This document shows, one piece after another, positions 1 to 64,000 of a stretch of 64,000 nt of DNA; positions within the stretch are counted from its first letter, which is position 1, and every line of letters begins with the position of its first letter. The DNA lies in assembly GCF_055900595.2 (NCBI RefSeq), contig NZ_CM148325.1; one strand, given 5' to 3'. The notes under the pieces were generated by a model. That model did no database searches, was not told where the DNA came from, and was given only the letters and a program-made list of their open reading frames with translations. The position numbers and the translations under genes are program-made.

Positions 1-61
1 CCTTATGCAAAGATTCATAATCCAGACCATCGAGATGGCAGTGTGAGTCGACTAAAAACAT
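1..61 (-). CDS. ycfH: TatD-family hydrolase YcfH, N-terminal 20 codons only (gene continues past window start)
   Basis: Reverse complement of 1..61 translates MFLVDSHCHLDGLDYESLHK, the remembered YcfH N-terminus; position immediately downstream of holB matches conserved order. Confidence 0.8.
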   Translation of the reverse strand, partial: MFLVDSHCHLDGLDYESLHK

Positions 62-71
62 GATGTCTCTC

Positions 72-1076
72 TTAAAGATGAGGAACCGGTAGCACAACGC
101 CCGGTTGCAGGTAATGCTCAATACGCAGTAAAAGATCGGTGATGAGAAGCTCTCGGTTAATACCTGTGACAGACATTAACTGTTCACGAATGTGGCAAAC
201 ATCCCCCAGTATAGCCTGCAGACGCGAGGGAGAAAGATGGTTTGCCAGTTCGACGACCAGGCCCGGCACATCAACATTGGTAACCTGCGCAGCGCCATGA
301 TGGCGTTTTAGCGCATCCATCAGCAACGTTGCCAGCCAGTGTAAACGCGCCGGAGCTTGTTCATGATTAAGGGCCGCTAGCAGCGAATACCAGTCGCCCG
401 ATTGCACGCTATATGCCAGCGCCTGACACAATGTTTCACGAGCCTGCCAGATATCTCCCTGAAACAACGCCAGTGCCGCACCAGGCGAACCGGCGCTTAA
501 GCGCAATGCGGCAAGTAATGCATCCTGTGACATTGTCACTTCGCGTGAAAGCCAGGTCACGGCGTACTGTTCCGGCGGCGGCGCAAGGTAATGTAACCGA
601 CAACGACTACGTAATGTTGCCAGTAAACGTTCAGGCTCGCGGGTAGCAAGGAAAAACCAGGTTTCTGCTGGCGGCTCTTCAAGCGTTTTCAGCAATGCGT
701 TAGCCGCGGCGTCAGTCAGTAAGGCAGCATCGGTTACCCAGACAACTTTCGCACCACCTAAGCGTGCGTGCTCATTTAACTTTTCGGTGACTTCACGTAC
801 CGCATCAATGCCCAGCGCATTTTTCCCTTTTTCGGGAGCCAGGGTGTAATAATCGGGATGCGTGCCAGCCTGCATCAACTGACATCCACGACAGTGACCG
901 CAACTTTTGTGGCCCTGCGGTTGTTGGCAGAGTAAATAACGGCTCAGGGCGTAGATTAAAGCATCCTCGCCCATACCCGGTAACGCCTGAATGAGTAGCG
1001 CATGGTGACCTCTTCCGGCCTGATAGCTGGCTACCAGTTTTTCGAAATCAGGTCGTAACCATGGATACCATCTCAT
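72..1076 (-). CDS. holB: DNA polymerase III delta-prime subunit
   Basis: ORF track 72..1097; trimmed to [14 protein letters not shown] start (334 aa). Start overlaps tmk stop. Confidence 0.95.
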
Positions 1077-1714
1077 GCGTCCAACTCCTTCACCCAATTG
1101 GTCACGGTAGTGCGGATTGCATCCATCACGGACTCCAGCGGCTGGGTGGCATCAATGGTATGAATGCTTTTATCTTGTGCTGCCACTTCCAGATAGCGGG
1201 CGCGGGTGCGATTAAAGAAATCGAAAGACTCTTGCTCAATACGATCCAGCTCGCCGCGCGCACGCGCGCGTTTTAAGCCAACTTCCGGGGTAACATCGAG
1301 ATAGAGCGTTAAGTCGGGGCGAAAATCCCCGAGAACAGCATCACGCAATGTTGCCAGCATATGTTGGTCAATACCACGTCCGCCGCCCTGATACGCCTGA
1401 GTGGAGAGATCGTGGCGATCGCCAATCACCCAGGTGCCGTTAGTCAGCGCAGGTTTGATGACCGTTTCTACCAGTTGAACGCGCGCGGCATAAAACATCA
1501 GAACTTCGGCTTTATCGGTAATGACTTCATCGCCTACCGATTTGATATCCAGCACCAGGCTTCTTAACTTTTCGGCAAGTTGCGTACCGCCAGGTTCCCG
1601 AGTGAAAACCATGTCGCGGATACCCAGTTGCTCGAGCGTCTCAACCACCACGTTACGCGCGGTAGTTTTGCCTGCGCCTTCCAGCCCCTCAATGACGATA
1701 TACTTACTGCGCAT
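1073..1714 (-). CDS. tmk: thymidylate kinase
   Basis: 213 aa, [19 protein letters not shown]-loop N-terminus; conserved position between mltG and holB. Confidence 0.95.
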
Positions 1715-2726
1715 TTTTTTCCTTAAGCACTTTCAGATAATCCTGCACAGACTTGTTATGACTGGCAAGATTGGTATTAAACGTGTGACCACCTTTACCA
1801 TCGGCCACAAAATAGAGATACGGCGTTTTTGCCGGATGCGCAGCAGCCTTCAGCGAATCCGCCCCCGGCGTCGCTATCGCACCTGGCGGCAAACCGGTAA
1901 TGGTATAGGTGTTATACGCTGTCGGCGTTTCCAGGTCTGCACGAGAAAGTTTGCCATTATAACGCTCTCCCATCCCGTAAATCACGGTCGGGTCGGTCTG
2001 CAGGCGCATACCAATGCGTAAACGGTTGATAAATACCGAGGCAACCTGATCGCGTTCGCTGGAAACGGCGGTTTCTTTTTCGATAATTGATGCCATCGTC
2101 ACCAACTGGTTTTTATCTTTATAAGGCAGACCGTCAGCACGCCCTTCCCAGGCGCTATCGACCGCTTTCACCATTTTCTTGTGTGCACGCTTGAGTAACG
2201 CGACATCTGTGGTATTAGCGGTATACATCCAGGTGTCTGGCCAGAACCAACCTTCAATCCACTCCGGGTTTTCCAGTTCAAGTGCCTGCGCTACGGTGGC
2301 GTACTTATCGTCGCTCAGCGTGTGCTTGATATACGGGGCCTCACGCAATTGCTTGAGGTAATCGCTCAAACGCATCCCTTCTACCAGTCGCAGAGGGAAC
2401 TGTGCTTCTTTACCGCTTTCCAGCAATTTCAGCATCTCACGTACGGTCATCTGCGGTGTAAAGCGGTAAGTCCCGGCTTTAAAGTGAGAAAGATCCGGTT
2501 CGATACGCAGCAGCCATTGAAAAACCCGTGGGCGATTGATGATCTTATCGGCGTAAAGCTGTTCACCGAGCGCCAGACGTCCGGTCCCTGGCTTCAGGGT
2601 AAATATCGTCTCTTCTTTGATAAGCAATTTGCTGTCGGCAAGATGGCGAACCTTCCAGACGCCCACACCAGCGGCGATACCCAGTACCACCAGCAATAAC
2701 AAGATAATCAATAACACTTTTTTCAT
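1704..2726 (-). CDS. mltG: endolytic murein transglycosylase (YceG family)
   Basis: 340 aa with N-terminal membrane anchor; overlaps tmk start by 11 nt. Confidence 0.93.
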
Positions 2727-2728
2727 GA

Positions 2729-3538
2729 CTAATTCGGGCGCTCACAAAGTGGGGCTAAATATTCATATAACGTTGCTGACGAAAAGGAGACATCGCCACA
2801 GGCACGTACGGGCATCACTGGCATTAACGCATTACAAATAACCATCTCATCTGCCTGCAACGCCTCTTCCAGAGTGGCTTGCACTTCGACAAGCTGATAA
2901 GAGGATTGTGCCAGTAAACGGATACAGAATTGTCGCATAATGCCGTTAACACCTGCCTGCTCTAGTCGCGGCGTATAAACTACATTGCCCTTCCGCCAGA
3001 ACAAATTAGCCGCACAGCATTCCGTAACCCACCCTTCGCTGTCAAGGACCAGCGCCTCATCAGCGTTTGTCTGCTCAAGATGAGAGCGGATCAATACTTG
3101 TTCAAGCCGATTAAGATGTTTAATACCTGCAAGATGAGGATTGCGCCCCAGCCGCACCGGGCTTAGCGCCAACATCATCCCCTCGTTACGCAAACGATCG
3201 TAATGTGCAGGATAAGCCGTAACGGAGAGAATCCGCGTTGCCGGTCCGCTGTTCAATGTGCTGTACCCTCGCCCGCCACTACCGCGACTGATCACGACCT
3301 TCAGCACACCATTCTGCTGTTCTGCTGCCAGCGTTTTCATCTCTTGTTCAAGCTGAGGCCAGAAGTCACAGGAAATCATCAACCGCTGACAAGCATCCTG
3401 TAGTCGCTGGATATGTGCCGATAACAAACTGACTTTACCGTCGATAACTCTGGCGGTGGTAAAACAACCATCACCAAACTGCGTTGCTCGATCGCTTACT
3501 GCCAGCGATTCCTGCTTATGACCGTTAATTAAGAACAT
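2729..3538 (-). CDS. pabC: aminodeoxychorismate lyase
   Basis: 269 aa fold-type IV PLP enzyme; AAGGAG ribosome-binding site upstream of ATG at 3538. Confidence 0.93.
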
Positions 3539-3645
3539 ACCGGCTCCTTATCAGAGAATTGTTAGTGTGGCAGCATGTTCACTACAGAACAAGTCGGAAT
3601 AAAAGCTAATAAATATCCTCCGGCATAGCCGGAGGTTTTTCAAAT

Positions 3646-4358
3646 GCGCCTGTAAGGCTCTGTTACCAGCCGCGCCCTAACAGGCGCATACGATCTGACA
3701 TTTGCATTCAACTTCGTTACTTACGGCCCGTAAACGGGCTGCCCGGATATGGAATCGATAACTGCTCCCCCATTTTATCCTCTTCAAGCTGGTGCTTTAT
3801 GTAGTCCTGTATCTTCGCCGTGTTCTTACCCACCGTATCGACATAGTACCCTCGGCACCAGAACTCCCTGTTTCTGTATTTGAATTTCAAATCCCCAAAC
3901 TGCTCGTAAAGCATCAGACTGCTTTTCCCTTTCAGATATCCCATAAAGCCGGATACGCTCATTTTGGGTGGGATTTCCACAAGCATATGGATATGATCTG
4001 CGCAGCACTCTGCTTCCAGAATCCGTACGCTTTTCCACTCACACAGCTTTCTCAAAATACTGCCTATCGCCCTACGCTTCTCTCCGTAAAACGCCAGTCT
4101 TCGGTATTTCGGCGCAAAAACTATGTGATATTTACAGTTCCAGCGGGTGTGCGCTAAGCTCTTTTCGTCCCCCATTGGGACCCCCTTTTGATTTCTTGTT
4201 TGACACTTGCAGTTGCCAGACCGCAAGGTGTTTTAACAAATCAAAAGGGGTTTTAATAACTGGCTCAAAGCTGAAAGCTTTCCGGAACCCCCAGCCTAGC
4301 TGGGGGTTTTCTGTGCACAAGAAAAAAGGCCCGCAAGCGGACCTTTTATAAGGGTGGG
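3646..4358 (-). mobile_element. IS200-type insertion sequence (IS200/IS605 family, tnpA only); boundaries approximate (about +/-40 bp)
   Basis: Intact Y1/HuH transposase ORF, stem-loop sequestering its ribosome-binding site (around 4180..4240), perfect palindrome AACCCCCAGCCTAGCTGGGGGTT at 4284..4306, imperfect hairpins near both ends. The fabF-pabC gap is 830 bp here versus roughly 120 bp as I recall for K-12. Confidence 0.75.
3717..4175 (-). CDS. tnpA: IS200 transposase TnpA (Y1 HuH single-strand transposase)
   Basis: 152 aa from MGDEKSLAHTRWNCKYHIVFAPKYRR, with HIHMLVEIPP HuH motif and catalytic-Tyr region; ORF track begins 17 codons upstream. Confidence 0.9.
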   Translation of the reverse strand: MGDEKSLAHTRWNCKYHIVFAPKYRRLAFYGEKRRAIGSILRKLCEWKSVRILEAECCADHIHMLVEIPPKMSVSGFMGYLKGKSSLMLYEQFGDLKFKYRNREFWCRGYYVDTVGKNTAKIQDYIKHQLEEDKMGEQLSIPYPGSPFTGRK

Positions 4359-4368
4359 AAATGACAAC

Positions 4369-5640
<1,272 letters not shown>

Positions 5641-5697
5641 CTAGTGGGACAAAAAGATAAAACTCAGGCGGTCGAACGACCGCCTGGAGATGTTCAC

Positions 5698-5934
5698 TTA
5701 CGCCTGGTGGCCGTTGATGTAATCAATGGCAGCCTGAACGGTGGTGATTTTCTCAGCTTCTTCGTCCGGAATCTCAGTATCAAACTCTTCTTCCAGAGCC
5801 ATTACCAGCTCAACGGTGTCAAGAGAATCCGCGCCCAGGTCTTCAACGAAAGAAGCATTGTTGGTAACTTCTTCCTGCTTAACGCCCAGCTGTTCGCCGA
5901 TAATTTTCTTAACGCGTTCTTCGATAGTGCTCAT
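5698..5934 (-). CDS. acpP: acyl carrier protein
   Basis: 78 aa, [18 protein letters not shown] with DSLD phosphopantetheine site. Confidence 0.98.
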
Positions 5935-6144
5935 ACTCTTAAATTTCCTATCAAAACTCGCTTTCGCGATGGTTTTCGTAGTGTATAAAATGTTGAAAAA
6001 TTTGCAACTAAATCCCGGCAGGTCTTACCACGATTTTACGTTATTTTGAGGCCTTACCCCCCAATAACGCAAATCATTTTGCACTAATTATTACTCATAA
6101 CCACGCAGACTGCGCGCAACATGAGCATTTTGTGCAAATCGCGG

Positions 6145-6879
6145 TCAGACCATGTACATCCCGCCGTTCACATGCAAAGTTTCACCCGTGATGTAAGCTG
6201 CTTCGTCGGATGCCAGGAATGCAACCGCGTTGGCGATTTCCTGTGCACCGCCGAGGCGACCCGCAGGAACCTGCGCCAGGATACCCGCACGCTGGTCATC
6301 GCTCAGCGCACGTGTCATGTCCGTTTCAATAAAGCCCGGAGCAACAACGTTTACAGTAATACCGCGTGACGCAACTTCGCGCGCCAGTGATTTACTGAAG
6401 CCGATCAAGCCCGCTTTCGCCGCAGCGTAGTTGGCCTGACCGCCATTTCCCATGGTACCAACCACAGAACCGATAGTGATAATACGACCATGACGCTTTT
6501 TCATCATAGCGCGCATTACCGCTTTTGACAGACGGAAAACAGATGAAAGGTTAGTTTCGATAATATCGTTCCACTCTTCATCTTTCATTCGCATTAACAG
6601 GTTATCACGAGTGATACCGGCATTATTGACCAGGATATCCACTTCACCAAATTCTGCGCGAATTTTTTCCAGAACAGATTCGATAGATGCTGGATCGGTC
6701 ACATTCAACATCAGACCTTTACCGTTAGCACCTAAATAATCGCTGATCGCCTGAGCGCCGTTTTCACTGGTCGCAGTGCCAATAACTTTCGCGCCACGGG
6801 CTGCGAGCGTTTCAGCAATTGCGCGGCCAATTCCGCGGCTTGCACCGGTTACCAGTGCGATTTTTCCTTCAAAATTCAT
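6145..6879 (-). CDS. fabG: 3-oxoacyl-ACP reductase
   Basis: 244 aa short-chain dehydrogenase, TGASRGIG Rossmann motif. Confidence 0.97.
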   Translation of the reverse strand: MNFEGKIALVTGASRGIGRAIAETLAARGAKVIGTATSENGAQAISDYLGANGKGLMLNVTDPASIESVLEKIRAEFGEVDILVNNAGITRDNLLMRMKDEEWNDIIETNLSSVFRLSKAVMRAMMKKRHGRIITIGSVVGTMGNGGQANYAAAKAGLIGFSKSLAREVASRGITVNVVAPGFIETDMTRALSDDQRAGILAQVPAGRLGGAQEIANAVAFLASDEAAYITGETLHVNGGMYMV

Positions 6880-6891
6880 GATTTTCCTCTT

Positions 6892-7821
6892 TTATAGCTC
6901 GAGCGCCGCTGCCATCGCTGAAGGTTCGTTCAGCGCCGAGGCGGTCAGGGTGTCGACAATGCGTTTCGTCAGGCCAGTAAGCACTTTGCCCGGGCCGACT
7001 TCATAAAGATGTTCTATGCCTTGCGCTGCCATGTATTCAACAGACTTCGTCCACTGAACCGGGTTATACAACTGACGTACCAGTGCGTCACGGATGGCAT
7101 CACCATTGGTTTCGCATTTCACATCAACGTTATTCACAACAGGTACTGTTGGTGCGTTAAAGGTGATTTTTGCTAATTCTACTGCCAGTTTGTCGGCTGC
7201 CGGTTTCATCAGCGCACAGTGAGACGGTACGCTCACTGGCAACGGCAGCGCGCGTTTTGCGCCTGCAGCTTTACAGGCAGCGCCAGCACGCTCAACGGCT
7301 TCTTTATGTCCCGCAATTACCACCTGGCCTGGAGAGTTGAAGTTTACCGGAGAAACCACCTGACCTTCTGCAGCTTCTTCACACGCTTTCGCAATAGACG
7401 CATCATCCAGACCGATGATTGCCGCCATAGCGCCCGTTCCTTCCGGTACGGCTTCTTGCATGAACTTACCGCGCATCTCAACCAGACGCACCGCATCAGC
7501 GAAATCAATCACACCAGCGCAAACCAGCGCAGAGTATTCCCCGAGGCTGTGACCGGCCATCATCGCTGGTGCTTTACCGCCCTGCTGCTGCCATACGCGG
7601 TACAGCGCAACTGATGCAGTCAACAGCGCTGGCTGAGTTTGCCAGGTTTTATTAAGTTCTTCGGCTGGTCCCTGCTGAGTCAGCGCCCACAGGTCATAAC
7701 CCAGCGCCGCAGAAGCTTCAGCAAACGTTTCTTCGACAATGGGATAGCTCGCCGCCATATCAGCCAGCATTCCAACGGTTTGAGAACCCTGTCCAGGGAA
7801 CACAAATGCAAATTGCGTCAT
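6892..7821 (-). CDS. fabD: malonyl-CoA:ACP transacylase
   Basis: 309 aa, GHSLGEYSAL active-site motif. Confidence 0.97.
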   Translation of the reverse strand: MTQFAFVFPGQGSQTVGMLADMAASYPIVEETFAEASAALGYDLWALTQQGPAEELNKTWQTQPALLTASVALYRVWQQQGGKAPAMMAGHSLGEYSALVCAGVIDFADAVRLVEMRGKFMQEAVPEGTGAMAAIIGLDDASIAKACEEAAEGQVVSPVNFNSPGQVVIAGHKEAVERAGAACKAAGAKRALPLPVSVPSHCALMKPAADKLAVELAKITFNAPTVPVVNNVDVKCETNGDAIRDALVRQLYNPVQWTKSVEYMAAQGIEHLYEVGPGKVLTGLTKRIVDTLTASALNEPSAMAAALEL

Positions 7822-7836
7822 GTTTTAATCCTTATC

Positions 7837-8790
7837 CTAGAAACGAACCAGCGCGGAGCCCCAGGTGAATCCACCGCCAAAGGCTTCAAGCAGAACCAAC
7901 TGCCCCGGCTTAATGCGCCCGTCACGTACAGCTTCATCCAGCGCGCACGGGACAGAGGCCGCAGAGGTATTACCGTGGCGATCCAGCGTCACCACGACAT
8001 TGTCCATCGACATGCCGAGTTTTTTCGCCGTTGCACTGATAATACGCAGGTTAGCCTGATGCGGCACCAGCCAGTCCAGTTGAGAACGGTCAAGATTATT
8101 CGCCGCCAGCGTCTCATCAACGATGTGCGCCAGTTCCGTTACCGCAACCTTGAAGACTTCGTTGCCCGCCATCGTCAGATGAATTGAATTCTCTGGATTC
8201 ACACGGTCAGCATTAGGTAGCGTCAGCAATTCACCATAGCTACCATCAGCGTGCAGATGGGTAGAGATGATTCCCGGCTCTTCAGAGGCAGCCAACACCG
8301 CAGCGCCCGCGCCATCGCCAAAAATAATAATAGTCCCGCGATCTGTTGGATCACAGGTGCGCGCCAGTACATCGGAACCGACGACCAGAGCATACTTCAC
8401 CGCCCCAGATTTCACGTATTGATCGGCTACGCTTAACGCGTAGGTGAAACCTGCGCAGGCTGCTGCAACGTCAAATGCCGGGCAACCTTTAATACCCAAC
8501 ATGCTTTGAATCTGACATGCTGCGCTCGGGAAAGCGTGCGTAGCAGAAGTTGTTGCCACAACGATCAGGCCAATCTGGTCTTTCTCAATGCCCGCCATCT
8601 CAATTGCGCGTGTCGCCGCTTCAAAGCCCATGGTTGAAACGGTTTCGTTTGGCGCGGCAATGTGGCGTTCGCGGATACCGGTACGAGTGACAATCCACTC
8701 GTCAGAGGTGTCCACCATTTTTTCCAAATCGGCGTTTGTCCGCACTTGTTCGGGCAGATAGCTGCCAGTACCAATAATCTTCGTATACAT
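7837..8790 (-). CDS. fabH: 3-oxoacyl-ACP synthase III (KAS III)
   Basis: 317 aa, [20 protein letters not shown]-terminus. Confidence 0.97.
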
Positions 8791-8857
8791 GTACGCTCAG
8801 TCACTTTTCGGTTATATACCGTCACTTGCAAACTGCGAGTTCGCTGGCAGCGTCCTG

Positions 8858-9928
8858 CTACCGCAGAGTTCCGCTTTTGCCACCGTCCAGCAGCTCAAAA
8901 CCAGCTGGGTATACAGATTCCAGGCGAGCGGCAATTCGCTGAGGAACTTGTCGCTGCACCGCCTGCACTGCCTGTTCAATCGCGACCGCAAAAGCTCGCT
9001 GATTGGCCGCACCATGACTTTTTATCACCGTGCCGCGCAATCCTAACAGACAGGCGCCGTTATACTGGTCGGGGTTGAGGTGACTGAATCGCCTCGTCAG
9101 GCTCTTTTGTAGCCAACGCTTTAATAACAGTAGCCACCACGACCGTTTTTTCCCTTCACCCTGAGATTTCAGCAGAGAAAGGAACATCCTGACAACACCT
9201 TCCATCGTCTTTAATGTGACATTTCCTGTAAAGCCGTCACAAACCAGCACATCTGTCTTGCCAGTTAACAACTCATTGGCTTCAAGATAGCCGATATAAT
9301 TGATAGAAGGGATTGTTTTAAGCACTGCTGAGGCATCCCGAATACTGTCGAGACCCTTTACTTCTTCTTCACCAATATTGAGCAACGCCACGCGAGGATT
9401 GGGAATTTCCACCACCTCTTCAGCCAGAACTGAGCCCATAATGGCAAATTGCACCAACATTGTACTGTCACAATCGACGTTGGCCCCTAAATCGAGGACC
9501 ACCGTTTTGCCCTTTTGCTGATGCGGTAATACCGTCACCAGCGCCGGACGCTCAATCCCCTCCAGGGGCTTGAGTAATAATTTTGCCAGCCCCATCAGCG
9601 CCCCGGTATTACCAGCACTGACACAGGCTTGCGCTCGACCTTCTTTCACCAGCTCAAGGGCCACGCGCATTGAACTACCACGACTGGCGCGGATAGCTTG
9701 CGAAGGCCGGGCATCACTGGCGATAACTGACTGCGCAGGAATAATCTGCAGACGCGAACGTTGTTCAAAGTCAGCTTTAGCAAGTAATGGCGTGATGGCG
9801 TCGGGATTGCCGACTAAAAGAAGAGTGAGTTGCGAATTAGAATTCAGTGCCTGCAATGCTGCAGGCACTGTCACGGAAGGGCCAAAATCCCCTCCCATGA
9901 CATCTAACGCCAGGGTTAGACGTGTCAA
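8858..9928 (-). CDS. plsX: phosphate acyltransferase PlsX
   Basis: 356 aa, [18 protein letters not shown]-terminus. Confidence 0.95.
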
Positions 9929-10008
9929 GGTATCGTCGCCGCCCGGTTTGGTCTTTCCCCAGTTGCCTGGGGAAAATCCTCACTAAGCTTCATCACGCAG
10001 ACGCGTGA

Positions 10009-10194
<186 letters not shown>

Positions 10195-10233
10195 TCAATT
10201 ACGGTTTATCCCCGATCCAACGGGGAGCACCAA

Positions 10234-10767
<534 letters not shown>

Positions 10768-10953
10768 TTAACTTTGTAACGTCATAGAGTCAAAGAAAAA
10801 GGCAGCCTGTGGTTGCCTTTTGCCAATAATTCGCACACATTGCGGGTTACTGCTTTATTTTCGTTCAGTGCTGATAACGAACATCAACCTGCAAAACGAA
10901 GCGCATAGTTTAAAATGGCTATCATCAATACGCTATATCTGTTGGAAAAAAAT

Positions 10954-11538
10954 ATGCCTAAACTTATTTTAGCCTCCACCTCGCCCTGGCGTCGCGCTCT
11001 TCTGGAAAAACTGCAAATCTCTTTTGAATGTGCAGCACCCGAGGTCGACGAAACCCCACGCAGTGACGAATCACCGCGACAGTTGGTGCTTCGACTGGCG
11101 CAGGAAAAAGCGCAATCTCTGGCGTCACGTTATCCGGATCATTTAATTATTGGTTCAGACCAGGTATGTGTTCTTGATGGCGAAATCACCGGTAAACCGT
11201 TAACGGAAGAAAATGCCCGTCTGCAATTACGCAAAGCCAGCGGCAATATCGTCACCTTCTATACTGGCCTGGCGTTGTTTAATTCGGCGAATGGGCATCT
11301 GCAAACAGAAGTGGAGCCTTTTGACGTCCATTTCCGTCACCTGAGCGAGGCGGAGATTGATAATTACGTGCGTAAGGAGCATCCCCTGCACTGTGCGGGT
11401 AGCTTTAAGAGTGAAGGATTTGGCATTACGCTGTTTGAGCGTTTAGAAGGGCGTGACCCTAACACGCTGGTTGGTTTACCGCTAATCGCGCTGTGTCAGA
11501 TGTTACGTCGGGAAGGGAAAAATCCGCTGATGGGATAG
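10954..11538 (+). CDS. yceF: Maf-like nucleotide pyrophosphatase YceF
   Basis: ORF track 10915..11538 trimmed to [14 protein letters not shown] (194 aa). Confidence 0.9.
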
Positions 11539-11544
11539 TTTTTT

Positions 11545-11625
11545 ACGCCGGATGCAGGTATGCCGCATCCGGCAATCGGTGCTGGCTGCCTGATGCGGCG
11601 TAAACGCCTTATCAGGCCTACCGCC
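11545..11625. repeat. REP (repetitive extragenic palindrome) copies between convergent yceF and rluC
   Basis: GCCGGATGCGGCGTAAACGCCTTATC(A/C)GGCCTAC-type palindromic units. Confidence 0.7.
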
Positions 11626-11649
11626 CATTATCAGGTTTATATGCTTGTA

Positions 11650-12609
11650 TTAGCGCGCGTTACGCAGTTTCTGCAAACAACGCTTCAACCCCTCATCCAT
11701 CGGTGCTTCGATACGCATCACCTCACCGGTTCCCGGATGGGTAAACTTCAACGCTGCGGCGTGCAGGAACAGACGATTTAATCCCGTGCCTGCTTCAGTG
11801 AGCTGTCTGTCAAATTCACGGTCACCGTAGCGATCGTCAAAGGCAATCGGATGACCCGCATACTGTGTATGCACACGGATCTGATGAGTACGCCCAGTTA
11901 CCGGGCTACAACGCACCAGGGTGGCAAATGCATAGCGTTCTTCCACTTTAAAGCGTGTTTCCGACGGTTTACCTTCCTGACTCACACGCACGATACGTTC
12001 GCCACTTTGCAGAATATTTTTCAGCAACGGCGCTTGTACGCTCTTCACATGCGACTGCCACTGACCGCGCACCAGCGCCAGGTAATCTTTTTGCATCCCT
12101 TTTTCACGTAATTGCTCATGCAGAGAACGCAACGCCGAGCGTTTTTTCGCTACCAGCAACACACCGGAAGTGTCCCGGTCGAGACGATGTACCAGTTCAA
12201 GGAACCGCGCTTCCGGGCGCAACGCCCGTAAACCTTCGATAACGCCGAAGCTTAAACCACTGCCGCCATGTACTGCCGTACCGGAAGGTTTATTCAGCAC
12301 CAGGATATGCTCATCTTCATATAAGATGACGTCCGCCAGCGCCGCCACCTTTTGCAGATGTGGCGAAACCGCCTCCTCTTCACGTTCAGCAACGCGAACC
12401 GGTGGAATACGCACCTCATCACCTGCTTCGAGTTTATATTCAGGCTTAATACGTTTTTTGTTCACCCGCACTTCGCCTTTACGCAAAATACGGTAAATCA
12501 TACTTTTAGGTACGCCTTTCAATTGGGTACGCAAAAAGTTGTCGATACGTTGCCCCGCTTCGTCCGCGGTGATAGCAACAATTTTTACGGATGGAGTCTC
12601 TGTTTTCAT
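11650..12609 (-). CDS. rluC: 23S rRNA pseudouridine synthase RluC
   Basis: 319 aa, S4-like N-terminal domain plus RluA-family catalytic core. Confidence 0.95.
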   Translation of the reverse strand: MKTETPSVKIVAITADEAGQRIDNFLRTQLKGVPKSMIYRILRKGEVRVNKKRIKPEYKLEAGDEVRIPPVRVAEREEEAVSPHLQKVAALADVILYEDEHILVLNKPSGTAVHGGSGLSFGVIEGLRALRPEARFLELVHRLDRDTSGVLLVAKKRSALRSLHEQLREKGMQKDYLALVRGQWQSHVKSVQAPLLKNILQSGERIVRVSQEGKPSETRFKVEERYAFATLVRCSPVTGRTHQIRVHTQYAGHPIAFDDRYGDREFDRQLTEAGTGLNRLFLHAAALKFTHPGTGEVMRIEAPMDEGLKRCLQKLRNAR

Positions 12610-12819
12610 GGTGGGCGATTCTAATTAGCCAACAGGATTCGCGCCACTCATTTTTCTATGCTTATATTTAGTTTTGCACCTTATTACTTCACTACGTCAT
12701 CACTTTATTGATGGTTATTAAACCAATCACCATTAAGAAGTGAAAAAACTGTGAGTAAGCGGGTGATAAATGGTAAAAGTCATCTTGCTATAACAAGGCT
12801 TGCAGTGGAATAATGAGAA

Positions 12820-13181
12820 CGTTTCCGTGTCCATCCTTGTTAAAACAAGAAATTTTACGGAATAACCCATTTTGCCCGACCGATCATCCACGCAGCAATG
12901 GCGTAAGACGTATTGATCTTTCAGGCAGTTAGCGGGCTGCGGGTTGCAGTCCTTACCGGTAGATGGAAATATTTCTGGAGAGTAATACCCAGTCTGTTTC
13001 TTTGATAATTGCGCTGTTTTTCCGCATGAAAAACGGGCAACCGACACTCTGCGCCTCTTTGAGCTGACGATAACCGTGAGGTTGGCGACGCGACTAGACA
13101 CGAGGCCATCGGTTCACACCCGGAAAGGCGTTACTTTGCCCGCAGCTTAGTCGTCAATGTAAGAATAATGAGTAAGTTACG
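12820..13181 (+). promoter_or_regulatory. rne promoter and long structured 5' leader (RNase E autoregulation); extent approximate
   Basis: 572-bp divergent rluC/rne spacer; leader length of about 360 nt is from established knowledge of rne, not measured here. Confidence 0.5.
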
Positions 13182-16100
13182 ATGAAAAGAATGTTAATCA
13201 ACGCAACTCAGCAGGAAGAGTTGCGCGTTGCCCTTGTAGATGGGCAGCGTCTGTATGACCTGGATATCGAAAGTCCAGGGCACGAACAGAAAAAGGCAAA
13301 CATCTACAAAGGTAAAATCACCCGCATTGAACCGAGTCTGGAAGCTGCTTTTGTTGATTACGGCGCTGAACGTCACGGTTTCCTCCCACTTAAAGAAATT
13401 GCCCGCGAATATTTCCCTGCTAACTACAGTGCTCATGGCCGTCCCAACATTAAAGATGTGTTGCGTGAAGGTCAGGAAGTTATTGTTCAGATTGATAAAG
13501 AAGAGCGCGGTAACAAAGGCGCAGCACTGACCACCTTTATCAGCCTGGCAGGTAGCTATCTGGTTCTGATGCCGAACAACCCGCGCGCGGGTGGTATTTC
13601 TCGCCGTATTGAAGGCGACGACCGTACCGAATTAAAAGAAGCACTGGCAAGCCTTGAACTGCCGGAAGGCATGGGGCTTATCGTGCGCACCGCTGGCGTC
13701 GGCAAATCTGCTGAGGCGCTGCAATGGGATTTAAGCTTCCGCCTGAAACACTGGGAAGCTATTAAAAAAGCCGCTGAAAGCCGCCCTGCCCCGTTCCTGA
13801 TCCATCAGGAGAGCAACGTCATCGTTCGCGCATTCCGCGATTACTTACGTCAGGACATCGGCGAAATCCTTATCGATAACCCGAAAGTGCTCGAACTGGC
13901 GCGTCAGCATATCGCTGCATTAGGTCGCCCGGATTTCAGCAGCAAAATCAAGCTGTACACTGGTGAAATTCCGCTGTTCAGCCACTACCAGATCGAGTCG
14001 CAGATCGAGTCCGCCTTCCAGCGTGAAGTCCGTCTGCCGTCTGGTGGTTCTATTGTTATCGACAGCACTGAAGCGTTAACTGCCATTGATATCAACTCCG
14101 CACGCGCAACCCGCGGCGGCGATATCGAAGAAACCGCGTTTAACACCAACCTCGAAGCTGCCGATGAGATTGCTCGTCAGCTGCGCCTGCGTGACCTCGG
14201 CGGCCTGATTGTTATCGACTTCATTGACATGACGCCAGTCCGCCACCAGCGTGCGGTAGAAAACCGTCTGCGTGAAGCGGTGCGTCAGGACCGTGCACGT
14301 ATTCAAATCAGCCATATTTCTCGCTTTGGTCTGCTGGAAATGTCGCGTCAGCGCCTGAGTCCATCGCTGGGTGAGTCCAGCCATCACGTCTGCCCGCGCT
14401 GCTCTGGTACCGGCACCGTGCGTGACAACGAATCCCTGTCGCTCTCTATTCTGCGTCTGATTGAAGAAGAAGCGCTGAAAGAGAACACCCAGGAAGTCCA
14501 TGCCATTGTTCCTGTGCCAATCGCTTCTTACCTGCTGAACGAAAAACGCTCTGCGGTAAATGCCATTGAAACTCGTCAGGACGGCGTGCGCTGTGTGATT
14601 GTGCCAAACGATCAGATGGAAACCCCGCACTACCATGTGCTGCGCGTACGCAAAGGGGAAGAAACCCCAACGTTAAGCTACATGCTGCCGAAACTGCATG
14701 AAGAAGCGATGGCGCTGCCGTCTGAAGAAGAGTTCGCTGAACGTAAGCGTCCGGAACAGCCTGCGCTGGCAACCTTTGCCATGCCGGATGTGCCGCCAGC
14801 GCCAACCCCGGCTGAACCTGCCGCGCCTGTCGTAGCCCCAACGCCTAAAGCAACACCGGCAACACCAGCAGCTTCTGCACAACCGGGGCTGTTGAGTCGC
14901 TTCTTCAGCGCACTGAAAGCGCTTTTCAGCGGTGGTGAAGAAACCAAACCGACCGAGCAACCGGCACCGAAAACTGAAACGAAACCGGAACGTCAACAGG
15001 ACCGCCGTAAGCCACGTCAGAACAACCGTCGTGACCGTAATGAACGCCGCGACACACGTAGCGAACGTAATGAAGGCAGCGATAATCGCGAAGAAAACCG
15101 CCGTAATCGTCGCCAGGCACAGCAGCAGACTGCCGAGACACGTGAAAGCCGTCAGCAGGCTGAGGTAACGGAAAAAGCGCGTACCACCGACGAGCAGCAA
15201 GCGCCGCGTCGTGAACGTAGCCGCCGCCGTAATGATGATAAACGTCAGGCGCAACAAGAAGCGAAAGCGCTGAATGTTGAAGAGCAATCTGTTCAGGAAA
15301 CCGAACAGGAAGAACGTGTACGTCCGGTTCAGCCGCGTCGTAAACAGCGCCAGCTGAATCAGAAGGTGCGTTACGAGCAAAGCGTAGCCGAAGAAACGGT
15401 AGCCGCACCAGTGGTGGAAGAAACTGCCGCTGCCGAAACCATCGTTCAGGAAGTGCCTGCTCCGCGTACAGAACTGGCGAAAGTCCCGCTGCCAGTCGTA
15501 GCGCAAACTGCGCCGGAACAGCAGGAAGAGAACAATGCTGATAACCGTGATAACGGTGGCATGCCGCGTCGCTCTCGCCGCTCGCCTCGTCACCTGCGCG
15601 TAAGTGGTCAGCGTCGTCGTCGCTATCGTGACGAGCGTTACCCGACCCAGTCGCCAATGCCGTTAACCGTAGCGTGCGCGTCTCCGGAACTGGCCTCTGG
15701 CAAAGTCTGGATCCGCTATCCGATTGTACGTCCGCAAGATGTACAGGTTGAAGAGCAGCGCGAACAGGAAGAAGTACAAGTGCAACCGATGGTGACTGAG
15801 GTCCCTGTCGCCGCCGCTGTCGAACCGGTTGTTAGCGCACCGATTGTTGAAGAAGTGGCTGAAGTCGTAGAAGCCCCCGTTCAGGTTACCGAACCGCAAC
15901 CGGAAGTGGTTGAAACGACGCATCCTGAAGTGATTGCCGCCGCGGTAACTGAACAGCCGCAGGTGATTACCGAGTCTGATGTTGCCGTAGCCCAGGAAGT
16001 TGCAGAACACGCAGAACCGGTGGTTGAACCGCAGGAAGAGACGGCTGATATTGAAGAAGTTGCCGAAACTGCTGAGGTTGTGGTTGCTGAGCCTGAAGTT

Positions 16101-16367
16101 GTTGCTCAACCTGCCGCGCCAGTCGTCGCTGAAGTCGCAGCAGAAGTTGAAACGGTAGCTGCGGTTGAACCTGAGGTCACCGTTGAGCATAACCACGCTA
16201 CCGCGCCAATGACGCGTGCTCCGGCTCCGGCATATGTTCCGGAGGCACCGCGTCACAGTGACTGGCAGCGCCCTGCTTTTACCTTCGAAGGTAAAGGTGC
16301 CGCAGGTGGTCATACGGCAACGCATCATGCATCTGCCGCTCCTGCGCGTCCGCAACCTGTTGAGTAA
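13182..16367 (+). CDS. rne: ribonuclease E
   Basis: 1061 aa: S1/catalytic N-terminal half ([30 protein letters not shown]) and low-complexity Arg/Glu/Pro-rich C-terminal scaffold. Confidence 0.98.
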
Positions 16368-16387
16368 TAATTAGCTCAAGTAATCAA

Positions 16388-16415
16388 GCCCTGGTAACTG
16401 CCAGGGCTTTTTTAT
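16388..16415 (+). terminator. rne intrinsic terminator
   Basis: GCCCTGGTAACTGCCAGGGC hairpin followed by TTTTTT. Confidence 0.75.
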
Positions 16416-16551
16416 TTCATCTTTGAATCAACATATTAAATGGCATCCTTGCTAACCAACAATACAAAATAGGCAAAAAAATGCCCGCCCCGGCGATCCC
16501 AGAGCGGGCAGACAAAACATACCCAGTTTCATGATATGTTTTAAAGCGAGC

Positions 16552-17505
16552 TTATTTGTTGAGCTGGAACAGCGACAATCCCTGCATATCTGTAAATGCT
16601 TTATACGATGCCTGCAATGCCGTTTGCTGCATGATGTAAGATGAAATAGTTGCATTCCAGTCCACATCAACCAGATCGCTCATCTGCTGCGTTTGCCCTA
16701 AAGCGCGATCGCTACCTAATGAATCCAGCGACTCCAGTTCGTTCAGCTGCGTGCCTAATTCCGCGCGAACGGTCAGCACATTGTTCAGCGAGTTTTTCAG
16801 TCCGCGGTTGGTTTTATCCAGTGCCGCAGCGGCGGTTTCTTTATCCGCTTCGCTTTCCGCGACCGGCGTTTTCAGGGCTGCGATGGCGCTATCCAGCATG
16901 GCAAAAAGATTGGTTTCAGAAGCGCTACCGTCTGGTTCCGCTACCGCGTTGCTGGTAATACTGTCGAAAATTTTGTCACCCGTGTGCCCTATCACCATCG
17001 AACGCGAAGCATCGACCTGTTGTTTAATACTTTCTGCTCCGCCAACATATTCGCCGTCTGCCTCACTAAACGGCGCAGTTTCTGTTTTATAACCGGCAAA
17101 AATGTAGCGCCCGTTACCATCCGTAGTGTTCGCCAGATTCAGCAACTGGTCACGAATACCCTGGATATCGGTTGCCAACGACGCCCGGTCATCATCACTC
17201 AAGGTGCCATTGCTGGCGTAGACAATTTTTTCCTGAGCATTCTGGATAGCAGTGGTGACCTGGCTAAGCACACTCTCTTCCAGTGACACTTTTTGAGTGG
17301 CGAAAGTACGCGCCAGCGTGTACTGGCTGTTTTGCGCCTGTGCCTGGGAGAGAACAACAGCTTGTGATGCAGCAATGGGATCATCTGAAGGGTTAACGAC
17401 TCGCTTACCCGTCGACATCTGTTCGCCGTACTTCATCCATTCGGCCTGAGAATTGGTGATGCCACGCATGTTTTGCTGGTACATCATCTGGGTACTGAAA
17501 CGCAT
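16552..17505 (-). CDS. flgL: flagellar hook-filament junction protein 2 (HAP3)
   Basis: 317 aa; conserved flg operon position; minus-strand hairpin plus T-run downstream at about 16480..16515. Confidence 0.95.
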   Translation of the reverse strand: MRFSTQMMYQQNMRGITNSQAEWMKYGEQMSTGKRVVNPSDDPIAASQAVVLSQAQAQNSQYTLARTFATQKVSLEESVLSQVTTAIQNAQEKIVYASNGTLSDDDRASLATDIQGIRDQLLNLANTTDGNGRYIFAGYKTETAPFSEADGEYVGGAESIKQQVDASRSMVIGHTGDKIFDSITSNAVAEPDGSASETNLFAMLDSAIAALKTPVAESEADKETAAAALDKTNRGLKNSLNNVLTVRAELGTQLNELESLDSLGSDRALGQTQQMSDLVDVDWNATISSYIMQQTALQASYKAFTDMQGLSLFQLNK

Positions 17506-17516
17506 TTTATCTCCCC

Positions 17517-19160
17517 TTAGCGAATGTTAATCAGCGCATCAAAAATCGCGTTTGCCGTCTGCAGAACCTGCGCATTCGCGAGGTAATACTGCTGAAAACG
17601 TTGCAGATTTCCGTACTCCTCGTCGAGATTGACACCAGAAATCGACTGCTGCTGATTGGAAAGCTGCGTCACCACATTACCTTGCGTGGTGCTACTGGTT
17701 TTCAACGTCGCGGTTTTATTACCGATATCACTCACTAACGAGGCATAAGCGTCGTTAAAGGATTTCGCACCGCCCACCGTTTTACTGTTACTTTGCAGAT
17801 CCAGCAGGGCCTGCCCGTTGCGGTTGTCGCTATCACCCGCATCTTCTTCGCTCGCCATGGCGATTTTCGCTTCGTCAGTGATTAATACATCCATGTTGAC
17901 GATGGCGTCACTTACCGGTTTCAGCGTGAAGCTGTCGTTAGCGGCAGGCGTGCCTGTAAACGTCAACTCCAGACCATCAAATACAACTTTACCGTTGTTA
18001 TCCGGCGTCACCGTAAAAGTGGTGTTGCTGGCAAGGCGGGTGACCTGCCACTGATTATTGTCGAACGAAATTTTGTAATCTGTCGCCAGTACCGCGGAGG
18101 CATCAGTTACCGTTGCACCGATCGAAACGTCACCTTTGTTTTTCGTGTTTTGCAGAACCGCGGGCTTACCGATAGCAAAGAAATCTTCACCGGCATCGCC
18201 GTTAGCATCAAATCCGGCTTTGTGTTGGGTGTTGAAAGCCTCGGCAAATGCCAGCGCCAGTTGTCCGAGCGTATTACGCGTCTGGTCCAGATCCTGAGAA
18301 CGGAATGTCAGAATGCCGCCCAGCGACCCGGTATTCAGTAATTTCTCCGGGATCTCAATATTGCCTGCCGTCCCATCAACATAAGCGACAGTCGTACGAG
18401 AAGGGTCGGCGCTGGAAGGAACTGCCGCAAGTTGCCGCGCCGTACTTCCCTGAACCAGTGAGTAGCCATTGGCCATCGTGATGTTATAAGTGCCACCATC
18501 CTGAACGCTGACTTCTACGCCAACAATCTGGTTTAATTCGCTCACCAGTTGATCGCGTTGATCCAGCAGATTGTTAGGTGACGCCCCTGCCCCCACGCCT
18601 GTCAGGCGGGAGATCTGATCGTTCAGGCTGGCGATTTGTTTAGCGTAATTGTTGATCTGATCAACGCTGGCACCTATCGCGATATTGACCTGTTTGTCCT
18701 GGTCGCGCAGATATTGATCGGTGGTTTTAAACTGATTCACCAACCCTTCTGATTTCCCAATCAGCGCCTGGCGTGCTGCCGGGTCTTCCGCGTTACTTAC
18801 CAGCGTTTGCAGGCTTGTGAAGAAATCCTGCATCTGTGTTGCCAGCGAAGAGGTACTGGTGGAGAGCATATTGTCGATTTTCGACATCTGCTCATAGCGG
18901 GCAGTCAGGCCGCTACTTTGCGTCTGCGCCGCACGTAACTGGTTGGTAATAAAAGCATCATACTCACGCTGCACACCGGAAACGTAGACACCATTGCCAA
19001 CCCAGCCACCCGCGCCCAACGTGCTGTTGGCCTGCGCCATAATAGTGGTTTGGCGGGTATATCCGGCAACGTTATAGCTGGAGATATTATTACTTGCCGT
19101 ATTTAACGCCGCCTGAGCCGCGTTCAGTCCGCTCATGGCGTTATTGATCAAGCTGGACAT
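17517..19160 (-). CDS. flgK: flagellar hook-filament junction protein 1 (HAP1)
   Basis: 547 aa, MSSLINNAMSGLNAAQAALNTASNNISSYNVAGYTRQ N-terminus. Confidence 0.96.
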   Translation of the reverse strand: MSSLINNAMSGLNAAQAALNTASNNISSYNVAGYTRQTTIMAQANSTLGAGGWVGNGVYVSGVQREYDAFITNQLRAAQTQSSGLTARYEQMSKIDNMLSTSTSSLATQMQDFFTSLQTLVSNAEDPAARQALIGKSEGLVNQFKTTDQYLRDQDKQVNIAIGASVDQINNYAKQIASLNDQISRLTGVGAGASPNNLLDQRDQLVSELNQIVGVEVSVQDGGTYNITMANGYSLVQGSTARQLAAVPSSADPSRTTVAYVDGTAGNIEIPEKLLNTGSLGGILTFRSQDLDQTRNTLGQLALAFAEAFNTQHKAGFDANGDAGEDFFAIGKPAVLQNTKNKGDVSIGATVTDASAVLATDYKISFDNNQWQVTRLASNTTFTVTPDNNGKVVFDGLELTFTGTPAANDSFTLKPVSDAIVNMDVLITDEAKIAMASEEDAGDSDNRNGQALLDLQSNSKTVGGAKSFNDAYASLVSDIGNKTATLKTSSTTQGNVVTQLSNQQQSISGVNLDEEYGNLQRFQQYYLANAQVLQTANAIFDALINIR

Positions 19161-19169
19161 GGAGGTTCC

Positions 19170-19215
19170 TTATAAGCCTTCAATTACAGAGTATTATCGG
19201 CAGCGACACGCCGGA
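19170..19215 (-). promoter_or_regulatory. candidate sigma-28 (FliA) class 3 promoter for flgKL
   Basis: Minus strand carries GCCGATAA -10 element (plus-strand 19194..19201) about 35 nt upstream of flgK ATG; -35 match is weak. Confidence 0.45.
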
Positions 19216-19225
19216 CTTGAGTTAT

Positions 19226-20167
19226 TCAGAACAGATTATCAATGTTCATGCTGTAGGTTTTGCTCACCTTGTCGCTTATCGATTTCATCTGCTGAATCAT
19301 GTTGGTGAGTTTTCGGGCATAGTGAGGATCGGTAGCATAGCCCGCGTCCTGTAGGGCCTGCGCCCCCTGCTCCGCACTCGCGGCGGTCGTCACGGCAGCG
19401 TAGCGCGGGTTACGTGTTAATAGCCCAACGTAATCCGACAATGCTTCCAGATACGAGCTGTAGACCCGAAACTTCGCTTTTACTTTCTTCGCTTCGCCAT
19501 TTTCATATTCAGTCGTGGTGATTTCAGTGACTGGCCCTTTCCAGTTGCCAGAGGCTTTGACGCCAAACAGGTTATAGCTCGGCTCGCCGTTTTCACGGCG
19601 GATTTGCCGTTGCCCCCAGCCAGACTCCAGCGCCGCCTGAGCGAGGATCAAATGGTGTGGCACACCACTTTGCTGGCTTGCCAGTTGGGCGGGCAGTGAG
19701 AGTTGCGCGAGGAATGCTTTACTGTCACCTGGCAGCGAATCATCGTAGTTGCGTGGTACGGCCTTTTGCACCAGCTGCGAAAGCGTCTGATTTTGATAAC
19801 GCATCACGGTTTCGAGCGGGAATTTCATCGGTGCTGCTGGCGTGGACTCATCTGGCAACGGTTGTTCTGGCGTCATCTGTTTAACCATCATCTCTGCCAG
19901 CCCCAGGCCTTTGCCCGCCGTCATCTGTTGGGCAATCTGCTGGTCATACATACTGGTGTAGAGGCGAGTGTGCTCGCTGCTGAACAGGCCATCTTTTGGC
20001 AAAGCGTCGCGCATGCTTTTCAGCATCATCTGCACGAACATCCCTTCTACCTGACGGGCCACTGGACGGATATTTGCCGCTGGATCTTCGCCCGCTTTCG
20101 CCTTCAGTTCGTTGAGCGATTGCGCATCCCAGGCCGCACTCGCCAGTAGTTTGCTGTCGCTGATCAT
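19226..20167 (-). CDS. flgJ: flagellar rod-assembly protein and peptidoglycan hydrolase FlgJ
   Basis: ORF track trimmed to [17 protein letters not shown] (313 aa); start overlaps flgI stop. Confidence 0.93.
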   Translation of the reverse strand: MISDSKLLASAAWDAQSLNELKAKAGEDPAANIRPVARQVEGMFVQMMLKSMRDALPKDGLFSSEHTRLYTSMYDQQIAQQMTAGKGLGLAEMMVKQMTPEQPLPDESTPAAPMKFPLETVMRYQNQTLSQLVQKAVPRNYDDSLPGDSKAFLAQLSLPAQLASQQSGVPHHLILAQAALESGWGQRQIRRENGEPSYNLFGVKASGNWKGPVTEITTTEYENGEAKKVKAKFRVYSSYLEALSDYVGLLTRNPRYAAVTTAASAEQGAQALQDAGYATDPHYARKLTNMIQQMKSISDKVSKTYSMNIDNLF

Positions 20168-21267
20168 CAGATAATTTCCAGTTTTGCCCGCAGACATCCC
20201 GCACTTTGCATTGATTGCAAAATAGACATCAGATCCATCGGCGTAGCACCCAGCGCATTGAGCGCGCGCACCACGTTATTGAGGCTGGCACTGGAGCGTA
20301 CGCTTTGCAGCGAACCGCCGCTCTGGCGTAAGTCGATCTGTGTTTGTGGAGTAACCACAGTCTGCCCACCACCAAACGGTGTATCTGGCTGGCTGACATT
20401 GGCCTGGCGATTAACTGTTACTGAGAGATTCCCCTGCGCTACCGCGCAGCTGTCGAGGGTCACTTCGCGATTCATCACCACCGAACCAGTGCGCGAGTTA
20501 ATCACTACTTTAGCGTCCTGCGGGGTGACATTAACCTGCATATTCTGGATATCGGCAAGGAAACGGACCTGGGAACTGTTGCCACTCGGTACGCGCACCT
20601 GAATAGTCCGCGCATCTAACGCGGTGGCGCTGCCATATCCACGCACGCGGTTGATGGTGTCAGCGATTTGCTGCGCCATACTGAAATCTTCGTCGTTAAG
20701 TTGCAAATTAAGGGTATTCCCGACGCCAAATTGGCTGGGCAATTCACGTTCAATAACCGCACCATTGGTGATCCGTCCACCGTTCAGTTGGTTCACCTGA
20801 ACACTGCTACCGCCAGCGGAGGCCCCTGCGCCGCCAACCAGAATATTGCCCTGTGCCAGCGCATACACCTGACTGTCAACGCCCTTAAGCGGTGTCATCA
20901 ATAACGTACCGCCACGCAGACTTTTGGCATTTCCCATGGAAGAAACCACCACGTCAATGGTTTGCCCCTGACGTCCAAACGGTGGAAGTGACGCCGTCAC
21001 CATTACCGCAGCGACGTTTTTTAGCTGCATATTAGTGCCCGTCGGAACGGTAATTCCCAGCTGTGAGAGCATGTTATTAAGCGTTTGTGTGGTAAACGGC
21101 GTCTGAGTTGTCTGGTCACCGGTGCCATCCAGCCCCACCACCAGGCCATAGCCAATCAGTGAGTTTTGCCTTACCCCCTGAACACTGGTGAGATCGCGAA
21201 TACGCTCAGCCTGAGCTGCCGTGATAACCAGTAGAAGAATTAATGCAGAGAGAAATTTAATCACCAC
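20167..21267 (-). CDS. flgI: flagellar P-ring protein
   Basis: 366 aa with signal peptide (M)[19 protein letters not shown]. Confidence 0.95.
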
Positions 21268-21275
21268 AGCCTCAC

Positions 21276-21974
21276 TTACATTGGCGACAGGTTAAGGAAG
21301 AAACGCTGCAACCAGCCCATATTTTGCGCTTCGTTAATGTAGCCATTGCCTACGTATTCAATGCGCGCATCCGCCACCTGAGTAGACGGTACGGTATTAC
21401 TGCCGCTGATGGTGCGAGGATTAACTACACCAGAGAAGCGAATAAATTCGGTACCCTGATTAATGGCGATCTGTTTTTCACCCACCACATGCAGGTTGCC
21501 GTTGACCAGTACCTGGTCAACCGTCACCGTCAACGTGCCGCTAAAGGTATTGCTGGCATTGGCCCCACCTTTTCCGTTGAACGTGTTGCCACCAGAGGCT
21601 TCGACATCGGCACGAGCGTTACCAAACAGCCCCTGCAAATAGCGCGGCACAGTATCAAAGCCAAAATTAGTTTTACCGTCACGGCTGGCATTCGCAGAGG
21701 AGCTTTTGCTGGCGCTGACGTTCTCCTGCAACACGATGGTCAGCGTATCGCCAATATTGCGTGGTCGACGATCTTCAAACAGCGGTTGATAGCCATAGTT
21801 AATCGGCTGAGCAGACTGGAAAATAGAACCGTTGGCGACGGGCGTCGGACCGGGAACCGGTTGTGCACTGGTCGCCCCCTGTACCAGCGGCGTGGAGGGT
21901 ATCCAGGCGCAGCCGGTTAGTGAAAGCACCAACAAGCTGGAAATGGCATAAGTATGCGCAGCGTTTTTTTGCAT
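21276..21974 (-). CDS. flgH: flagellar L-ring lipoprotein
   Basis: Trimmed to [22 protein letters not shown] lipobox start (232 aa). Confidence 0.94.
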
Positions 21975-22026
21975 GGCTATCATCTTCAAAAATCAGTAAA
22001 CCGGTGAATCTGCCACCGGTTATGCC

Positions 22027-22827
<801 letters not shown>

Positions 22828-22851
22828 TTATTGACAAAATGCATATGTCTT

Positions 22852-22890
<39 letters not shown>

Positions 22891-22980
22891 GAGCTCGCGA
22901 AATCAATAAATTGCGATTGCCCCCATAGACCCGATAAACTTGCGCATCGGGCAACTTATTCTTGTCATGTATCCGTTCAA

Positions 22981-23736
22981 TTAACTCATCGACAGCAGTT
23001 GGTTGGCACGGCCTGCGTTATCATCGACGCTGCTGATCACCTTCATCTGCATTTCAAAACGCCGCGCGCTGGCAATCATGTCGCTCATTGCCGCAACGGC
23101 ATTGACGTTACTGCCTTCCAGAACCCCCGACATCACACGTAAGGTTGGATCTGCCTGCAGTACCGGCCCACGCGTAGCCTGGCTTTCTGCGCTTAAACGA
23201 AAAATGCCGTCGTCACCGCGCTGCACTTCGCTGCCCGTGGCTTTCACCAGCTTCAGACGCCCCACTGGCGCGACAGTATTTGCCGGATCGCCAGAATTCA
23301 GCGCCGAGATTGTGCCATCGGCAGCAACAGTGATTTCCGCCCCTTCCGGCACAGCAATTGGCCCCGCCTCGCCGATCACCGGATGCCCCTGAATTGTCAG
23401 TTGCCCGGTGGGATCAACCTGAATGCTGCCATTACGCGTATATCCTTCGCTGCCGTCAGCGGTCTGCACGGCCAGCCAGCCGTCCTGCTGCAACGCGACG
23501 TCCAGCGGGCGCGAGGTGTAATCCATCTTACCGGGCGTCATGTCAGCACCCGGTGTTGACGCCGTAACCAGCGTGCGCGTGGGTAGTGAAAGCCCTTCCA
23601 CCGGCACTGCACGCAAGGCGTTTAACTGTGCGCGAAAACCGGGCGTAGAGGCATTGGCCAGATTACTGGCGGTCACCGCCTGTTGATTCAGCGTCTGGCT
23701 GGCTGCCCCCATCGCGGTATAAATTGCGTGATCCAT
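22981..23736 (-). CDS. flgF: flagellar proximal rod protein
   Basis: 251 aa rod-family protein. Confidence 0.95.
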   Translation of the reverse strand: MDHAIYTAMGAASQTLNQQAVTASNLANASTPGFRAQLNALRAVPVEGLSLPTRTLVTASTPGADMTPGKMDYTSRPLDVALQQDGWLAVQTADGSEGYTRNGSIQVDPTGQLTIQGHPVIGEAGPIAVPEGAEITVAADGTISALNSGDPANTVAPVGRLKLVKATGSEVQRGDDGIFRLSAESQATRGPVLQADPTLRVMSGVLEGSNVNAVAAMSDMIASARRFEMQMKVISSVDDNAGRANQLLSMS

Positions 23737-23755
23737 TGAGCTATCCCGTCAGCGA

Positions 23756-24961
23756 TTAGCGTAAGTTAACCAGCGTGTTGAGGATCTGGTCCTGGGTTTT
23801 GATGGTCTGGGCGTTAGACTGATAGTTACGCTGGGCAACGATCATATTGACCAGTTCTTTGCTGAGATCGACATTGGACGCTTCCAGCGCACCGTTGGTC
23901 AGGGTGCCAAAGTTGCCCGTCCCGGCTGTCCCCAACAGCGCCACGCCAGAAGATTGCGTCGCAGACCAGACGTTGTCGCCTTCGGATGCCAGACCTTCGT
24001 TGTTGGCAAAGTTCGCCAGTACAATCTGCCCCAGCAGTTGGGTTTGTTCGTTGGAATAGTTGCCGACAACCGTACCGTCATCATTGATTTGATAACTCAC
24101 CAGATCGCCCGGTTTATAGCCGTTCTGGGTGGTTGCCACAATGTTGTTAGCACCGGTATTTTGCTGCATGGAGTTGAGGAAGCTCAGGCTAAACGTGGCG
24201 GGATCTGCGCCGTTAATTGCGCCGGTGGTAATATCCTTTGTTGGATCTGAGGTCAGAACGCCATTGGCATTAAACACCAGCGTCGTTGCAGGGTTAGCTG
24301 TGCCTTTTGGATCACTGCTATCCAGGGTGTAAACATCCCAGTTATTATCCCCGGTCTTCACAAAATAAACGCTCATATCATGAGCATTACCCTGACTATC
24401 GAAAACAGTCACCGAACCTTTTTTGTTATAGCTATCCGCATTGCTGGCATCGAATCCTTTAACAGAGGGAAGCGGATCACTGGAATTCAGGTTGATCTGC
24501 ATCGACGCCGTGGTGGTAGTTTTCGCTGCCATCAGGGTATTCGGGATCGAAATATTGGTCGGATTCGCCCCTTGTTGAATAGTCGGCGGCGTACCGGTTG
24601 CCGGATACCCCGTCAGCTGTAATCCTTGCATATTCACCAGGTTACGATTTTCATCGAGCTTAAATTGTCCATTACGGCTGTAAAAAACCGAACCATTGCT
24701 GTCTACCAGACGGAAAAAACCATTCTGGCTGATAGCAACGTCCAGACCTCGCCCGGTGTTGGTGGTCGTGCCATCGGTAAAGTCCTGAGTGATACCGGCA
24801 ACTTTTACCCCCAGTCCCACTTTCGAACCGGCAAACATATCGGCAAAAGAGGCCGTGCCTGATTTAAAGCCGTAGGTGGCGGAGTTGGCGATATTGTTGC
24901 CAATAACATCGAGGTTGGTGGCGGCAGCGTTTAATCCGCTAACCGCTTGAGAAAAGGCCAT
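23756..24961 (-). CDS. flgE: flagellar hook protein
   Basis: 401 aa, MAFSQAVSGLNAAATNLDVIGNNIANSAT. Confidence 0.96.
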   Translation of the reverse strand: MAFSQAVSGLNAAATNLDVIGNNIANSATYGFKSGTASFADMFAGSKVGLGVKVAGITQDFTDGTTTNTGRGLDVAISQNGFFRLVDSNGSVFYSRNGQFKLDENRNLVNMQGLQLTGYPATGTPPTIQQGANPTNISIPNTLMAAKTTTTASMQINLNSSDPLPSVKGFDASNADSYNKKGSVTVFDSQGNAHDMSVYFVKTGDNNWDVYTLDSSDPKGTANPATTLVFNANGVLTSDPTKDITTGAINGADPATFSLSFLNSMQQNTGANNIVATTQNGYKPGDLVSYQINDDGTVVGNYSNEQTQLLGQIVLANFANNEGLASEGDNVWSATQSSGVALLGTAGTGNFGTLTNGALEASNVDLSKELVNMIVAQRNYQSNAQTIKTQDQILNTLVNLR

Positions 24962-24986
24962 GACTGACTCCTGAAATTTGAGGGCT

Positions 24987-25682
24987 TTAAATTATCTGCC
25001 GTACTTCGTCGAGGGTGGTGGTGCCGTAAGTGCCGAGATCCAGCGTATTACCGTTGTTGCCGCGGATCACCCCCTGCACCAGAGCAAACTGCAGCGGCTG
25101 GGCAACCAGTTGTGTACCACCGTTACTGGCGCTAATCGCTACATTGTAAGAACCGTTCGGCGCAGTGCTGCCGTCAGTCAACGTACCGTCCCAGGTGAAA
25201 CTGTGGACTCCGGCAGTCAGTTCACCGATATCAATGGTACGGACAACCGCGCCGTTTTTATCGGTGATGGTGGCCGTAACTTTGTCTGCCGCCTGCTGCA
25301 ACTCAACACCAAACGGCGTGGTCGTGGTCACAGCCCCTTCCTCACTGCCGGTTCCGGCAAGAACTGTGGTGCCGGGGATCATCACACCGTGACCGATCAG
25401 GTTACTGGCCTGTAGCGACTGGCTGTTATCAATCTGTCCGGAAATAGATCCGAGTGTAGTATTGAGTTTTTCTATCCCGCTGACCGTGCTGATTTGCGCC
25501 AATTGCGACGTCAGCTCGTTGTTTTCCATTGGATTGGTCGGGTCCTGGTTTTTCAGCTGCGCCACCAGCAAAGTCAGAAAACTGCTTTGTAAATCTGCGG
25601 CGTTGCTACCCGTGAGCGAGCTACTGCTGGTGGTGCTAACGCCGGTATTTGTCGGATCGGTGGTGGTTACCGCAATGGACAT
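24987..25682 (-). CDS. flgD: flagellar hook capping/scaffold protein
   Basis: 231 aa; conserved position. Confidence 0.95.
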   Translation of the reverse strand: MSIAVTTTDPTNTGVSTTSSSSLTGSNAADLQSSFLTLLVAQLKNQDPTNPMENNELTSQLAQISTVSGIEKLNTTLGSISGQIDNSQSLQASNLIGHGVMIPGTTVLAGTGSEEGAVTTTTPFGVELQQAADKVTATITDKNGAVVRTIDIGELTAGVHSFTWDGTLTDGSTAPNGSYNVAISASNGGTQLVAQPLQFALVQGVIRGNNGNTLDLGTYGTTTLDEVRQII

Positions 25683-25693
25683 AGATTTCTCCT

Positions 25694-26098
25694 TTATTGA
25701 CCAAGCGTAAGGGTTTTCAGCATCATGCTTTTCACCGTGTTGAGCACTTCAACATTGGCCTGATAGCTGCGTGATGCTGACATGGTGTTAACCATCTCGC
25801 CGACAACATCAACGTTTGGCATTTTCACGTAGCCCTTTGCATCCGCCAGCGGATTACCCGGTTCATAAACCAGTTTGTCCGGAGCCTGACTTTCTATAAC
25901 ATCGGCAACCTTTACGCCGCCTGTCGCAGCGCCTGGCGCAGCGTTCACCTGGAATACCACCTGTTTTGCCCGATATGGCTGTCCATCGGGACCGGTCACG
26001 CTATCAGCATTCGCCAGATTACTGGCCGCCACATTCAGGCGCTGGGACTGGGCAGTTAACGCCGACCCGGCGATATCAAAAATGTTCAGCAGTGCCAT
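25694..26098 (-). CDS. flgC: flagellar proximal rod protein
   Basis: 134 aa. Confidence 0.96.
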
Positions 26099-26101
26099 CC
26101 G

Positions 26102-26518
26102 TTAATTTCCGCTCTGTAAAACGTTCATCATGCCTTTGATTTGCCCGCTCAACGCGCTAAGGCTCATCTGGTATTGCAGGCTGTTATCGGCAAACTGAGT
26201 GCGTTCGCGATCCATATCGACGGTATTACCGTCCAGCGAAGGCTGGTCCGGAATACGGTATTGCAGTTCTGCGGTAGGAGGCGTCAGCGCCTGCGCCGGA
26301 ATGTGTTGCGTTGAGGTCATCGTCAGCGCAACCATGCTGGTTTCATCCCGTCCACGCTGCATGACCTTTTTAAGTTCACTGGCAAAATCGATATCGCGTG
26401 CCTGATAACCAGGGGTATCGGCATTGGCGATGTTTGCTGCCAGCACTTCCTGACGCTGGGCGCGCAGATTGAGCGCCTCTTGTTGAAAACGTAAGGCGGC
26501 GTCGAGCTTATCGAGCAT
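26102..26518 (-). CDS. flgB: flagellar proximal rod protein
   Basis: 138 aa. Confidence 0.96.
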
Positions 26519-26672
26519 ATCTCCTCCGCAAGTATCAAAATTCTGCCATCAGCTTAAATGCCTTTACGCGCGCGTTATCGGCGGAATAAACGCAAAATGG
26601 GTCGCTATTTATGCCGTTGATGGTCATTGCGTACAGGTACAATTCACGTTGTAGAAATGGCTGGGAGCGAAA
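26519..26672. promoter_or_regulatory. divergent flgB / flgA class 2 promoter region (FlhDC-dependent, by established knowledge)
   Basis: 154-bp spacer between divergent flgBCDEFGHIJ and flgAMN operons; sites not resolved from sequence. Confidence 0.5.
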
Positions 26673-27332
26673 ATGCTGACAATAAAACGTAGCGTGGCGA
26701 TCATTGCGATACTGTTCAGTCCGTTAAGTACGGCGAGCAATCTCACATCGCAGTTACAAACCTTTTTTAGCGCCCAGCTCGCGGGAGTAAGTGATGAGGT
26801 TCGTGTTTCTATTCGTACATCGCCCCATCTACTTCCGCCGTGCGAGCAACCACTGCTTTCGATAAGCAATAATTCCCGCCTGTGGGGAAATGTGAATGTG
26901 CTGGCACGCTGCGGTAACGACAAACGATATTTGCAAGTCAATGTACAGGCCACAGGAAATTATGTGGTTGCCGCGATGCCCATTGTGCGGGGAGGAAAGC
27001 TGGAAGCTGGCAATGTAAAACTGAAACGCGGCAGGCTGGATACCTTGCCGCCGCGTACTGTGTTGGATATCAATCAACTTATTGATGCCGTTAGCCTGCG
27101 CGATCTATCACCCGAACAACCTATCCAATTAACCCAGTTGCGCCAGGCCTGGCGTGTAAAAGCGGGACAACGCGTCAACGTGATCGCCAGTGGTGATGGG
27201 TTTAGCGCCAACGCTGAAGGTCAGGCGCTGAACAATGCTGCCGTCGCACAGAATGCGCGGGTGCGCATGGTATCGGGACAGGTGGTCAGCGGCGTTGTCG
27301 ATGCAGATGGGAATATTCTTATAAACCTGTAA
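26673..27332 (+). CDS. flgA: flagellar P-ring assembly chaperone
   Basis: 219 aa with signal peptide. Confidence 0.94.
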   Translation: MLTIKRSVAIIAILFSPLSTASNLTSQLQTFFSAQLAGVSDEVRVSIRTSPHLLPPCEQPLLSISNNSRLWGNVNVLARCGNDKRYLQVNVQATGNYVVAAMPIVRGGKLEAGNVKLKRGRLDTLPPRTVLDINQLIDAVSLRDLSPEQPIQLTQLRQAWRVKAGQRVNVIASGDGFSANAEGQALNNAAVAQNARVRMVSGQVVSGVVDADGNILINL

Positions 27333-27337
27333 CCTGT

Positions 27338-27364
27338 TAAAGATTACCCGACCCATGCCGATAA
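27338..27364 (+). promoter_or_regulatory. sigma-28 (FliA) class 3 promoter of flgMN
   Basis: TAAAGATT-N11-GCCGATAA matches the TAAAGTTT-N11-GCCGATAA consensus; about 43 nt upstream of flgM ATG. Confidence 0.75.
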
Positions 27365-27407
27365 ATAAGCAACACATGATAAAAGCGCCCTCAATGAGGA
27401 ATAAACC

Positions 27408-27701
27408 ATGAGTATTGACCGCACTTCACCTCTGAAGCCCGTAAGCACCGTTCAACCGCGTGAAACCACTGACGCGCCGGTAACGAATACCCGGGCGGCA
27501 AAAACAACCGCCGCCACCAGCACCAGTGTGACGTTAAGCGACGCGCAAGCAAAACTAATGCAACCCGGCAGCAGTGATATCAATCTTGAACGTGTCGAAG
27601 CGTTAAAACTGGCGATTCGTAACGGTGAACTAAAAATGGACACCGGCAAAATTGCCGATGCGCTAATCAACGAAGCGCAGCAAGACTTGCAGAGTAACTG
27701 A
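27408..27701 (+). CDS. flgM: anti-sigma-28 factor
   Basis: 97 aa, [24 protein letters not shown]. Confidence 0.96.
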
Positions 27702-27705
27702 TCGT

Positions 27706-28122
27706 ATGACGCGTCTTGCAGAGATCCTCGACCAGATGTCCGCAGTGCTTAACGATCTCAAAACGGTAATGGATCAAGAGCAGCAACATCTCTCAATGGG
27801 GCAGATCAACGGCAGCCAGTTGCAATGGATTACAGAACAAAAAAGCTCACTGCTGGCGACGTTGGATTACCTCGAACAGTTACGCAGAAAAGAACCCAAT
27901 GCAGAAAATAGCGTTGATATTAGTCAACGTTGGCAGGAAATTACGGTGCAAACTCAGCAACTACGTCAAATGAATCAACATAATGGCTGGTTACTGGAAG
28001 GACAGATTGAGCGCAATCAACAGGCGCTGGAAATGTTAAAACCGCATCAGGAACCGACGCTGTACGGGGCGAACGGTCAGACATCAATACCCCATCGCGG
28101 CAGTAAAAAGATTTCGATCTGA
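27706..28122 (+). CDS. flgN: flagellar export chaperone for FlgK/FlgL
   Basis: 138 aa; directly follows flgM. Confidence 0.95.
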   Translation: MTRLAEILDQMSAVLNDLKTVMDQEQQHLSMGQINGSQLQWITEQKSSLLATLDYLEQLRRKEPNAENSVDISQRWQEITVQTQQLRQMNQHNGWLLEGQIERNQQALEMLKPHQEPTLYGANGQTSIPHRGSKKISI

Positions 28123-28132
28123 AGATTATCTC

Positions 28133-28153
28133 CGGCCTGCAGTGCAGGCCGGA
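28133..28153. terminator. hairpin between convergent flgN and murJ (likely bidirectional terminator)
   Basis: Perfect palindrome CCGGCCTGCAGTGCAGGCCGG. Confidence 0.6.
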
Positions 28154-28161
28154 ATGCATTG

Positions 28162-29784
<1,623 letters not shown>

Positions 29785-29806
29785 CTACCGCCAGATGTTA
29801 CAGGGT

Positions 29807-30730
29807 TTATTCACTCATCGCATCGCGCCAGATCTTGTCAACGATACGTTGCGCCAGCACGGCCTGTTCTCCGGCAGTTTGTGGAACTGTCTGATTTTGC
29901 ACGCAATCAATGAAGTGACGCGCACAGCCAACAAATCCACGTTGCTCAAGAGTACTCTGCCAACCTGGAATAGGTTTATGCACCACGCCCTGCCCGCGCT
30001 CCTCACACCATTCGCGCATATCTATAATGTCGATGAGCGCACCGTCAGTCACGGCCTGCACGGCTTCACGCTGACTTCCGGCACGGCGATGCATACAGGT
30101 GGTAATCTGCAAAGGACCGGCCGAAAAATGGTGCTCGGCAAACAGCATTTCGCCCACGTCGTTAGTCAGTAGCATACCGCCATCCAGAGAGGCTTTGCCG
30201 CTCGACAACCACAGCGCGGTATCCACCACATGCAGATAATCATCCAGCAACGTGAAATAAAGGTCGTGTGGCCCGACGCTATTACTACGATGTTTATCCA
30301 TTCTTAGCGAGGCTGCGGTGGCAAGTTGCGTTTTTAACTCACCGTAGAGTGGTGCGAAACGACGGTTAAAACCGACCATCAACGTCAGTTTTTTCCGCGC
30401 CGCCAGTTCAACCAGCCGTTCAGCATCGCGCAGATTTTCTGCCAGCGGTTTATCGACGCAGACATGTACCCCCGCATTGAGTAACGCACTGACCACGTCA
30501 AAGTGGCTGGCGGTGCTGGAATGCACAAAAACAGCGTCACAACAGGCAGCAAGGCTGGATAACGAATCGGCATAAGGAATGCGCCAGCTTTCACAAATTG
30601 GCAGAGCTTTCGCGCGCGTTGGCGACCACGCACCTTGTAACGTCCAGTCAGACGCTGCCGCCAGCACCGGTAACCACGCCTTTTGCGCGATGCCGCCTAA
30701 CCCCACTACGCCGATACGTAATTTTTTCAC
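29807..30730 (-). CDS. yceM: Gfo/Idh/MocA-family oxidoreductase YceM (MviM)
   Basis: Rossmann motif GVVGLGGIAQKA; start assigned to GTG giving (M)KKLRIGVVG (307 aa), just after yceH stop. Confidence 0.85.
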   Translation of the reverse strand: MKKLRIGVVGLGGIAQKAWLPVLAAASDWTLQGAWSPTRAKALPICESWRIPYADSLSSLAACCDAVFVHSSTASHFDVVSALLNAGVHVCVDKPLAENLRDAERLVELAARKKLTLMVGFNRRFAPLYGELKTQLATAASLRMDKHRSNSVGPHDLYFTLLDDYLHVVDTALWLSSGKASLDGGMLLTNDVGEMLFAEHHFSAGPLQITTCMHRRAGSQREAVQAVTDGALIDIIDMREWCEERGQGVVHKPIPGWQSTLEQRGFVGCARHFIDCVQNQTVPQTAGEQAVLAQRIVDKIWRDAMSE

Positions 30731-30731
30731 T

Positions 30732-31974
<1,243 letters not shown>

Positions 31975-32209
31975 TCTATACCTACTCCTTCCCGTAACGT
32001 CTTTAATACGCTGTAAGTATTACTATACCTGCGCAACCAGACCCTGTGAAAAGTCCAGAATGCCATTTTCTGCATTATTCACATATTTGATAAAAACTCT
32101 CTATCAAAGCGACGTTTTGATAAAAAAATATTGTCCCCGAAGTGATGGGAAAAGTCATAGCGGCAATGCAGAATAGAAAGTGCTCATCTTTTATTTCCCG
32201 GGAGGGGAA

Positions 32210-33418
32210 ATGTCCCGCGTGTCGCAGGCGAGGAACCTGGGTAAATATTTCCTGCTCATCGATAATATGCTGGTCGTGCTGGGGTTCTTTGTTGTCTTCC
32301 CGCTGATCTCTATCCGCTTCGTTGATCAAATGGGCTGGGCCGCCGTCATGGTCGGTATTGCCCTCGGCCTACGCCAGTTTATTCAGCAAGGTCTGGGGAT
32401 TTTCGGCGGCGCAATTGCCGACCGCTTTGGTGCCAAACCGATGATTGTCACCGGTATGCTGATGCGTGCCGCCGGATTCGCCACAATGGGTATCGCCCAC
32501 GAACCGTGGCTACTGTGGTTTTCATGCCTGCTTTCGGGACTCGGCGGCACGTTGTTTGATCCTCCGCGTTCGGCGCTGGTGGTGAAACTAATCCGCCCGC
32601 AGCAGCGTGGCCGTTTTTTCTCACTATTAATGATGCAAGACAGCGCTGGTGCTGTCATTGGCGCATTGTTGGGAAGCTGGCTGTTGCAATACGACTTTCG
32701 CCTGGTCTGTGCCACAGGAGCCGTTTTGTTTGTGCTGTGTGCTGCGTTTAATGCCTGGTTGTTACCGGCATGGAAACTCTCCACCGTACGCACGCCCGTT
32801 CGCGAAGGCATGACCCGCGTGATGCGCGACAAGCGTTTTGTCACCTATGTCCTGACGCTGGCGGGTTACTACATGCTGGCTGTACAAGTGATGCTGATGC
32901 TGCCAATTATGGTCAACGACGTCGCGGGCGCGCCGTCTGCCGTTAAATGGATGTATGCCATTGAGGCGTGTCTGTCGTTAACGTTGCTCTACCCTATCGC
33001 CCGCTGGAGTGAAAAACATTTTCGTCTGGAACACCGATTGATGGCTGGGCTATTAATAATGTCATTAAGCATGATGCCAGTGGGTATGGTCAGCGGCCTG
33101 CAACAACTTTTCACTCTGATTTGTCTGTTTTATATCGGGTCGATCATTGCTGAGCCTGCGCGTGAAACCTTAAGTGCTTCGCTGGCAGATGCAAGAGCAC
33201 GCGGCAGCTATATGGGGTTTAGCCGTCTGGGTCTGGCGATTGGCGGCGCGATTGGTTATATCGGTGGTGGCTGGCTATTTGACTTGGGTAAATCAGCGCA
33301 CCAACCAGAGCTTCCGTGGATGATGCTGGGCATTATTGGCATCTTCACTTTCCTTGCGCTGGGTTGGCAGTTTAGCCAGAAACGCACCGCGCGTCGTTTG
33401 CTGGAACGCGACGCCTGA
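32210..33418 (+). CDS. mdtH: MFS multidrug efflux transporter MdtH
   Basis: ORF track trimmed to [21 protein letters not shown] (402 aa). Confidence 0.93.
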
Positions 33419-33481
33419 TTTGATACTCCCCCCTGACTCCTCCATACTGAAAGTGAACTGACAGCCAAATGGAGGAGTCAC

Positions 33482-34129
33482 GTGAAGCTATACATTTACG
33501 ATCACTGCCCTTACTGCCTCAAAGCCCGCATGATTTTCGGCCTGAAAAATATCCCCGTCGAATTACATGTTCTGCTCAATGACGACGCAGAAACACCCAC
33601 CCGGATGGTCGGTCAAAAACAGGTTCCCATTCTGCAAAAAGATGACAGCCGCTATATGCCAGAAAGCATGGACATCGTTCACTATGTCGATAAACTCGAC
33701 GGCAAACCGTTACTGACCGGCAAACGTTCACCTGCCATTGAAGAATGGCTGCGCAAGGTCAACGGCTACGCCAACAAACTGCTGTTACCGCGTTTTGCCA
33801 AATCGGCATTTGATGAGTTTTCTACTCCCGCCGCACGCAAATATTTTGTCGACAAGAAAGAAGCCAGCGCGGGTAATTTTTCCGACCTGCTGGCCCACTC
33901 TGACGGTCTGATTAAGAATATCAGCGATGATTTTCGTGCGCTGGACAAACTTATCGTCAAACCGAACGCCGTGAATGGCGAACTTTCGGAAGACGATATT
34001 CAGCTATTTCCGCTCCTGCGTAATCTGACGCTGGTAGCCGGAATCAACTGGCCAAGCCGCGTTGCTGATTACCGCGATAATATGGCGAAACAGACACAAA
34101 TCAATTTGTTATCATCAATGGCGATTTAA
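33482..34129 (+). CDS. grxB: glutaredoxin 2
   Basis: 215 aa, CPYC active site at residues 9-12; GTG start codon. Confidence 0.95.
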   Translation: MKLYIYDHCPYCLKARMIFGLKNIPVELHVLLNDDAETPTRMVGQKQVPILQKDDSRYMPESMDIVHYVDKLDGKPLLTGKRSPAIEEWLRKVNGYANKLLLPRFAKSAFDEFSTPAARKYFVDKKEASAGNFSDLLAHSDGLIKNISDDFRALDKLIVKPNAVNGELSEDDIQLFPLLRNLTLVAGINWPSRVADYRDNMAKQTQINLLSSMAI

Positions 34130-34262
34130 TCCTGACCCGCCGCGGCAGCCTGTATTCGCGGGTTGCCGCCGTTTTCAGTTTTTTCTGCTGGCGAGTTTAT
34201 CGCTGGTGACACATGCTGCGTTGTGTCAGGATATTGACGCAGATTTCATGTCGAGGACTACC

Positions 34263-34823
34263 ATGAACAAGTTTTTATTTGCCGCTGTATTGTTCGTCAG
34301 TGGCCTGCTCGTTGGCTGTAATCAACTCACCCAATACACCATCACCGAACAAGAAATTAACCAGTCGCTTGCGAAACATAATAATTTCTCAAAAGATATC
34401 GGTTTACCCGGCGTGGCTGACGCCCATATTGTTCTGACAAACCTGACCAGCCAAATTGGTCGCGAAGAGCCGAATAAGGTTACCCTAACCGGAGACGCCA
34501 ATCTGGACATGAACTCCCTGTTCGGTAGCCAGAAAGCGACCATGAAACTGAAGCTGAAAGCGCTGCCTGTGTTTGATAAAGAAAAAGGCGCGATCTTCCT
34601 GAAAGAGATGGAAGTAGTCGATGCGACGGTACAACCGGAAAAAATGCAAACGGTGATGCAAACGTTGCTTCCCTATTTGAACCAGGCATTACGCAATTAC
34701 TTTAACCAGCAACCTGCTTATGTCCTGCGCGAAGATGGCAGTAAGGGCGAAGCAATGGCGAAGAAACTGGCGAAAGGTATTGAAGTGAAGCCTGGTGAAA
34801 TTGTCATTCCGTTTACTGATTAA
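34263..34823 (+). CDS. yceB: DUF1439 lipoprotein YceB
   Basis: ORF track trimmed to MNKFLFAAVLFVSGLLVGC lipobox start (186 aa). Confidence 0.9.
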   Translation: MNKFLFAAVLFVSGLLVGCNQLTQYTITEQEINQSLAKHNNFSKDIGLPGVADAHIVLTNLTSQIGREEPNKVTLTGDANLDMNSLFGSQKATMKLKLKALPVFDKEKGAIFLKEMEVVDATVQPEKMQTVMQTLLPYLNQALRNYFNQQPAYVLREDGSKGEAMAKKLAKGIEVKPGEIVIPFTD

Positions 34824-34829
34824 TCACGA

Positions 34830-34856
34830 GGGCGCATTTGCGCCCTTTATTTTTCG
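34830..34856 (+). terminator. yceB intrinsic terminator
   Basis: GGGCGCATTTGCGCCC hairpin followed by TTTATTTTT. Confidence 0.7.
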
Positions 34857-34861
34857 TGCAA

Positions 34862-34877
34862 AGGAAAACGTTTCCGC
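34862..34877 (+). promoter_or_regulatory. PurR operator in pyrC promoter
   Basis: AGGAAAACGTTTCCGC resembles the PurR palindrome ACGCAAACGTTTGCGT; located about 50 nt upstream of pyrC ATG. Confidence 0.6.
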
Positions 34878-34928
34878 TTATCCTTTGTGTCCGGCAAAAA
34901 CATCCCTTCAGCCGGAGCATAGAGATTA

Positions 34929-35975
34929 ATGACTGCACCATCCCAGGTATTAAAGATCCGCCGCCCAGACGACTGGCACCTTCACCTCCGCGATGGCGAC
35001 ATGTTAAAAACTGTCGTGCCTTATACCAGCGAAATATATGGGCGGGCTATCGTAATGCCCAATCTGGCTCCGCCCGTGACCACCGTTGAGGCTGCCGTGG
35101 CATATCGCCAGCGTATTCTCGACGCCGTACCTGCCGGGCACGATTTCACCCCGCTGATGACCTGTTATTTAACAGATTCGCTGGACCCTAATGAGCTGGA
35201 ACGTGGATTTAACGAAGGCGTGTTCACCGCTGCAAAACTTTACCCCGCAAACGCAACCACTAACTCCAGCCACGGCGTGACGTCGGTTGATGCAATCATG
35301 CCGGTACTTGAGCGCATGGAAAAAATCGGTATGCCGCTACTGGTGCATGGTGAAGTGACACATGCAGATATCGACATTTTTGATCGTGAGGCGCGCTTTA
35401 TAGAAAGCGTAATGGAACCGCTTCGCCAGCGCCTGACCGCGCTGAAAGTCGTTTTTGAGCACATCACCACCAAAGATGCTGCCGACTATGTCCGTGACGG
35501 AAATGAACGTCTGGCTGCCACCATCACTCCGCAGCATCTGATGTTTAACCGCAACCATATGCTGGTTGGTGGCGTGCGTCCACACCTGTATTGTCTACCC
35601 ATCCTCAAACGCAATATTCACCAACAGGCACTGCGTGAACTGGTCGCCAGCGGTTTTAATCGCGTATTCCTCGGTACGGATTCTGCGCCGCATGCACGTC
35701 ATCGCAAAGAGAGCAGCTGCGGCTGCGCGGGCTGCTTCAACGCCCCAACCGCGCTGGGCAGTTACGCTACCGTCTTTGAAGAGATGAATGCTCTGCAGCA
35801 CTTTGAAGCATTCTGTTCTGTAAACGGCCCACAGTTCTATGGCTTGCCGGTCAACGACACATTCATCGAACTGGTCCGCAAAGAGCAACAGGTTGCTGAA
35901 AGCATCGCATTGACTGATGACACACTGGTGCCATTCCTCGCCGGGGAAACGGTACGCTGGTCCGTTAAACAATAA
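34929..35975 (+). CDS. pyrC: dihydroorotase
   Basis: 348 aa, [26 protein letters not shown]. Confidence 0.97.
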
Positions 35976-36011
35976 AAATCGTAGCTTCCTGTTGTCATTA
36001 GGTTATTTTAA

Positions 36012-36027
36012 CTGTATAAATAACCAG
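36012..36027 (+). promoter_or_regulatory. LexA (SOS) box of dinI
   Basis: CTGTATAAATAACCAG fits CTGT-N8-ACAG with one deviation; 22 nt upstream of dinI ATG. Confidence 0.8.
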
Positions 36028-36048
36028 TATATTCAACAGGGGGCTATT

Positions 36049-36294
36049 ATGCGAATTGAAGTCACCATAGCGAAAACTTCTCCATTGCCAGCTGGGGCTA
36101 TTGACGCCCTGGCTGGCGAACTTTCCCGCCGTATTCAGTATGCGTTTCCTGATAATGAAGGCCACGTATCGGTACGTTATGCCGCAGCGAATAATTTATC
36201 GGTTATTGGCGCGACAAAAGAAGATAAACAGCGCATTAGCGAAATTCTCCAGGAAACGTGGGAAAGCGCCGATGACTGGTTTGTCAGCGAATAA
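36049..36294 (+). CDS. dinI: DNA damage-inducible protein I (RecA modulator)
   Basis: 81 aa MRIEVTIAKTSPLPAGAIDAL...; ORF track starts far upstream in the pyrC 3' region. Confidence 0.95.
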   Translation: MRIEVTIAKTSPLPAGAIDALAGELSRRIQYAFPDNEGHVSVRYAAANNLSVIGATKEDKQRISEILQETWESADDWFVSE

Positions 36295-36321
36295 TATGCA
36301 GTGATTTTTGTTTTTGCCGGG

Positions 36322-36346
36322 TCGCCCCGGCTTTTTTATTTTACTT
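36322..36346 (+). terminator. dinI intrinsic terminator
   Basis: GCCGGGTCGCCCCGGC hairpin followed by TTTTTTATTTT. Confidence 0.65.
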
Positions 36347-36583
36347 ACGATTTTCGAGTACAAAATTCCTACACTTCCTCAAAATAATTGCACAATATGC
36401 TAAAAAAATATGAATGACATGCTGTTTTATTGTTCATATAAATCTTAAAAGCAAAAATTTATCTGTTCCCCCCTTTAAAAATTCGGTGAATACCCTTACT
36501 TATTGGTATACTGAAGTTGCTTCAGATAAAAACGCATTGAACCTCGAATAACGTTGTCTAGTAACACGAATTAGGGGGCCATG

Positions 36584-36838
36584 ATGGAAAAAAATAATGA
36601 AGTCATTCAGACTCATCCGCTCGTAGGGTGGGACATCAGCACCGTTGATAGCTATGATGCGCTGATGTTGCGTTTGCATTACCAGACCCCAAATAAGTCC
36701 GAGCAGGAAGGGACTGAAGTTGGTCAGACGCTCTGGTTAACCACTGATGTTGCCAGACAATTTATTTCGATATTAGAAGCAGGAATCGCCAAAATTGAAT
36801 CCGGTGATTTCCCGGTAAACGAGTATCGGCGTCATTAA
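36584..36838 (+). CDS. bssS: biofilm regulator BssS
   Basis: 84 aa MEKNNEVIQTHPLVGWDISTVDSYD. Confidence 0.92.
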   Translation: MEKNNEVIQTHPLVGWDISTVDSYDALMLRLHYQTPNKSEQEGTEVGQTLWLTTDVARQFISILEAGIAKIESGDFPVNEYRRH

Positions 36839-36952
36839 CATGACATGACCATCCACCCAAAAGGCACCTCACTGGTGCCTTTACCATTTCTGGGTTGTAT
36901 ATCTGCATTCAGTTAATTACTCTGCTTAAACCATGAGAGCAGAGAGAAAAAA

Positions 36953-38071
36953 ATGAAATACGATCTCATCATTATTGGCAGCGGTTCCGTAGGCGCTGCC
37001 GCCGGGTATTATGCAACCCGTGCCGGTTTAAACGTGCTAATGACCGACGCCCATATGCCACCGCATCAACACGGCAGCCACCACGGCGATACGCGATTAA
37101 TTCGCCATGCTTATGGTGAAGGCGAAAAGTATGTCCCGCTGGTCCTCCGCGCGCAAACGCTGTGGGATGAACTCTCCCGCCACAACGAAGAAGATCCCAT
37201 TTTTGTACGCTCTGGCGTCATTAACCTTGGCCCGGCTGATTCCACATTTCTCGCCAACGTCGCCCACAGCGCCGAACAGTGGCAACTCAACGTTGAAAAG
37301 CTCGATGCGCAAGGGATTATGGCCCGCTGGCCGGAAATACGCGTCCCGGACAACTACATCGGCTTATTTGAGACTGATTCCGGCTTTTTACGCAGCGAAC
37401 TGGCGATTAAAACCTGGATTCAACTGGCGAAGGAAGCGGGTTGTGCGCAGTTGTTCAACTGCCCGGTCACCGCAATTCGTCATGACGATGATGGCGTAAC
37501 TATTGAAACCGCTGACGGTGAGTATCAGGCGAAAAAGGCGATTGTCTGCGCGGGAACATGGGTAAAAGATCTGCTCCCGGAACTGCCTGTCCAGCCCGTA
37601 CGCAAAGTATTTACCTGGTATCAGGCCGATGGTCGCTATAGCGTGAAGAATAAATTCCCGGCGTTTACCGGTGAACTGCCCAATGGCGATCAATATTATG
37701 GTTTTCCGGCAGAAAACGACGCGTTGAAGATTGGCAAACATAACGGAGGCCAGGTTATCCATTCAGCGGATGAACGTGTTCCGTTTGCGGAAGTCGTCAG
37801 CGATGGCTCGGAAGCCTTCCCGTTCTTGCGCAATGTATTGCCGGGTATCGGTTGCTGCCTGTACGGCGCTGCCTGCACCTATGATAATTCGCCTGACGAA
37901 GATTTTATTATCGATACTCTACCCGGCCACGATAATACACTGCTCATTACCGGCCTGAGCGGGCACGGTTTTAAATTTGCGTCAGTTTTAGGGGAAATAG
38001 CTGCCGATTTTGCGCAAGACAAAAAAAGCGATTTTGATTTGACGCCATTCATGCTTTCCCGCTTCCAATAA
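36953..38071 (+). CDS. solA: N-methyl-L-tryptophan oxidase
   Basis: 372 aa, FAD-binding [15 protein letters not shown] motif. Confidence 0.96.
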
Positions 38072-38091
38072 TCATCATTACGGCCTCCAGA

Positions 38092-38232
38092 ATGAGGCCG
38101 TTTTTACAGGAGTATTTAATGCGTCGGCTGTTGCACTATCTCATCAATAATATTCGCGAGCATCTGATGCTTTATCTTTTTCTCTGGGGACTGTTGGCAA
38201 TTATGGACCTGATCTACGTGTTTTATTTTTAG
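38092..38232 (+). CDS. yceO: small membrane protein YceO (46 aa)
   Basis: Not in ORF track. Reads [46 protein letters not shown]; start overlaps the solA terminator hairpin CGGCCTCCAGAATGAGGCCG. Confidence 0.6.
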
Positions 38233-38493
38233 TTTTTCCGCACTGACATAAACTGACAAATATTTAATCTCCCTTTCATTTAGCGTGAAAAATTGAATGA
38301 GATTCTTCCTGCCTCTACAGCACTCACCAGACCTTCCAGATGCTGAACCCACTAAACTTATGAAGATTCTTTCATTATTAATTCAAAATTATTGAAATAA
38401 AAATAAATATCATTCAATTTGTTATTTTTGTGTTGCAATTCATTCTCCGACACGCCATTTTCTTTCTCTCGCAAATTCTTTTTGGATGCACTT

Positions 38494-39060
38494 ATGTCAT
38501 TCACAAATACCCCTGAACGCTATGGTGTTATATCTGCGGCCTTACATTGGCTAAGCGCAATTATTGTCTATGGCATGTTTGCTTTAGGTCTGTGGATGGT
38601 CACGCTCAGCTATTACGATGGCTGGTACCACAAAGCACCCGAATTGCATAAAAGCATCGGCATTTTGTTAATGATGGGGCTGGTTATTCGCGTTCTTTGG
38701 CGTGTCATATCTCCACCGCCGGGTCCGCTGCAAAGTTATTCGCCCATGACTCGTGTTGGCGCAAAGGCTGGACATCTTGCATTGTACCTATTGCTCTTTG
38801 CCATCGGCATCAGCGGCTATCTGATCTCAACTGCCGATGGTAAACCGATCAGCGTTTTTGGCTGGTTTGACGTCCCCGCGACCCTCGCCGACGCTGGCGC
38901 ACAGGCTGACTTTGCCGGTGCCCTGCATTTTTGGCTCGCGTGGAGCGTCGTAGTACTGTCCGTTATGCACGGATTTATGGCCCTGAAGCATCATTTCATC
39001 GATAAAGACGACACTCTGAAGCGCATGCTGGGAAAGTCGTCATCTGACTATGGAGTATAA
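38494..39060 (+). CDS. yceJ: cytochrome b561-family protein YceJ
   Basis: ORF track trimmed to MSFTNTPERYGVISAALHWLSAII (188 aa). Confidence 0.9.
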   Translation: MSFTNTPERYGVISAALHWLSAIIVYGMFALGLWMVTLSYYDGWYHKAPELHKSIGILLMMGLVIRVLWRVISPPPGPLQSYSPMTRVGAKAGHLALYLLLFAIGISGYLISTADGKPISVFGWFDVPATLADAGAQADFAGALHFWLAWSVVVLSVMHGFMALKHHFIDKDDTLKRMLGKSSSDYGV

Positions 39061-39063
39061 AAA

Positions 39064-39639
39064 ATGAAAAAAAGCCTGCTTGGTTTAACCTTCGCTTCCT
39101 TGATGTTCTCTGCCGGTTCAGCGGTTGCCGCCGATTACAAAATTGACAAAGAAGGTCAGCACGCCTTTGTTAACTTCCGCATCCAGCATCTTGGCTATAG
39201 CTGGTTATATGGCACCTTTAAAGATTTCGACGGTACTTTTACCTTTGATGAAAAAAATCCAGCTGCCGATAAAGTGAATGTGACAATTAACACCACCAGC
39301 GTCGATACTAACCACGCCGAACGCGATAAACATCTTCGCAGTGCGGATTTTCTCAATACCGCAAAATATCCACAGGCAACATTCACCTCCACCAGCGTGA
39401 AGAAAGACGGTGACGAACTGGATATTACTGGCGATCTGACGCTGAATGGCGTAACCAAACCCGTCACGCTGGAAGCGAAATTAATTGGTCAAGGCGACGA
39501 CCCGTGGGGTGGTAAACGTGCAGGCTTCGAGGCCGAAGGCAAAATTAAGCTCAAGGACTTCAATATCAAAACAGATTTAGGTCCAGCTTCTCAGGAAGTG
39601 GATCTGATTATTTCAGTGGAAGGCGTACAGCAGAAGTAA
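39064..39639 (+). CDS. yceI: periplasmic polyisoprenoid-binding protein YceI
   Basis: 191 aa with signal peptide; 3 nt after yceJ stop. Confidence 0.93.
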
Positions 39640-39680
39640 GCGTGAAATGTTGCCGGATGACACGCATCCGGCAATGATTT

Positions 39681-40733
39681 TTATTCTGTTGGATCAGGAA
39701 TGCCCAGTGTTGTATTCAGACGTCCACGAGACTTATTAAAGATCTTATTGCCATTTTCACGTCCTGCCCGACGGCGTCGCTGTTCTTCTGGCGGTAACGC
39801 GCTTTCTTCGCAGCAAATCTCACTGCAACAACCTTTGTATTTTTCTGCACATACTGGACACTGAATAAACAGCAGGTGGCAGCCATCATTTTTACAGTTG
39901 GTATGGCTATCGCACGGCGCACCGCACTGGTGGCAATGCGCGATAATCTCATCAGATATACGTTCGCCCATCCGCTCGTCAAACACAAAATTTTTGCCAA
40001 TAAAACGCACCGGTAAGCCCTGCTCGCGCGCCTTACGGGCGTATTCAATAATTCCGCCTTCGATATGCCAGACTTTATTGAATCCGTTATGTTTCATCCA
40101 GGCACTGGCCTTTTCACAACGAATGCCGCCGGTGCAGTACATAACGATTTTTTTATCTTTATGTTCCTGCATCATCTCGACTGCTTTTGGCAGCTGCTCA
40201 CGGAAGGTATCTGCCGGAATTTCCAGCGCGTTTTCAAAGTGCCCCACTTCATACTCATAGTGGTTACGCATGTCGATAAACAGTGCATCGGGATCGTCAA
40301 GCATGGCGTTCACTTCCGCCGCTTGCAAATACTCACCAACATTACTGGCATCGAAGTGAGGATCGTCAATACCGTCGGCTACGATGCGATCGCGCACCTT
40401 CATGCGCAGTACCCAGAAGGATTTCCCGTCATCATCCAACGCGATATTCAGGCGTAAGCCATCTAAAGCCGGGTCGAAGCCGTATAGCTGTGCGCGAAAT
40501 GTTTCAACATTGCTCGCAGGTACACTGATTTGCGCGTTAATCCCCTCATGCGCCAGATACACTCGCCCAAAAATATTCAGCGCAGTAAACAGCTGATATA
40601 AAGCGTCACGGGTCGCTTTCGGATCGGCGATGTGGAAATACTTATAAAACGAAATGGTGGTGCGCGGTTCGCGCTCAGCCAACATTTTGGCTTTCAGCGC
40701 GTCGTTGGAAATGCGGTTGTGTAACACTGGCAT
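39681..40733 (-). CDS. trhO: rhodanese-domain tRNA uridine(34) hydroxylase TrhO (YceA)
   Basis: ORF track trimmed to [33 protein letters not shown] (350 aa). Confidence 0.9.
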
Positions 40734-40957
40734 GGTGTACGGTTCCTGCGAGATGGGAAAGTAAAAATCCGCGGCATGATATAGCAATTATCGATAATTA
40801 ACATCCACACATTTTACGCTACATTTGCGCATTAAAAATTATTTATTATTTACAAGCGCGGTAATTTCGCCCAGTCTTCAGCCACAAATTTTGGTTGCGG
40901 GCGAAAAAATGCGACAATACATACAATTGCCCGAATAGGTTGAAAAACAGGATTGAT

Positions 40958-41878
40958 ATGACGAATCTACCCAAGTTCTCCACCGCACTGCTTCATCCGC
41001 GTTATTGGTTAACCTGGTTGGGTATTGGCGTACTTTGGTTAGTCGTGCAATTGCCCTACCCGGTTATCTACCGCCTCGGTTGTGGATTAGGAAAACTGGC
41101 GTTACGTTTTATGAAACGACGCGCAAAAATTGTGCATCGCAACCTGGAACTGTGCTTCCCGGAAATGAGCGAACAAGAACGCCGTGAAATGGTGGTGAAG
41201 AATTTCGAATCTATTGGTATGGGGCTGATGGAAACCGGCATGGCGTGGTTCTGGCCGGACCGCCGAATCGCCCGCTGGACGGAAGTGATCGGCATGGAAC
41301 ACATTCGTGACGTGCAGGCGCAAAAACGCGGCATCCTGTTAGTTGGCATCCATTTTCTGACTCTGGAGCTGGGTGCGCGGCAGTTTGGTATGCAGGAGCC
41401 GGGCATTGGCGTTTACCGCCCGAACGATAATCCACTGATTGACTGGCTACAAACCTGGGGCCGTTTGCGCTCAAATAAATCGATGCTCGACCGCAAAGAT
41501 TTAAAAGGCATGATTAAAGCCCTGAAAAAAGGCGAAGTGGTTTGGTACGCACCGGATCATGATTACGGCCCGCGCTCAAGCGTTTTCGTCCCGTTGTTTG
41601 CCGTTGAGCAGGCTGCGACCACAACCGGAACCTGGATGCTGGCACGGATGTCCGGCGCATGTCTGGTGCCCTTCGTTCCACGCCGTAAGCCAGATGGCAA
41701 AGGGTATCAGTTGATTATGCTACCGCCAGAGTGTTCTCCGCCGCTGGATGATGCCGAAACCACCGCCGCGTGGATGAACAAAGTGGTCGAAAAATGCATC
41801 ATGATGGCACCAGAGCAGTATATGTGGTTACACCGTCGCTTTAAAACACGTCCGGAAGGCGTTCCTTCACGCTATTAA
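40958..41878 (+). CDS. lpxL: lipid A lauroyl acyltransferase (Kdo2-lipid IVA)
   Basis: ORF track trimmed to [24 protein letters not shown] (306 aa). Confidence 0.95.
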
Positions 41879-42049
41879 ATCTCCCATGCCGGATGCTTGA
41901 GAATGGCATCCGGCATTCCCACAGCAAATCCTCCTGATTTAGCGATAAAAGCTCTCTGGATTGCGCCCCCTGGAAGTCGGGCGCATAATTAGTGTGCTTA
42001 TCTTTTCTTCTTATGTTCACCGCGCCTGGCGCACCAACAGCGGATTGCT

Positions 42050-43276
42050 ATGTCACCCTGTGAAAATGACACCCCTATAAACTGGAAACGAAACCTGATC
42101 GTCGCCTGGCTAGGCTGTTTTCTTACCGGTGCCGCCTTCAGCCTGGTAATGCCCTTCTTACCCCTCTACGTTGAGCAGCTTGGCGTTACCGGCCACTCCG
42201 CCCTGAATATGTGGTCCGGTATTGTCTTCAGCATTACATTTTTATTTTCGGCCATCGCCTCACCGTTTTGGGGTGGACTCGCCGACCGTAAAGGCCGAAA
42301 ACTCATGCTATTACGCTCTGCCCTCGGCATGGGCATCGTGATGGTGTTGATGGGGCTGGCACAAAATATCTGGCAGTTTTTGATCCTGCGGGCGCTGCTT
42401 GGTTTGCTTGGCGGATTTGTTCCCAACGCTAACGCACTGATCGCCACACAAGTACCGCGTAATAAAAGCGGCTGGGCGCTGGGTACGCTCTCCACAGGCG
42501 GCGTTAGCGGCGCGTTGCTCGGCCCAATGGCTGGTGGTTTGCTTGCCGATAGCTACGGCTTACGTCCGGTATTCTTTATTACCGCCAGTGTGCTGATACT
42601 TTGCTTTTTCGTCACCCTGTTTTGCATCCGAGAAAAATTCCAGCCGGTCAGCAAAAAAGAGATGCTGCATATGCGGGAAGTGGTGACATCACTTAAAAAC
42701 CCGAAACTGGTACTCAGCCTGTTTGTCACCACGTTAATCATCCAGGTGGCGACGGGTTCAATTGCCCCTATTCTGACGCTGTATGTCCGCGAACTGGCGG
42801 GTAACGTCAGTAATGTCGCCTTTATCAGCGGCATGATCGCCTCGGTGCCAGGCGTGGCTGCTCTGCTGAGTGCACCACGACTCGGCAAACTTGGCGATCG
42901 AATCGGACCCGAAAAGATCCTGATTACAGCGCTGATCTTTTCTGTACTGCTGTTGATCCCAATGTCTTATGTTCAGACGCCATTGCAACTTGGGATTTTA
43001 CGTTTTTTGCTCGGTGCCGCGGATGGTGCACTACTCCCCGCCGTACAGACACTGTTGGTTTACAACTCGAGCAACCAAATCGCCGGGCGTATCTTCAGCT
43101 ATAACCAATCGTTTCGTGATATTGGCAACGTTACCGGACCATTGATGGGAGCAGCGATTTCAGCGAACTACGGTTTCAGAGCGGTATTCCTCGTCACCGC
43201 TGGCGTAGTGTTATTCAACGCCGTCTATTCATGGAACAGTCTGCGCCGTCGTCGGATACCCCAGGTATCGAACTGA
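42050..43276 (+). CDS. mdtG: MFS efflux transporter MdtG
   Basis: 408 aa, [27 protein letters not shown]. Confidence 0.94.
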
Positions 43277-43358
43277 TTTTTCGCCTTTCATACTTGCAAA
43301 AGCGGAGAATCAGCTATCCTTTTCCCTGAAACCTCATCAACTCAAAGGGAGAATCGTG

Positions 43359-43733
43359 ATGACCATGTACGCAACGCTTGAAGAAGCCATTGACGCTGCA
43401 CGCGAAGAATTTCTTGCAGACAACCCCGGCATCGACGCCGAAGACGCGAATGTGCAACAGTTCAATGCCCAAAAATACGTTTTGCAGGACGGCGACATCA
43501 TGTGGCAAGTTGAGTTTTTTGCCGACGAAGGGGAAGAAGGTGAATGTTTACCCATGCTTAGCGGTGAAGCCGCGCAAAGTGTCTTTGACGGCGACTATGA
43601 TGAGATAGAGATCCGCCAGGAGTGGCAGGAAGAGAATACATTACATGAATGGGACGAGGGGGAATTTCAGCTTGAGCCACCGCTGGATACGGAAGAAGGA
43701 CGGGCAGCGGCTGATGAGTGGGATGAACGCTAA
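43359..43733 (+). CDS. msyB: acidic protein MsyB
   Basis: 124 aa highly acidic protein MTMYATLEEAIDAAREEF. Confidence 0.9.
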   Translation: MTMYATLEEAIDAAREEFLADNPGIDAEDANVQQFNAQKYVLQDGDIMWQVEFFADEGEEGECLPMLSGEAAQSVFDGDYDEIEIRQEWQEENTLHEWDEGEFQLEPPLDTEEGRAAADEWDER

Positions 43734-43961
43734 TTACTCATACGGGCCATGATGAATGTCGATCGGCAGCAGTAAAGTATCGAAAACAAGGGAGAATGGC
43801 AGATCAAGGATCGTGACGTAACGCCAGGCGGAGTCACGCACGTCCCATTGCACACCAGGATAATATTGGTTGCCATGCCCCTGCCCCGGTATAGTGCGAC
43901 TAATAATACTGCCGCAGCCACTCAACAAGGTCACCATAATACTGACCATGATGAAACGCAT
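43734..43961 (-). CDS. yceK: lipoprotein YceK
   Basis: 75 aa with lipobox LLSGC. Confidence 0.85.
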   Translation of the reverse strand: MRFIMVSIMVTLLSGCGSIISRTIPGQGHGNQYYPGVQWDVRDSAWRYVTILDLPFSLVFDTLLLPIDIHHGPYE

Positions 43962-43974
43962 TTGATACCTCTCC

Positions 43975-44006
43975 CGTAAAAAAATACCGGCATAACGCCG
44001 GTATTT
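43975..44006 (-). terminator. intrinsic terminator downstream of opgGH
   Basis: ATACCGGCGTTATGCCGGTAT hairpin flanked by A-run and T-run. Confidence 0.6.
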
Positions 44007-44019
44007 TTATTGGCTCGTT

Positions 44020-44125
44020 GTTTTTGCCAGATGCAGCGTGAACGCCTTGTCCGACCTAAAAAATATTGCAAAATCAATACATCGTAGAACGTAGTGGCCT
44101 GATAAGCGTAGCGCATCAGGCCACT
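44020..44125. repeat. REP-like palindromic units
   Basis: GCCTGATAAGCGTAGCGCATCAGGC and related units between opgH stop and the terminator. Confidence 0.6.
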
Positions 44126-44130
44126 ACGTT

Positions 44131-48313
<4,183 letters not shown>

Positions 48314-48595
48314 TCAGCACGCTGGCTCATGGATTAAGCACCTGATTGCAACCGTTTTCACTTTCCGTGCTTCTCCTAAAGACAGAAGCATCGACTTCGT
48401 GTAGGGTTTGCCAGCAAATTTATTTATCAACCGTCTTACAGACGCTTCCATTCTGGTTAGTGGTAGCGATGATGCTATGCATAAAAACCTTGAAGCCTGC
48501 GTCTGGCGCGGTCAGGTCGGTGTCGCTATGGCAACAAGCCTAAAGGCATAACCCGACAGGGATAAGACGAAAAATCCGAGATTAGTTAACCATAT

Positions 48596-49753
48596 ATGAA
48601 TCCAGTACCCGCGCAACGTGAATATTTCCTCGACTCCATCCGCGCCTGGCTGATGTTGTTAGGGATCCCTTTTCATATTTCTTTAATCTATTCGAGCCAT
48701 ACATGGCATGTGAATAGCGCCGAACCGTCATTGTGGCTGACCCTTTTTAATGACTTCATCCACTCGTTCCGCATGCAGGTATTTTTCGTTATATCCGGGT
48801 ACTTTTCTTACATGCTTTTTTTACGCTATCCCTTGAAAAAATGGTGGAAAGTACGTGTCGAACGTGTAGGGATCCCGATGTTAACAGCCATCCCCCTACT
48901 GACATTGCCGCAATTTATTATGCTGCAATACGTCAAAGGGAAAGCGGAAAGTTGGCCTGGGCTGTCATTGTATGACAAATATAATACGTTGGCCTGGGAA
49001 TTAATATCACACCTGTGGTTTTTACTGGTGTTAGTGGTCATGACGACGCTATGCGTATGGATATTTAAACGCATCAGAAATAATTTAGAAAATTCTGATA
49101 AAACGAATAAAAAATTCTCGATGGTAAAATTATCGGTGATTTTTTTGTGCCTCGGCATCGGTTATGCGGTAATAAGAAGAACGATTTTTATTGTGTATCC
49201 ACCCATTCTGAGTAACGGCATGTTCAATTTTATTGTCATGCAAACGTTATTTTATTTGCCGTTCTTTATCCTCGGCGCACTGGCTTTCATTTTCCCTCAT
49301 CTTAAAGCCTTGTTTACCACGCCGTCTCGTGGCTGTACCCTTGCAGCAGCATTGGCGTTTGTCGCTTATTTACTCAACCAGCGCTATGGCAGTGGCGATG
49401 CCTGGATGTACGAAACCGAGTCGGTGATCACCATGGTCCTCGGTCTGTGGATGGTGAATGTGGTCTTCTCCTTCGGCCACCGTTTCCTTAACTTCCAGTC
49501 AGCGCGGGTGACTTACTTTGTTAACGCATCGCTATTTATCTATCTGGTTCACCACCCGTTAACGCTGTTTTTCGGCGCGTACATTACACCGCACATCACC
49601 TCCAACTGGCTTGGTTTTCTCTGTGGCCTGATATTCGTAGTAGGGATTGCGATAATTCTGTATGAAATTCATTTACGCATCCCGTTACTGAAGTTTTTGT
49701 TCTCTGGTAAACCGGTTGTTAAGCGTGAGAACGATAAAGCACCAGCCCGTTAA
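48596..49753 (+). CDS. opgC: OPG succinyltransferase (membrane acyltransferase)
   Basis: 385 aa polytopic membrane protein. Confidence 0.93.
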
Positions 49754-49760
49754 GCCGCGT

Positions 49761-51182
49761 TTACAATAACCATTCCACAGGCAATATCGACGCCAGTCTG
49801 ACCATAACCCGCTTCCAGAAACTGGTAGCGGGTTCTTTTTTGAGAACAATTTCTTTCTTTGCATGACGATCAACCCAGTTGATCCGCCCCCACCTGTCCA
49901 GACGGAGCTGCCAGGCCGCATCATACTGGCTCTGAATAAAGCGTTTATCAATTAACTGTGCCAGCGTTTCGCTCTCTATCACGAACCCCATTTCAGTATT
50001 GAGCAATGTCGAACGTGGATCGAAATTGAAAGAGCCAATAAACACCGTTTTACCATCGATGCTAAAGGTTTTAGCATGCAGGCTGGCACCGGAATTACCG
50101 GTTATGCCGCGATCGTGTAACGTACTACTTTGTTCACGCGTCGGCTTGAGTTCATATAATTCCACGCCGTAGCGGAGCAATTTTTTGCGCCAGCGCGCGT
50201 ATCCGGCATGGACGACAGCAACATCGTTAGCGGCAAGAGAATTGGTTAGGATCGCAATCTTTACCCCTTTTCTCACCATCCGTAAGAGTTGCGCCACACC
50301 TGCGCGTGTCGGTACAAAATAGGAAGAGATAATATCGATGCGTTCACTGGGTGAGCCCATGATATCGAACAGGCGCTGCGGTAACAGTGAATGCCGTTTT
50401 GCCTTGCCTTCCCCTTTCGCCGGATCATCACTTAATAAACGTGTTTTCGCCCAGATAAGCGGCAACGTTCCATCAACCAGATGATTTATAAACGGGCTGG
50501 ATTCCATTTTGCGTAAATAACGATGCGTCATGGCATCGTCATGCCAGGAGGCGGGTAACTCGATGCGATCCGCCATTTCACCTTCCGGGACATCCAGCAC
50601 CTGCTGTAAGGGTGAAACCGATTTACAATACCAGTAGCGGGCGAAATCATCGGCAACGTCCTCTACAACTGGTCCTATTGCCATGACATCTAAATCCGAA
50701 AAAAGTGGCTCTTCCCCTGCACCAAAATAGGCATCACCAATATTTCGTCCCCCCACCAGAGTCACCACACCATCGACGGTGAAACTTTTATTGTGCATAC
50801 GGCGATTGAGACGGGAAAAGTCGGTGATATAACCAAGCGGACGTAGCAGTCGAAACGAAAAAGGATTAAAAAGTCGGACTTCAATGCGGGGATGACTGTC
50901 AAGCAAGCGTAAAATGTCGTCAAGTCCGGGTGTATTGTTGTCGTCCAGCAACAAACGGACGCGAACGCCACGCTTTGCTGCGGCTAACAGGGCGGAAAAC
51001 AGTAACCGACCCGACATATCGTCCTGCCAGATGTAATACTGAACATCCAGCGTATGCTCTGCCATTTCGGCCAGACGATACCGGGCGGCAAACGCATCCA
51101 GACTTTTCTCCAGAGGAAAAAGGCCACACTGACCGGGATGTTGCGAACACAGTGGCAGCACCGCGCTCGCCAGCCGGGGCAA
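49761..51182 (-). CDS. clsC: cardiolipin synthase C (PLD family)
   Basis: Two HxK(x)4D phospholipase D motifs (RRMHNKSFTVDG, ASLHAKTFSIDG). Start uncertain: TTG at 51180..51182 gives 473 aa; ATG 9 nt upstream or ORF-track start 51251 are alternatives. Confidence 0.85.
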   Translation of the reverse strand: MPRLASAVLPLCSQHPGQCGLFPLEKSLDAFAARYRLAEMAEHTLDVQYYIWQDDMSGRLLFSALLAAAKRGVRVRLLLDDNNTPGLDDILRLLDSHPRIEVRLFNPFSFRLLRPLGYITDFSRLNRRMHNKSFTVDGVVTLVGGRNIGDAYFGAGEEPLFSDLDVMAIGPVVEDVADDFARYWYCKSVSPLQQVLDVPEGEMADRIELPASWHDDAMTHRYLRKMESSPFINHLVDGTLPLIWAKTRLLSDDPAKGEGKAKRHSLLPQRLFDIMGSPSERIDIISSYFVPTRAGVAQLLRMVRKGVKIAILTNSLAANDVAVVHAGYARWRKKLLRYGVELYELKPTREQSSTLHDRGITGNSGASLHAKTFSIDGKTVFIGSFNFDPRSTLLNTEMGFVIESETLAQLIDKRFIQSQYDAAWQLRLDRWGRINWVDRHAKKEIVLKKEPATSFWKRVMVRLASILPVEWLL

Positions 51183-51183
51183 A

Positions 51184-51717
51184 TCATTCATCTCCTTGTT
51201 GGGTAAGGAGTCTTTCGTAGAGGTGGGCGTTTTCTTCATCATAACAGACAAAGTATACCTGTTCGGGTAAAGCGTGACGGGTAATAAATTCTGAAACGGT
51301 TTTTACTGCGATTTCAGCCGCTGCCGCGCGAGGGTAACCATAAACCCCAGTACTAATTGCAGGAAAAGCCACTGACGTATAGCTGTTTGCCGCCACCAGT
51401 CGTAGGCTATTGAGATAGGCATCCTGCAAAAGCTGGTCTTCGTTTTGTTCACCACCACGCCAGACTGGGCCGACGGTGTGCACTACGGCTTTCGCGGGAA
51501 GATCGCCTGCAAGCGTAATAACGGCATGCCCCGTAGGGCAATCGCCCTGCTGTTGCCTGACTTTTAAACAGGCATCCAGAAGGGCCGGACCCGCTGCGCG
51601 ATGAATGGCTCCATCGACGCCGCCGCCTCCCATTAATGACGGATTAGCCGCATTCACAATCACATCAACGGCCAGTTTGGTAATATCACCCTGCACAACA
51701 TGAATACGCGTTTTCAT
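51184..51717 (-). CDS. ymdB: macrodomain O-acetyl-ADP-ribose deacetylase YmdB
   Basis: 177 aa, [25 protein letters not shown]. Confidence 0.95.
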
Positions 51718-51811
51718 AACGCCTCCTTACACCTTCTTGTTTCTTAAGTGTACAGCAGGCTTTTTGGTTAAATCGCATTTTTCTGCTCAGCAAGGTGAGT
51801 TGTTCAGAAAC

Positions 51812-52191
<380 letters not shown>

Positions 52192-52192
52192 C

Positions 52193-52229
<37 letters not shown>

Positions 52230-52230
52230 T

Positions 52231-52576
<346 letters not shown>

Positions 52577-52634
52577 ATTCTTCTCCCGAAAAAAAACAGG
52601 GCTTGCGCCCTGTTTCTTTAATACAGAGGATGTA

Positions 52635-53090
52635 TTAGTACTGATGAGCGGTCGCGTTGTTACCAAAGCCAACCTGAGTGACGTTAACGCTGGAGTTAGA
52701 TGCAGTCTGGTCAACAGCAGCACCGTTACCGCCACCGAACTGTTTAACAGTCATAGTAGAATCTTTACCATTCCACTGATCAAGAGTGGCGCTGTTACCG
52801 AAGCCACGCTGAGTCAGATCGATTGAGCTGTCATCTGAGCCCTGACCAACATCTGCACCGTTACCACCGCCATGCTGGGTAATAGTCAAGTCAGAGTTAC
52901 GGGCATCAGTTTGCAGAGCAAGTGCAGAGTTACCGCCACCGTACTGGTAAATGTTCAGCTCTGAATTTGGGCCGCTATTATTACCGCCACCACCGTGGTT
53001 ACCGCCGCCGCCGTACTGAGGAACAACACCTGCCAGAGCGCTACCAGAGAATACGATTGCTGCAATTGCTGCTACTTTTAAAAGTTTCAT
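52635..53090 (-). CDS. csgA: major curlin subunit
   Basis: 151 aa, five imperfect S-x5-Q-x-G-x-G-N-x-A-x3-Q amyloid repeats. Confidence 0.97.
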   Translation of the reverse strand: MKLLKVAAIAAIVFSGSALAGVVPQYGGGGNHGGGGNNSGPNSELNIYQYGGGNSALALQTDARNSDLTITQHGGGNGADVGQGSDDSSIDLTQRGFGNSATLDQWNGKDSTMTVKQFGGGNGAAVDQTASNSSVNVTQVGFGNNATAHQY

Positions 53091-53130
53091 GTAAAACCCC
53101 CATCGGATTGATTTAAAAGTCGAATGGAAA

Positions 53131-53586
53131 TTAACGTTGTGTCACGCGAATAGCCATTTGCGACTGTCTCTGCACTACAATTGCCGTTTTTTGAGTACCA
53201 TACTGTGTAATATTTGCTTTATTACCAGAACCTTTCTGGATAATCATCGCAGTATTACCATAAGCACCTTGCGAAATACTGGCATCGTTGGCATTGCCCG
53301 CCTGATCAATATATGCAAGGTTATAATCTCCTGTCTGGTCAATCTTTGCCCGGTTGCTACTACCTTCTTGCGCAACAACCGCCAAAAGTTTTGAGCCTCC
53401 CTGCCGTAACTGAGCACTATTATTAGTCCCAGCTTGACCAATTATGGCTGCCTGATTAAATGAAGACTTACTCAATTCATTTACCGCGAAGTTATATTCT
53501 GAATTAGCTAAATCATAACCTGCTGCGGCTGCAATCCCAGGCGCACCCAGTATTGTTAACATCATAAATAACAATTTGTTTTTCAT
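53131..53586 (-). CDS. csgB: minor curlin / nucleator
   Basis: ORF track trimmed to MKNKLLFMMLTILGAPGIAAA (151 aa). Confidence 0.95.
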   Translation of the reverse strand: MKNKLLFMMLTILGAPGIAAAAGYDLANSEYNFAVNELSKSSFNQAAIIGQAGTNNSAQLRQGGSKLLAVVAQEGSSNRAKIDQTGDYNLAYIDQAGNANDASISQGAYGNTAMIIQKGSGNKANITQYGTQKTAIVVQRQSQMAIRVTQR

Positions 53587-54340
53587 GTTGTCACCCTGGA
53601 CCTGGTCGTACATTTAAGAAATTAAATCATTTCAACTTGGTTGTTAACGCAACCTGTATTTTGTTAACGCCGCGTTACGATGGAAAGTATGTCTGCGGAA
53701 ATATTTTTAATAACTCACCTGCGCGTTGTATTTTTCTTTTTTTGTTCATACCAAAGTATTAAAACCCACGTAAATACGCTGTTATCTACGCAAAAAAATA
53801 TTTTGTTTTCTTTTAAATTTCGGTTTTCCGCAATCAAAAATCACCAGACAGTCATTCTTCTTGCCCGTCGCTGATTGCTGCGATATGTCTTGCGCACAAG
53901 CCGTGACAAACCTCGTCTTTTTGCAGTAAAAAATTGTCCACGGAGGTGTGGAGAAAAAACAAGAACGTTTTACATGACGAAAGGACTACACCGAAATATT
54001 TTTTATATGCATTATTAGCAAGTTAGCACCATTTGTATGATTTTTTAAAATTGTGCAAGAAAAACCAAATGTACAACTTTTCTATCATTTCTAAACTTAA
54101 TAAAACCTTAAGATTAACATTTTAATATAACGAGTTACATTTAGTTACATGTTTAACACTTGATTTAAGATTTGTAATGGCTAGATTGAAATCAGATGTA
54201 ATCCATTAGTTTTATATTTTACCCATTTAGGGCTGATTTATTACTACACACAGCAGTGCAACATCTGTCAGTACTTCTGGTGCTTCTATTTTAGAGGCAG
54301 CTGTCAGGTGTGCGATCAATAAAAAAAGCGGGGTTTCATC
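53587..54340. promoter_or_regulatory. csgBAC / csgDEFG divergent control region
   Basis: 754-bp AT-rich non-coding spacer between divergent csgB and csgD starts; multifactor regulation is established knowledge, sites not resolved here. Confidence 0.8.
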
Positions 54341-54991
<651 letters not shown>

Positions 54992-54995
54992 AGCC

Positions 54996-55385
54996 ATGAA
55001 ACGTTATTTACGCTGGATTGTGGCGGCAGAATTCCTGTTCGCCGCAGGGAATCTTCACGCCGTTGAGGTAGAAGTCCCGGGCTTGTTAACTGACCATACT
55101 GTTTCATCAATTGGCCATGATTTTTACCGAGCCTTTAGTGATAAATGGGAAAGTGACTATACGGGTAACTTAACGATTAATGAAAGGCCCAGTGCACGAT
55201 GGGGAAGTTGGATCACAATAACGGTCAATCAGGACGTTATTTTCCAGACTTTTTTATTCCCGTTGAAAAGAGACTTCGAAAAAACTGTCGTCTTTGCACT
55301 GATTCAAACTGAAGAAGCACTAAATCGTCGCCAGATAAATCAGGCGTTATTGAGTACGGGCGATTTGGCGCATGATGAATTCTAA
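54996..55385 (+). CDS. csgE: curli secretion specificity factor
   Basis: 129 aa. Confidence 0.95.
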
Positions 55386-55409
55386 ATAAAAAATTGTTCG
55401 GAGGCTGCA

Positions 55410-55826
55410 ATGCGTGTCAAACATGCAGTAGTTCTACTCATGCTTATTTCGCCTTTAAGTTGGGCTGGAACCATGACTTTCCAGTTCCGTAATCCAAACT
55501 TTGGTGGCAACCCAAATAATGGCGCTTTTTTATTAAATAGCGCCCAGGCACAGAACTCGTATAAAGATCCGAGCTATAACGATGACTTTGGTATTGAAAC
55601 GCCATCAGCGTTAGATAACTTTACCCAGGCCATCCAGTCACAAATTTTAGGTGGGCTACTGTCGAATATTAATACCGGTAAACCGGGCCGCATGGTGACC
55701 AACGATTATATTGTCGATATCGCTAACCGCGATGGTCAATTGCAGTTGAATGTGACGGATCGCAAAACCGGACAAACCTCGACCATCCAGGTTTCGGGTT
55801 TACAAAATAACTCAACCGATTTTTAA
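55410..55826 (+). CDS. csgF: curli assembly protein
   Basis: 138 aa. Confidence 0.95.
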
Positions 55827-55852
55827 GCCCCAGCTTCATAAGGAAAATAATC

Positions 55853-56686
55853 ATGCAGCGCTTATTTCTTTTGGTTGCCGTCATGTTACTGAGCGGATGC
55901 TTAACCGCCCCGCCTAAAGAAGCCGCCAGACCGACATTAATGCCTCGTGCTCAGAGCTACAAAGATTTGACCCATCTGCCAGCGCCGACGGGTAAGATCT
56001 TTGTTTCGGTATACAACATTCAGGACGAAACCGGGCAATTTAAACCCTACCCGGCAAGTAACTTCTCCACTGCTGTTCCGCAAAGCGCCACGGCAATGCT
56101 CGTCACGGCATTAAAAGATTCTCGCTGGTTTATACCGCTGGAGCGCCAGGGCTTACAAAACCTGCTTAACGAGCGCAAGATTATTCGTGCGGCACAAGAA
56201 AACGGCACGGTTGCCATTAATAACCGAATCCCGCTGCAATCTTTAACGGCGGCAAATATCATGGTTGAAGGTTCGATTATCGGTTATGAAAGCAACGTTA
56301 AATCGGGCGGTGTTGGTGCAAGATATTTTGGGATCGGTGCCGACACGCAATACCAGCTCGATCAGATTGCCGTGAACCTGCGTGTCGTCAATGTGAGTAC
56401 CGGTGAGATCCTCTCCTCGGTGAACACCAGTAAGACGATACTTTCCTATGAAGTTCAGGCGGGGGTCTTCCGCTTTATTGACTACCAGCGCTTACTGGAA
56501 GGGGAAGTAGGTTACACCTCGAACGAACCCGTTATGCTGTGCCTGATGTCGGCTATCGAAACAGGCGTCATTTTCCTGATTAATGATGGTATCGACCGCG
56601 GTCTTTGGGATTTGCAGAACAAAGCAGAACGGCAGAATGACATTCTGGTGAAATACCGCCATATGTCGGTTCCACCGGAATCCTGA
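55853..56686 (+). CDS. csgG: curli secretion channel lipoprotein
   Basis: 277 aa, lipobox LLSGC. Confidence 0.96.
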   Translation: MQRLFLLVAVMLLSGCLTAPPKEAARPTLMPRAQSYKDLTHLPAPTGKIFVSVYNIQDETGQFKPYPASNFSTAVPQSATAMLVTALKDSRWFIPLERQGLQNLLNERKIIRAAQENGTVAINNRIPLQSLTAANIMVEGSIIGYESNVKSGGVGARYFGIGADTQYQLDQIAVNLRVVNVSTGEILSSVNTSKTILSYEVQAGVFRFIDYQRLLEGEVGYTSNEPVMLCLMSAIETGVIFLINDGIDRGLWDLQNKAERQNDILVKYRHMSVPPES

Positions 56687-56749
56687 TAGATAAAAATGCC
56701 GGAATTATCATCCGGCATTTTACTGTTCAAGCGAAAGCGTGAGTGCCCC

Positions 56750-57241
56750 TCACGCTTTATTTTTGATTTGCTGCTCACGGTGAGCCGTCTTTGCACTACG
56801 CGCCGCCAGCCACAAGCCGCTGTTTTTCATTGCGTAACCAAATATCAACCCGAGCGCCAGCGAAGGTAACACCAGTTTCCAGTCACCCTGCCCGGCAAAC
56901 GTCGCGCATGCGCCTATAAACGTCCCCGGAACAAATGAAAGCAGCAGCTGTTTCGCCTGAATACACATCAGAAACGCGACAATACCGGTTATGACATAAC
57001 CGAGAATTTCCAGATGTGGTGCCAGTGCACTACCGTAAATAATGACCATCGCCCACACCACGCCACTAAGCAGGGTTGCAGCGGAGATCGCCAGCCCTTT
57101 CAGCCCACCTTGCGGGCAGGCAAAGTAGGCCGTACAGCCCAGGAAACCCGCCCAGCTTAGTAAGCCCAGGGAAACAGCCACCCATCCCCAGATACCGGAG
57201 AGAATGCCTGTTGTGATTGCAATAGAGAGAAGTATGTTCAT
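56750..57241 (-). CDS. ycdZ: inner membrane protein YcdZ (DUF1097)
   Basis: ORF track trimmed to MNILLSIAITTGILSGIWGW (163 aa). Confidence 0.85.
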   Translation of the reverse strand: MNILLSIAITTGILSGIWGWVAVSLGLLSWAGFLGCTAYFACPQGGLKGLAISAATLLSGVVWAMVIIYGSALAPHLEILGYVITGIVAFLMCIQAKQLLLSFVPGTFIGACATFAGQGDWKLVLPSLALGLIFGYAMKNSGLWLAARSAKTAHREQQIKNKA

Positions 57242-57342
57242 GCCGCGCATGATAGCAGAAAACGCGGCCATGAATGAGATCGAGCACACATTTTATGCAA
57301 CAACAAATTATCTGTTGCAGTTATGAGTGATGGAGATCACAT

Positions 57343-57897
57343 TTACTCTTCAGAATCTTCTTCAAGCTCGTCCCACATTGCACTAATAGCATCGCGGGTT
57401 AGCGGTGCCATGGTGCGCCAGAAAGGCGTAGTTGCATGGGCCTCCACTTTGCCAAGGAACGCACCACACCAGGGTAACAGATACTCACTGAACAGTGTTT
57501 CCAGTGCTTCGCTCTCATCTTCCGTTGACTGATCTTCCAGCCAGGAAGCCGCGAGCAGCAATGTACCGATGTGATCGGCTGGCGTATCCGCTAATGGCAT
57601 CCCTCGTTCGGAAAGAAAAGCGCGCACTTCCGCTTCCGTCGCGCCCTCAACCCATGCGCTACGATATGGCGGCACAGCACATTCATCGCCGATAAACAAC
57701 GCATTGTAATCGGCAGAGACTTGCGCCATATCACAGCTTTTCTGTAAACGTATCAGTAACTCATCCTGCTCCAGTGGCCAGTTCGCAGCCAGTTTCCCTT
57801 CACGAATCAGGGTAAACAGCGGCACCAGTAAAGGGTCTTGCGGTTGGCGGTAATAGAGCGAACCCAGCACACGACAGAGGATAGAAAACTCGTTCAT
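57343..57897 (-). CDS. ycdY: TorD-family chaperone YcdY
   Basis: 184 aa. Confidence 0.88.
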   Translation of the reverse strand: MNEFSILCRVLGSLYYRQPQDPLLVPLFTLIREGKLAANWPLEQDELLIRLQKSCDMAQVSADYNALFIGDECAVPPYRSAWVEGATEAEVRAFLSERGMPLADTPADHIGTLLLAASWLEDQSTEDESEALETLFSEYLLPWCGAFLGKVEAHATTPFWRTMAPLTRDAISAMWDELEEDSEE

Positions 57898-57920
57898 TAA
57901 TATATTTCCATTACTAGTAA

Positions 57921-58658
57921 TTAAAGGTCTGCAAATTCCGCAATCGGTGCCATACCGCGAGATTCAAGGAAGTTCAGTAAGCGGCGTGGAGAAACATTCA
58001 AAATGCGCTCTGGCGGAAAATCTACCGCGTCGAGGATTTTAAGACACTCTTCAAATTCACCCATGGTAAACGCGGTGTGAGAATCCGAGCCTAATGCCAC
58101 CCAACCTCCAGCGTCACGTACCGCTGCGGCTACCGCACGACAGTTGTCTTCACTGCCCTTACGTGAGTGTAAAAATGAGGAATTATTGATTTCCAGCGCC
58201 ACCTGATGTTTCGCAGCTGCTTCAGCAACGGCTTTAACATCTATTTCATATTTCGGATTTCCGGGATGGCTTATTATATGCACATTGCCGCTGGCGATAG
58301 TGGCGATCATCGCTTGCGTATTGGTCGCTTTGTCATGCGGCGCAAACACCGGCTCATGAAAACCGGCAATAATCAGATCCAGCGAATCAAACATTTTGCC
58401 ACTGCAGTCAATTTCACCGTCAACATTTTTAATGTTAGCTTCGATGCCGCGCAGGATCCCAACCCCATCAACCACTCGCGGCCAGATACGCATGTTAATG
58501 AAGTGCCAGTGATGCGGCGCATCTTCCATATCTGGGCCATGATCGGTGATCGCAAAAAGTTTAATGCCCTTTTGTTTGGCCTGGGCAATGTAATCACTCA
58601 ATGTGCTATATGCATGCGTGCTGGCAACGGTATGCATATGAAGGTCGACGGGATACAT
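57921..58658 (-). CDS. ycdX: PHP-family zinc phosphatase YcdX
   Basis: 245 aa, [18 protein letters not shown] metal-binding N-terminus. Confidence 0.92.
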
Positions 58659-58715
58659 AACTCTCTCCTGTATTCAATTCCCGCCAAGGATAGCAGGAAA
58701 CCTGATGCTTTATTA

Positions 58716-59159
<444 letters not shown>

Positions 59160-59183
59160 TTATCAAAATCATTAAGTTAAGGT

Positions 59184-59244
59184 AGATACACATCTTGTCA
59201 TATGATCAAATGGTTTCGCCAAAAATCAATAATCAGACAACAAA

Positions 59245-59252
<8 letters not shown>
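59184..59252 (-). ncRNA. IS10 RNA-OUT antisense RNA (position inferred from canonical IS10 layout)
   Basis: Canonical IS10 places pOUT transcription from about nt 115 outward to about nt 47; mapped onto this copy by offset from the outside end. Confidence 0.5.
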
Positions 59253-61028
<1,776 letters not shown>

Positions 61029-61222
61029 TTATCGTTATGATCTACAAAGGCCACCAGCATAACAAATCCGTGGTCGGTGGCAAAAAAAGCAGATTTCGCT
61101 TATTAAAACTGCATATTGATTGAAGTTTGAATAAACGCGCGATTTTTTTAAAAAGTTTGTTGACCTCAGGTCATGATTTCCCTAAATTAGCGCCCGTTCC
61201 AGCAAGACAGGAACGACAATTT

Positions 61223-61310
61223 GGTGAGGTGTCCGAGTGGCTGAAGGAGCACGCCTGGAAAGTGTGTATACGGCAACGTATCGGGGGTTCGAATCCCCCC
61301 CTCACCGCCA
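61223..61310 (+). tRNA. serX: tRNA-Ser (anticodon GGA)
   Basis: GGTGAGGTGTCCGAGTGGCTGAAGGAGCACGCCTGGAAAGTGTGTATACGGCAACGTATCGGGGGTTCGAATCCCCCCCTCACCGCCA: class II tRNA with long variable arm and encoded CCA; hairpin plus T-run terminator follows. Confidence 0.9.
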
Positions 61311-61413
61311 TCTTTAAAGAAGAGCTCGTACGAAGGTACGGGCTTTTTTTTCGTATATTGCACACACCGGGGGATGAAAAGCCCCGACCGGGGTTCGACA
61401 ACTGGCGACAAAC

Positions 61414-62781
61414 TCAATCATCATCCTTGCAGTTGATAAGAATTTCTGCCTCTTTTACAACTATCTTATTACGTCCGGTTTCTTTCGCTTCATATAGTGC
61501 ATTATCAGCCATTCGATAGATTTCATTCGGATTTAACGCACTTCCCTGAGTCACCACAGCGCCAATGCTAATCGTCACTTTTTGCGGTATGGCGTATTCA
61601 GGATTATCGCCTGTCAAACGCTCTACATTTGCCCTTATCCTTTCGGCTAAAACTTTCGCGCTTTCAGTATCGGTCTCCGTCAGCAAGACGCCAAACTCTT
61701 CGCCGCCAACGCGTGCTAAAAGGTCATTTGGTCGTATGCTTTTCCCAATGATGCTCACCACTGTTTTTATCACCTGATCGCCAACCGGATGCCCCCACGT
61801 ATCGTTAACTTTTTTAAAGTGATCGATATCCATAATCATGACACAATAAGACGTTTTTTGGGCTGATGCTGATTGAGCCTTCAGTTCATTGAAAAAATAA
61901 TTCCTGTTAAATATATTAGTTAATGGATCGCGATGGGCAATGTTCTTTGTTACTCGTAGCGCACTGAAAATATGGCACATAAATATTACCATAACGGTTA
62001 ATTTACTGACTACTTCAATAGTGCGGCTAATATACCAAGTGGACACACTATACCTGCTCATAAATAACAGAGAGATATTATACAGCACGGCACAGAAAGC
62101 AATCACTGATACTCCATTCCAGATATCACAGCGTAAACCATTAAAGTATAGATTAACCAAAAGCAAGATTAACCACATGAAAATCATTATGGTAACATAT
62201 GAGGTTTTCCAGACTACCTGACCATTTTCATTTGTTAACTCGGCAATATGTAAACTGTAGTCATCATAATGACTACTTAGCATGTGAGCAACTGCCGCCC
62301 CCCCAAAAATAAAAAATAGGCTTATACACAATGTCATTTTTTTGGAAAAAAAACAGCGTTTCTTATTGTTTTCACTAACTTTATTCACCAGCGCTAGCAA
62401 TATTAACATGCACAAACTCATCTGACGAAACAAATAATAAATTGCAATATCATTTTGTACAACGCTGCTTATCAAATGCCCCTCAATAAATTGCTGAATG
62501 ATAATGGCAGTTTTAACAAAGTAAATCAAACAACTCAGAAACGCTAAACTAAGTATACAGTTTGAAAATTGCACACGATCATAAATGAAATACAATTGCA
62601 TGAAAATAAATGCAACGGTATCGATAAAAAATAAAGCAATCATAACCATTAGATAGGTTGATCGTGGAACAACCTCCTCAACGGTTGGCTGATTAAACCA
62701 ACTATTTACCAAAACGAATGCAAGCCCAAACAATAAGCTCACCAATACAGTACTACTAATTCCCAAATAGTCTTTTTCCAT
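61414..62781 (-). CDS. dgcT: membrane-anchored diguanylate cyclase (GGDEF/GGEEF domain)
   Basis: Polytopic N-terminal domain plus C-terminal GGDEF domain with RVGGEEFGVLL active site; start set at MEKDYLGISSTVL (ORF track begins 30 codons upstream). Confidence 0.88.
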   Translation of the reverse strand: MEKDYLGISSTVLVSLLFGLAFVLVNSWFNQPTVEEVVPRSTYLMVMIALFFIDTVAFIFMQLYFIYDRVQFSNCILSLAFLSCLIYFVKTAIIIQQFIEGHLISSVVQNDIAIYYLFRQMSLCMLILLALVNKVSENNKKRCFFSKKMTLCISLFFIFGGAAVAHMLSSHYDDYSLHIAELTNENGQVVWKTSYVTIMIFMWLILLLVNLYFNGLRCDIWNGVSVIAFCAVLYNISLLFMSRYSVSTWYISRTIEVVSKLTVMVIFMCHIFSALRVTKNIAHRDPLTNIFNRNYFFNELKAQSASAQKTSYCVMIMDIDHFKKVNDTWGHPVGDQVIKTVVSIIGKSIRPNDLLARVGGEEFGVLLTETDTESAKVLAERIRANVERLTGDNPEYAIPQKVTISIGAVVTQGSALNPNEIYRMADNALYEAKETGRNKIVVKEAEILINCKDDD

Positions 62782-63136
62782 AAAGCTACACCAATCTGTA
62801 GGTTGTAGATCCCTTTCTGTCACTAATAGATATAAGAACTGTACTGTTGTCAATATAAAAATCCACCACAAACAATACCAATGATGATAGTTGCAGACCG
62901 CAATTATTATTGCCTTAGTGCTTTATACATTCTTCGCGACAAGACAGGCTTGCAAATACATATAAATGGTTATAAGGAAATCCTTATAAAACATTAATTC
63001 ATAGATATATTAGGAATAACAATTGAATCCGTGAGTACAGTAACACTGCATTTCATCAGGACTTTCGAAAAATCCGATATCATGCATCGGAATTTACTGA
63101 TTTAATTATTTTAATCCTAATTTATTTTGAAAAAGG

Positions 63137-63370
63137 CATTGGGATTTATGCCGTATTCCTGAAGTTCCTCATCATTGGAATGGATTTTCGGGCGAGAAAA
63201 GGATTTTATATGGATACTCTACTCATCATTTCTTCTTCTCATCATCAACAATTCACGTCTCTCTTCCGCGTTTAATAACGGATTATGATGTGCAAAAAAA
63301 ATATCTTTCGTTTCAGTTACCTGTAATTAGATACAGAGAGAGATTTCGGCAATACATGGAGTAATACAGG
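63137..63370 (+). promoter_or_regulatory. pgaA 5' leader with CsrA-type GGA motifs; 5' extent approximate
   Basis: GGA motifs flank the start (CATGGAGTAATACAGGATG); leader length of about 234 nt is from established knowledge, not measured here. Confidence 0.45.
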
Positions 63371-64000
63371 ATGTATTCAAGTAGCAGAAAAAGGTGTCCG
63401 AAAACCAAATGGGCTTTGAAAATTCTTACTGCCGCATTTTTAGCAGCGAGTCCCGCGGCGAAGAGTGCTGTTAATAATGCCTATGATGCATTGATTATCG
63501 AAGCTCGCAAGGGAAATACTCAGCCAGCTTTGTTATGGTTTGCACAAAAATCAGCACTCAGTAATAACCAAATTGCTGACTGGTTACAGATTGCCTTATG
63601 GGCCGGGCAAGATAAACAGGTTATTACCGTTTACAACCGCTACCGTCATCAGCAATTACCAGCGCGTGGTTATGCAGCTGTCGCCGTCGCTTATCGTAAC
63701 CTGCAACAATGGCAAAACTCGCTTACACTGTGGCAAAAGGCACTCTCTCTGGAGTCGCAAAATAAGGATTATCAACGGGGACAAATTTTAACCCTGGCAG
63801 ATGCGGGTCACTATGATTCTGCGCTGGTTAAACTTAAGCAGCTTAACTCTGGAGCACCGGACAAAGCTAATTTACTCGCAGAAGCCTATATCTATAAACT
63901 GGCGGGGCGGCATGAGGATGAATTACGGGCGATGACAGGGTCATTACCTGAAAATGCCTTAACGCAACAATATCCCACAGAATACGTGCAGGCATTACGG
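63371..64000 (+). CDS. pgaA: poly-beta-1,6-N-acetylglucosamine export porin PgaA, N-terminal 210 codons (continues past window end)
   Basis: Not in ORF track as a start-to-stop ORF. Reads MYSSSRKRCPKTKWALKILTAAFLAASPAAKSAVNNAYDALIIEARKGNTQPALLWF... (signal peptide plus TPR region). Confidence 0.88.
   Translation, partial: MYSSSRKRCPKTKWALKILTAAFLAASPAAKSAVNNAYDALIIEARKGNTQPALLWFAQKSALSNNQIADWLQIALWAGQDKQVITVYNRYRHQQLPARGYAAVAVAYRNLQQWQNSLTLWQKALSLESQNKDYQRGQILTLADAGHYDSALVKLKQLNSGAPDKANLLAEAYIYKLAGRHEDELRAMTGSLPENALTQQYPTEYVQALR

Follow-up and report, generated by a model that had tools for sequence, protein, structure and literature searches.

Genuine and conserved overlaps between consecutive genes of the mltG-tmk-holB run of Escherichia coli, and the translational coupling that they may support

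Co-directional overlaps between neighbouring genes are an ordinary feature of prokaryotic genomes, where they typically involve about 15% of the gene pairs (PMC6728339), and the overlap spacings -4, -1 and -8 are found enriched (PMC12548453). Two models have been considered for the translational coupling of such genes, one based on RNA unfolding and the other on reinitiation or scanning (PMC12548453); coupling is most efficient at spacings from -4 to +3 and declines as the overlaps lengthen beyond -4, with +1 to +3 being as efficient as -4 in E. coli (PMC12548453). Experimental coupling, measured with dual reporters, is documented for hyfHI, astDB, ydbH/ynbE and menDH (PMC6728339); among the five native E. 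coli -4 pairs studied by Huber et al., strong coupling was measured in three and coupling of about 60% in a fourth, while the fifth was uncoupled (PMC6728339). Indeed, bioBF has a -4 overlap without any coupling (PMC6728339); thus, the geometry of a junction is no guarantee of the mechanism, and a short overlap taken by itself is a hint of coupling, not a diagnostic sign of it.

One of the junctions considered here, in which the 3′-end of tmk overlaps holB, has been explicitly described both in Pseudomonas putida KT2440 (PMC10653934) and in a study on the recoding of the E. coli genome (bioRxiv 10.1101/069385). The latter reported that the second codon of holB (AGA) overlaps the tmk stop codon; the replacement of this AGA with CGU, attempted by Napolitano et al., failed because it destroyed the tmk stop, producing a Stop214Cys change with the addition of 14 amino acids to Tmk (bioRxiv 10.1101/069385). 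The solution was the insertion of a 3-nt stop codon in front of the ATG of holB, which gave viable cells with both genes functional (bioRxiv 10.1101/069385); since the ATGA was replaced in these viable cells, the exact overlap between tmk and holB is dispensable. In P. putida the two genes were regarded as coupled in translation, and a junction redesigned to TGATG is functional (PMC10653934), so that tmk/holB has been re-engineered in both species with functional outcomes.

The sequence analysed, hereafter the window, is a stretch of 64,000 nucleotides of an E. coli chromosome, collinear in reverse orientation with positions 1,091.7-1,156.8 kb of K-12 MG1655 at about 97-98% identity. On the minus strand, to which all the features described below belong, the local gene order is fabF, an IS200 copy, pabC, mltG (yceG), tmk, holB and ycfH. 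The tightly spaced run pabC-mltG-tmk-holB-ycfH opens with pabC (2729..3538), which has a strong Shine-Dalgarno sequence (TAAGGAG, dG -8.5) and whose initiation site is recorded in data from INRI-seq and from Ribo-RET, in vitro and in vivo (PMC9825163). It is followed by mltG (1704..2726, 340 aa, matching K-12 b1097), by tmk for the dTMP kinase (1073..1714, 213 aa, matching b1098), and by holB for the δ′ subunit of DNA polymerase III (72..1076, 334 aa), with ATG at 1076..1074, TAA at 74..72, and the same start as b1099. According to the sequence reading and the K-12 annotation, a 10-nt spacer (62..71) then separates holB from the ycfH ATG (61..59), the whole junction spanning 59..71; this +10 spacing is found in 68 of 77 species. 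The intergenic spacing is close throughout the run, and a consensus scan of the minus strand over positions 1..4400, a weak method, revealed no sigma-70-like promoter or terminator-like site between the genes; an Rfam scan of positions 1..6000 returned the IS200-associated STnc490 alone, and none at the junctions.

Four overlaps can be read in the window. The tmk and holB genes share the 4 nt of an ATGA at 1073..1076 (-4), formed by the tmk TGA (1075..1073) and the holB ATG (1076..1074), while mltG and tmk share the 11 nt ATGCGCAGTAA at 1704..1714 (-11), between the tmk ATG (1714..1712) and the mltG TAA (1706..1704). In the flagellar operon, flgI and flgJ meet in a TGATG at 20165..20169 (-1), the flgI TGA (20169..20167) and the flgJ ATG (20167..20165) having the single base 20167 in common, and opgG and opgH share the 8 nt ATGAATAA at 46667..46674 (-8), between the opgH ATG (46674..46672) and the opgG TAA (46669..46667). 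The first-pass annotation had reported the first two overlaps, with lengths of 4 and 11 nt, and a like pattern at the other two junctions; its coordinates and lengths are correct on the minus strand, and direct reading agrees with it at flgI/flgJ and opgG/opgH as well. All four join neighbouring cistrons on one strand, over a few nucleotides, in presumed operons of an ordinary kind, namely pabC-mltG-tmk-holB-ycfH, flgB-L and opgGH.

The same geometry is present in the RefSeq annotation of K-12 MG1655, where mltG (1154112..1155134), tmk (1155124..1155765) and holB (1155762..1156766) follow each other, position 1137371 is both the last of flgI and the first of flgJ, and opgG, ending at 1110870, and opgH, starting at 1110863, overlap at 1110863..1110870. 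PGAP annotations of two other E. coli genomes, one 98%-identical and one 99.9%-identical, also use these starts, including those of flgI/flgJ and opgG/opgH. Comparison with reference starts, which the first-pass annotation had proposed as a check, thus yielded the same overlapping starts in K-12 and in the PGAP genomes and not different, non-overlapping ones. The termini of FlgI/J and OpgG/H were compared with annotation only, while the cross-species work concerned the pabC-ycfH operon in Enterobacteriaceae; there, both frames of mltG, tmk and holB correspond to real, conserved proteins with these termini, as seen from family profiles, PDB chains and about 78 species. The overlaps are therefore real, correctly annotated, conserved and ordinary; the operon architecture was already known, and tmk/holB had been described and manipulated before.

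There is nothing unusual in how many overlaps occur. The corresponding K-12 region contains 67 protein genes forming 52 co-directional adjacent pairs, and the pairs that overlap are exactly these four (4/52), to be set against the typical value of about 15% given above, with nine further co-directional pairs separated by gaps of +1 to +10 nt; there is no excess over chance in the count, while the conservation does exceed chance. As in the overlapping pairs described in 2019 and in the review by Brown & Wade (2025), the genes lie on the same strand and within presumed operons, and tmk and holB have their Shine-Dalgarno sequences in the 3′-end of the upstream gene. The lengths of 4, 1 and 8 nt are each one of the three enriched classes, with 11 nt falling in the same reading-frame class as 8. 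With its ATGA and intragenic Shine-Dalgarno sequence, tmk/holB is identical in arrangement to the coupled pairs hyfHI, astDB, ydbH/ynbE and menDH (PMC6728339); however, Tmk and HolB do not belong to a common complex, as the products of many such pairs do. Other features differ from those of the best-coupled pairs: the spacings -11 and -8 exceed the most efficient range, and both opgH and flgJ are devoid of a well-placed strong Shine-Dalgarno sequence. The pairs tmk/holB (-4), flgI/flgJ (-1) and the non-overlapping pabC/mltG (+2) fall within the efficient range, whereas opgG/opgH (-8) and mltG/tmk (-11) are marginal.

The Shine-Dalgarno sequence of holB is AAGGAG (1085..1090), located 8 nt before the ATG and within tmk codons 208-210; its duplex with the 16S 3′-end has an energy of -8.3 kcal/mol, and the GGAG core persists among the species, including those in which the Tmk residue is different. 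Such a strong sequence could, on the other hand, permit holB to initiate alone. The tmk gene has a TAAGGA (1720..1725, duplex dG -6.1 kcal/mol) within the last codons of mltG, with an A-rich spacer (1715..1719) between it and the ATG. No Shine-Dalgarno sequence is found for mltG, where the duplex reaches only -1.9 kcal/mol. The ribosome-binding sites that mltG and tmk carry for the next gene are functional and, as the comparison among species indicates, under selection.

This comparison was based on the best 80 genome loci, all from Enterobacteriaceae and with Tmk 83-98% identical, 79 of which were usable for each junction; a search for homologous proteins likewise gave Enterobacteriaceae only among the matches listed. 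For conservation outside this family, the argument would rest on the P. putida paper (PMC10653934). The mltG/tmk spacing is -11 in 77 of the 79 usable loci, with two exceptions: locus L049 has an assembly gap, and in Atlantibacter subterranea (L076) a 3-nt deletion took out the mltG stop and brought the overlap to 23 nt; the tmk/holB spacing is -4 in 78 of 79, the exception being again A. subterranea, with a TAATG (-1). Within E. coli, the 45-mer spanning the tmk/holB junction was matched in 5388 of the 5426 genomes. The invariance of the -11 and -4 spacings could also reflect the mere difficulty of changing a spacing within two coding frames.

Synonymous diversity was determined in about 75 species. 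In the last eight codons of mltG it falls to 0.091, against a gene mean of 0.478, which is the lowest of 333 windows along the gene (rank 1), and in the last eight codons of tmk to 0.262, against a mean of 0.473 (rank 1 of 206); the control, namely the holB 3′-end with the 10-nt gap after it, shows no dip (rank 270 of 327). Across 75 species, no synonymous variation is seen in the mltG codons AAG GAA AAA AAT. The constrained bases reach past those that are dual-coding, to include CTT AAG GAA AAA, containing the TAAGGA and the A-rich spacer of tmk, and the GGAG before holB; therefore, the ribosome-binding sites themselves are under selection. The 3′-ends of mltG and tmk thus hold a second layer of information, consisting of the ribosome-binding site and the start of the next gene, and for this reason synonymous recoding in these regions can be harmful, as happened with the second codon of holB and the stop of tmk (bioRxiv 10.1101/069385).

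Translational coupling at these pairs, as proposed by the first-pass annotation, would be a reasonable and plausible reading of the sequence. The explanation that we favour, and that we consider fairly probable, combines fixed, genuine overlaps and embedded ribosome-binding sites with a translation that mixes de novo initiation and coupling. Each downstream gene starts at its annotated ATG, and the ribosome-binding sites of tmk and holB lie inside the final codons of the upstream gene, where purifying selection retains them. Ribosomes would reach the downstream genes by two routes, most likely mixed: de novo initiation guided by the Shine-Dalgarno sequence, and a coupling by reinitiation or ribosome delivery, in which the ribosome terminating on the upstream gene would be recaptured by the adjacent start. 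Coupling, whose contribution we infer, would probably matter most where start and stop lie within about 4 nt, as in tmk/holB, flgI/flgJ and pabC/mltG, and least where the starts demonstrably work alone, at mltG/tmk (-11) and opgG/opgH (-8).

Data on initiation are provided by INRI-seq (PMC9825163), which uses for each gene a fragment from -30 to about +150, a transcript of about 200 nt, translated in isolation in the presence of retapamulin. Since these fragments carry no upstream open reading frame, a signal corresponds to de novo initiation without upstream translation. In Table S2 of that study, tmk gives 10-15 CPM and opgH 24-33, in five of five replicates, while flgJ is weak, with 6-10 in four of five replicates; the annotated tmk start is found in all five replicates and also by Ribo-RET in vivo. 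The opgH start appears in the TRAINSPOTTER supplement too (PMC13245402), where holB, tmk and mltG are not among the entries listed. Thus, tmk and opgH initiate independently of upstream translation, and flgJ does so weakly. The same INRI-seq table gives, for the annotated starts of holB and mltG, zero in five of five replicates and zero by Ribo-RET in vivo, with their templates present in the pool at 70 and 195 CPM, respectively (PMC9825163). This silence fits a dependence on coupling; it is, however, weak evidence, because about 30% of the genes in vitro and about 82% in vivo are undetected overall (PMC9825163).

The alternative that survives best, somewhat unlikely in our judgement, is that no functional coupling exists: the overlaps would be neutral by-products, and every downstream gene would be translated purely de novo from its own internal ribosome-binding site. 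Proposed neutral origins include genome compaction, the ease with which an ATG followed by A makes a TGA, and the loss of a stop with extension to the next one; the A. subterranea locus, in which the overlap simply grew to 23 nt after the deletion, would be an example of the last, and a review ascribes the abundance of -4 overlaps partly to evolutionary ease (PMC12548453). The absence of coupling would also be in line with the initiation of tmk and opgH, and weakly of flgJ, on isolated transcripts of about 200 nt, with that of tmk in vivo under retapamulin, with the strong and conserved Shine-Dalgarno sequences of holB and tmk, with the viability of cells in which the ATGA was replaced (bioRxiv 10.1101/069385), and with the uncoupled bioBF pair (PMC6728339). 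Against it stand the zero de novo signal at holB despite its AAGGAG, the finding that most of the tested E. coli -4 pairs are coupled (PMC6728339), and above all mltG, which has neither a Shine-Dalgarno sequence nor detectable de novo initiation and yet is expressed and conserved, with a start kept tight in 70 species.

The pabC/mltG junction is indeed the most suggestive case of coupling. It reads TAGTCATG at 2724..2731 (+2), with the pabC TAG at 2731..2729 and the mltG ATG at 2726..2724, that is, 2 nt past the pabC stop, and no Shine-Dalgarno sequence for mltG. Among 70 Enterobacteriaceae, 36 have a spacing of +2, 24 of -4, eight of +1, and one each of +4 and +8, so that the mltG start lies at most 8 nt away from the pabC stop; this drift within -4 to +8, together with the lack of a Shine-Dalgarno sequence, suggests that the tightness itself is selected. 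The junction is an equally good candidate for coupling, which the first-pass annotation omitted because it has no overlap. In this operon holB and mltG are the best coupling candidates, the latter having no overlap with its upstream neighbour.

A stronger form of coupling, which we regard as doubtful, is that holB and mltG may be cistrons translated by reinitiation only, with starts essentially unusable by free ribosomes, so that the run would act as a translational relay. Were this the case, the supply of the δ′ subunit of the clamp loader would be tied to the ribosome flux through the dTMP kinase gene, and the supply of MltG to that of PabC.

Much less probable is a coupling by RNA unfolding, in which a structure would hide the Shine-Dalgarno sequence and start of the downstream gene until opened by the ribosomes finishing the upstream one. 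A minimum free energy fold of the tmk/holB junction, obtained from the window sequence, does pair the AAGGAG and part of the AUG; furthermore, when folding energies from -30 to +15 were computed for each of the 67 K-12 starts that correspond to the window, holB, which is silent in INRI-seq, had a dG of -8.4 and ranked 11 of 67 in stability, and the INRI-seq authors report a tendency towards more structure at the starts that were undetected (PMC9825163). However, compared with shuffled sequences, the five junction windows have no advantage in folding (z from -0.54 to +0.99), the predicted fold leaves the A-rich ribosome-binding site of tmk unpaired, and the consensus fold of tmk/holB, from an alignment of 68 sequences (the window and 67 Enterobacteriaceae loci), has an energy of -1.83 kcal/mol with six trivial pairs and no compensatory changes. 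No conserved occluding RNA structure was thus seen in the five single-sequence junction folds or in the 68-sequence tmk/holB alignment. RNA structure as the main mechanism of coupling was discarded, what was found being a mild, non-conserved structure at holB.

The first-pass annotation had taken the overlaps as typical of tight operons and as support for its choice of starts. Overlaps, tight operons and starts are all correct; an overlap by itself is, however, weak support for a start, and the choices hold for reasons independent of it. In the case of tmk, the ATG at 1714 is the first start codon of the open reading frame, and no ATG, GTG or TTG occurs between the upstream in-frame stop and the P-loop; therefore, the 11-nt overlap is forced. 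PDB entry 4TMK, the crystallised enzyme, aligns over residues 1-213 with the 213-aa product. For holB there are two candidate starts, the ATG at 1076 and a TTG at 1097, each of which overlaps tmk; the δ′ chain present in 27 PDB entries is 334 aa long and begins with MRWYPW, matching the ATG. NCBIfam equivalog profiles match end to end, PRK10270 on MltG (1-340 of 340) and PRK07993 on HolB (1-334 of 334), and likewise for Tmk, and the conservation of N-termini and start codons extends to about 78 species.

That the overlaps are annotation artefacts, with the true starts lying elsewhere, downstream or upstream, and the genes having no real overlap, can practically be dismissed: start prediction is generally error-prone, and Table S3 of the INRI-seq study lists alternative peaks on GTG codons, one being the in-frame codon 4 of mltG and the other lying 16 nt upstream of the tmk ATG, but the latter is in the mltG frame and just 3′ of a GGGAGGA that Table S6 shows to be artificial and derived from the T7 leader, the annotated tmk start is experimentally detected with no alternative before the P-loop, and full-length profile matches, conserved N-termini and the exactly annotated lengths of the crystallised, functional HolB and Tmk all contradict it. 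The starts of these overlapping pairs are thus confirmed as correctly placed, a result with little meaning beyond annotation quality.

The in-frame TTG (1095..1097), which begins the longest holB open reading frame, was rejected as a start. It has no Shine-Dalgarno sequence (duplex dG +0.6, against -8.3 kcal/mol at the ATG), and the seven additional residues that it would encode are missing from the native 334-aa δ′ chain of the 27 PDB entries (1A5T and others). The junction sequences across species indicate that this TTG is a by-product of a conserved tryptophan codon of Tmk.

The holB/ycfH spacer (window 62..71) measures 10 nt in 68 of the 77 species compared through the Enterobacteriaceae loci L006-L085, and it carries the conserved motif GAGAGAGACAT(T/C)ATG; therefore, the whole minus-strand run pabC-mltG-tmk-holB-ycfH has fixed and tight junctions, of +2, -11, -4 and +10 in that order (minus for shared nucleotides, plus for a gap). 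The first of these, pabC/mltG (window 2724..2731; about 1480-1500 in L006-L085), varies among species between +2 (TAGTCATG), -4, which is the canonical ATGA overlap, and +1, and no recognisable Shine-Dalgarno sequence was found at this junction either in the window or in the same loci. Compared with the overlaps listed in the first-pass annotation, i.e., tmk/holB (-4), mltG/tmk (-11), flgI/flgJ (-1) and opgG/opgH (-8), pabC/mltG is the stronger candidate for obligatory coupling.

A natural variant of the mltG/tmk and tmk/holB junctions is found in Atlantibacter subterranea (locus L076, 2440-2560 and 3055-3165): the mltG stop codon is lost by a 3-nt deletion, with the mltG/tmk overlap growing from 11 to 23 nt, and tmk/holB is TAATG (-1), not ATGA.

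Two alternative in-vitro initiation peaks are reported in INRI-seq Table S3 (PMC9825163), both on the minus strand: one at the in-frame GTG that is codon 4 of mltG (2715..2717), and the other at a GTG in the mltG frame (1728..1730) that precedes the tmk ATG by 16 nt. The latter may be an artefact, since in the synthetic fragment the T7 leader gives rise to an artificial GGGAGGA, and this peak lies just 3' of it. Neither peak is backed by Ribo-RET in vivo.

An IS200 copy is located at 3614..4318, between the fabF terminator and pabC; it includes a minus-strand tnpA transposase gene (about 3717..4175, NCBIfam IS200 match) and, in its 5' region, an Rfam match to STnc490 (4185..4308, minus). Genome comparison revealed that this site is free of IS200 in K-12 and in strain Z0117EC0005 (99.9% identical), which has its own IS200 near ptsG/fhuE, while strain 2014C-3338 carries one, annotated as IS200C, at the identical site. 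As only about 75 nt remain between the IS200 copy and pabC on the upstream side, transcription of the pabC-mltG-tmk-holB operon may be altered.

Compared to K-12, ghrA carries a 1329-bp insertion (59138..60466), with terminal sequence CTGATGAATCCCCTAATGATTTT, flanked by the 9-bp direct repeat CGCCAGGCC (59129..59137 and 60467..60475) and containing a plus-strand gene for a 402-aa IS4 family transposase (59245..60453); it looks like an IS10 that disrupts ghrA. Further on, 46 bp (61411..61456) stand in place of K-12 segment 1094200..1097464, which holds IS3D, the ymdE pseudogene and ycdU; the dgcT-side flank of this replacement has only 92.7% identity to K-12, versus about 97% elsewhere.

What the first reader, a model, noticed from the sequence alone, without database searches (positions are those of the whole stretch)
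3539..4368. IS200-type element inserted between fabF and pabC, upstream of tmk and holB
The fabF-pabC spacer is 830 bp and contains an intact 152-aa IS200 TnpA, its ribosome-binding-site-sequestering stem-loop and a perfect palindrome, where K-12 (as I recall) has only about 120 bp. IS200 is characteristic of Salmonella and occurs only sporadically in E. coli. The insertion sits between the fab cluster and the pabC-mltG-tmk-holB genes, and its internal terminator-like hairpins could change read-through from fabF into that downstream block.
Basis: partly seen in the sequence, partly recalled or inferred. Interest (0 to 1): 0.5.

Follow-up and report, generated by a model that had tools for sequence, protein, structure and literature searches.

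The report
IS200 copy behind the fabF terminator
The extra 711 bases between fabF and pabC are an ordinary, intact copy of the small mobile element IS200. It sits exactly at the end of the fabF transcription terminator, which is where nearly every sampled relative of this element sits next to some gene.

Summary
The fabF-pabC spacer is 830 bp here and 119 bp in K-12. The extra 711 bp (window 3608-4318, minus strand) are a complete IS200-group insertion sequence. It has a 152-aa Y1/HuH transposase (H61-I-H63, Y125), a perfect 10-bp left-end hairpin, a stem-loop that hides the ribosome-binding site (Rfam STnc490, 146 bits), and a right-end hairpin.

The element is already known. Copies 100% identical in DNA are annotated elsewhere in E. 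coli. A 96%-identical subtype, IS200C, occupies the same nucleotide position in 219 of 5,426 complete E. coli genomes. The two occupied loci carry different flanking haplotypes, and the closest relative of the window has an empty site, so the site was probably hit twice independently.

The insertion point is the last T of the fabF terminator T-tract, 50 nt after the stop codon. This is typical. In 97 of 118 other IS200-type copies from many phyla, and in 7 of 7 E. coli sites, a terminator-like hairpin plus T-run ending in TT abuts the left end.

An effect on fabF-to-pabC read-through is plausible but untested. Novelty is low; the terminator targeting is a modestly interesting by-product.

The parts
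4369..5610 (-). fabF (beta-ketoacyl-ACP synthase II), the upstream gene, co-oriented with the element
   Evidence: ORF list. Annotated as fabF in matching E. coli records.
4319..4347 (-). Native fabF intrinsic terminator: hairpin 4324-4347 plus T-tract TTTTTTCTT, which ends at 4319. It is intact, and the IS starts at the next base.
   Evidence: Terminator scan. Fold -13.3 kcal/mol, z = -3.97. The same sequence is present in the empty K-12 site.
3608..4318 (-). Complete IS200-group insertion sequence, 711 bp (2-nt TT ambiguity at the ends)
   Evidence: Junctions against K-12...CCTTTTTTCTT^AGCTTTTATT.... Copies 100% identical in DNA at other loci in E. coli. 96.1% identical to the IS200C at the same site in MS 196-1.
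4286..4308 (-). Left-end hairpin: perfect 10-bp inverted repeat with a 3-nt loop, at IS nt 11-33. In Salmonella IS200 this hairpin is a bidirectional terminator that shields tnpA. By family analogy it is also the TnpA-binding hairpin.
   Evidence: I5. PMC4513863 places the terminator at nt 12-34. The 24-mer AAACCCCCAGCTAGGCTGGGGGTT had exact matches in 120 stretches of GTDB genomes from many phyla.
4182..4250 (-). [quoted passage not shown]
   Evidence: Fold -40.6 kcal/mol, z = -5.97. Inverted repeat I1. Function shown for Salmonella IS200 in PMC4513863.
4185..4308 (-). Rfam STnc490 match, covering the left-end hairpin and the 5'UTR stem-loop
   Evidence: 146.4 bits against a gathering score of 56, E = 1.4e-31, full model 1-124.
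4167..4256 (+). [quoted passage not shown] Inferred by homology only.
   Evidence: Description of art200 in PMC4513863, mapped onto the near-identical sequence. No promoter-like site was called by the scan.
3717..4175 (-). tnpA: 152-aa Y1 HuH transposase, intact
   Evidence: Pfam Y1_Tnp 9.1e-37. NCBIfam transpos_IS200 144 bits. HuH at residues 61-63 and Y125. PDB relatives 2ec2, 2f4f and 2a6m at E = 2e-23 to 3e-19.
3644..3689 (-). Second inverted repeat in the right-end region: 14-nt arms, 93% complementary. Role unknown.
   Evidence: the repeat finder I2.
3608..3635 (-). Right-end hairpin CCTCCGGC-TAT-GCCGGAGG (3617-3635) plus tail ATATTTATT (3608-3616). It looks like a terminator on both strands.
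   Evidence: Terminator scan, both strands. Fold -15.9 kcal/mol, z = -4.25. In Y. pestis copies the conservation stops exactly after ...TATTTATT.
3539..3607 (-). The 69 bp of native spacer retained next to pabC, including the pabC ribosome-binding site
   Evidence: Aligns to the K-12 spacer downstream of the insertion point. No sigma-70-like promoter was called there.
2729..3538 (-). pabC, first gene of the downstream block pabC-mltG-tmk-holB
   Evidence: ORF list. Annotation of matching records.

Best explanation
The extra DNA is a full-length, apparently functional IS200-group insertion sequence of the IS200/IS605 family. Its only gene, tnpA, encodes a Y1 HuH transposase.

By family analogy (inferred), the transposase moves one DNA strand by 'peel and paste', binding the hairpins near each end of the element and inserting into single-stranded DNA on the lagging-strand template. 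The copy carries all the known self-silencing devices of IS200: the left-end hairpin/terminator, the 5'UTR stem-loop that hides the ribosome-binding site, and the region that encodes the antisense RNA art200.

It landed at the last T of the fabF intrinsic terminator T-tract, 50 nt past the fabF stop codon and in the same orientation as fabF. It left the terminator and the 69 bp before pabC intact. That position is the normal landing site of this IS group: a GC hairpin followed by a T-run ending in TT, which is also what the element's own right end looks like.

Because the target is a structure rather than a locus, a second IS200 subtype (IS200C) has hit the same nucleotide in another E. coli lineage.

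The effect on the host is probably small. At most, the element adds one or two further termination signals to the read-through that links acpP-fabF to pabC-mltG.

The confidence of 0.9 is for the identity and position of the element. That the terminator targeting is enzymatic I put at about 0.55-0.6, and that the two hits were independent at about 0.85.
For: Shown directly:
- Insert size and junctions against the empty sites of K-12 and N96.
- Transposase family and catalytic residues.
- Left-end, 5'UTR and right-end structures.
- Copies identical in DNA at other E. coli loci, after osmC and after fdnI.
- The site is polymorphic: occupied in 219 of 5,426 genomes.

Independent hits at the same site:
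- With the IS removed, the window's pabC-fabF haplotype differs from the IS200C carrier MS 196-1 at 46 of 2,171 sites.
- It differs from the empty N96 at only 16 sites.
- The two IS subtypes differ at 28 alignment positions and by 4 amino acids.

Terminator targeting:
- 97 of 118 distinct left flanks pass a strict test for a hairpin plus T-tail abutting the IS. These come from Y. pestis, Vibrio, Citrobacter, Mailhella, and MAGs of Bacillota, Elusimicrobia and Oxalobacter.
- The same test passes at 5% of random TT sites and 10% of T-rich sites.
- Mean folding energy of the last 45 nt is -18.9 kcal/mol against about -8 for controls.
- Positions -1 and -2 are T in 118 and 117 of 118 flanks.
- 81 of 113 flanks have a co-directional ORF ending within 200 nt, mostly 30-75 nt away.
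- 7 of 7 E. coli sites show the same pattern: fabF, thrL attenuator, carB, tonB, osmC, fdnI and an island locus.
- In Y. pestis some copies sit directly after another copy's right end.

Strand: the window's plus strand has GC skew of -0.045, so the element's top strand has the polarity of the lagging-strand template.

Literature:
- IS200 anatomy and repression (PMC4513863 and PMC5435999).
- Terminator-like sequences are enriched upstream of IS200/IS605 elements (preprint 10.1101/2025.07.22.666184).
Against: - No transposition, transcription or binding was measured for this copy.
- Terminator adjacency could partly reflect survivorship: insertions behind terminators are harmless and keep tnpA silent. 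It need not be enzymatic targeting.
- My rule for placing the IS boundary looked for 'TT' followed by G or A, which slightly favours T at -1 and -2.
- The flank sample is dominated by a few genomes (34 flanks from Y. pestis, 14 from Vibrio ruber).
- Gene conversion between IS copies could mimic two independent insertions.
- The peel-and-paste details and the role of the hairpins are inferred from IS608 and ISDra2. They have not been shown for IS200 itself.
Confidence: 0.9

Rival explanations
1. Single event. The window's insertion and the IS200C insertion in 219 genomes descend from one old insertion at the fabF terminator. It was later lost by precise excision in most lineages, and its sequence diverged or was overwritten by gene conversion from other IS200 copies.
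For: Position and orientation are identical. Elements of this family can excise precisely (family knowledge). Genomes carry many IS200 copies that could act as conversion donors, up to 35 per genome.
Against: The IS subtypes differ by 3.9%, spread over the whole element. The flanks differ by 2.1% and group the window with the empty-site strain N96. Copies of the window's subtype identical in DNA exist at other loci in unrelated strains, which implies recent movement. Recurrent use of terminators is the rule for this IS group.
Confidence: 0.12
2. Survivorship only. IS200 inserts at any T-rich single-stranded site. Copies behind terminators are simply the ones that persist, because they disrupt nothing and are shielded from read-through.
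For: tnpA expression is deleterious and tightly repressed (PMC4513863). The preprint reads the upstream terminators as limiting transposase expression. The distance from the hairpin's GC core to the insertion point is not fixed: it ranges over 5-9 nt.
Against: The pattern is precise to the nucleotide and fixed in orientation. The left end always abuts the T-tail, never the A side or the loop, and 82-95% of copies have a hairpin against 10% of T-rich control sites. The element's right end is itself a hairpin plus a T-rich tail ending in TT, and it is reused as a target in tandem copies. Insertions sit between the attenuator and the structural genes at thrL-thrA, and between pheL and pheA in Yersinia (PMC3082878). 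These are not obviously harmless places.
Confidence: 0.25
3. Domesticated insulator. The copy is kept because it changes expression of pabC-mltG-tmk-holB, by tightening termination after fabF or by supplying a promoter or small RNA.
For: Read-through from acpP-fabF into pabC-mltG exists in K-12 (PMC6131387). The left-end hairpin stops about 85% of impinging transcripts (PMC5435999). IS200 5'UTR-derived small RNAs regulate host genes in Salmonella (PMC5435999 and PMC12594629). The site is occupied in 4% of complete genomes.
Against: No outward promoter-like site was found. The closest relative lacks the insert. The same kind of placement occurs behind unrelated genes, which fits target preference and not locus-specific benefit. 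There are no expression data.
Confidence: 0.08
4. Inactive relic. The copy is a fossil that can no longer move.
For: IS200 is described as essentially immobile in laboratory tests (PMC4513863 and PMC12594629).
Against: The ORF, catalytic residues and both ends are intact. It is 100% identical in DNA to copies at different loci in other strains. Truncated relics look different; for example, the left-end-only remnants in L030, L035-L037 and L121.
Confidence: 0.1

Closest known systems
IS200 of Salmonella enterica (IS200 group, IS200/IS605 family)
   Same: About 710 bp. One 152-aa Y1 transposase with Y125. Left-end terminator hairpin at about nt 11-33. SD-sequestering 5'UTR stem-loop. Full-length match to STnc490. 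No terminal inverted repeats.
   Different: The host is E. coli. I had no Salmonella reference sequence for a direct identity figure.
IS200C as annotated by NCBI PGAP in E. coli (for example MS 196-1 and CFT073)
   Same: Same architecture. In 219 complete genomes it has the same insertion point and orientation in the fabF-pabC spacer.
   Different: 96.1% DNA identity, with 28 differing alignment positions including one extra T at the right end. Four TnpA substitutions: D3N, L27Q, A28V, G31R. It sits in a different flanking haplotype. PGAP labels copies identical to the window's element only at family level.
IS1541 of Yersinia pestis
   Same: Identical left-end hairpin 24-mer and the same right end...GGATATTTATT. 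The 34 fetched Y. pestis loci contribute to the pooled terminator result. From memory only: Odaert et al. 1998 (J Bacteriol 180:178) reported terminator-like stem-loops at IS1541 sites. That paper is not held in the library.
   Different: 86.8% DNA identity. Far higher copy number, with tandem copies.
IS608 and ISDra2 (IS605 group), the mechanistic paradigms
   Same: TnpA of the same fold and family (2a6m at E = 3e-19, 2xm3 at E = 5e-16). Hairpins near both ends. Insertion 3' of a short target that flanks the left end. Bias toward the lagging-strand template (PMC6006769).
   Different: Those elements recognise a fixed 4-5-nt target (TTAC, TTGAT) and also carry tnpB. Here the apparent target is a hairpin plus T-run ending in TT, and there is no tnpB.
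Bacterial group IIC introns
   Same: From general knowledge, not tested here: they also home to the 3' side of intrinsic-terminator stem-loops.
   Different: They are retroelements with an RNA-based mechanism and are unrelated in sequence. The comparison concerns target choice only.

Membership tests
IS200/IS605 family, IS200 group | Encodes a Y1 (single-tyrosine) HuH transposase of the TnpA_IS200 type | tested here: met
   Pfam Y1_Tnp 9.1e-37 over model positions 2-121 of 121. NCBIfam transpos_IS200 144.4 bits against a cut-off of 55.
IS200/IS605 family, IS200 group | HuH motif and catalytic tyrosine present and aligned with solved TnpA structures | tested here: met
   H61-I-H63 and Y125. 'DHIHM' aligns with 'DHIHL', and 'DYIKHQ' with 'KYIEEQ', of 2ec2 and 2f4f. 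Y125F is catalytically dead in Salmonella TnpA (PMC4513863).
IS200/IS605 family, IS200 group | No terminal inverted repeats; different hairpins near the left and right ends | tested here: met
   Left-end hairpin 4286-4308 and right-end hairpin 3617-3635. The ends, GTGCAC... and ...TATTTATT, are not inverted copies of each other.
IS200/IS605 family, IS200 group | No target-site duplication; insertion 3' of a short target that flanks the left end | tested here: inconclusive
   At the fabF and osmC sites, where an empty site was compared, and in Y. pestis, 'TT' lies on both sides. A 711-bp element with no duplication and a 709-bp element with a TT duplication cannot be told apart by sequence.
IS200/IS605 family, IS200 group | About 700 bp with tnpA alone (no tnpB) | tested here: met
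   711 bp. The only supported ORF is tnpA, and the other listed ORFs overlap it.
IS200/IS605 family, IS200 group | IS200-specific 5' region: left-end terminator, SD-sequestering stem-loop, art200/STnc490 region | tested here: met
   Rfam STnc490 146 bits, full length. Fold z = -5.97.
IS200/IS605 family, IS200 group | Behaves as a mobile repeat: present or absent at a site, with identical copies at other sites | tested here: met
   Empty sites in K-12 and N96. Copies identical in DNA after osmC and after fdnI. 10,260 places in 2,641 genomes.
IS200/IS605 family, IS200 group | Top strand lies on the lagging-strand template | tested here: met
   Indirect. The window's plus strand has negative GC skew throughout, mean -0.045, and the element is on the minus strand, co-oriented with fabF.
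IS200/IS605 family, IS200 group | Transposition through a single-stranded circular intermediate, catalysed by TnpA | not testable with these tools
   Needs biochemistry or genetics. Inferred from IS608 and ISDra2 (PMC6006769 and PMC2806898).
IS200C (named isoform) | Near-identity to the IS200C reference | tested here: inconclusive
   96.1% DNA identity and 148 of 152 amino acids against a PGAP-labelled IS200C copy. PGAP labels the identical copies only as 'IS200/IS605 family transposase'. ISfinder was not available.
REP-associated tyrosine transposase (RAYT / TnpA_REP) | Scores above the curated cut-off of the RAYT model and is flanked by REP sequences | tested here: not met
   NCBIfam REP_Tyr_transpos 30 bits against a cut-off of 80. 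The flanks are IS200 ends, not REPs.

The most novel reading that the evidence does not exclude
IS200-group transposases may select targets by structure. Under this reading, they recognise the DNA form of an intrinsic terminator (a GC hairpin followed by a T-run ending in TT) exposed on the lagging-strand template. This is the same shape as the element's own right end. An A-rich stretch, GAAAA, lies just 5' of both end hairpins and could act as the guide that pairs with the T-run.

Every terminator or attenuator of a gene co-oriented with replication would then be a landing pad. That would explain why two IS200 subtypes hit the fabF terminator at the same nucleotide, and why copies sit between thrL and thrA or between pheL and pheA. 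As a by-product, the copy here would damp acpP-fabF read-through into pabC-mltG.
Probability: 0.55. Interest if true: 0.5.

Novelty: already known. Interest (0 to 1): 0.22.

Why it matters
For this window, it matters little. It is a routine IS200 copy of a type that NCBI annotation already labels, at a site already occupied in 219 complete E. coli genomes, and it disrupts no gene.

Two points have some wider value.

1. The element's position follows a rule. IS200-type elements sit at the 3' end of intrinsic terminators with nucleotide precision across distant phyla. This makes insertion sites predictable, explains recurrent 'same-site' insertions that could be mistaken for shared ancestry in IS200 typing, and suggests a structure-based target for a transposase whose target was not stated in any of the papers I could read.

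2. The copy lies inside a documented read-through unit (acpP-fabF-pabC-mltG) upstream of tmk and holB, which are essential in E. coli (general knowledge). Natural strains with and without it therefore offer a ready test of how much an IS200 insulates downstream genes.

Tried and rejected
- MAFFT placed the K-12 gap wrongly, splitting the terminator. I set the junctions by eye and by string search instead.
- My first coordinates for the IS (3606-4316) were 2 nt off. I corrected them to 3608-4318 (and the ruler).
- The promoter scan of 3300-4700 found no sigma-70-like site. I therefore make no claim about a pabC promoter in the retained 69 bp or about an outward promoter from the element.
- The distance from the hairpin's GC core to the insertion point ranges over 5-9 nt, much as in T-rich controls. 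It gives no evidence for a fixed 'ruler', so I dropped it as an argument.
- The test for opposite-strand ORFs near the left flank was uninformative, with many overlaps with same-strand ORFs.
- The RAYT assignment was rejected: 30 bits against a cut-off of 80.
- Weak Rfam hits (ctRNA_p42d, asX2, reverse-strand STnc490; E = 0.37-0.85) merely reflect the terminator and palindrome shapes.
- Literature: Odaert 1998, Beuzon 1997, the He 2015 review and Siguier 2014 are not held. Whether terminator targeting of IS200/IS1541 is already established rests on my memory and on one preprint. Several full-text searches found no explicit statement.
- There was no second copy of the element in the 64-kb window.

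Full report
**What is there.**
The window runs opposite to the K-12 map. The genes holB, tmk, mltG/yceG, pabC (2729-3538), fabF (4369-5610), acpP, fabG, fabD and fabH are all on the minus strand. The pabC-fabF spacer is 3539-4368, which is 830 bp. K-12 MG1655 has 119 bp there, and so does strain N96, the closest complete genome at 99.1% identity over 19.6 kb.

Junction comparison shows that K-12 reads ...GGGCCTTTTTTCTT^AGCTTTTATT.... In the window, 711 bp are inserted at the caret, at window 3608-4318. In the sense orientation the insert starts GTGCACAGAAAACCCCC... and ends ...GGAGGATATTTATT. A TT occurs on both sides, so the ends are ambiguous by 2 nt. The insert is either 711 bp without duplication or 709 bp with a TT duplication.

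**Identity.**
The only supported gene (3717-4175, minus strand, 152 aa) is a Y1 HuH transposase.
- It matches Pfam Y1_Tnp at 9e-37.
- It matches NCBIfam transpos_IS200 at 144 bits against a cut-off of 55.
- It has H61-I-H63 and Y125, which align with the HuH and Tyr of solved TnpA structures 2ec2, 2f4f and 2a6m.
- It is not a REP-associated transposase: 30 bits against a cut-off of 80.

The left end carries a perfect 10-bp inverted repeat with a 3-nt loop (4286-4308). It also carries a long stem-loop (arms 4182-4197 and 4235-4250; -40.6 kcal/mol, z = -5.97) that pairs the Shine-Dalgarno sequence AAGGGGG. Rfam STnc490 covers both at 146 bits.

The right end has the hairpin CCTCCGGC-TAT-GCCGGAGG followed by ATATTTATT (3608-3635). 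This is the anatomy described for Salmonella IS200: a terminator at nt 12-34, a stem-loop at nt 69-138, art200 antisense to the 5'UTR, and an inactive Y125F mutant (PMC4513863).

**How common it is.**
- Copies 100% identical in DNA lie at other E. coli loci, for example just after osmC in strain Ch1 and just after fdnI in many strains.
- IS200-type sequence is found in 2,641 of 5,426 complete E. coli genomes, with up to 35 copies per genome. 'Sporadic in E. coli' is therefore an understatement.
- The fabF-pabC site itself is occupied, in the same orientation and at the same nucleotide, in 219 complete genomes. There the element is the one NCBI annotates as IS200C.
- That element is 96.1% identical to the window's. 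The 28 differing alignment positions are spread along it, and TnpA has 4 substitutions.

**One event or two.**
With the IS removed, the pabC-fabF haplotype of the IS200C carrier MS 196-1 is identical to K-12 (0 of 2,171 sites differ). The window differs from both at 46 sites, and from the empty-site strain N96 at only 16.

Different IS subtype, different flanking haplotype and an empty site in the nearest relative together point to two independent insertions at the same nucleotide. One old insertion followed by gene conversion and precise losses is not excluded; I give it about 0.12.

**Why this nucleotide.**
The insertion point is the last T of the T-tract of the fabF intrinsic terminator. 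The hairpin is at 4324-4347 and the tail TTTTTTCTT ends at 4319. This is 50 nt after the fabF stop codon. The terminator is intact.

To see whether this is typical, I scanned one genome per species (GTDB) for the 24-nt left-end hairpin. Sources included Y. pestis (IS1541), Vibrio ruber, Citrobacter, Brenneria, Mailhella, and MAGs of Bacillota, Peptococcaceae, Oxalobacter and Elusimicrobia.
- Among 118 distinct left flanks, 97 pass a strict test: a perfect stem of at least 5 bp with at least 3 GC pairs, a loop of 3-8 nt, and a T-rich tail that abuts the IS.
- Most of the other 21 are visibly hairpins with a mismatch or a longer loop.
- The same test passes at 5% of random TT positions and 10% of T-rich positions in the same loci.
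- The mean folding energy of the last 45 nt is -18.9 kcal/mol against about -8 for controls.
- Positions -1 and -2 are T in 118 and 117 of 118 flanks, and positions -4 to -6 are T in 72-96%.
- In 81 of 113 flanks a co-directional ORF of at least 100 codons ends within 200 nt, mostly 30-75 nt upstream.
- All seven distinct E. coli sites I examined show the same pattern: fabF, the thrL attenuator in CFT073, carB, tonB, osmC, fdnI and an island locus.

The hairpins differ from copy to copy and are present in the empty sites, so they belong to the host and not to the element.

**Likely mechanism (inferred).**
In IS608 and ISDra2, TnpA binds hairpins near each end. It cleaves at sites chosen by pairing with a short guide just 5' of each hairpin, and it inserts 3' of a short target on single-stranded lagging-strand template (PMC6006769 and PMC2806898).

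Several features here are compatible with that mechanism.
- The left-end and right-end hairpins are related: CCCCCAGC-TAG-GCTGGGGG and CCTCCGGC-TAT-GCCGGAGG.
- Both hairpins are preceded by GAAAA.
- The right end is itself a hairpin plus a T-rich tail ending in TT, which is the shape of the target.
- In Y. pestis some copies sit directly after another copy's right end.
- At the window's left junction, the target T-run is complementary to the AGAAA just inside the element (palindrome I6).
- The element's top strand has the polarity of the lagging-strand template, since the plus strand has GC skew of -0.045.

I therefore think the terminator shape is recognised by the transposition machinery (about 0.55-0.6). 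The alternative is that only harmless, well-shielded copies survive (about 0.25). The preprint 10.1101/2025.07.22.666184 reports that terminator-like sequences are most enriched upstream of IS200/IS605 elements, and reads this as limiting transposase expression. From memory, Odaert et al. 1998 noted terminator-like stem-loops at IS1541 sites, but I could not retrieve that paper.

**Consequences for the neighbours.**
In K-12, full-length acpP-fabF transcripts extend into pabC and mltG (SMRT-Cappable-seq, PMC6131387). So read-through of the fabF terminator is real.

The insertion leaves that terminator and the 69 bp before pabC untouched. It adds the left-end hairpin, reported to stop about 85% of impinging transcripts in Salmonella (PMC5435999), and the terminator-like right-end hairpin. 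No promoter-like site was called anywhere in 3300-4700. A reduction of read-through into pabC-mltG is thus plausible, but nothing was measured.

The element is clearly tolerated here, in 219 other genomes, and even between the thr attenuator and thrA in CFT073. This suggests either incomplete polarity or other promoters for the downstream genes.

**Verdict.**

The element is already known and routinely annotated, so interest is low (0.22). The by-product is more interesting but only partly new, and needs the experiments listed under next steps. It consists of precise, cross-phylum placement of IS200-type elements at the 3' end of intrinsic terminators, with an apparent double hit at the fabF terminator.

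Noticed in passing
L127 (E. coli CFT073, NC_004431.1 1-1658), IS at 301-1011: An IS200C copy sits directly after the thr attenuator (...GCGGGCTTTTTTTT|GTGCAC...). It lies between thrL and thrA, inside the thr operon leader. thrABC expression must therefore cross the element or start within or after it.
   Followed up: partly
L006-L091 (genome-contig loci): The 24-nt left-end hairpin of enterobacterial IS200 is conserved base for base in MAGs assigned to Bacillota, Peptococcaceae, Elusimicrobia, Desulfovibrionaceae (Mailhella), Oxalobacter and Saccharibacteria. Most matches lie at contig ends. This is either wide horizontal spread of one IS lineage or mis-binned contigs.
   Followed up: partly
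L093, L094, L096, L110 (Yersinia pestis NCTC5923): Head-to-tail tandem IS1541 copies: the left end of one copy starts immediately after ...GGATATTTATT of another. This fits the idea that the right end mimics the terminator-like target.
   Followed up: partly
window 4185-4308 (-): The Rfam STnc490 model matches the tnpA-sense strand and includes the left-end terminator hairpin. PMC4513863, in contrast, describes STnc490/art200 as antisense to the tnpA 5'UTR. The Rfam hit marks the IS200 left end but does not show which strand is transcribed.
   Followed up: no
window 4307-4324: A 12-nt palindrome spans the left junction (TTTTCTGTGCAC / GTGCACAAGAAA). The host T-tract is complementary to the AGAAA that lies between the IS tip and the left-end hairpin. 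This could be guide-target pairing or chance.
   Followed up: no
window 2729-5610 against L001, L002, L003: The window's pabC-fabF region differs by 2.1% from K-12, whereas MS 196-1 is identical to K-12 there. The best complete-genome match to 19.6 kb of the window is only 99.1% (strain N96, from a Tibetan pig). The source strain therefore belongs to a lineage poorly represented among complete E. coli genomes.
   Followed up: partly
L030, L035, L036, L037, L121: Truncated IS200 remnants that keep the left end (79-502 nt) but lack the rest. Four of the five (L030, L035, L036, L121) still abut a hairpin and T-run; L037 does not pass the test.
   Followed up: partly
L126 986-1400 (K-12 fdnI-yddM spacer): In K-12 this spacer holds two near-identical direct repeats of about 190 bp. 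Each starts with a terminator-like hairpin (AAATGGCGCTGTAAAAGGCGCCATTTT) followed by REP-like palindromes, and a third copy of the hairpin follows. In other strains the window's IS200 subtype sits after the equivalent hairpin.
   Followed up: no

Follow-up and report, generated by a model that had tools for sequence, protein, structure and literature searches.

Introduction

The closest described relatives of the element reported here are IS200 (Salmonella), IS200C (E. coli) and IS1541 (Yersinia), which are 707-711 bp long, encode a single 152-aa Y1 transposase, have in common a left-end terminator hairpin, a 5'UTR stem-loop and an art200 region, and cause no target duplication. The left-end hairpin of IS200 (nts 12-34) is a bidirectional rho-independent terminator (Ellis 2015, PMC4513863) that stops ~85% of upstream transcripts (Ellis 2017, PMC5435999) and shields tnpA from read-through (PMC4513863, PMC5435999). 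The 5'UTR stem-loop occupies nts 69-138 of the IS200 reference, art200 is 90 nt long with its transcription start site at nt 153/154, and Y125 is the catalytic residue of TnpA (Ellis 2015, PMC4513863).

IS608 and ISDra2 likewise have an HUH/Y1 TnpA, similar subterminal hairpins at both ends and, 5' of each hairpin foot, a short sequence resembling a guide. Their left end lies 3' of a short specific motif, insertion leaves no duplication, and the top strand is on the lagging-strand template, as reported for the active top strand in IS200/IS605 (PMC5027513). They differ in carrying tnpB, in having imperfect hairpins where those described here are perfect, and in that TTAC or TTGAT is the sole target determinant, whereas the element family treated here uses a T-rich motif, TTTNTT, almost always with a host hairpin before it. 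In vitro, IS608 integrated no better when the DNA 5' of the target was double-stranded.

Insertion next to host hairpins is known from other systems. Group IIC (bacterial class C) introns insert just past the stem-loops of rho-independent terminators or attC-like inverted repeats, the target being recognized by its structure along with a very short stretch of sequence (PMC7923331). They differ in relying on a ribozyme and reverse transcriptase, with reverse-splicing into DNA, and are unrelated in sequence or chemistry to a Y1 transposase. In the REP/BIME and RAYT (TnpA-REP) systems, intergenic GC-rich hairpins are bound single-stranded by Y1 enzymes that are relatives of the IS200 TnpA, and extragenic palindromes (REP) serve as insertion sites for ISPpu9 and ISPpu10; REP targets form sequence families with a conserved tetranucleotide, whereas IS200 target hairpins differ from one another in sequence and have nothing in common beyond a GC-rich stem and a T-run. 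IS1397 is a REP-targeting IS as well.

A Precise Insertion Between fabF and pabC

The window analyzed here, a 64-kb stretch of DNA, contains an IS200-group insertion sequence of 711 bp at 3608..4318, delimited with the help of empty sites and other copies. Its tnpA-sense (top) strand is the minus strand of the window, and tnpA is co-oriented with both neighbors: fabF (beta-ketoacyl-ACP synthase II, 4369..5610, minus strand, stop codon 4369..4371), recognized from the ORF list and the RefSeq annotation of matching records, and pabC (2729..3538, minus strand), recognized from its ORF, annotation and exact flank identity with the empty site. In K-12, the empty fabF-pabC site reads ...GGTCCGCTTGCGGGCCTTTTTTCTT|AGCTTTTATT, and E. 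coli Z0117EC0005 provides an isogenic empty site in which flanks of 310 and 300 nt, 100% identical to those in the window, abut directly with 0 nt between them. Compared with these two empty sites, the window has gained precisely 711 bp, with neither a target duplication nor a deletion. The boundary is ambiguous by 2 nt (TT), 3608..4318 and 3610..4320 being equally compatible with the empty site. We use 3608..4318 by family convention, which assigns the target TT to the left flank and lets the right end close with ...ATATTTATT. Independent IS copies at other loci have only 3608..4325 in common with the window.

The only long sense-orientation ORF of the element is tnpA (3717..4175, minus strand), which encodes an intact Y1 HUH transposase of 152 aa (motifs H61-I-H63, Y125 and Q129 in the translation; Pfam PF01797 Y1_Tnp, E 7.9e-37, covering 2-121/121). 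Terminal inverted repeats are absent, the tips reading GTGCAC... and ...TTTATT, and hairpins lie 11 nt (left) and 9 nt (right) from these tips. By its sequence features, the element is a member of the IS200/IS605 family, IS200 group; no essential difference from IS200, IS200C or IS1541 was seen, of which it is a sequence variant, and the E. coli and Y. pestis copies have a right-end hairpin and tail identical to its own. Strain KE55 carries, at a different locus, a copy that is 99.9% identical to it.

The same nucleotide position is occupied by IS200C, 3.7% divergent from the element here, in 220 of 5426 complete genomes. A single ancestral insertion common to the 220 IS-bearing genomes was weighed as an explanation but is not the simplest one: the site is empty in the strain's closest relatives, which match it at 100% identity across 5 kb, and the IS copies diverge by 3.7% vs 1.7% for their flanks, although gene conversion between IS copies may have occurred. 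The sequences indicate that one nucleotide has been hit independently by two IS200 variants.

Assignment of the Hairpins

The preliminary description had listed three stem-loops on the fabF/IS200/pabC stretch, expecting one of them to be the terminator native to fabF and one or more to belong to IS200. All three exist, as judged from conservation and folds (z-scores -3.1 to -4.2), at positions 2-5 nt from those first given. It is their conservation that establishes them as real, since a generic terminator scan, with 3 sites vs 1.6 +/- 1.3 expected in shuffles, is not significant alone. Alignment against the empty site and other IS copies, which the description had called for, assigned every hairpin and placed the insertion at TTTTTTCTT|GTGCAC. 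On this alignment the three hairpins are the native fabF terminator of the host and both end-hairpins of the 711-bp IS200-type element. Read along the minus strand, the order is fabF stop codon, host terminator stem-loop and TTTTTTCTT, GTGCAC, AGAAAA, left-end hairpin, 5'UTR stem-loop, tnpA, GAAAAA, right-end hairpin, ATATTTATT, a host segment of 69 nt and pabC.

The host hairpin is the native intrinsic terminator of fabF (4319..4347, minus strand), as supported by the empty sites, the terminator scan and the fold, and is the candidate integration target of the IS. Its stem-loop, placed earlier at 4329..4350, was found at 4343..4328 (core GGTCCGCTTGCGGGCC) and is extendable to 4347..4324, followed by the T-tract TTTTTTCTT at 4327..4319 (MFE -13.3 kcal/mol, z -3.6). 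The terminator scan matched at 4347..4324 with the tail TTCTTGTGCA, ~21 nt after the fabF stop codon. No difference from a canonical rho-independent terminator was detected, the shared features being a GC-rich stem of 8-10 bp, a 4-nt loop and a T6-containing tract. The stem and all 9 nt of the T-tract are unchanged in the K-12 and Z0117EC0005 empty sites, and because the structure at 4324..4347 is present and identical in these IS-free sites it belongs to the host locus. The reading of this hairpin as cargo of the IS was rejected on the same grounds.

The left end opens with the tip GTGCAC and AGAAAA (4307..4318, minus strand; from the sequence and an inverted repeat), which together with the host T-tract forms a junction palindrome at 4307..4324. 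The GAAAA is kept in all left-end variants and the tip of 6-8 nt is variable. The left-end hairpin follows at 4286..4308 (minus strand, AACCCCCAGC-TAG-GCTGGGGGTT; on the + strand AACCCCCAGC-CTA-GCTGGGGGTT), identified from helix 1 of Rfam RF01405, the literature and folds. It had been placed at 4284..4306 and called a perfect palindrome, a term that does not strictly apply, since the 10-bp stem, though perfect, encloses a loop of 3 nt (MFE -18.7 kcal/mol, minus strand, and -20.7, + strand; z -3.1/-3.7). RF01405 (STnc490) matched the tnpA-sense strand over its full length, 1-124, with 146.4 bits (E 1.4e-31, gathering score 56). Further Rfam matches to ctRNA_p42d, asX2 and, on the + strand, STnc490 had E values of 0.4-0.9, far below gathering scores, and were discarded as chance.

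At the other end, the right-end hairpin CCTCCGGC-TAT-GCCGGAGG lies at 3617..3635 (minus strand), as indicated by all IS copies, folds and the scan. On the + strand it reads CCTCCGGCATAGCCGGAGG, an 8-bp stem with a 3-nt loop followed by TTTTT at 3636..3640, where the earlier coordinates had been 3620..3650. Its RNA folds with an MFE of -15.5/-15.9 kcal/mol (z about -4.2), the terminator scan matched on both strands, and the hairpin is predicted to be terminator-like in both directions. A Vibrio variant of the stem (CCACCGGC/GCCGGTGG) is compensatory. On its 5' side the hairpin foot is preceded by GAAAAA (3636..3641, minus strand), the 'tgaaaaa' being invariant in all copies, and on its 3' side it is followed by the tail ATATTTATT (3608..3616, minus strand), invariant in ~47 independent copies whose flanks diverge straight after it. 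The + strand T-runs that follow this hairpin and the left-end hairpin are the complement of the conserved GAAAA(A) preceding each IS hairpin on the tnpA-sense strand. Both IS hairpins are unique in the 64-kb window and recur unchanged in other E. coli IS copies, the left-end one also in 120 loci from other taxa.

Two structures of the element were missing from the preliminary list. The first is the 5'UTR stem-loop (4182..4250, minus strand), seen as an inverted repeat and as helix 3 of RF01405 and described for IS200 by Ellis 2015. The + strand at ~4166..4255 is the counterpart of the antisense sRNA art200 and ends in the 4182..4250 stem and TTTT (4251..4254), coordinates here being transferred by homology, +/- 2 nt. 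From RF01405 and Ellis 2015, the layout of the left end is that of IS200: terminator hairpin, 5'UTR stem-loop sequestering the SD, and antisense art200. The second is a further inverted repeat between the tnpA stop codon and the right-end hairpin (3644..3689, minus strand; 14-nt arms, 18-nt spacer).

As an explanation of the locus as a whole, we hold with high confidence that an IS200-group element was pasted precisely and directly 3' of the fabF terminator T-tract, and that the left- and right-end hairpins are those of the element.

Insertion Sites of the Element Family

A host terminator stands beside two IS hairpins because the element family apparently chooses as its integration site a T-run preceded by a GC-rich hairpin, inserting 5-9 nt past the stem and always after TT. 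We surveyed 125 independent or unique left-end sites from many taxa, chosen by one exact 22-nt left-end hairpin, with ~45 of the 125 from one Y. pestis genome (IS1541). A strict terminator-like hairpin plus T-run abutted the left end in 104 of them (83%), against 6 of 462 control segments (1.3%) and 10 of 625 shuffles under the same rule, so that by this survey the three hairpins side by side at fabF are no coincidence. A detector using maximal stem extension only, in which A/T pairs absorb the T-run, found 66/125. By eye, nearly all other flanks in the survey still hold imperfect hairpins, and the MFE upstream of the left end was -17.8 vs -7.2 kcal/mol in controls (p = 5e-58). The nucleotide at -1 is T in 125/125 sites and that at -2 in 124/125, giving the consensus TTTNTT, and the distance from stem to junction is 5-9 nt in 108/125. 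The excess over control segments and the fixed offset are as expected for the functional class of terminator-targeting elements, such as group IIC introns.

At six E. coli loci, the present one among them, 30-74 nt separate the left end from the end of a co-oriented gene upstream (fabF, paaY, carB, plaP, lom and a hypothetical gene), and in Yersinia an IS1541 lies between pheL and pheA. The + strand GC skew of the window is negative in all eight 8-kb bins, making the tnpA-sense strand the G-rich strand; with the direction of replication taken from this skew, the top strand of the element probably lies on the lagging-strand template. The last six nucleotides of the right-end tail, TTTATT, fit the target consensus TTTNTT, and the right end (hairpin plus 9 nt) is, by sequence, a mimic of a terminator and target. 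Tandem right-end/left-end junctions are found in Y. pestis.

We propose, giving the idea about even chances, that intrinsic terminators serve IS200-group transposases as actively used, structure-specific integration sites (a GC-rich hairpin, then TTTNTT, exposed on the lagging-strand template) and that the right end mimics this target. It is rather unlikely, in our assessment, that insertion occurs after any T-rich motif and that the only copies to persist are those behind terminators, where they do no harm and are protected from read-through. Rare intragenic IS200 insertions are on record (hisD984), IS608 requires just a tetranucleotide, and a 2025-26 preprint read terminator enrichment upstream of ISs as a niche limiting transposase expression; yet its signal was strongest for IS200/IS605, though selection acts on all IS families. 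Selection would also tolerate any place downstream of a terminator, whereas the junction is nucleotide-precise, with TT invariant and the stem 5-9 nt away. T-rich runs with a preceding hairpin make up only 12-16% of those in the window (~16% outside long ORFs), vs 83-98% of insertion sites. The rule also holds at the ~45 IS1541 sites of Y. pestis, in whose genome other ISs frequently disrupt genes, and the reuse of the fabF site by two IS200 variants points the same way. Part of the terminator association could reflect the survival of harmless insertions; the precise register, the reuse of sites and the small share of hairpin-preceded T-runs favor targeting at integration, as far as comparison of sequences can speak to it. 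Older IS200 papers aside, the literature searched contained no explicit terminator-target rule for IS200/IS1541, only the aggregate enrichment of the preprint, and the older papers may contain a prior description.

Possible Recognition of the Ends by TnpA

The two ends of the element are built from homologous modules, GAAAA-CCCCCAGC-TAG-GCTGGGGG on the left and GAAAAA-CCTCCGGC-TAT-GCCGGAGG on the right. Common to both hairpins are GAAAA, a stem of 8 bp (CCNCCNGC) and a loop that opens with TA, with two compensated pair differences between them. By analogy with IS608/ISDra2, they are probably the TnpA recognition hairpins: TnpA would bind both subterminal hairpins in single-stranded DNA and excise a single-strand circle, and the A-run 5' of each hairpin foot would direct cleavage to a position after a T-rich site. 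At the left end, the guide for the T-rich cleavage and target site would be the A-run immediately 5' of the hairpin foot, and at the right end GAAAAA at 3636..3641 is the putative guide sequence. Cleavage would come after TTTNTT, the target, at the left junction and after TTTATT at the right tip, and on the same model the element would be pasted into single-stranded DNA at a replication fork.

We regard it as improbable that the IS hairpins act only in RNA, as terminators insulating tnpA, with TnpA recognizing the 5'UTR stem-loop and the 3644..3689 repeat instead. The experimentally documented roles of the IS200 hairpins are at the RNA level only (PMC4513863, PMC5435999), and each end does carry a second inverted repeat. 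However, these long repeats (4182..4250 and 3644..3689) are unlike each other, and the latter loses two pairs in IS200C, where arm positions 3652 and 3689 differ without compensation. The left- and right-end hairpins are a shared module located 11 and 9 nt from the tips, as in the IS608 pattern of near-identical hairpins at both ends, and recognition of this module by TnpA remains the reading we prefer.

Effects on fabF and pabC

Because the insertion point lies directly after the T-tract, the fabF terminator is intact by sequence, and fabF termination should be unaffected. Terminator-like hairpins face both ways at both of the element's ends, so that the insertion is predicted to be close to transcriptionally neutral. 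That the insertion harms fabF termination or pabC expression, through replacement of the distal terminator context or displacement of a pabC promoter, seems very improbable to us. The sequence downstream of the 9-nt T-tract is indeed replaced (AGCTTTTATT becoming GTGCACAGAA), and the 69 nt that remain upstream of pabC gave no sigma-70-like promoter; a promoter scan of 3300..4700 returned no match at all, and is hence uninformative on pabC and tnpA promoters. Against such harm, the terminator stem and TTTTTTCTT in full are as in the empty sites, the 69-nt host segment between the IS right end and the pabC ATG is likewise unchanged in comparison with the isogenic empty site, and the presence of an IS at the same position in 220/5426 complete genomes argues that insertion here is tolerated. 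Essential genes (tmk, holB) lie downstream.

The chance that the right-end hairpin is a host feature upstream of pabC (a terminator or REP-like sequence), with the IS ending before 3617..3635, is negligible, since the hairpin, for all its resemblance to a classical + strand terminator and its position outside the tnpA ORF, 82 nt past the stop codon, is missing from the K-12 and isogenic empty-site alignments and, together with its tail of 9 nt, is carried by all the IS copies from unrelated loci of E. coli, Yersinia and Edwardsiella.

Implications

An IS200 insertion behind the fabF terminator is in itself ordinary, known biology, and the terminator-targeting rule is its interesting by-product. 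For annotation, the IS boundaries are fixed to within 2 nt, with the fabF terminator and the 69-nt region upstream of pabC retained, and hairpin-plus-T-run motifs beside IS200 copies come as threes, one from the host and two from the element. The site survey points to a target rule, simple and open to testing, for a family of transposons notorious for their dormancy. With the target defined, IS200 integration could be reconstituted in vitro and IS200/IS1541 insertion hot spots predicted, which would help in the typing of Salmonella, Yersinia and E. coli. If true, targeting would explain the tandem right-end/left-end copies, the reuse of sites, the harmlessness and persistence of these elements and a target left undefined for decades, and also why IS200-type elements rarely inactivate genes.

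Assignment of the hairpins to host and element

The window carries, all on the minus strand, acpP (5934..5698), fabF (5610..4369), tnpA (4175..3717; a short ORF whose product has the IS200 transposase fold) and pabC (3538..2729), followed by mltG and tmk in the same reading direction. The 152-aa TnpA matches Pfam Y1_Tnp across its full length (E 7.9e-37) and retains the HUH motif (H61, H63) and Tyr125, the catalytic residue mutated by Ellis et al. (2015; PMC4513863). The three strong stem-loops that a preliminary description had placed within 3618-4350 were all found in the sequence, its coordinates being off by an immaterial 2-5 nt. Hairpin 1 (3617..3635) reads CCTCCGGC-ATA-GCCGGAGG and is followed by TTTTT on the plus strand. 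Hairpin 2 (4286..4308), AACCCCCAGC-CTA-GCTGGGGGTT, has a perfect 10-bp stem; given its 3-nt loop, the earlier term 'perfect palindrome' does not strictly apply. On the minus strand, hairpin 3 (4343..4328, or 4347..4324 when extended) consists of GGTCCGCTTGCGGGCC and then TTTTTTCTT (4327..4319). RNA folding energies were -15.9, -18.7 and -13.3 kcal/mol for hairpins 1, 2 and 3; compared with dinucleotide-shuffled sequences, the z-scores were -4.2, -3.1 and -3.6.

When window positions 3450..4450 were compared with 5,426 complete E. coli genomes by megablast, most genomes matched the flanks alone (about 290 nt), 220 of the 5,426 matched end to end, and independent IS copies at other loci matched only within 3608..4325. 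The empty site of K-12 reads, in minus orientation, ...GGTCCGCTTGCGGGCCTTTTTTCTT|AGCTTTTATTCC.... As a stricter control we used E. coli Z0117EC0005, 100% identical to the window along the adjacent 5 kb, whose site is empty: the 310 nt to the left and the 300 nt to the right match the window exactly and adjoin with 0 nt in between. Since the flanks are identical and directly adjoining, the window holds a clean 711-bp insertion with neither target duplication nor deletion. Hairpin 3 is present in the empty sites and is therefore host sequence; hairpins 1 and 2 are missing there and carried by every IS copy elsewhere, and so belong to the element. Alignment to the empty site and to IS copies thus assigned each hairpin, in agreement with the earlier expectation that one would be the native fabF terminator (hairpin 3, 4324..4347, intact) and at least one would belong to IS200 (two do, at the left end, 4286..4308, and the right end, 3617..3635).

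The insertion point lies immediately 3' of TTTTTTCTT. Because one TT is common to both junctions, the element spans either 3608..4318 or 3610..4320. We favour 3608..4318, since about 47 independent copies share the right-end tail ...GGAGGATATTTATT unchanged and their flanks diverge right after it, and since in the IS200/IS605 family the left flank keeps the target motif (PMC5027513). The element shows all testable defining features of the IS200 group and is a member of it; a copy 99.9% identical is already in RefSeq.

Roles of the hairpins

On the coding strand, hairpin 3 follows the fabF stop codon by about 21 nt and has a tract containing T6; it is the fabF intrinsic terminator. The insertion leaves its stem and entire 9-nt T-tract unaltered, and from the sequence fabF termination is predicted to be intact. 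Hairpin 2 forms the first helix of a match to Rfam STnc490 (RF01405; 4308..4185, tnpA-sense strand, 146 bits). Its counterpart in Salmonella IS200, the inverted repeat at nts 12-34, has been described as a strong rho-independent terminator that works in both directions and halts about 85% of the transcripts running into it (PMC4513863, PMC5435999). The roles of this left-end hairpin and of the 5'UTR stem-loop are already published.

Hairpin 1 is separated from the right tip by 9 nt. Read along the tnpA-sense strand, the left end is GAAAA-CCCCCAGC-TAG-GCTGGGGG and the right end GAAAAA-CCTCCGGC-TAT-GCCGGAGG, the same module with two base-pair differences, both fully compensated; a Vibrio copy has one more compensated change (CCACCGGC/GCCGGTGG). 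The TnpA of IS608 and of ISDra2 binds subterminal hairpins that are nearly identical at the two ends, with cleavage guided by a short stretch located 5' to the foot of each hairpin. By analogy with these ends, we infer that hairpins 1 and 2 are putative TnpA recognition hairpins and the conserved A-runs putative guides for T-rich cleavage sites. The plus-strand T-runs noticed earlier after hairpins 1 and 2 are merely the complements of the A-runs, and give both hairpins a terminator-like form in the outward or antisense direction. Across the left-end tip, the host T-tract is complementary to the IS A-run (AGAAAA), as it should be if recognition of a T-rich target is guided by the A-run. A junction palindrome, TTTTCTGTGCA/TGCACAAGAAA, centred on GTGCAC, occupies 4307..4324.

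Two further structures had not been listed. A fourth strong stem-loop, in the long 5'UTR (4182..4250), has 16-nt arms, CCCCTTTTGATTTCTT/AACAAATCAAAAGGGG. In IS200 this stem-loop sequesters the Shine-Dalgarno sequence, and its complement provides both the body of the antisense sRNA art200 and the terminator of that RNA (PMC4513863). Here the stem-loop is followed by TTTT on the plus strand, and the art200 counterpart lies at about 4166..4255 on that strand. STnc490/art200 is antisense to tnpA (Ellis et al., 2015; PMC4513863), and the RF01405 hit (4185..4308) scores a mere 19 bits on the plus strand against 146 on the minus; the Rfam model appears to depict the sense 5'UTR together with the left-end terminator, and a hit's strand should therefore not be taken for that of art200. 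Between the tnpA stop codon and hairpin 1 lies an inverted repeat (3644..3689; 14-nt arms ATGCGCCTGTAAGG/CCTAACAGGCGCAT, 18-nt spacer). A conserved structure appears doubtful here, as IS200C, a variant in other E. coli genomes, differs at two arm positions without compensation and does not conserve it.

Insertion next to terminators

At 9/9 independent E. coli insertion sites a GC-rich hairpin and T-run lie directly 5' of TT|GTGCAC, and the annotated sites have the end of a co-oriented gene 30-74 nt upstream (fabF, paaY, carB, plaP, lom and one hypothetical). A wider scan, with the exact left-end hairpin as query and one genome per species, returned 120 loci from Yersinia pestis (IS1541), Vibrio, Edwardsiella, Brenneria and MAGs of Desulfovibrionaceae, Bacillota, Oxalobacter and Saccharibacteria; the survey set comprised 125 unique left flanks. 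Under a strict contiguous-stem rule a terminator-like motif adjoins the left end at 104 of the 125 sites (83%), compared with 6/462 segments 150-390 nt away and 10/625 shuffles; by eye, most of the 21 'negative' flanks carry imperfect hairpins. Mean MFE of the 40 nt upstream was -17.8 kcal/mol at insertion sites vs -7.2 in controls (p = 5e-58). Within the window, a hairpin precedes 25/216 T-rich runs overall and 8/49 outside long ORFs. The junction is precise: T occupies position -1 in 125/125 sites, -2 in 124/125, -4 in 86%, -5 in 97% and -6 in 78%, sequence farther upstream is G/C-rich, and 108/125 sites have the last G/C stem pair 5-9 nt away from the junction. The right end of the element (hairpin plus ATATTTATT) itself matches this target description.

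In Y. pestis NCTC5923, IS1541 copies occur in tandem 710 nt apart (L085 349..370; L086 2660/3370; L088 12604/13314), the right end joined directly to the next left end (...CCGGAGGATATTTATT|GTGCCC...), as in the excised-circle junction, an arrangement compatible either with a target-mimic role for the right end or with amplification in tandem. Six loci (L037, L073, L075-L077, L113) have the left-end hairpin, but 660-690 nt downstream, where a right-end-type hairpin would be expected, there is none; they could be solo left ends, longer derivatives or copies that have been truncated. The exact 22-nt left-end hairpin was also seen in distant MAGs (L011-L083; Bacillota, Peptococcaceae, Mailhella/Desulfovibrio, Oxalobacter, Saccharibacteria, Elusimicrobiaceae) with variable left-end tips (GTGAAACG, GGTTAAAAG, GTATGAAG and others), many at contig ends, which points to wide horizontal spread or to MAG contamination or mis-binning. 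At two E. coli loci, L004 (yqjG) and L007 (sbcB/plaP), a convergent gene has its stop codon directly against the right end, so that the IS comes between this gene and a shared bidirectional terminator. With its T5 run on the bottom strand, the right-end hairpin would serve as a replacement.

The fabF site has received two IS200 variants at the same nucleotide, IS200C (220/5,426 complete E. coli genomes) and the 3.7%-divergent variant of the window. The IS200C copy in NZ_CP022229.3 differs from the window copy at 26/711 positions and in the flanks at 5/290, and the site is empty in the window's nearest relatives, which are 100% identical along the neighbouring 5 kb (e.g., NZ_CP098223.1). This suggests that a single hot spot was hit independently, with gene conversion between IS copies as a possible alternative. 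More generally, we favour active selection of hairpin and T-run sites by the transposition machinery. The mere survival of harmless insertions would also leave elements beside terminators, but is disfavoured by the survey enrichment, the nucleotide-precise junction, the right-end fit and the reuse of the fabF site taken together. Counting the other way, integration of IS608 was not stimulated by double-stranded DNA 5' of the target. GC skew of the plus strand is negative across the whole window, and by this indirect measure the tnpA-sense strand, which bears the T-run target, is the G-rich lagging-strand template, where the top strand is expected in the IS200/IS605 family (PMC5027513).

Relation to known systems

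A 2025-26 preprint reported an excess of terminator-like sequences just upstream of ISs, strongest in IS200/IS605, and interpreted it as a niche limiting transposase expression; a 2010 paper remarked in passing on a Yersinia IS1541 between pheL and pheA, i.e., behind the attenuator terminator. The association has thus been reported in aggregate only, in a literature whose older IS200/IS1541 part is incompletely covered here, and we claim no novelty for it. In function, the nearest parallel is with group IIC introns, which likewise insert after terminator stem-loops (PMC7923331). The hairpin assignment itself is ordinary, known biology; its by-product is a precise candidate target rule, a terminator plus TTTNTT, with the right end of the element mimicking a terminator.

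Follow-up and report, generated by a model that had tools for sequence, protein, structure and literature searches.

The spacer between rluC and rne in Escherichia coli: a control region of rne, and a minus-strand reading frame, yceQ, that is probably accidental

The genes rluC and rne diverge from a long spacer whose minus strand carries an open reading frame (ORF) of 122 codons. The question raised by this locus is whether the spacer serves the expression of rne, encodes a protein, or does both. We addressed it in a stretch of 64,000 nucleotides (contig NZ_CM148325.1 of assembly GCF_055900595.2), here called the window, whose species is, judged by its sequence, E. coli; the part from 12560 to 13230 is 100% identical to E. 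coli strain 2013C-4282, and is found in 5425 of 5426 complete E. coli genomes. An earlier note, written from the letters of the window, had placed a 572-bp spacer in front of rne, proposed that it holds the long structured leader of that gene, and regarded the ORF inside it as probably non-coding. The ends of the flanking ORFs give exactly the coordinates named for the spacer, and the ORF list confirms that the minus-strand frame lies wholly within it:

11650..12609, minus strand: rluC coding sequence (23S rRNA pseudouridine synthase), an ORF of 319 aa, so named in K-12 and in the 100%-identical strain
12610..13181, no strand: divergent rluC/rne spacer, 572 bp, with rluC at its left boundary
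12733..13101, minus strand: ORF of 122 aa with a GTG start, the yceQ (b1085) of K-12, in our reading non-coding
13182..16367, plus strand: rne coding sequence (RNase E, 1061 aa), an ORF named after K-12 and the 100%-identical strain

We hold, with a probability of about 95%, that the spacer controls rne at the transcriptional and post-transcriptional levels and that yceQ is an accidental open frame. The whole feature is already known, the spurious nature of yceQ included, and as a textbook control region the spacer offers little that is new. Its length is 552–606 bp in most Enterobacterales loci where rluC and rne can both be placed, and the longer ones either contain inserted repeats or come from a few Erwinia genomes. 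Compared with K-12, this strain shows an identity of 0.97 in 12610..12732 and 0.95 in 12733..12820, but 100% over 12821..13157, the differences lying only upstream of the leader. A scan of the spacer for terminators and inverted repeats returned none.

The main evidence for a leader is a match to the Rfam family RF00040 (rne5), which spans model positions 1–333 of 333 with 260.1 bits (E = 1.5e-80). Membership is defined by a score of at least 180 bits, the gathering score, over the full model, and the match lies 80 bits above it. It ends 5′ of the rne ATG and on the same strand, an arrangement shared by nearly all of the 120 Enterobacterales loci that we compared, and an Rfam search of 12500..13300 at a permissive E-value gave nothing except rne5. 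A promoter scan of the same interval found a single sigma-70-like site, resembling promoter p1 of rne, which ends 7 nt before 12821, where the match to the Rfam model begins, and is conserved throughout the order. Transcription of rne is thus predicted to start at about 12821 and to yield a leader of 361 nt, the length stated for the rne UTR in the literature (PMC10989929; PMC8200214). The elements of this part of the spacer are as follows:

12785..12814, plus strand: rne promoter p1 from the promoter scan (TTGCTA, 18-nt spacer, AATAAT, with an upstream TG; predicted start site 12821)
12821..13157, plus strand: rne 5′ UTR element, the cis-acting feedback sensor (RF00040)
12823..12862, plus strand: hp1, the 5′-terminal stem-loop, for which the E. 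coli minimum free energy (MFE) structure agrees with the Rfam consensus line
12873..12927, plus strand: stem-loop hp2, consensus helices 1–3 (12873–12879/12921–12927, 12883–12885/12915–12917 and 12890–12893/12901–12904), with compensatory changes at 4 of 8 lower-stem pairs
12934..12944, plus strand: 5′ arm (GGGCUGCGGGU) of a long-range stem of 11 bp, pairing with 13138..13148
13010..13039, plus strand: internal hairpin GCGCUGU...ACGGGC (helix 5; arms 13010–13017/13033–13039), with compensatory changes in 5 of 6 pairs
13040..13113, plus strand: hp3 domain, stacked helices 6–10 ending in the CGAUAACC/GGUUGGCG hairpin
13138..13148, plus strand: 3′ arm (GCCCGCAGCUU) of the long-range stem in the consensus structure
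13149..13181, plus strand: conserved stretch with few consensus pairs, holding the rne ribosome-binding region (AAGAAUAAUGAGUAAGUUACG) and followed by the AUG at 13182

Folding of the 361 nt, which the earlier note had suggested as a check, gives a divided answer. The MFE fold recovers hp1, hp2 (about 12872..12928), the long-range stem and the hp3 domain, but its energy of -103 kcal/mol is no better than that of shuffled sequences (z = -0.66). As the folding of a single sequence is therefore not discriminating, we take the evidence for the structure from covariation.

Loci were retrieved by scanning for the exact pattern of the hp2 loop, with one genome per species, and the 120 loci obtained come from Escherichia, Citrobacter, Enterobacter, Klebsiella, Serratia, Yersinia, Pantoea, Erwinia, Dickeya, Photorhabdus, Morganella and others; with few exceptions, rne begins 284–315 nt downstream of the pattern. 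RNAalifold on the 106 distinct leaders gave a consensus of 47 pairs, 21 of them with compensatory changes. When the 3′ partners were slid by 1–3 columns, the cells that could pair fell from 97.1% to 29–41%, the pairs with compensatory changes from 21 to 7–11, and the cells with such changes from 268 to 14–38, and not one of the observed values was attained in any of 500 column shuffles. The apex of hp2 (12890..12911) is invariant in the 106 leaders because the loci were retrieved by exactly that sequence; the covariation in the stems that flank it is not a product of the retrieval pattern. Covariation is thus present in hp2, in the long-range stem (98.4% of cells paired, with double changes in four pairs) and in the hp3 domain, where 98.6–100% of cells are paired and the pair 13056/13103 changes from U-A to C-G in 46 of 106 sequences. 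The sequence of hp1 varies between genera. With a full-length rne5 match, a p1-like promoter and covariation in 106 leaders, the proposal that the spacer contains a long structured 5′ UTR of rne is well borne out.

The pairs of the long-range stem also bear on the strand. Pair 12934/13148 is G-U in 58 and G-C in 43 of the 106 sequences, and 12935/13147 is G-U in 97 of 106. As several G-U pairs of the long-range stem form only on the plus strand, and would be A-C on the minus strand, they point to the plus-strand RNA as the functional molecule.

Downstream of the long-range stem, conservation in 13149..13181 is 0.98–1.00 in Enterobacteriaceae, and the initiation region of rne is described as lacking structure (PMC8200214). 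We also observed a 16-nt direct repeat (GAATAATGAGAACGTT at 12808..12823 and GAATAATGAGTAAGTT at 13163..13178, identical at 14 of 16 positions), of which one copy covers the -10/start-site region of p1 and the other the rne ribosome-binding region. Each copy is conserved throughout the order, and by a rough estimate about 0.05 such repeats would be expected per spacer by chance. A 5′-RACE end at -54, counted from the rne ATG and equal to position 13128 of the window, is given in the supplement of Mendoza-Vargas (2009). It falls past the hp3 domain but before the long-range stem's 3′ arm, and may be a processing site, possibly of RNase E, rather than a promoter.

Several rne leaders from other genera carry an insertion of about 105–127 nt that aligns to about 12961, in the variable region 3′ of the 5′ arm of the long-range stem. 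The carriers are Citrobacter (loci L039, L042, L070 and L114), Klebsiella indica (L095), Pseudocitrobacter (L026/L052), Kluyvera (L045/L097) and Enterobacter JUb54 (L085, about 250 nt), and the Kluyvera locus L097 has a second insertion at about 12854. The Citrobacter insertion is a dispersed repeat, with near-full-length copies in unannotated DNA of E. coli genomes (median 5, maximum 11 per genome). Its core resembles the ERIC/IRU consensus, with 5 mismatches in 22 positions to each ERIC primer sequence, in the expected adjacent arrangement. Evidently, the autoregulatory leader of rne tolerates a MITE-like insertion.

Upstream of p1 the spacer holds two further conserved elements:

12640..12669, plus strand: block conserved throughout the order, with the -10 box CTTATATT (12661..12668) of a distal rne promoter starting at about 12672..12676
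12749..12770, minus strand: double DnaA box (reverse complement tTTATCACCCgcTTACTCACAg) just upstream of the -35 box of p1, identical to the published motif

Conservation of the block is 0.93 in Enterobacteriaceae and 0.72 in the other families. The supplement of Mendoza-Vargas (2009) places an rne transcription start at -510 with the -10 box 'tatgCTTATATTtact', 4 nt from rnep3 of RegulonDB. The UTR from this distal promoter is about 506–510 nt long, and rne transcripts therefore span the whole yceQ ORF in antisense. Two extra promoters of rne (p2/p3), 145 and 109 nt upstream of p1, were reportedly described by Ow et al. in 2002. For an intermediate promoter, with a UTR of about 470 nt, we found no convincing placement on the sequence of the spacer. 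Elsewhere, promoters P1 to P4 are located within 555 bp (PMC8361080).

The double DnaA box comprises, on its sequence, two closely spaced 9-mers that match the ChIP-seq motif. The same motif is found in Table 1 of PMC11317965, at a DnaA ChIP-seq peak at K-12 position 1144772 assigned to '(yceQ) rne', and that study remarks that RNase E has no known link to replication. Conservation of the double box is confined to Enterobacteriaceae (0.90, compared with 0.30 in the other families of Enterobacterales).

The promoter of rluC may also lie within the block at 12640..12669; the Cappable-seq supplement in which we looked for an rluC start site has no coordinates in this region. The 16 nt before the rluC ATG (12610..12625, minus strand; ATTAGAATCGCCCACC-ATG) contain no purine-rich Shine-Dalgarno motif, and TAGAAT, a good -10 hexamer conserved throughout the order, stands 8 nt before the ATG. 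The arrangement might reflect an rluC leader that is very short or absent.

Taken with what is published, these elements suggest how the spacer would work. Transcription of rne would proceed mainly from p1 and also from the distal promoter, and either promoter would give an mRNA with a leader of 361 nt or more; the double DnaA box just upstream of p1 could be occupied by DnaA, as taken from the literature. The leader folds into hp1, hp2, the long-range stem and the hp3 domain, of which RNase E would recognise hp2, named in the literature as its binding sensor, and, to a lesser degree, hp3. According to the literature, excess RNase E activity would then speed the decay of its own mRNA and so keep the level of the enzyme constant. 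Feedback in cis through the leader is described in PMC10989929 and PMC2532720, and is traced in the former to Jain and Belasco (1995), Diwa et al. (2000) and Schuck et al. (2009). The element in the window is identical to that of K-12, and by the published E. coli experiments the leader here should confer RNase E-dependent feedback.

We now turn to the minus-strand ORF. In the annotation of K-12 MG1655, yceQ is a 'DUF2655 domain-containing protein' of 106 aa that starts at an internal GTG, at 13047 of the window. From this GTG on, the K-12 protein and the product of this strain share 102 of 104 residues, with one change from A to F, and the ORF stops two codons earlier here, TGC having changed to TAA. 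Searches of the current Pfam-A and NCBIfam at E ≤ 1 gave no match for the ORF of the window, and NCBIfam gave none for K-12 YceQ. Genomes annotated by PGAP, including the 100%-identical strain, have nothing annotated between rluC and rne. In NZ_CP027579.1 (locus L002) the locus tags jump from C6996_RS07725 (rluC) to C6996_RS07735 (rne), and the missing RS07730 suggests that a feature, probably yceQ, was once annotated and then withdrawn by PGAP.

Protein databases do hold 'homologues' of YceQ, of 68–156 aa and with a query coverage of 29–99%. The sole part common to all of them is a 23-residue segment, which is the reverse translation of the invariant core of hp2 and the long-range stem. The conserved RNA core, read on the reverse strand, is thus what the protein family DUF2655 was once built on, and the apparent conservation of the YceQ protein is only the reverse-strand translation of this strongly conserved RNA.

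Could yceQ nevertheless be a real gene, young and restricted to Escherichia, that is weakly translated from an antisense transcript starting in the rne leader or gene? We traced the E. coli frame through 50 Enterobacteriaceae-level sequences with an identity of 76–100% over the leader. The frame is intact in the five that belong to Escherichia (the window, K-12, E. albertii and two more E. coli records), as expected for such a gene, but in none of the other 45, which carry 1-nt indels (for example at 12806, 12821, 12868 and 12985) and/or 1–9 in-frame stops, even though the DNA is 76–93% identical. Within E. coli and Shigella, too, the database variants of YceQ have at least four different C-termini, some in shifted frames, of which some may be assembly errors. 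Over 118 genomes, the longest minus-strand ORF over the leader has a median length of 60 aa, compared with 49 aa on the plus strand.

The pattern of substitutions is not that of a protein either. Variable columns are spread over codon positions 1, 2 and 3 of the yceQ frame as 61, 53 and 64 (chi-square p = 0.58), and pairwise differences as 948, 517 and 814, without a third-position bias; for the first 105 codons of rne and rluC, taken as controls, the pairwise differences are 138/69/1463 and 283/99/1932. Comparison with three gap-free Citrobacter sequences gives a pN/pS of 0.87–0.96 for the yceQ frame, no lower than for the other two frames, and we thus see no purifying selection at the protein level. 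Codon usage gives a log-likelihood ratio of -0.136 per codon, like that of out-of-frame sequence (-0.232 ± 0.130) and below all 78 in-frame chunks of 122 codons from the 26 long genes of the window (0.316 ± 0.125, minimum -0.083); the ORF is rich in the rare codons AGG and AGA and also in Cys codons. The conservation and codon-usage checks proposed with the earlier note thus both support its view of the ORF as probably non-coding, with a frame lost in every genus outside Escherichia, no codon periodicity and codon usage like that of a wrong frame.

The length of the ORF speaks somewhat for a gene, in that an ORF of at least 122 aa arose in 1.5% (P = 0.015) of 5000 simulated spacers (first-order Markov sequences of 572 bp and the same composition), where the median longest ORF was 62 aa. 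The six frames of the 64-kb window hold 89 ORFs of at least 122 aa, and the length is mildly unusual for one spacer and unremarkable genome-wide. We also observed two antisense ORFs, at 14673..15593 (minus strand, 306 aa) and 14926..15657 (minus strand, 243 aa), inside the repetitive, Arg/Glu/Pro-rich C-terminal half of rne, which indicates that long spurious ORFs are common here.

A translated yceQ could further claim a Shine-Dalgarno-like AGAGG that precedes the GTG at 13047 by 6 nt, its annotation as b1085 in K-12 and its long-standing place among the essential genes of the Keio and PEC lists (PMC5821084). The last point is accounted for by rne: according to Goodall et al. (2018; PMC5821084), the call was made because an rne promoter sits inside the ORF, and many TraDIS insertions are found in yceQ, only in the orientation that keeps rne transcribed. 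Price et al. (2016; PMC5053530) found zero ribosome-profiling reads for YceQ in three conditions, a frame disrupted in some strains and viable transposon insertions, and concluded that no protein is encoded by yceQ. Binding of dCas9 was harmful only on the strand where it blocks rne transcription (Rousset et al., 2018; PMC6242692), and was tolerated on the coding strand of yceQ. Nor did our scan of 12500..13300 find a promoter-like site on the minus strand. We therefore consider it very improbable that yceQ is a de novo gene of very recent origin, rarely or conditionally translated, whose frame is kept open in Escherichia; if it were, one and the same 300 nt would serve both an essential structured RNA and a nascent peptide.

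A related thought is that the minus strand of the leader acts not through a protein but as an antisense RNA modulating rne or rluC. The minus strand does fold somewhat better than shuffled sequences (z = -1.91), but such a value is expected, since most helices of a structured RNA recur in its reverse complement; the pairs 12934/13148 and 12935/13147, by contrast, form as G-U on the plus strand only. ExcludonFinder lists rne–yceQ as a divergent overlap, a trivial entry given that the UTR of rne overlaps the annotation of yceQ. The lack of a minus-strand promoter-like site in the scanned interval counts against an antisense RNA as it does against the gene, and guides on that strand were without effect on fitness (PMC6242692). 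This we regard as the least probable of the readings, slightly behind even a translated yceQ, and we favor the reading of the spacer as the control region of rne with yceQ as an accidental frame.

The treatment of yceQ as coding sequence has had costs. During genome synthesis, three codons of yceQ resisted replacement by 'synonymous' serine codons (PMC7614783). In the annotated yceQ, the first three TCG/TCA codons fall on leader positions 183–224:

13042–44, minus strand: TCG codon, in the near-invariant ACCG/CGGU helix
13027–29, minus strand: TCA codon, in the loop of the 13010–13039 hairpin
13003–05, minus strand: TCA codon, in the single-stranded stretch just 5′ of the 13010–13039 hairpin

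We infer, from their spacing only, that these are the three published codons. As yceQ is still a protein in the K-12 reference, the locus is a matter of annotation hygiene, and the comparison of 118 genomes illustrates cleanly how a false protein family can arise from a conserved structured RNA.

We point out that the window holds other matches to Rfam families above their gathering scores, namely the sRNA SraB between yceD and yceF (10792..10960, minus strand), STnc490 (4185..4308, minus strand), ES056 (54194..54285, plus strand), an IS10-type RNA-OUT (59183..59252, minus strand), the pyrC leader (34879..34928, plus strand) and a tRNA (61223..61307, plus strand).

In comparison with known systems, the leader is the same element as RF00040 rne5 of E. 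coli, in the same position, on the same strand and with a predicted UTR of the same 361 nt, and we see no substantive difference. The pairs ypaB/nrdA, sroG/ribB and psrO/pnp (PMC6242692) are likewise cases in which an annotated feature appears essential only by covering the promoter or leader of an essential neighbour, and they share with yceQ the strand-specific effect of CRISPRi. Unlike these three, yceQ overlaps a structured feedback leader, 361 nt long, whose conservation has spawned a spurious protein family.

Follow-up and report, generated by a model that had tools for sequence, protein, structure and literature searches.

Do the flagellar genes flgM and flgK in this stretch of E. coli DNA have promoters of their own for FliA (sigma-28), the sigma factor of the flagellum? 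The window, by which we mean the whole 64,000-nt stretch that was analyzed, holds the flg cluster in an orientation inverted compared to K-12, while fliA itself does not lie within it. Based on the list of open reading frames and on the annotation of a 100%-identical stretch in NZ_CP098223.1, flgL through flgB occupy 16552-26518 on the minus strand and flgA 26673-27332 on the plus strand. The two promoters considered here drive flgM (27408-27701, plus) with flgN (27706-28122, plus), and flgK (17517-19160, minus) with flgL (16552-17505, minus). Our answer is that the two elements upstream of flgM and flgK are almost certainly the E. coli class 3 sigma-28/FliA promoters PflgM (flgMN) and PflgK (flgKL). 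Both promoters are already known and published, and the finding is an ordinary one: its value is in annotation only, since it shows where FliA can enter the flg cluster at two places, and identifying PflgM and PflgK touches no open question. The present analysis established that the motifs are there, what their geometry and statistical strength are, that they are identical to those of K-12 and how far they are conserved across genera. That FliA binds them, that expression depends on fliA and how the feedback works are taken from published work on K-12 and Salmonella; we infer that these hold in this strain too.

The window and its strain background

Over the region around the flgM promoter (26400-28200), the window agrees with strain Z0117EC0005 at 100% of positions and with most other complete genomes at ~95-96%; of the 5426 complete genomes of E. 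coli, just 12 reach 99% identity or more here. More broadly, the rne-flg-murJ-yceM stretch (window 14000-34000) is 94.6-97% identical to K-12, compared to ~98% for the remainder of the window. This stretch is thus a rare, diverged allele, possibly with recombination as its origin.

Two insertions relative to K-12 were also seen. The first, at 3614-4318, lies between fabF and pabC; it is of the IS200/IS605 type, measures ~705 bp and contains an Rfam STnc490 match (4185-4308). Strain Z0117EC0005 has a copy of this element at a different place, near yceK. The second, ~1.33 kb at 59138-60466, has an RNA-OUT match at 59183-59252 that points to IS10.

Two sigma-28 elements in the flg cluster

The consensus for sigma-28 promoters is TAAAGTTT-n11-GCCGATAA, and eight well-characterized promoters of this type include those of flgMN and flgKL (PMC2859248). 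The initial annotation had proposed a near-consensus sigma-28 promoter 5' of flgM at 27338-27364, and TAAAGATT-N11-GCCGATAA is indeed read exactly there on the plus strand. The -35 octamer TAAAGATT (27338-27345) matches the consensus at 7/8 positions and is identical in K-12; the 11-nt spacer ACCCGACCCAT (27346-27356) has two substitutions compared to K-12; and the -10 octamer GCCGATAA (27357-27364) matches at 8/8. The element lies within the 75-bp flgA-flgM spacer, between the flgA stop at 27332 and the flgM ATG at 27408, beginning 5 nt past the stop codon and ending 43 nt from the ATG. A terminator-like hairpin on the minus strand over the promoter (27361-27348) was considered as well; it is most likely due to chance, since its stem bases fall in the spacer that differs in K-12.

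The same annotation had pointed to a -10 octamer 5' of flgK at plus-strand 19194-19201, where TTATCGGC is found, i.e. GCCGATAA on the minus strand, again with 8/8 matches to consensus. Its description of the -35 as poor is correct insofar as the octamer is mismatched: TCAAGTCC (19220-19213, minus; identical in K-12) agrees with TAAAGTTT at 5/8 positions. Yet it is present at the exact 11-nt spacing, and the flgK -35 is therefore imperfect rather than absent. The intervening spacer GGCGTGTCGCT (19202-19212, minus; 11 nt) has one substitution compared to K-12. The entire flgK promoter lies inside the 65-bp flgJ-flgK spacer, is oriented towards flgK, and ends 33 nt from the flgK ATG.

To score both sites, we used a weight matrix of 28 positions derived from 23 K-12 FliA ChIP-seq sites with a fold-above-threshold >4 (PMC4183435 Table 2), from which the flgM and flgK sites were excluded; the null model consisted of 300 dinucleotide-preserving shuffles of the window. 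The training sites score 9.1-28.3 bits on this matrix. The flgM site, at 27.0 bits, is the top-scoring of 128,000 window positions, while the maximum over the 300 shuffles was 23.07. With 16.6 bits, the flgK site comes fourth in the window.

That the flgK promoter would be weaker than that of flgM, as initially suggested, is thus true of the sequence match (16.6 vs 27.0 bits), but it is refuted for binding in K-12. There, FliA ChIP-seq peaks with exactly these motifs have practically equal scores for flgKL and flgMN (47 and 48; PMC4183435), and in genomic SELEX with reconstituted sigma-28 holoenzyme the flgJ/flgK spacer is the higher of the two at 27.2, with 15.0 for the flgA/flgM spacer (PMC5493296). 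The flgJ/flgK peak is among the strongest in-vitro peaks of the sigma-28 holoenzyme in that study.

Conservation across Enterobacterales

For the comparison across species, flgM loci were gathered by matching a degenerate pattern within the coding sequence of FlgM, taking one genome per species, which yielded at least 120 loci; the choice of locus is independent of the promoter. Among the matches listed, all 104 species whose locus extends far enough upstream carry a site 5' of flgM on the sense strand that scores 16 bits or more (median 22.4 bits), while in the antisense control none of the 104 reaches 16 bits (median 3.4, maximum 14.8). TAAAG-N14-GCCGAT is found 5' of flgM in 104/104 Enterobacterales species among these matches. 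In the 93 distinct sequences among them, TAAAG is 100% and GCCGAT 99-100% conserved, compared to ~0.35-0.74 for the spacer columns and an average of ~0.55 for the flanks.

Thirteen of the loci listed reach as far as flgK, in species ranging from Citrobacter to Pantoea and Erwinia, and all thirteen carry a TCAAGT(T/C)(T/C)-N11-GCCGATAA-like site 5' of flgK that scores 16.1-23.5 bits. The TCAAGT of the -35 is invariant among these 13/13 species, including its non-consensus C, and the -10 reads (G/A)(C/T)CGATAA in all of them, with exact GCCGATAA in 11/13; the spacers vary freely. On a shorter evolutionary scale, a lineage labeled 'E. coli' that is 89.5% identical in this region keeps both box pairs while its spacers differ, and compared to K-12 the boxes of both promoters are unchanged even though the region has diverged by 4-5%, with the substitutions confined to the spacers. 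That the boxes do not change over many genera although the spacers do argues for selection on promoter function. In Salmonella Typhimurium, FliA promoters 5' of key flagellar operons are likewise reported from ChIP-seq to be conserved (bioRxiv 10.1101/188474).

Since the second base of the flgK -35, a C, is invariant in 13/13 species, it could be selected rather than being a tolerated imperfection. It is conceivable, if quite improbable, that this conserved C tunes how strongly or when PflgK fires compared to the other promoters of class 3, or that it is there for a second factor that binds; in the same speculative vein, the 17.6-bit site inside flgD discussed below might be a weak internal promoter.

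Class 2 and class 3 control of flgMN and flgKL

Published data for K-12 tie both operons to FliA. Deletion of fliA lowered the mRNA levels of flgM 6.9-fold, flgN 4.6-fold, flgK 5.5-fold and flgL 4.9-fold (PMC1935009), and overexpression of fliA in an flhD deletion brought flgM and flgK back to wild-type levels or above (PMC4183435). The anti-sigma factor FlgM keeps FliA inactive until FlgM is exported by the hook-basal body (PMC4183435, PMC3861889). The initial annotation had placed both elements in the class 3 tier of the flagellar hierarchy, and this is right in that both are published FliA promoters; neither operon is purely class 3, though. Since transcription from the promoters of flgA and flgB also runs on into them, flgMN and flgKL are under dual class 2/3 control. 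In K-12, an FlhDC ChIP peak lies between flgA and flgB, and read-through from the FlhDC-dependent promoters has been demonstrated (PMC4183435). The corresponding divergent flgB/flgA class 2 (FlhDC-dependent) promoter region in the window is 26519-26672, which we assign from the K-12 FlhDC ChIP data and from an FlhDC-box-like repeat, AACGGCATAAATAGCG...GCGTTTATT.

Carried over to this strain, this established regulatory logic gives the following sequence of events. Early in assembly, flgMN and flgKL would be made solely at the ends of flgAMN and flgB-L, the class 2 transcripts that depend on FlhDC/sigma-70. FliA would be freed when the finished hook-basal body exports FlgM; FliA-RNA polymerase would then recognize the -35 element (TAAAGATT or TCAAGTCC) together with the composite -10 GCCGATAA 11 nt downstream, and fire PflgM and PflgK independently of FlhDC, with transcription from both promoters starting ~8 nt past the -10. 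PflgM would yield more FlgM, a negative feedback tying FliA activity to secretion, and also FlgN, the chaperone that serves FlgK and FlgL in export. PflgK would supply the hook-filament junction proteins FlgK and FlgL as well as the sRNA FlgO from the flgL 3'UTR. Judging from its sequence, the FlgM-FliA feedback and the late supply of FlgK, FlgL, FlgN and FlgO thus appear to be wired in this E. coli lineage as they are in K-12.

The sole real uncertainty, already discussed in print, concerns the share that the class 3 promoters have in expression under any one condition. One might argue that both are real FliA promoters but physiologically minor, with most flgMN and flgKL mRNA coming from class 2 read-through from flgA and flgB, so that the sigma-28 promoters matter only in filament repair, in swarming or when FliA activity is high. 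The K-12 RNA-seq data lend this some weight: for the dual-regulated genes, deletion of fliA had little effect, compared to a more than 100-fold decrease on deletion of flhDC, and RT-PCR spanning flgJ-flgK detects the flgB-L transcript (PMC4183435). In standard growth, the fliA deletion took flgM from 451 to 318 and flgK from 318 to 138, changes that are modest and not significant (PMC4183435); class 2 read-through supplies much of the mRNA there. On the other hand, the 5- to 7-fold drops on fliA deletion seen by microarrays in another condition (PMC1935009), the restoration of flgM and flgK by fliA overexpression without FlhDC (PMC4183435) and the invariance of both boxes across many genera while the spacers drift all speak for a larger role; furthermore, the class 3 flgKL promoter of Salmonella is needed for swarming and for the repair of sheared flagella (cited in PMC4183435). 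We consider such a minor role possible but the less probable reading, and even if correct it would qualify, not replace, the assignment of the two elements as PflgM and PflgK.

The flgK element in the light of chance matches

The octamer GCCGATAA occurs in 10 copies in the window, compared to 2.36 expected from the shuffles, and most copies are intragenic. Apart from the flgM and flgK sites, the remaining 8 copies have scores between -1.6 and 10.9 bits, with no -35 that could be used; 0/8 of them reach a -35 match of 5/8 at 11-nt spacing. The octamer by itself is therefore not diagnostic of a sigma-28 promoter. We reject the extra sigma-28 promoters that its enrichment might suggest, since the other 8 copies have these low scores and lie mostly in coding sequence. 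The lesson for annotation is that perfect GCCGATAA octamers are common in the window and meaningless without a -35 at 11-nt spacing.

A score as good as that of the flgK site is expected ~0.2 times per shuffled window, and at least one such hit was obtained in 18% of the shuffles, while the window itself holds four hits of at least 16.6 bits, compared to the 0.2 expected. Two of these, which score 17.6 bits each and thus slightly above flgK, lie inside flgD (25257-25284, minus) and antisense in pabC (2923-2950, plus). Both are identical in K-12 and absent from the 52 FliA ChIP-seq sites published for K-12 (PMC4183435), and we do not regard them as promoters. Because the flgK score is borderline, it is on its own no proof of function, and the case for PflgK is carried by position, orientation and conservation.

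Could the flgK element then be a fortuitous GCCGATAA next to a poor -35 and no promoter at all, with flgKL expressed solely within the flgB-L transcript? The over-representation of the octamer (mostly for coding reasons), the 0.2 hits expected per shuffled window and the two 17.6-bit, K-12-identical sites missing from the ChIP-seq set would fit such a reading. For K-12, though, published binding has already refuted it, with a ChIP-seq peak of 47 that has the exact motif; the in-vitro sigma-28 holoenzyme peak of 27.2 and the fliA-dependence of flgK and flgL (K-12, PMC1935009) point the same way. Within the window, the element has the correct orientation in a 65-bp spacer at 33 nt from the ATG, and TCAAGT-N13-GCCGATAA is conserved in 13/13 of the species listed with variable spacers, which is why we accept it as a promoter. 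A chance match is in our view hardly credible.

A third perfect GCCGATAA lies 56 nt 5' of the flgB ATG (26575-26582, minus; context 26574-26616) and scores 10.9 bits. It has no sigma-28 -35 (CCCATTTT is found instead), adjoins the FlhDC-box-like inverted repeat described above, and is identical in K-12. As a third sigma-28 promoter it was rejected, both for its missing -35 and for the failure of FliA overexpression to rescue K-12 flgB (PMC4183435); it probably belongs to the class 2 promoter instead.

That copy, at an FlhDC/sigma-70 class 2 promoter that FliA overexpression does not rescue, is also what favors the idea that sigma-70 rather than sigma-28 uses the flgM and flgK elements, for instance with GATAA(A/T) as a -10 hexamer; such a use may apply at flgB, but for the two elements themselves it is extremely unlikely, as neither the flgA-flgM nor the flgJ-flgK spacer contains a sigma-70-like -35/-10 pair, what is conserved upstream, at the spacing of sigma-28, is TAAAG and TCAAGT and not TTGACA, and in-vitro binding of reconstituted sigma-28 holoenzyme is seen at both spacers (K-12, PMC5493296).

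The flgF-flgG spacer (22806-22985, minus) contains a REP-like palindrome, GCCGGATAAGGCGTTTACGCCGCATCCGGC. In K-12, a sigma-28 holoenzyme in-vitro SELEX peak is listed for this spacer (PMC5493296); no sigma-28-like motif above 6 bits was found in the flgF-flgG spacer of the window.

Transcript starts and ends

A published flgM translational fusion runs from +1 to +105 and ends after codon 23 (PMC7549644). The 105 nt thus comprise the 5'UTR and 23 codons, which gives a 5'UTR of 36 nt (27372-27407, plus; identical in K-12) and a deduced class 3 start at 27372. Arithmetic on this construct hence puts the deduced flgM start 8 nt after the -10 octamer, in agreement with the initial expectation of ~7-10 nt. 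The Shine-Dalgarno sequence GAGG is at 27396-27399 (plus). In the loci listed, the distance from the flgM promoter (28-mer) to the start codon is 42 nt in Escherichia vs ~59 nt in most other genera, i.e. ~17 nt shorter; as this distance varies between genera, so does the length of the flgM 5'UTR. By analogy to flgM and from sigma-28 geometry, the class 3 start of flgK is predicted ~7-10 nt past its -10, at 19184-19187 (~19186) on the minus strand, which would correspond to a 5'UTR of ~25 nt.

At the other end of the flgKL transcript, the region 16476-16553 (minus), in the flgL 3'UTR, maps to K-12 flgO with 5 substitutions, two of them in the terminator stem region. FlgO is a sigma-28-dependent sRNA processed out of the flgL mRNA's 3'UTR (PMC10578931). 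This region holds a strong intrinsic terminator with a 12-pair stem followed by a T-run (16510-16482, minus), where the flgKL transcript should end. For flgMN, a GC-rich hairpin, TCCGGCCTGCAGTGCAGGCCGGA, can be read at 28130-28152, in the 39-nt gap between the convergent flgN and murJ genes. A simple terminator scan did not call it, and it has no clear T-run on the plus strand; it is likely the end of the flgMN transcript, and it may act as a bidirectional terminator.

Comparison with known sigma-28 promoters

Set against the sigma-28 consensus TAAAGTTT-n11-GCCGATAA, both sites have a -10 without mismatch and the standard spacing of 11 nt, and the departures at flgK are in its -35, where position 2 is C and positions 7-8 are CC. 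The closest relatives are the two K-12 promoters. The K-12 flgMN promoter, with its FliA site TAAAGATTACCCGTCCCTTGCCGATAAA (PMC4183435 Table 2), has the same locus, orientation, octamers and 11-nt spacer length as the window, and the whole 5'UTR to the ATG is identical; its spacer ACCCGTCCCTT differs from ACCCGACCCAT by two substitutions, and it scores 27.2 bits vs 27.0 in the window. The K-12 flgKL promoter (FliA site TCAAGTCCGGCGGGTCGCTGCCGATAAT, PMC4183435 Table 2) likewise shares locus, both octamers and spacing as well as all bases between the -10 and the ATG, and differs by one spacer substitution (G to T), with 16.6 bits in the window vs 16.4 in K-12. In Salmonella and other Enterobacterales, the boxes of PflgM and PflgK are shared with the window, while the spacer sequences differ freely.

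Follow-up and report, generated by a model that had tools for sequence, protein, structure and literature searches.

The yceB-pyrC-dinI region of the Escherichia coli chromosome very probably carries two independent classical repressor operators (probability about 0.93), a PurR operator (PUR box) upstream of pyrC and a LexA (SOS) box upstream of dinI. Both are located in the window, the whole 64-kb stretch of DNA that was analysed. The presence, matrix strength, position and conservation of the two sites were computed directly, as was the difference in hairpin energy between two forms of the pyrC leader RNA. When the window was scanned with PurR and LexA matrices, the check proposed along with an earlier sequence-only reading of this DNA, each of the two sites was the best in the window and neither scored low. 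The PurR operator claimed in that reading is the string at 34862-34877, which has the top matrix score, is conserved and is a listed site (PMC2585596). The LexA box claimed upstream of dinI scores 25.4-26.3 bits, is conserved and is tabulated in K-12 (PMC3009722). The opinion that neither was novel is also correct, as both operators are already in the literature (PMC2585596, PMC3009722); they are known, textbook parts of the purine and SOS regulons of E. coli. The main additions of the present analysis are the PyrC leader, the taxonomic limits and sub-optimal sequence of the PurR box, and an A/C polymorphism in the LexA box.

Both operator strings are contained in the yceB-pyrC-dinI-bssS segment of the E. 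coli chromosome and occur precisely at the positions given in the sequence-only reading, as the outer limits of its interval (34862-36027). A 1.7-kb query found a match in 5425 of 5426 complete E. coli genomes, and the annotation beneath it names pyrC, dinI and yceB. The gene order in K-12 is identical (mdtH-grxB-yceB-pyrC-dinI-bssS-solA), and K-12 and the window share 97.1% identity across 10.5 kb. The pyrC coding sequence (34929-35975, + strand), present in the ORF list and in RefSeq annotation, specifies a dihydroorotase of 348 amino acids that matched the NCBIfam equivalog TIGR00856 over its full length with 558.9 bits (curated cut-off 292.95). DNA damage-inducible protein I, the 81-amino-acid product of dinI (36049-36294, + strand), matched the equivalog NF007893 with 178.2 bits (cut-off 111) over residues 1-81 of 81 and is 100% identical to the K-12 protein. 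Where E. coli DNA is identical or nearly so, its RefSeq annotation likewise names pyrC and dinI. The two operators had been put forward as support for these gene calls. They do agree with pyrC and dinI, but the calls rest far more on the protein matches, which are a much firmer basis. Collinearity of the window with a 100%-identical match, NZ_CP098223.1, was considered and rejected because of a differently placed IS200/IS605 copy and a different right end. This part of the chromosome is ordinary E. coli core, and its importance goes little beyond annotation quality.

The PUR box, AGGAAAACGTTTCCGC, occupies 34862-34877 (no strand assigned), 51 nt upstream of the pyrC ATG at 34929. Its halves, AGGAAAAC and GTTTCCGC, form a 16-bp imperfect palindrome with a central CG flanked by AAA and TTT. 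Self-complementary bases occur at five of the eight symmetric pairs, among them the central CG and the flanking AAA/TTT. The PurR matrix was built from the 28 motif instances in Table 1 of Cho et al. 2011 (PMC3159470), a ChIP-chip study; none of these instances is that of pyrC. With this matrix the pyrC site had the highest score on either strand of the 64-kb window, 16.5 bits when the instances were used as listed and 17.7 bits when the matrix was symmetrised. The analytic p-values are 1.2e-6 and 5.9e-7 respectively, equivalent to 0.16 and 0.08 sites expected per window. In leave-one-out scoring the pyrC site was above 8 of the 28 known PurR sites as listed, which is below their median, or above 14 of the 28 after symmetrisation, where it equals the median site. 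The pyrC PurR site is a mid-to-weak one. It agrees with every fully invariant column of the 28-site set (C8, G9, T11 and C14). G13, present in 27 of the 28 ChIP sites, is absent from the pyrC box in both orientations, the base being C (T when the other strand is read).

A loose search for the PurR string with up to three mismatches gave two matches in the window against 0.79 expected, which is not significant alone. The matrix score found at pyrC (p ~6e-7) is significant within the window, but one of this size is expected a few times by chance over 4.6 Mb. Because such chance matches occur at genome scale, the argument for PurR is carried by position and conservation and not by the matrix score alone. 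Two weak PurR-like matches, at 54734-54749 and 54950-54981, were considered as csgD-csgB intergenic sites and rejected, as both are inside the csgD coding sequence (54341-54991); they are probably chance matches.

With respect to position, the PUR box fills the spacer of the putative pyrC promoter. It follows directly after a -35-like GTGCAA (34856-34861, + strand), assigned from its spacing, and ends 1 nt before a putative -10 element, TATCCT (34879-34884, + strand), with which the Rfam PyrC_leader consensus begins. The two hexamers are separated by 17 bp, and in each of them five of six columns are invariant in 18 aligned Enterobacteriaceae control regions. Placement of the box between -35 and -10 is seen at 44% of PurR-regulated promoters (PMC3159470). 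On its upstream side the promoter abuts the intrinsic terminator of yceB (34828-34857, + strand). This element was found by a terminator scan and consists of a stem-loop (34828-34847) with an 8-bp stem, six pairs of which are G-C, followed by the T-run TATTTTTCGT. In a consensus sigma-70 scan of 34600-36600, no + strand promoter was called for pyrC or dinI. Both were missed because they fall outside the rules of the scan: GTGCAA/TATCCT agrees at 7 of 12 positions, and TATAAA, the likely -10 of dinI, is without the required final T. The result thus reflects a limit of the scan and is not evidence against the promoters, all the -35 and -10 elements named here being putative.

The control region continues into the PyrC leader (Rfam RF02372), which spans 34879-34928 on the + strand and matched the model over its full length (1-50) with 68.7 bits against a gathering threshold of 50. 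Its hairpin has the arms CCGGC (34891-34895) and GCCGG (34911-34915), and the Shine-Dalgarno sequence GGAG (34914-34917) is partly sequestered in it. This hairpin lies within the interval covered by the sequence-only reading, which makes no mention of it. When the CTP/GTP ratio is high, transcription of pyrC is reported to start with C, 6-7 nt past the Pribnow box, and two additional C residues in this RNA complete the hairpin that hides the ribosome-binding site; at a low ratio the RNA starts with G and is devoid of that hairpin (PMC6524683). From this statement, the alternative start sites on the + strand are probably C at 34891/34892 and G at 34893. The C-start RNA is predicted to fold with -8.1 kcal/mol, compared to -3.0 kcal/mol for the G-start RNA. 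The PyrC leader with its start-site switching is the principal pyrimidine control of pyrC.

Conservation of the control region was studied by a PyrC scan of one genome per species, which gave 80 loci, and the PurR box was scored with symmetrised matrices. A box of 13-21 bits, 49-68 nt upstream of the pyrC ATG, was present in 16 of 16 Enterobacteriaceae loci, which include Escherichia, Citrobacter, Kluyvera, Pseudocitrobacter, Enterobacter, a Klebsiella-labelled isolate and Mangrovibacter. No PurR match above 6.6 bits was obtained before pyrC in the other Enterobacterales, namely Rahnella, Yersinia, Erwinia, Pectobacterium, Hafnia, Photorhabdus, Brenneria, Rosenbergiella, Edwardsiella and Arsenophonus. 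In the alignment of 18 Enterobacteriaceae control regions, the PurR box occupies the pyrC promoter spacer throughout; 10 of its 16 columns are invariant and its mean conservation is 0.94, compared to 0.48 upstream of the -35 element and 0.71 in the hairpin loop. Neither arm of the hairpin varies in the same alignment, and the loop differs in both sequence and length. The sub-optimal design at position 13 of the pyrC box is shared by the related genera. Of the 5424 E. coli genomes with a match to the 87-nt pyrC control region, 5357 have the identical sequence.

It could be argued that the pyrC palindrome is only a conserved promoter spacer, with negligible occupancy by PurR in vivo and with the leader hairpin as essentially the sole control. 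The deviation from the nearly invariant G13 and the expectation of a few such scores per genome by chance would fit such a view, and so would the pattern in more distant taxa that are without the palindrome. Yersinia, Pectobacterium and Rahnella have kept the right half (TTTCCGC or TTTACGC) adjacent to TTATCCTT at the -10, with neither the left half nor the central CG. Conservation of the right half may therefore be promoter-related in part. Invariance of the left half and the central CG, on the other hand, is limited to sequences with the complete palindrome. In Erwinia and Rosenbergiella, moreover, GTGCAA, the -10 element and the CCGGC/GCCGGAG hairpin are all kept around a spacer unrelated to the PurR box. 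Since the promoter persists there without the box, the box sequence is not needed for promoter function, which argues against a role in spacing only.

The published data also fall on both sides of this question. Of the PurR sites characterised before, ChIP-chip in vivo missed only two, those of pyrC and glnB; in the same work, pyrC expression was changed in a purR deletion (Cho et al., PMC3159470). The reverse complement of the pyrC site in the window, GCGGAAACGTTTTCCT, is among the listed known PurR binding sites (PMC2585596). Repression of pyrC by PurR is credited to two 1990 studies, Choi & Zalkin and Wilson & Turnbough, and is much weaker than that of the pur genes (PMC6245113). A consistently sub-optimal pyrC box, as deduced from the alignment, fits both the weak repression in the literature and the absent ChIP-chip signal. 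Taken together, a palindrome that serves as a promoter spacer only is improbable.

Operators of the LacI family commonly have a central CG and A/T-rich inner positions. The palindrome might on that ground be the target of another LacI/GalR-family regulator sharing the AACGTT core, for example Cra or CytR, and the missing PurR-typical G13 would be in keeping with this. However, the site scores as high as the median PurR site on the symmetrised PurR matrix, and PurR is the regulator named in the published binding data (PMC2585596, PMC6245113). A regulator other than PurR is thus a still fainter prospect than a mere spacer.

The preferred interpretation of the pyrC palindrome is therefore a PurR operator, and its distribution can be considered together with that of the leader. 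At the Rfam gathering threshold, no PyrC leader was found in 18 more distant loci. In Erwinia the CCGGC/GCCGGAG hairpin is present on inspection and on folding despite the absence of an Rfam match. For the leaders of Yersinia and Pectobacterium no convincing fold was obtained (z-scores +0.6 to +0.75). From these comparisons, the PurR operator at pyrC seems to be specific to Enterobacteriaceae, added there to an older arrangement of promoter and hairpin.

The second operator, the LexA box, is the 20-mer AACTGTATAAATAACCAGTA at 36010-36029 (no strand assigned), which ends 19 nt upstream of the dinI ATG at 36049. The 16-mer picked out in the sequence-only reading, CTGTATAAATAACCAG, corresponds to 36012-36027 within it. 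The skeleton of the box is CTGT, eight A/T bases centrally and CCAG; the SOS-box consensus is CTGT-N8-ACAG within the 20-bp TACTG(TA)5CAGTA (PMC6590174). The LexA matrix was prepared from the 18 boxes listed before UV-induced genes (PMC3009722 Table 4) after removal of dinI, leaving 17 boxes. Six of these 17 (recN, ruvA, uvrD, cho, uvrB and dinB) also have a CCAG right arm. The loose skeleton CTGT-N8-CCAG by itself occurs three times in the window against 1.28 expected and is not significant alone. On the matrix the dinI 20-mer scored 26.3 and 25.4 bits, with p ~1e-9 and 7e-5 to 2e-4 sites expected per window, and the second-best LexA site in the window reached 12.5 bits. About 0.01 sites with such a score are expected per genome, and the dinI LexA box is significant even genome-wide. 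In leave-one-out scoring it was above 13-14 of the 17 known LexA boxes.

The order pyrC-dinI was found in 25 other species in addition to K-12. In an alignment of 22 of these pyrC-dinI regions, every sequence has CTGT and a right-arm CAG, and the flanks are scrambled. Wherever dinI comes after pyrC, the LexA box overlies the probable -10 of dinI. The LexA and PurR sites alike are phylogenetic footprints. The K-12 box, TTACCTGTATAAATAACCAGTATAT, is tabulated upstream of the UV-induced dinI (PMC3009722), and dinI also figures in a list of known SOS-box genes (PMC6590174). An A/T-rich -10 region that resembles an SOS box by chance, a view to which the commonness of the bare skeleton and the inclusion of the probable -10 in the box would lend themselves, is barely conceivable given the 25-26 bits of the site (~1e-4 expected per window), the invariant arms between variable flanks and the published UV induction. 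No evidence against a LexA box at dinI was found.

The putative -10 of dinI, TATAAA (36015-36020, + strand), is inside the LexA box. It is preceded at a 17-bp spacing by a -35-like TTGTCA (35992-35997, + strand). The sequence CTGTTGT in this -35 region is common to most Enterobacteriaceae in the 22-sequence alignment, and the conservation of the -35-like hexamer as a whole is moderate (0.70). The Shine-Dalgarno sequence of dinI, GGGGG (36039-36043, + strand), has a conservation of 0.88 across the 22 sequences. A terminator is located after dinI at 36316-36341 on the + strand, with its stem-loop at 36316-36331 followed by a T-run. The terminator scan detected none on the + strand between the pyrC stop and dinI, and the post-dinI terminator is the first one downstream of pyrC as well.

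The following scheme is suggested for the two operators. Owing to the location of its box in the promoter spacer, PurR would act by competing with RNA polymerase. PurR with bound hypoxanthine or guanine would do so at the pyrC box, so that plentiful purines would bring about a modest drop in pyrC transcription, the strength of this effect being taken from the literature. This purine control would be superimposed on the pyrimidine control encoded immediately downstream. At high CTP/GTP, initiation at C 34891/34892 would allow the CCGGC/GCCGG hairpin to form and hide the Shine-Dalgarno sequence; at low CTP/GTP, initiation at G 34893 would leave a hairpin too weak to form. At dinI, a LexA dimer on the strong box at 36010-36029 would occlude the promoter by overlapping its likely -10, TATAAA. 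Upon DNA damage, RecA-stimulated self-cleavage of LexA would release the dinI promoter. For actual binding, promoter hexamers, start sites and effect sizes, the scheme draws on the literature or on inference.

Two further points concern the level of DinI. At 36011, position 2 of the 20-mer, the window has A, which is the consensus base, whereas K-12 and E. albertii have C. This natural A/C polymorphism in the dinI LexA box falls where predicted affinity is affected. The matrix score is 25.4-26.3 bits with A versus 21.2-22.9 bits with C, and the heterology index, computed on the 17-site set, is 2.75 versus 4.95. The A is a minority allele: of the 5309 E. coli genomes with a match to the 66-nt dinI region of the window, 207 have it without any change. 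Among the remaining matches, 5089 are at 95-99% identity, and the sampled rows differ by one base. The base equivalent to 36011 is A also in Citrobacter and several other genera. As for the upstream gene, the pyrC-dinI interval is without a terminator in Escherichia/Citrobacter-like genomes and the gene pair is syntenic in 25 other Enterobacterales species, so that read-through from pyrC into dinI may occur. That the A allele is a markedly tighter LexA site than that of K-12, or that pyrC transcripts read into dinI, is taken jointly a doubtful proposition, which is put forward here from the sequence comparisons. Were the first to hold, strains with the A allele would have less DinI at rest and a later induction in the SOS response. 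Were the second to hold, basal DinI would be linked to nucleotide-pool control.

Comparison with known systems places the pyrC site close to the high-affinity pur operators (for example purT and purHD, ACGAAAACGTTTGCGT/C; PMC3159470 Table 1), which are likewise 16-bp palindrome-like sequences. The pyrC site shares with them the invariant central CG, A5-A7 and T10-T12, C14 and the overlap with the promoter. Unlike these operators, it is without G13, is credited with weaker repression in the literature and gave no ChIP-chip signal. To the pyrC control region of K-12 the window is identical over 34845-34931, with the same PurR box, -10 element, hairpin and Shine-Dalgarno sequence; the literature on that region, as cited in PMC6524683 and PMC6245113, includes Wilson et al. 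1992. The LexA box of the window corresponds in gene and position to the K-12 dinI SOS box ACCTGTATAAATAACCAGTA (PMC3009722 Table 4), and 19 of the 20 bases are identical. In Salmonella, where dinI is induced 22.8-fold by nalidixic acid, the box is located at 19 bp from the ATG, which agrees with the 19 nt found here.

The promoter of pyrC was compared across relatives, over the stretch of about 110 nt 5′ of the gene, using the loci found in a scan of one genome per species. In Erwinia and Rosenbergiella, the GTGCAA −35 element, the −10 element and the CCGGC/GCCGGAG hairpin are kept without the PurR box. Of the box, Yersinia, Pectobacterium, Brenneria and Rahnella retain just the right half (TTTCCGC/TTTACGC), adjoining TTATCCTT. 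The loci behind both comparisons are L017, L019, L027, L034 and L016, L018, L020–L025. With promoter and hairpin standing without the box in the first group and a half box in the second, the PurR operator at pyrC (34862–34877) thus looks like an Enterobacteriaceae-specific addition onto an older promoter.

The PyrC leader (Rfam RF02372, 68.7 bits) is located at 34879–34928, within the interval described by the sequence-only reading, which left it unmentioned. The leader is the start-site-switching hairpin and the main pyrimidine control of pyrC. For the C-start RNA, made at high CTP/GTP ratio, folding gives a predicted free energy of −8.1 kcal/mol, versus −3.0 for the G-start RNA, made at low ratio.

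Three of the eight best PurR-matrix matches of the window fall in the csgD coding sequence (54341–54991), at 54734–54749 and 54950–54981, with 12–14 bits; two of the three abut. As each of them is near chance expectation and none lies in a promoter, these matches are probably due to chance.

No intrinsic terminator was found in the interval from the stop codon of pyrC to the promoter of dinI (35976–36048), and the first one downstream of pyrC is at 36316–36331. In an alignment of 22 pyrC-dinI spacer regions (A2), the spacers of Yersinia and Pectobacterium contain apparent hairpin-plus-T-run sequences, as judged by eye. Readthrough from pyrC into dinI may be possible in E. coli. At position 2 of the dinI LexA 20-mer (36011), the window has A, whereas K-12 and E. 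albertii have C; the A allele scores about 3–4 bits above the C allele with the LexA matrix. Of the 5309 E. coli genomes that match the 66-nt dinI region of the window, 207 carry an exact copy.

Identity of the window to K-12 is only 97.1% over 10.5 kb in the 30000–42000 region. Since just 12 of the 5425 complete E. coli genomes reach at least 99% identity over 34700–36400, the comparison suggests that the source strain belongs to a rarely sequenced lineage. Collinearity over the whole window was shown for none of the strains in the collection. The SraB sRNA (10792–10960), the RNase E 5′ UTR element (12821–13157), the ES056 sRNA (54194–54285, just upstream of csgD) and tRNA-Ser(GGA) (61223–61310) are known RNAs expected in this chromosome region.

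An IS10 copy of 1329 bp (59138–60466) interrupts ghrA (ycdW), fragments of which lie on either side (58713–59129 and 60432–61028). It is marked by an Rfam match to RNA-OUT (59183–59252) and by a transposase ORF of 402 aa (59245–60453), and is flanked by the 9-bp target duplication CGCCAGGCC (59129–59137 and 60467–60475). An IS200/IS605-type element is located at 3608–4326, with Rfam STnc490 at 4185–4308. Its insertion point corresponds to the spacer between fabF and pabC in the near-identical strain Z0117EC0005; in that strain the same element is found between mdoH and yceK instead, in reversed orientation.

Follow-up and report, generated by a model that had tools for sequence, protein, structure and literature searches.

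A likely start-codon correction for yceO of Escherichia coli and a conserved hairpin between solA and yceO

The small open reading frame (ORF) behind solA in Escherichia coli is the already known gene yceO (b1058; UniProt YCEO_ECOLI; Pfam DUF2770), and its functional start is very probably the ATG at position 38119 of the window, the 64,000-nt stretch of contig NZ_CM148325.1 (assembly GCF_055900595.2) analysed here. The ATG at 38092, which lies in a hairpin, is a legacy K-12 longest-ORF call. Taken as a whole, we consider it likely that yceO is translated from 38119 as part of a solA–yceO unit with a leaky hairpin between the two cistrons, in which the read-through, the attenuator role and the effect of ribosomes are inferred. 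In practical terms, the analysis yields a likely correction of the b1058 start and a testable hypothesis of coupling between solA and yceO.

Identity of the locus and position of the start codon

A sequence-only reading of this DNA had named the ORF yceO, and the DNA match to annotated E. coli chromosomes bears the name out. The 601-nt stretch at 37900–38500 has matches in 5,424 of the 5,426 complete E. coli genomes, in several of them with 100% identity, and the order in the matching chromosomes is solA, then a YceO family protein, then yceJ. The window and K-12 share the same neighbours of yceO, with solA upstream and yceJ–yceI downstream, and their 37-residue YceO cores are 100% identical. 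At 38047, the window has T where K-12 has G (codon ATG versus AGG), and SolA ends in ...TPFMLSRFQ here and in ...TPFRLSRFQ in K-12. Features of the locus are collected in Table 1.

Table 1. Features of the solA–yceO locus, in window coordinates
Feature	Position	Strand	Basis
solA (N-methyl-L-tryptophan oxidase, DAO family)	36953–38071	+	ORF list; RefSeq/K-12 annotation of identical or near-identical DNA
GC-rich stem-loop, 8 nt past the solA stop	38080–38101	+	Fold of −14.5 kcal/mol; covariation
46-codon ORF (legacy yceO)	38092–38232	+	ORF list
ATG1, legacy 46-codon start (K-12 b1058)	38092–38094	+	K-12 annotation; probably not the functional start
T5 run after the stem (short U-tract)	38101–38105	+	Sequence
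Shine–Dalgarno AGGAG, 6 nt ahead of ATG2	38108–38112	+	Sequence; 16S duplex
yceO CDS as most likely translated, 37 codons and TAG	38119–38232	+	PGAP WP_001253418.1; Pfam PF10968; start conservation

Only the annotated start separates the gene described here from yceO of K-12, with 46 residues from within the hairpin in one case and 37 residues from 38119 in the other. The annotation of K-12 MG1655 gives yceO (b1058) as 141 nt and 46 residues, a version that is also annotated in many GenBank records, whereas PGAP, in a strain whose DNA is identical to the window, calls a 114-nt ‘YceO family protein’ (WP_001253418.1) that starts at the second in-frame ATG, window 38119. A search of the NCBIfam HMMs with YceO returned no family at E values up to 1, and the PGAP name must come from a rule other than an NCBIfam HMM; Pfam membership is unaffected.

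The ATG of the 46-codon ORF does sit in the hairpin, as the sequence-only reading had said, with its A and T forming the last two bases of the loop and its G the first base of the 3′ arm. That reading's further claim, that the gene itself starts inside the hairpin, does not hold up: the conserved start is ATG 38119, which lies 17 nt past the hairpin and has AGGAG 6 nt upstream, and PGAP and Pfam agree on it. The Pfam profile PF10968 (DUF2770, 36 positions; gathering cut-off of 25 bits) matches residues 10–45 of the 46-mer with 79.1 bits (E = 2.4e-22), placing the beginning of the family at Met10.

The start codon was compared across 59 Enterobacteriaceae loci. At the position of 38119, the alignment has ATG in 51 of the 59 and GTG in 5; in the other three the start is displaced by one codon. 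Within the nine codons upstream of this position, 19 of the 59 loci carry an in-frame stop, and 24 have no in-frame ATG, GTG or TTG upstream of the core start. The codon aligned with ATG 38092 is ATG in some Escherichia only, and by coincidence in one Kluyvera; three Escherichia species (L004, L005 and L037) have TTG instead, and other genera have stops or unrelated codons there. N-terminal extensions predicted in longer YceO homologues from databases are unrelated to one another. The duplex formed with the 3′ end of 16S rRNA reaches −6.9 kcal/mol at 38119, versus −1.7 kcal/mol over the 20 nt before 38092, where ATG1 is preceded by the CCUCC-containing 5′ arm of the hairpin and has no Shine–Dalgarno sequence. 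The opening energy is 12.6 kcal/mol at 38119 versus 16.3 kcal/mol at 38092, and a purine-rich motif resembling a Shine–Dalgarno sequence precedes the core start in most loci.

A conserved small-protein gene linked to solA

A scan seeded with SolA, covering one genome per species, gave 56 loci (Escherichia, Citrobacter, Salmonella, Kluyvera, Kosakonia, Leclercia, Yokenella, Pluralibacter, Siccibacter and others), to which six more divergent YceO homologues were added through a HMMER search of a protein library. Measured against the window, dN/dS of the 36-codon core lies between 0.05 and 0.29, with synonymous sites near saturation; over all pairs of 53 loci, mean pN is 0.19 and mean pS 0.69. 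Variable columns number 29, 18 and 36 at codon positions 1, 2 and 3, respectively, so that all 36 third positions vary. Five residues (M1, N11, R13, H15 and D30) are invariant in 42 distinct YceO sequences, a further nine positions are at least 90% conserved among them, and the orthologues are 36–39 residues long. Conservation of the ORF in related genomes had been proposed as a check, and it takes the form of strong purifying selection on the core (dN/dS of about 0.05–0.3). Together with the western blot of chromosomal YceO-SPA (PMC12529367), this answers the earlier doubt that yceO is a real gene.

The YceO-SPA seen by immunoblot from the chromosome was at least 10,000-fold below the pBAD-induced level (PMC12529367). 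In the same study, YceO is listed as detected by top-down mass spectrometry and was not detectable by bottom-up mass spectrometry in the wild type, and an N-terminal YceO peptide was obtained by mass spectrometry only when the 46-codon ORF was supplied on a plasmid. Because the plasmid carried that ORF, the peptide is uninformative on the native start. yceO has been reported as differentially expressed alongside acid-stress genes (PMC8765455), and two papers, including this one, call YceO an acid-stress protein without giving a mechanism; these are the sole functional labels that we found, and a full-text literature search for ‘b1058’ returned reference-number noise only.

AlphaFold2, run on the family alignment, predicts one continuous helix over residues 2–36 (pLDDT 93.9). 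Residues 1–15 are polar and basic, and residues 16–37 are hydrophobic (mean hydropathy of +2.05) with a buried Asp. From this model, the yceO product is most likely a 37-residue, single-helix predicted membrane protein of the DUF2770 family. A PDB profile search using the YceO alignment gave no match. DUF2770 is restricted to Enterobacteriaceae, and among 1.84 billion proteins it makes up only 38 clusters when grouped at 50% identity. In the representative of Salmonella enterica subsp. arizonae (L028, 4160–4270), an in-frame stop at codon 23 replaces a conserved Trp and the gene looks, from its sequence, like a pseudogene; the copy in subsp. diarizonae (L029) is intact. A 78-codon ORF with a GTG start overlaps yceO on the opposite strand (38116–38352, − strand), and it is probably a chance ORF because the substitutions are distributed over codon positions as expected for the + strand yceO frame.

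The YceO core lies just downstream of solA in 53 of 55 informative SolA-seeded loci, and all six YceO-seeded loci (6/6) have it directly after a DAO-family solA gene. The distance between the two genes ranges from about 40 to 130 nt, and the order is conserved: solA stop codon, 5–10 nt, GC hairpin, about 20 nt containing the ribosome-binding site (RBS), yceO. In about 16 loci yceJ–yceI are absent and yceO still follows solA, abutting or overlapping a convergent trhO; the linkage of yceO is to solA, not to yceJ–yceI.

The loci that lack yceJ–yceI include L040–L046, L048, L049, L054–L056, L060, L061 and L006, from Kluyvera, Pseudocitrobacter, Yokenella, Pluralibacter and E. albertii. In such loci no more than about 20 nt separate the yceO stop from the end of the convergent trhO, or the two overlap, as in L060 (yceO 3001–3114, trhO 3100–4164). 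The only SolA-seeded loci without a detectable yceO are L035 (Enterobacter sp. BIGb0383) and L051 (Shimwellia pseudoproteus), and in L051 the convergent trhO comes within about 70 nt after solA.

These data bear on two other accounts of the ORF. That it arose by chance as an open frame in an AT-rich spacer and encodes nothing would suit its very short length and the failure of bottom-up mass spectrometry to detect the protein in the wild type, but this account is refuted by the conservation data: dN/dS is near 0.1 and synonymous sites are saturated, the same five residues occur in all 42 distinct sequences, start and length are conserved, and an SPA-tagged protein has been detected. We give it a negligible chance and reject it. 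The other account accepts the gene and keeps the legacy start, so that ATG 38092 in the hairpin would initiate a 46-residue YceO and melting of the hairpin by read-through or by ribosomes would control initiation. The frame is indeed open from 38092, 46 residues are annotated in K-12 and in many GenBank records, and all Escherichia-like loci have ATG or TTG at that codon. Yet the codon is TTG in three of those Escherichia species, it sits at a loop–stem junction without a Shine–Dalgarno sequence (−1.7 kcal/mol), and both the Pfam model and PGAP begin at Met10. Outside Escherichia the nine codons are unconserved, with in-frame stops in 19 of 59 loci and no upstream start in 24; within Escherichia their codon pattern did not discriminate, as substitutions are too few and the hairpin, the T-run and the Shine–Dalgarno sequence constrain the same stretch. 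We judge the legacy start improbable, and the nine extra K-12 codons are most likely an Escherichia-specific open frame that happens to extend back into the hairpin. ATG1 is intact in E. coli, and minor initiation may occur there alongside translation from 38119.

The hairpin behind solA

The solA gene ends with TAA at 38069–38071. The stem-loop that follows has a 5′ arm ACGGCCTC (38080–38087), a 6-nt loop CAGAAT (38088–38093) and a 3′ arm GAGGCCGT (38094–38101), with a stem of 7–8 bp. Its z-score in a 76-nt context is only −1.85, making the single sequence weak evidence. Across orthologues, a GC-rich hairpin is present at the same position in every solA–yceO intergenic region, at a median of 6 nt past the solA stop and 20 nt ahead of the yceO start. 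When 47 distinct intergenic regions are aligned, 93.9% of stem cells are paired, 4 of the 7 pairs show compensatory (double) changes (35 cells) and none of 500 shuffles (0/500) reaches the observed covariation score; slid registers of the alignment pair at only 25–51%. The stems differ by genus, with examples including GGCCTC/GAGGCC, GGCCCCG/CGGGGCC, GGCTCCG/CGGAGCC and GGCACAT/ATGTGCC. In three loci (L041, L042 and L044), additional long, REP-like palindromes of high GC content separate the solA stop from the conserved hairpin, giving spacers of 86–131 nt. An Rfam search of 37800–38600 found no family, the only match being to a lncRNA at E = 0.11, which is meaningless.

The U-tract is not conserved: T5–T7 follows the stem in Escherichia and Citrobacter, and only 0–2 T in Kluyvera (1–2), Leclercia and Pseudescherichia. 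The sequence-only reading had described the hairpin and its TTTTT as the terminator of solA. The conserved, covarying stem-loop and the T5 run stand; the label of terminator is weakened, as the E. coli site falls short in our consensus terminator scan, which requires at least 5 T in the 8 nt after the longest stem; only 4 T are left once the A–U closing pair is counted. The curated Term-seq 3′-end tables of Adams et al. 2021 contain no entry for a solA or yceO terminator, for which expression may be too low. That the T5 hairpin of E. coli is a weak intrinsic terminator is plausible but borderline.

Transcription of yceO and its proposed coupling to solA

The hairpin and ATG 38119 are separated by only 17 nt, which contain the Shine–Dalgarno sequence. 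Because this interval is too short to hold a promoter, the yceO mRNA must originate upstream of the hairpin. The earlier statement that translation of the ORF depends on read-through or on a separate promoter is upheld, with any such promoter also lying ahead of the hairpin. No sigma-70-like match was found on the + strand between 37600 and 38700 by a scan that is insensitive, as it also misses any + strand yceJ promoter. Synonymous-site variability in the last 25 solA codons ranks in the top 7% of solA windows and does not drop at the 3′ end, which speaks against a conserved promoter embedded there; a promoter of a non-consensus or stress-sigma type may lie inside solA. Our literature search found no transcript data spanning solA–yceO, and the searchable supplements on transcription start sites, operons and ribosome profiling contained no yceO or b1058 rows (Weaver 2019 preprint, PMC11005335, PMC4909307, PMC5576327, PMC6131387, PMC9023263 and PMC8848933). 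Supplementary file 2 of Adams et al. 2021 places a region of Rho-dependent termination some 167 nt inside solA, which corresponds to about window 37120 (K-12 1120419, − strand). Rho-dependent termination there would further limit the transcription that reaches yceO under laboratory conditions. On the − strand, the AT-rich yceO–yceJ spacer holds a promoter-like TTGAAT-18-AATAAT (38388–38417) directed antisense into yceO, a single match against a chance expectation of 2.6 per shuffle.

In the arrangement that we favour, the solA promoter would also transcribe yceO, by way of polymerases that read through the hairpin. The E. coli hairpin (7–8 bp stem, T5) would act as a weak, leaky intrinsic terminator, and in genera without a U-tract it may serve more as a stabiliser of the mRNA 3′ end of the solA segment. 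The outcome would be abundant message for SolA and scarce message for YceO, and a leaky terminator, a solA 3′-stabiliser or both would explain the very low level of YceO. A ribosome finishing solA would hinder formation of the hairpin, which starts only 8–9 nt past the solA stop, thereby favouring read-through into yceO while solA is being translated. Li et al. 2016 (PMC4824070) found the terminator tR2 almost fully repressed when it lay 8–9 bp from a stop codon and maximally active only beyond 30 bp, and attributed the repression to the terminating ribosome. Combined with the conserved stop–hairpin spacing of 5–10 nt, those data predict the same ribosome effect at yceO.

Two alternatives concern what the hairpin does and where transcription begins. 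The hairpin might be mainly an intercistronic mRNA-stability element: once the transcript is processed, the solA part would be shielded from 3′ exonucleases and the yceO part would decay, so that a single transcript would yield the two products in unequal amounts. The mere 0–2 T that follow the hairpin in Kluyvera, Pseudescherichia, Leclercia and other genera, the E. coli site left uncalled by the consensus scan and the lack of a listed Term-seq 3′ end there (Adams et al. 2021) would all fit; the T5–T7 directly after the stem in E. coli and Citrobacter has instead the classical terminator form. We regard this as a possible but somewhat unlikely main role, and stability and termination are in any case compatible and yield the same operon picture. 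We think it unlikely that yceO has its own promoter in the 3′ part of solA, with the hairpin serving as a 5′ UTR, as a 5′ stabiliser or as a solA terminator that yceO transcripts must pass. Independent regulation could be reflected in the differential expression of yceO with acid-stress genes (PMC8765455), and the scan that we used is crude; but it gave no + strand sigma-70-like match, the last 25 solA codons are unconstrained at synonymous sites, and such a transcript would still need read-through of the hairpin. The strict linkage to solA over many genera fits co-transcription.

The sequence-only reading called the arrangement unusual for a real gene. The hairpin between solA and yceO is real and strictly conserved; the overlap of coding sequence and terminator disappears with the start at 38119. 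With the start so corrected, the layout of stop codon, hairpin, RBS and small ORF is that of an ordinary operon-internal attenuator, of which rpsU–dnaG–rpoD is a classical case. Operon-internal partial terminators set the ratio of upstream to downstream expression (PMC4824070), and solA–yceO shares with them co-directional genes, a GC hairpin and short U-tract in between, a downstream RBS right after the hairpin and a hairpin near the upstream stop codon. Unlike them, the U-tract of solA–yceO is missing in several genera, and read-through here is inferred.

Small single-helix membrane proteins such as CydX, KdpF, AcrZ and MgtS have genes that adjoin that of a larger partner or share an operon with it. 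YceO resembles them in its 37 residues, its one predicted helix, its hydrophobic C-terminal two-thirds, its single larger linked gene and its low abundance; it differs from them in that its putative partner, SolA, is annotated as a soluble flavoenzyme. Hok, Ldr, Ibs and TisB, on the other hand, are small hydrophobic peptides of type I toxin–antitoxin systems, and YceO shares with such toxins a small hydrophobic helix and an RBS near RNA structure. We rejected this class: yceO is present in a single copy, shows strict synteny and vertical conservation and has invariant polar residues, the antisense promoter match (38417–38388) is within chance and there is no Rfam match. Several of CydX, KdpF, AcrZ and MgtS are listed in PMC12529367. 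A more speculative proposal, which we advance tentatively and hold doubtful as a whole, is that the solA stop, hairpin, RBS and yceO form a translation-coupled leaky terminator that ties YceO synthesis to SolA translation, and that YceO, with its N11, R13, H15 and intramembrane D30, is a dedicated membrane partner or regulator of SolA and not a stand-alone stress peptide.

The K-12/UniProt entry for YceO probably carries nine N-terminal residues that are not translated, and the likely correction of the b1058 start affects peptide libraries, tagging constructs and expression plasmids, as with the 46-codon ORF and its N-terminal peptide in PMC12529367. The locus further offers a natural example of a putative terminator placed no more than about 10 nt from a stop codon, and the invariant solA–hairpin–yceO module is a testable lead to the function of YceO.
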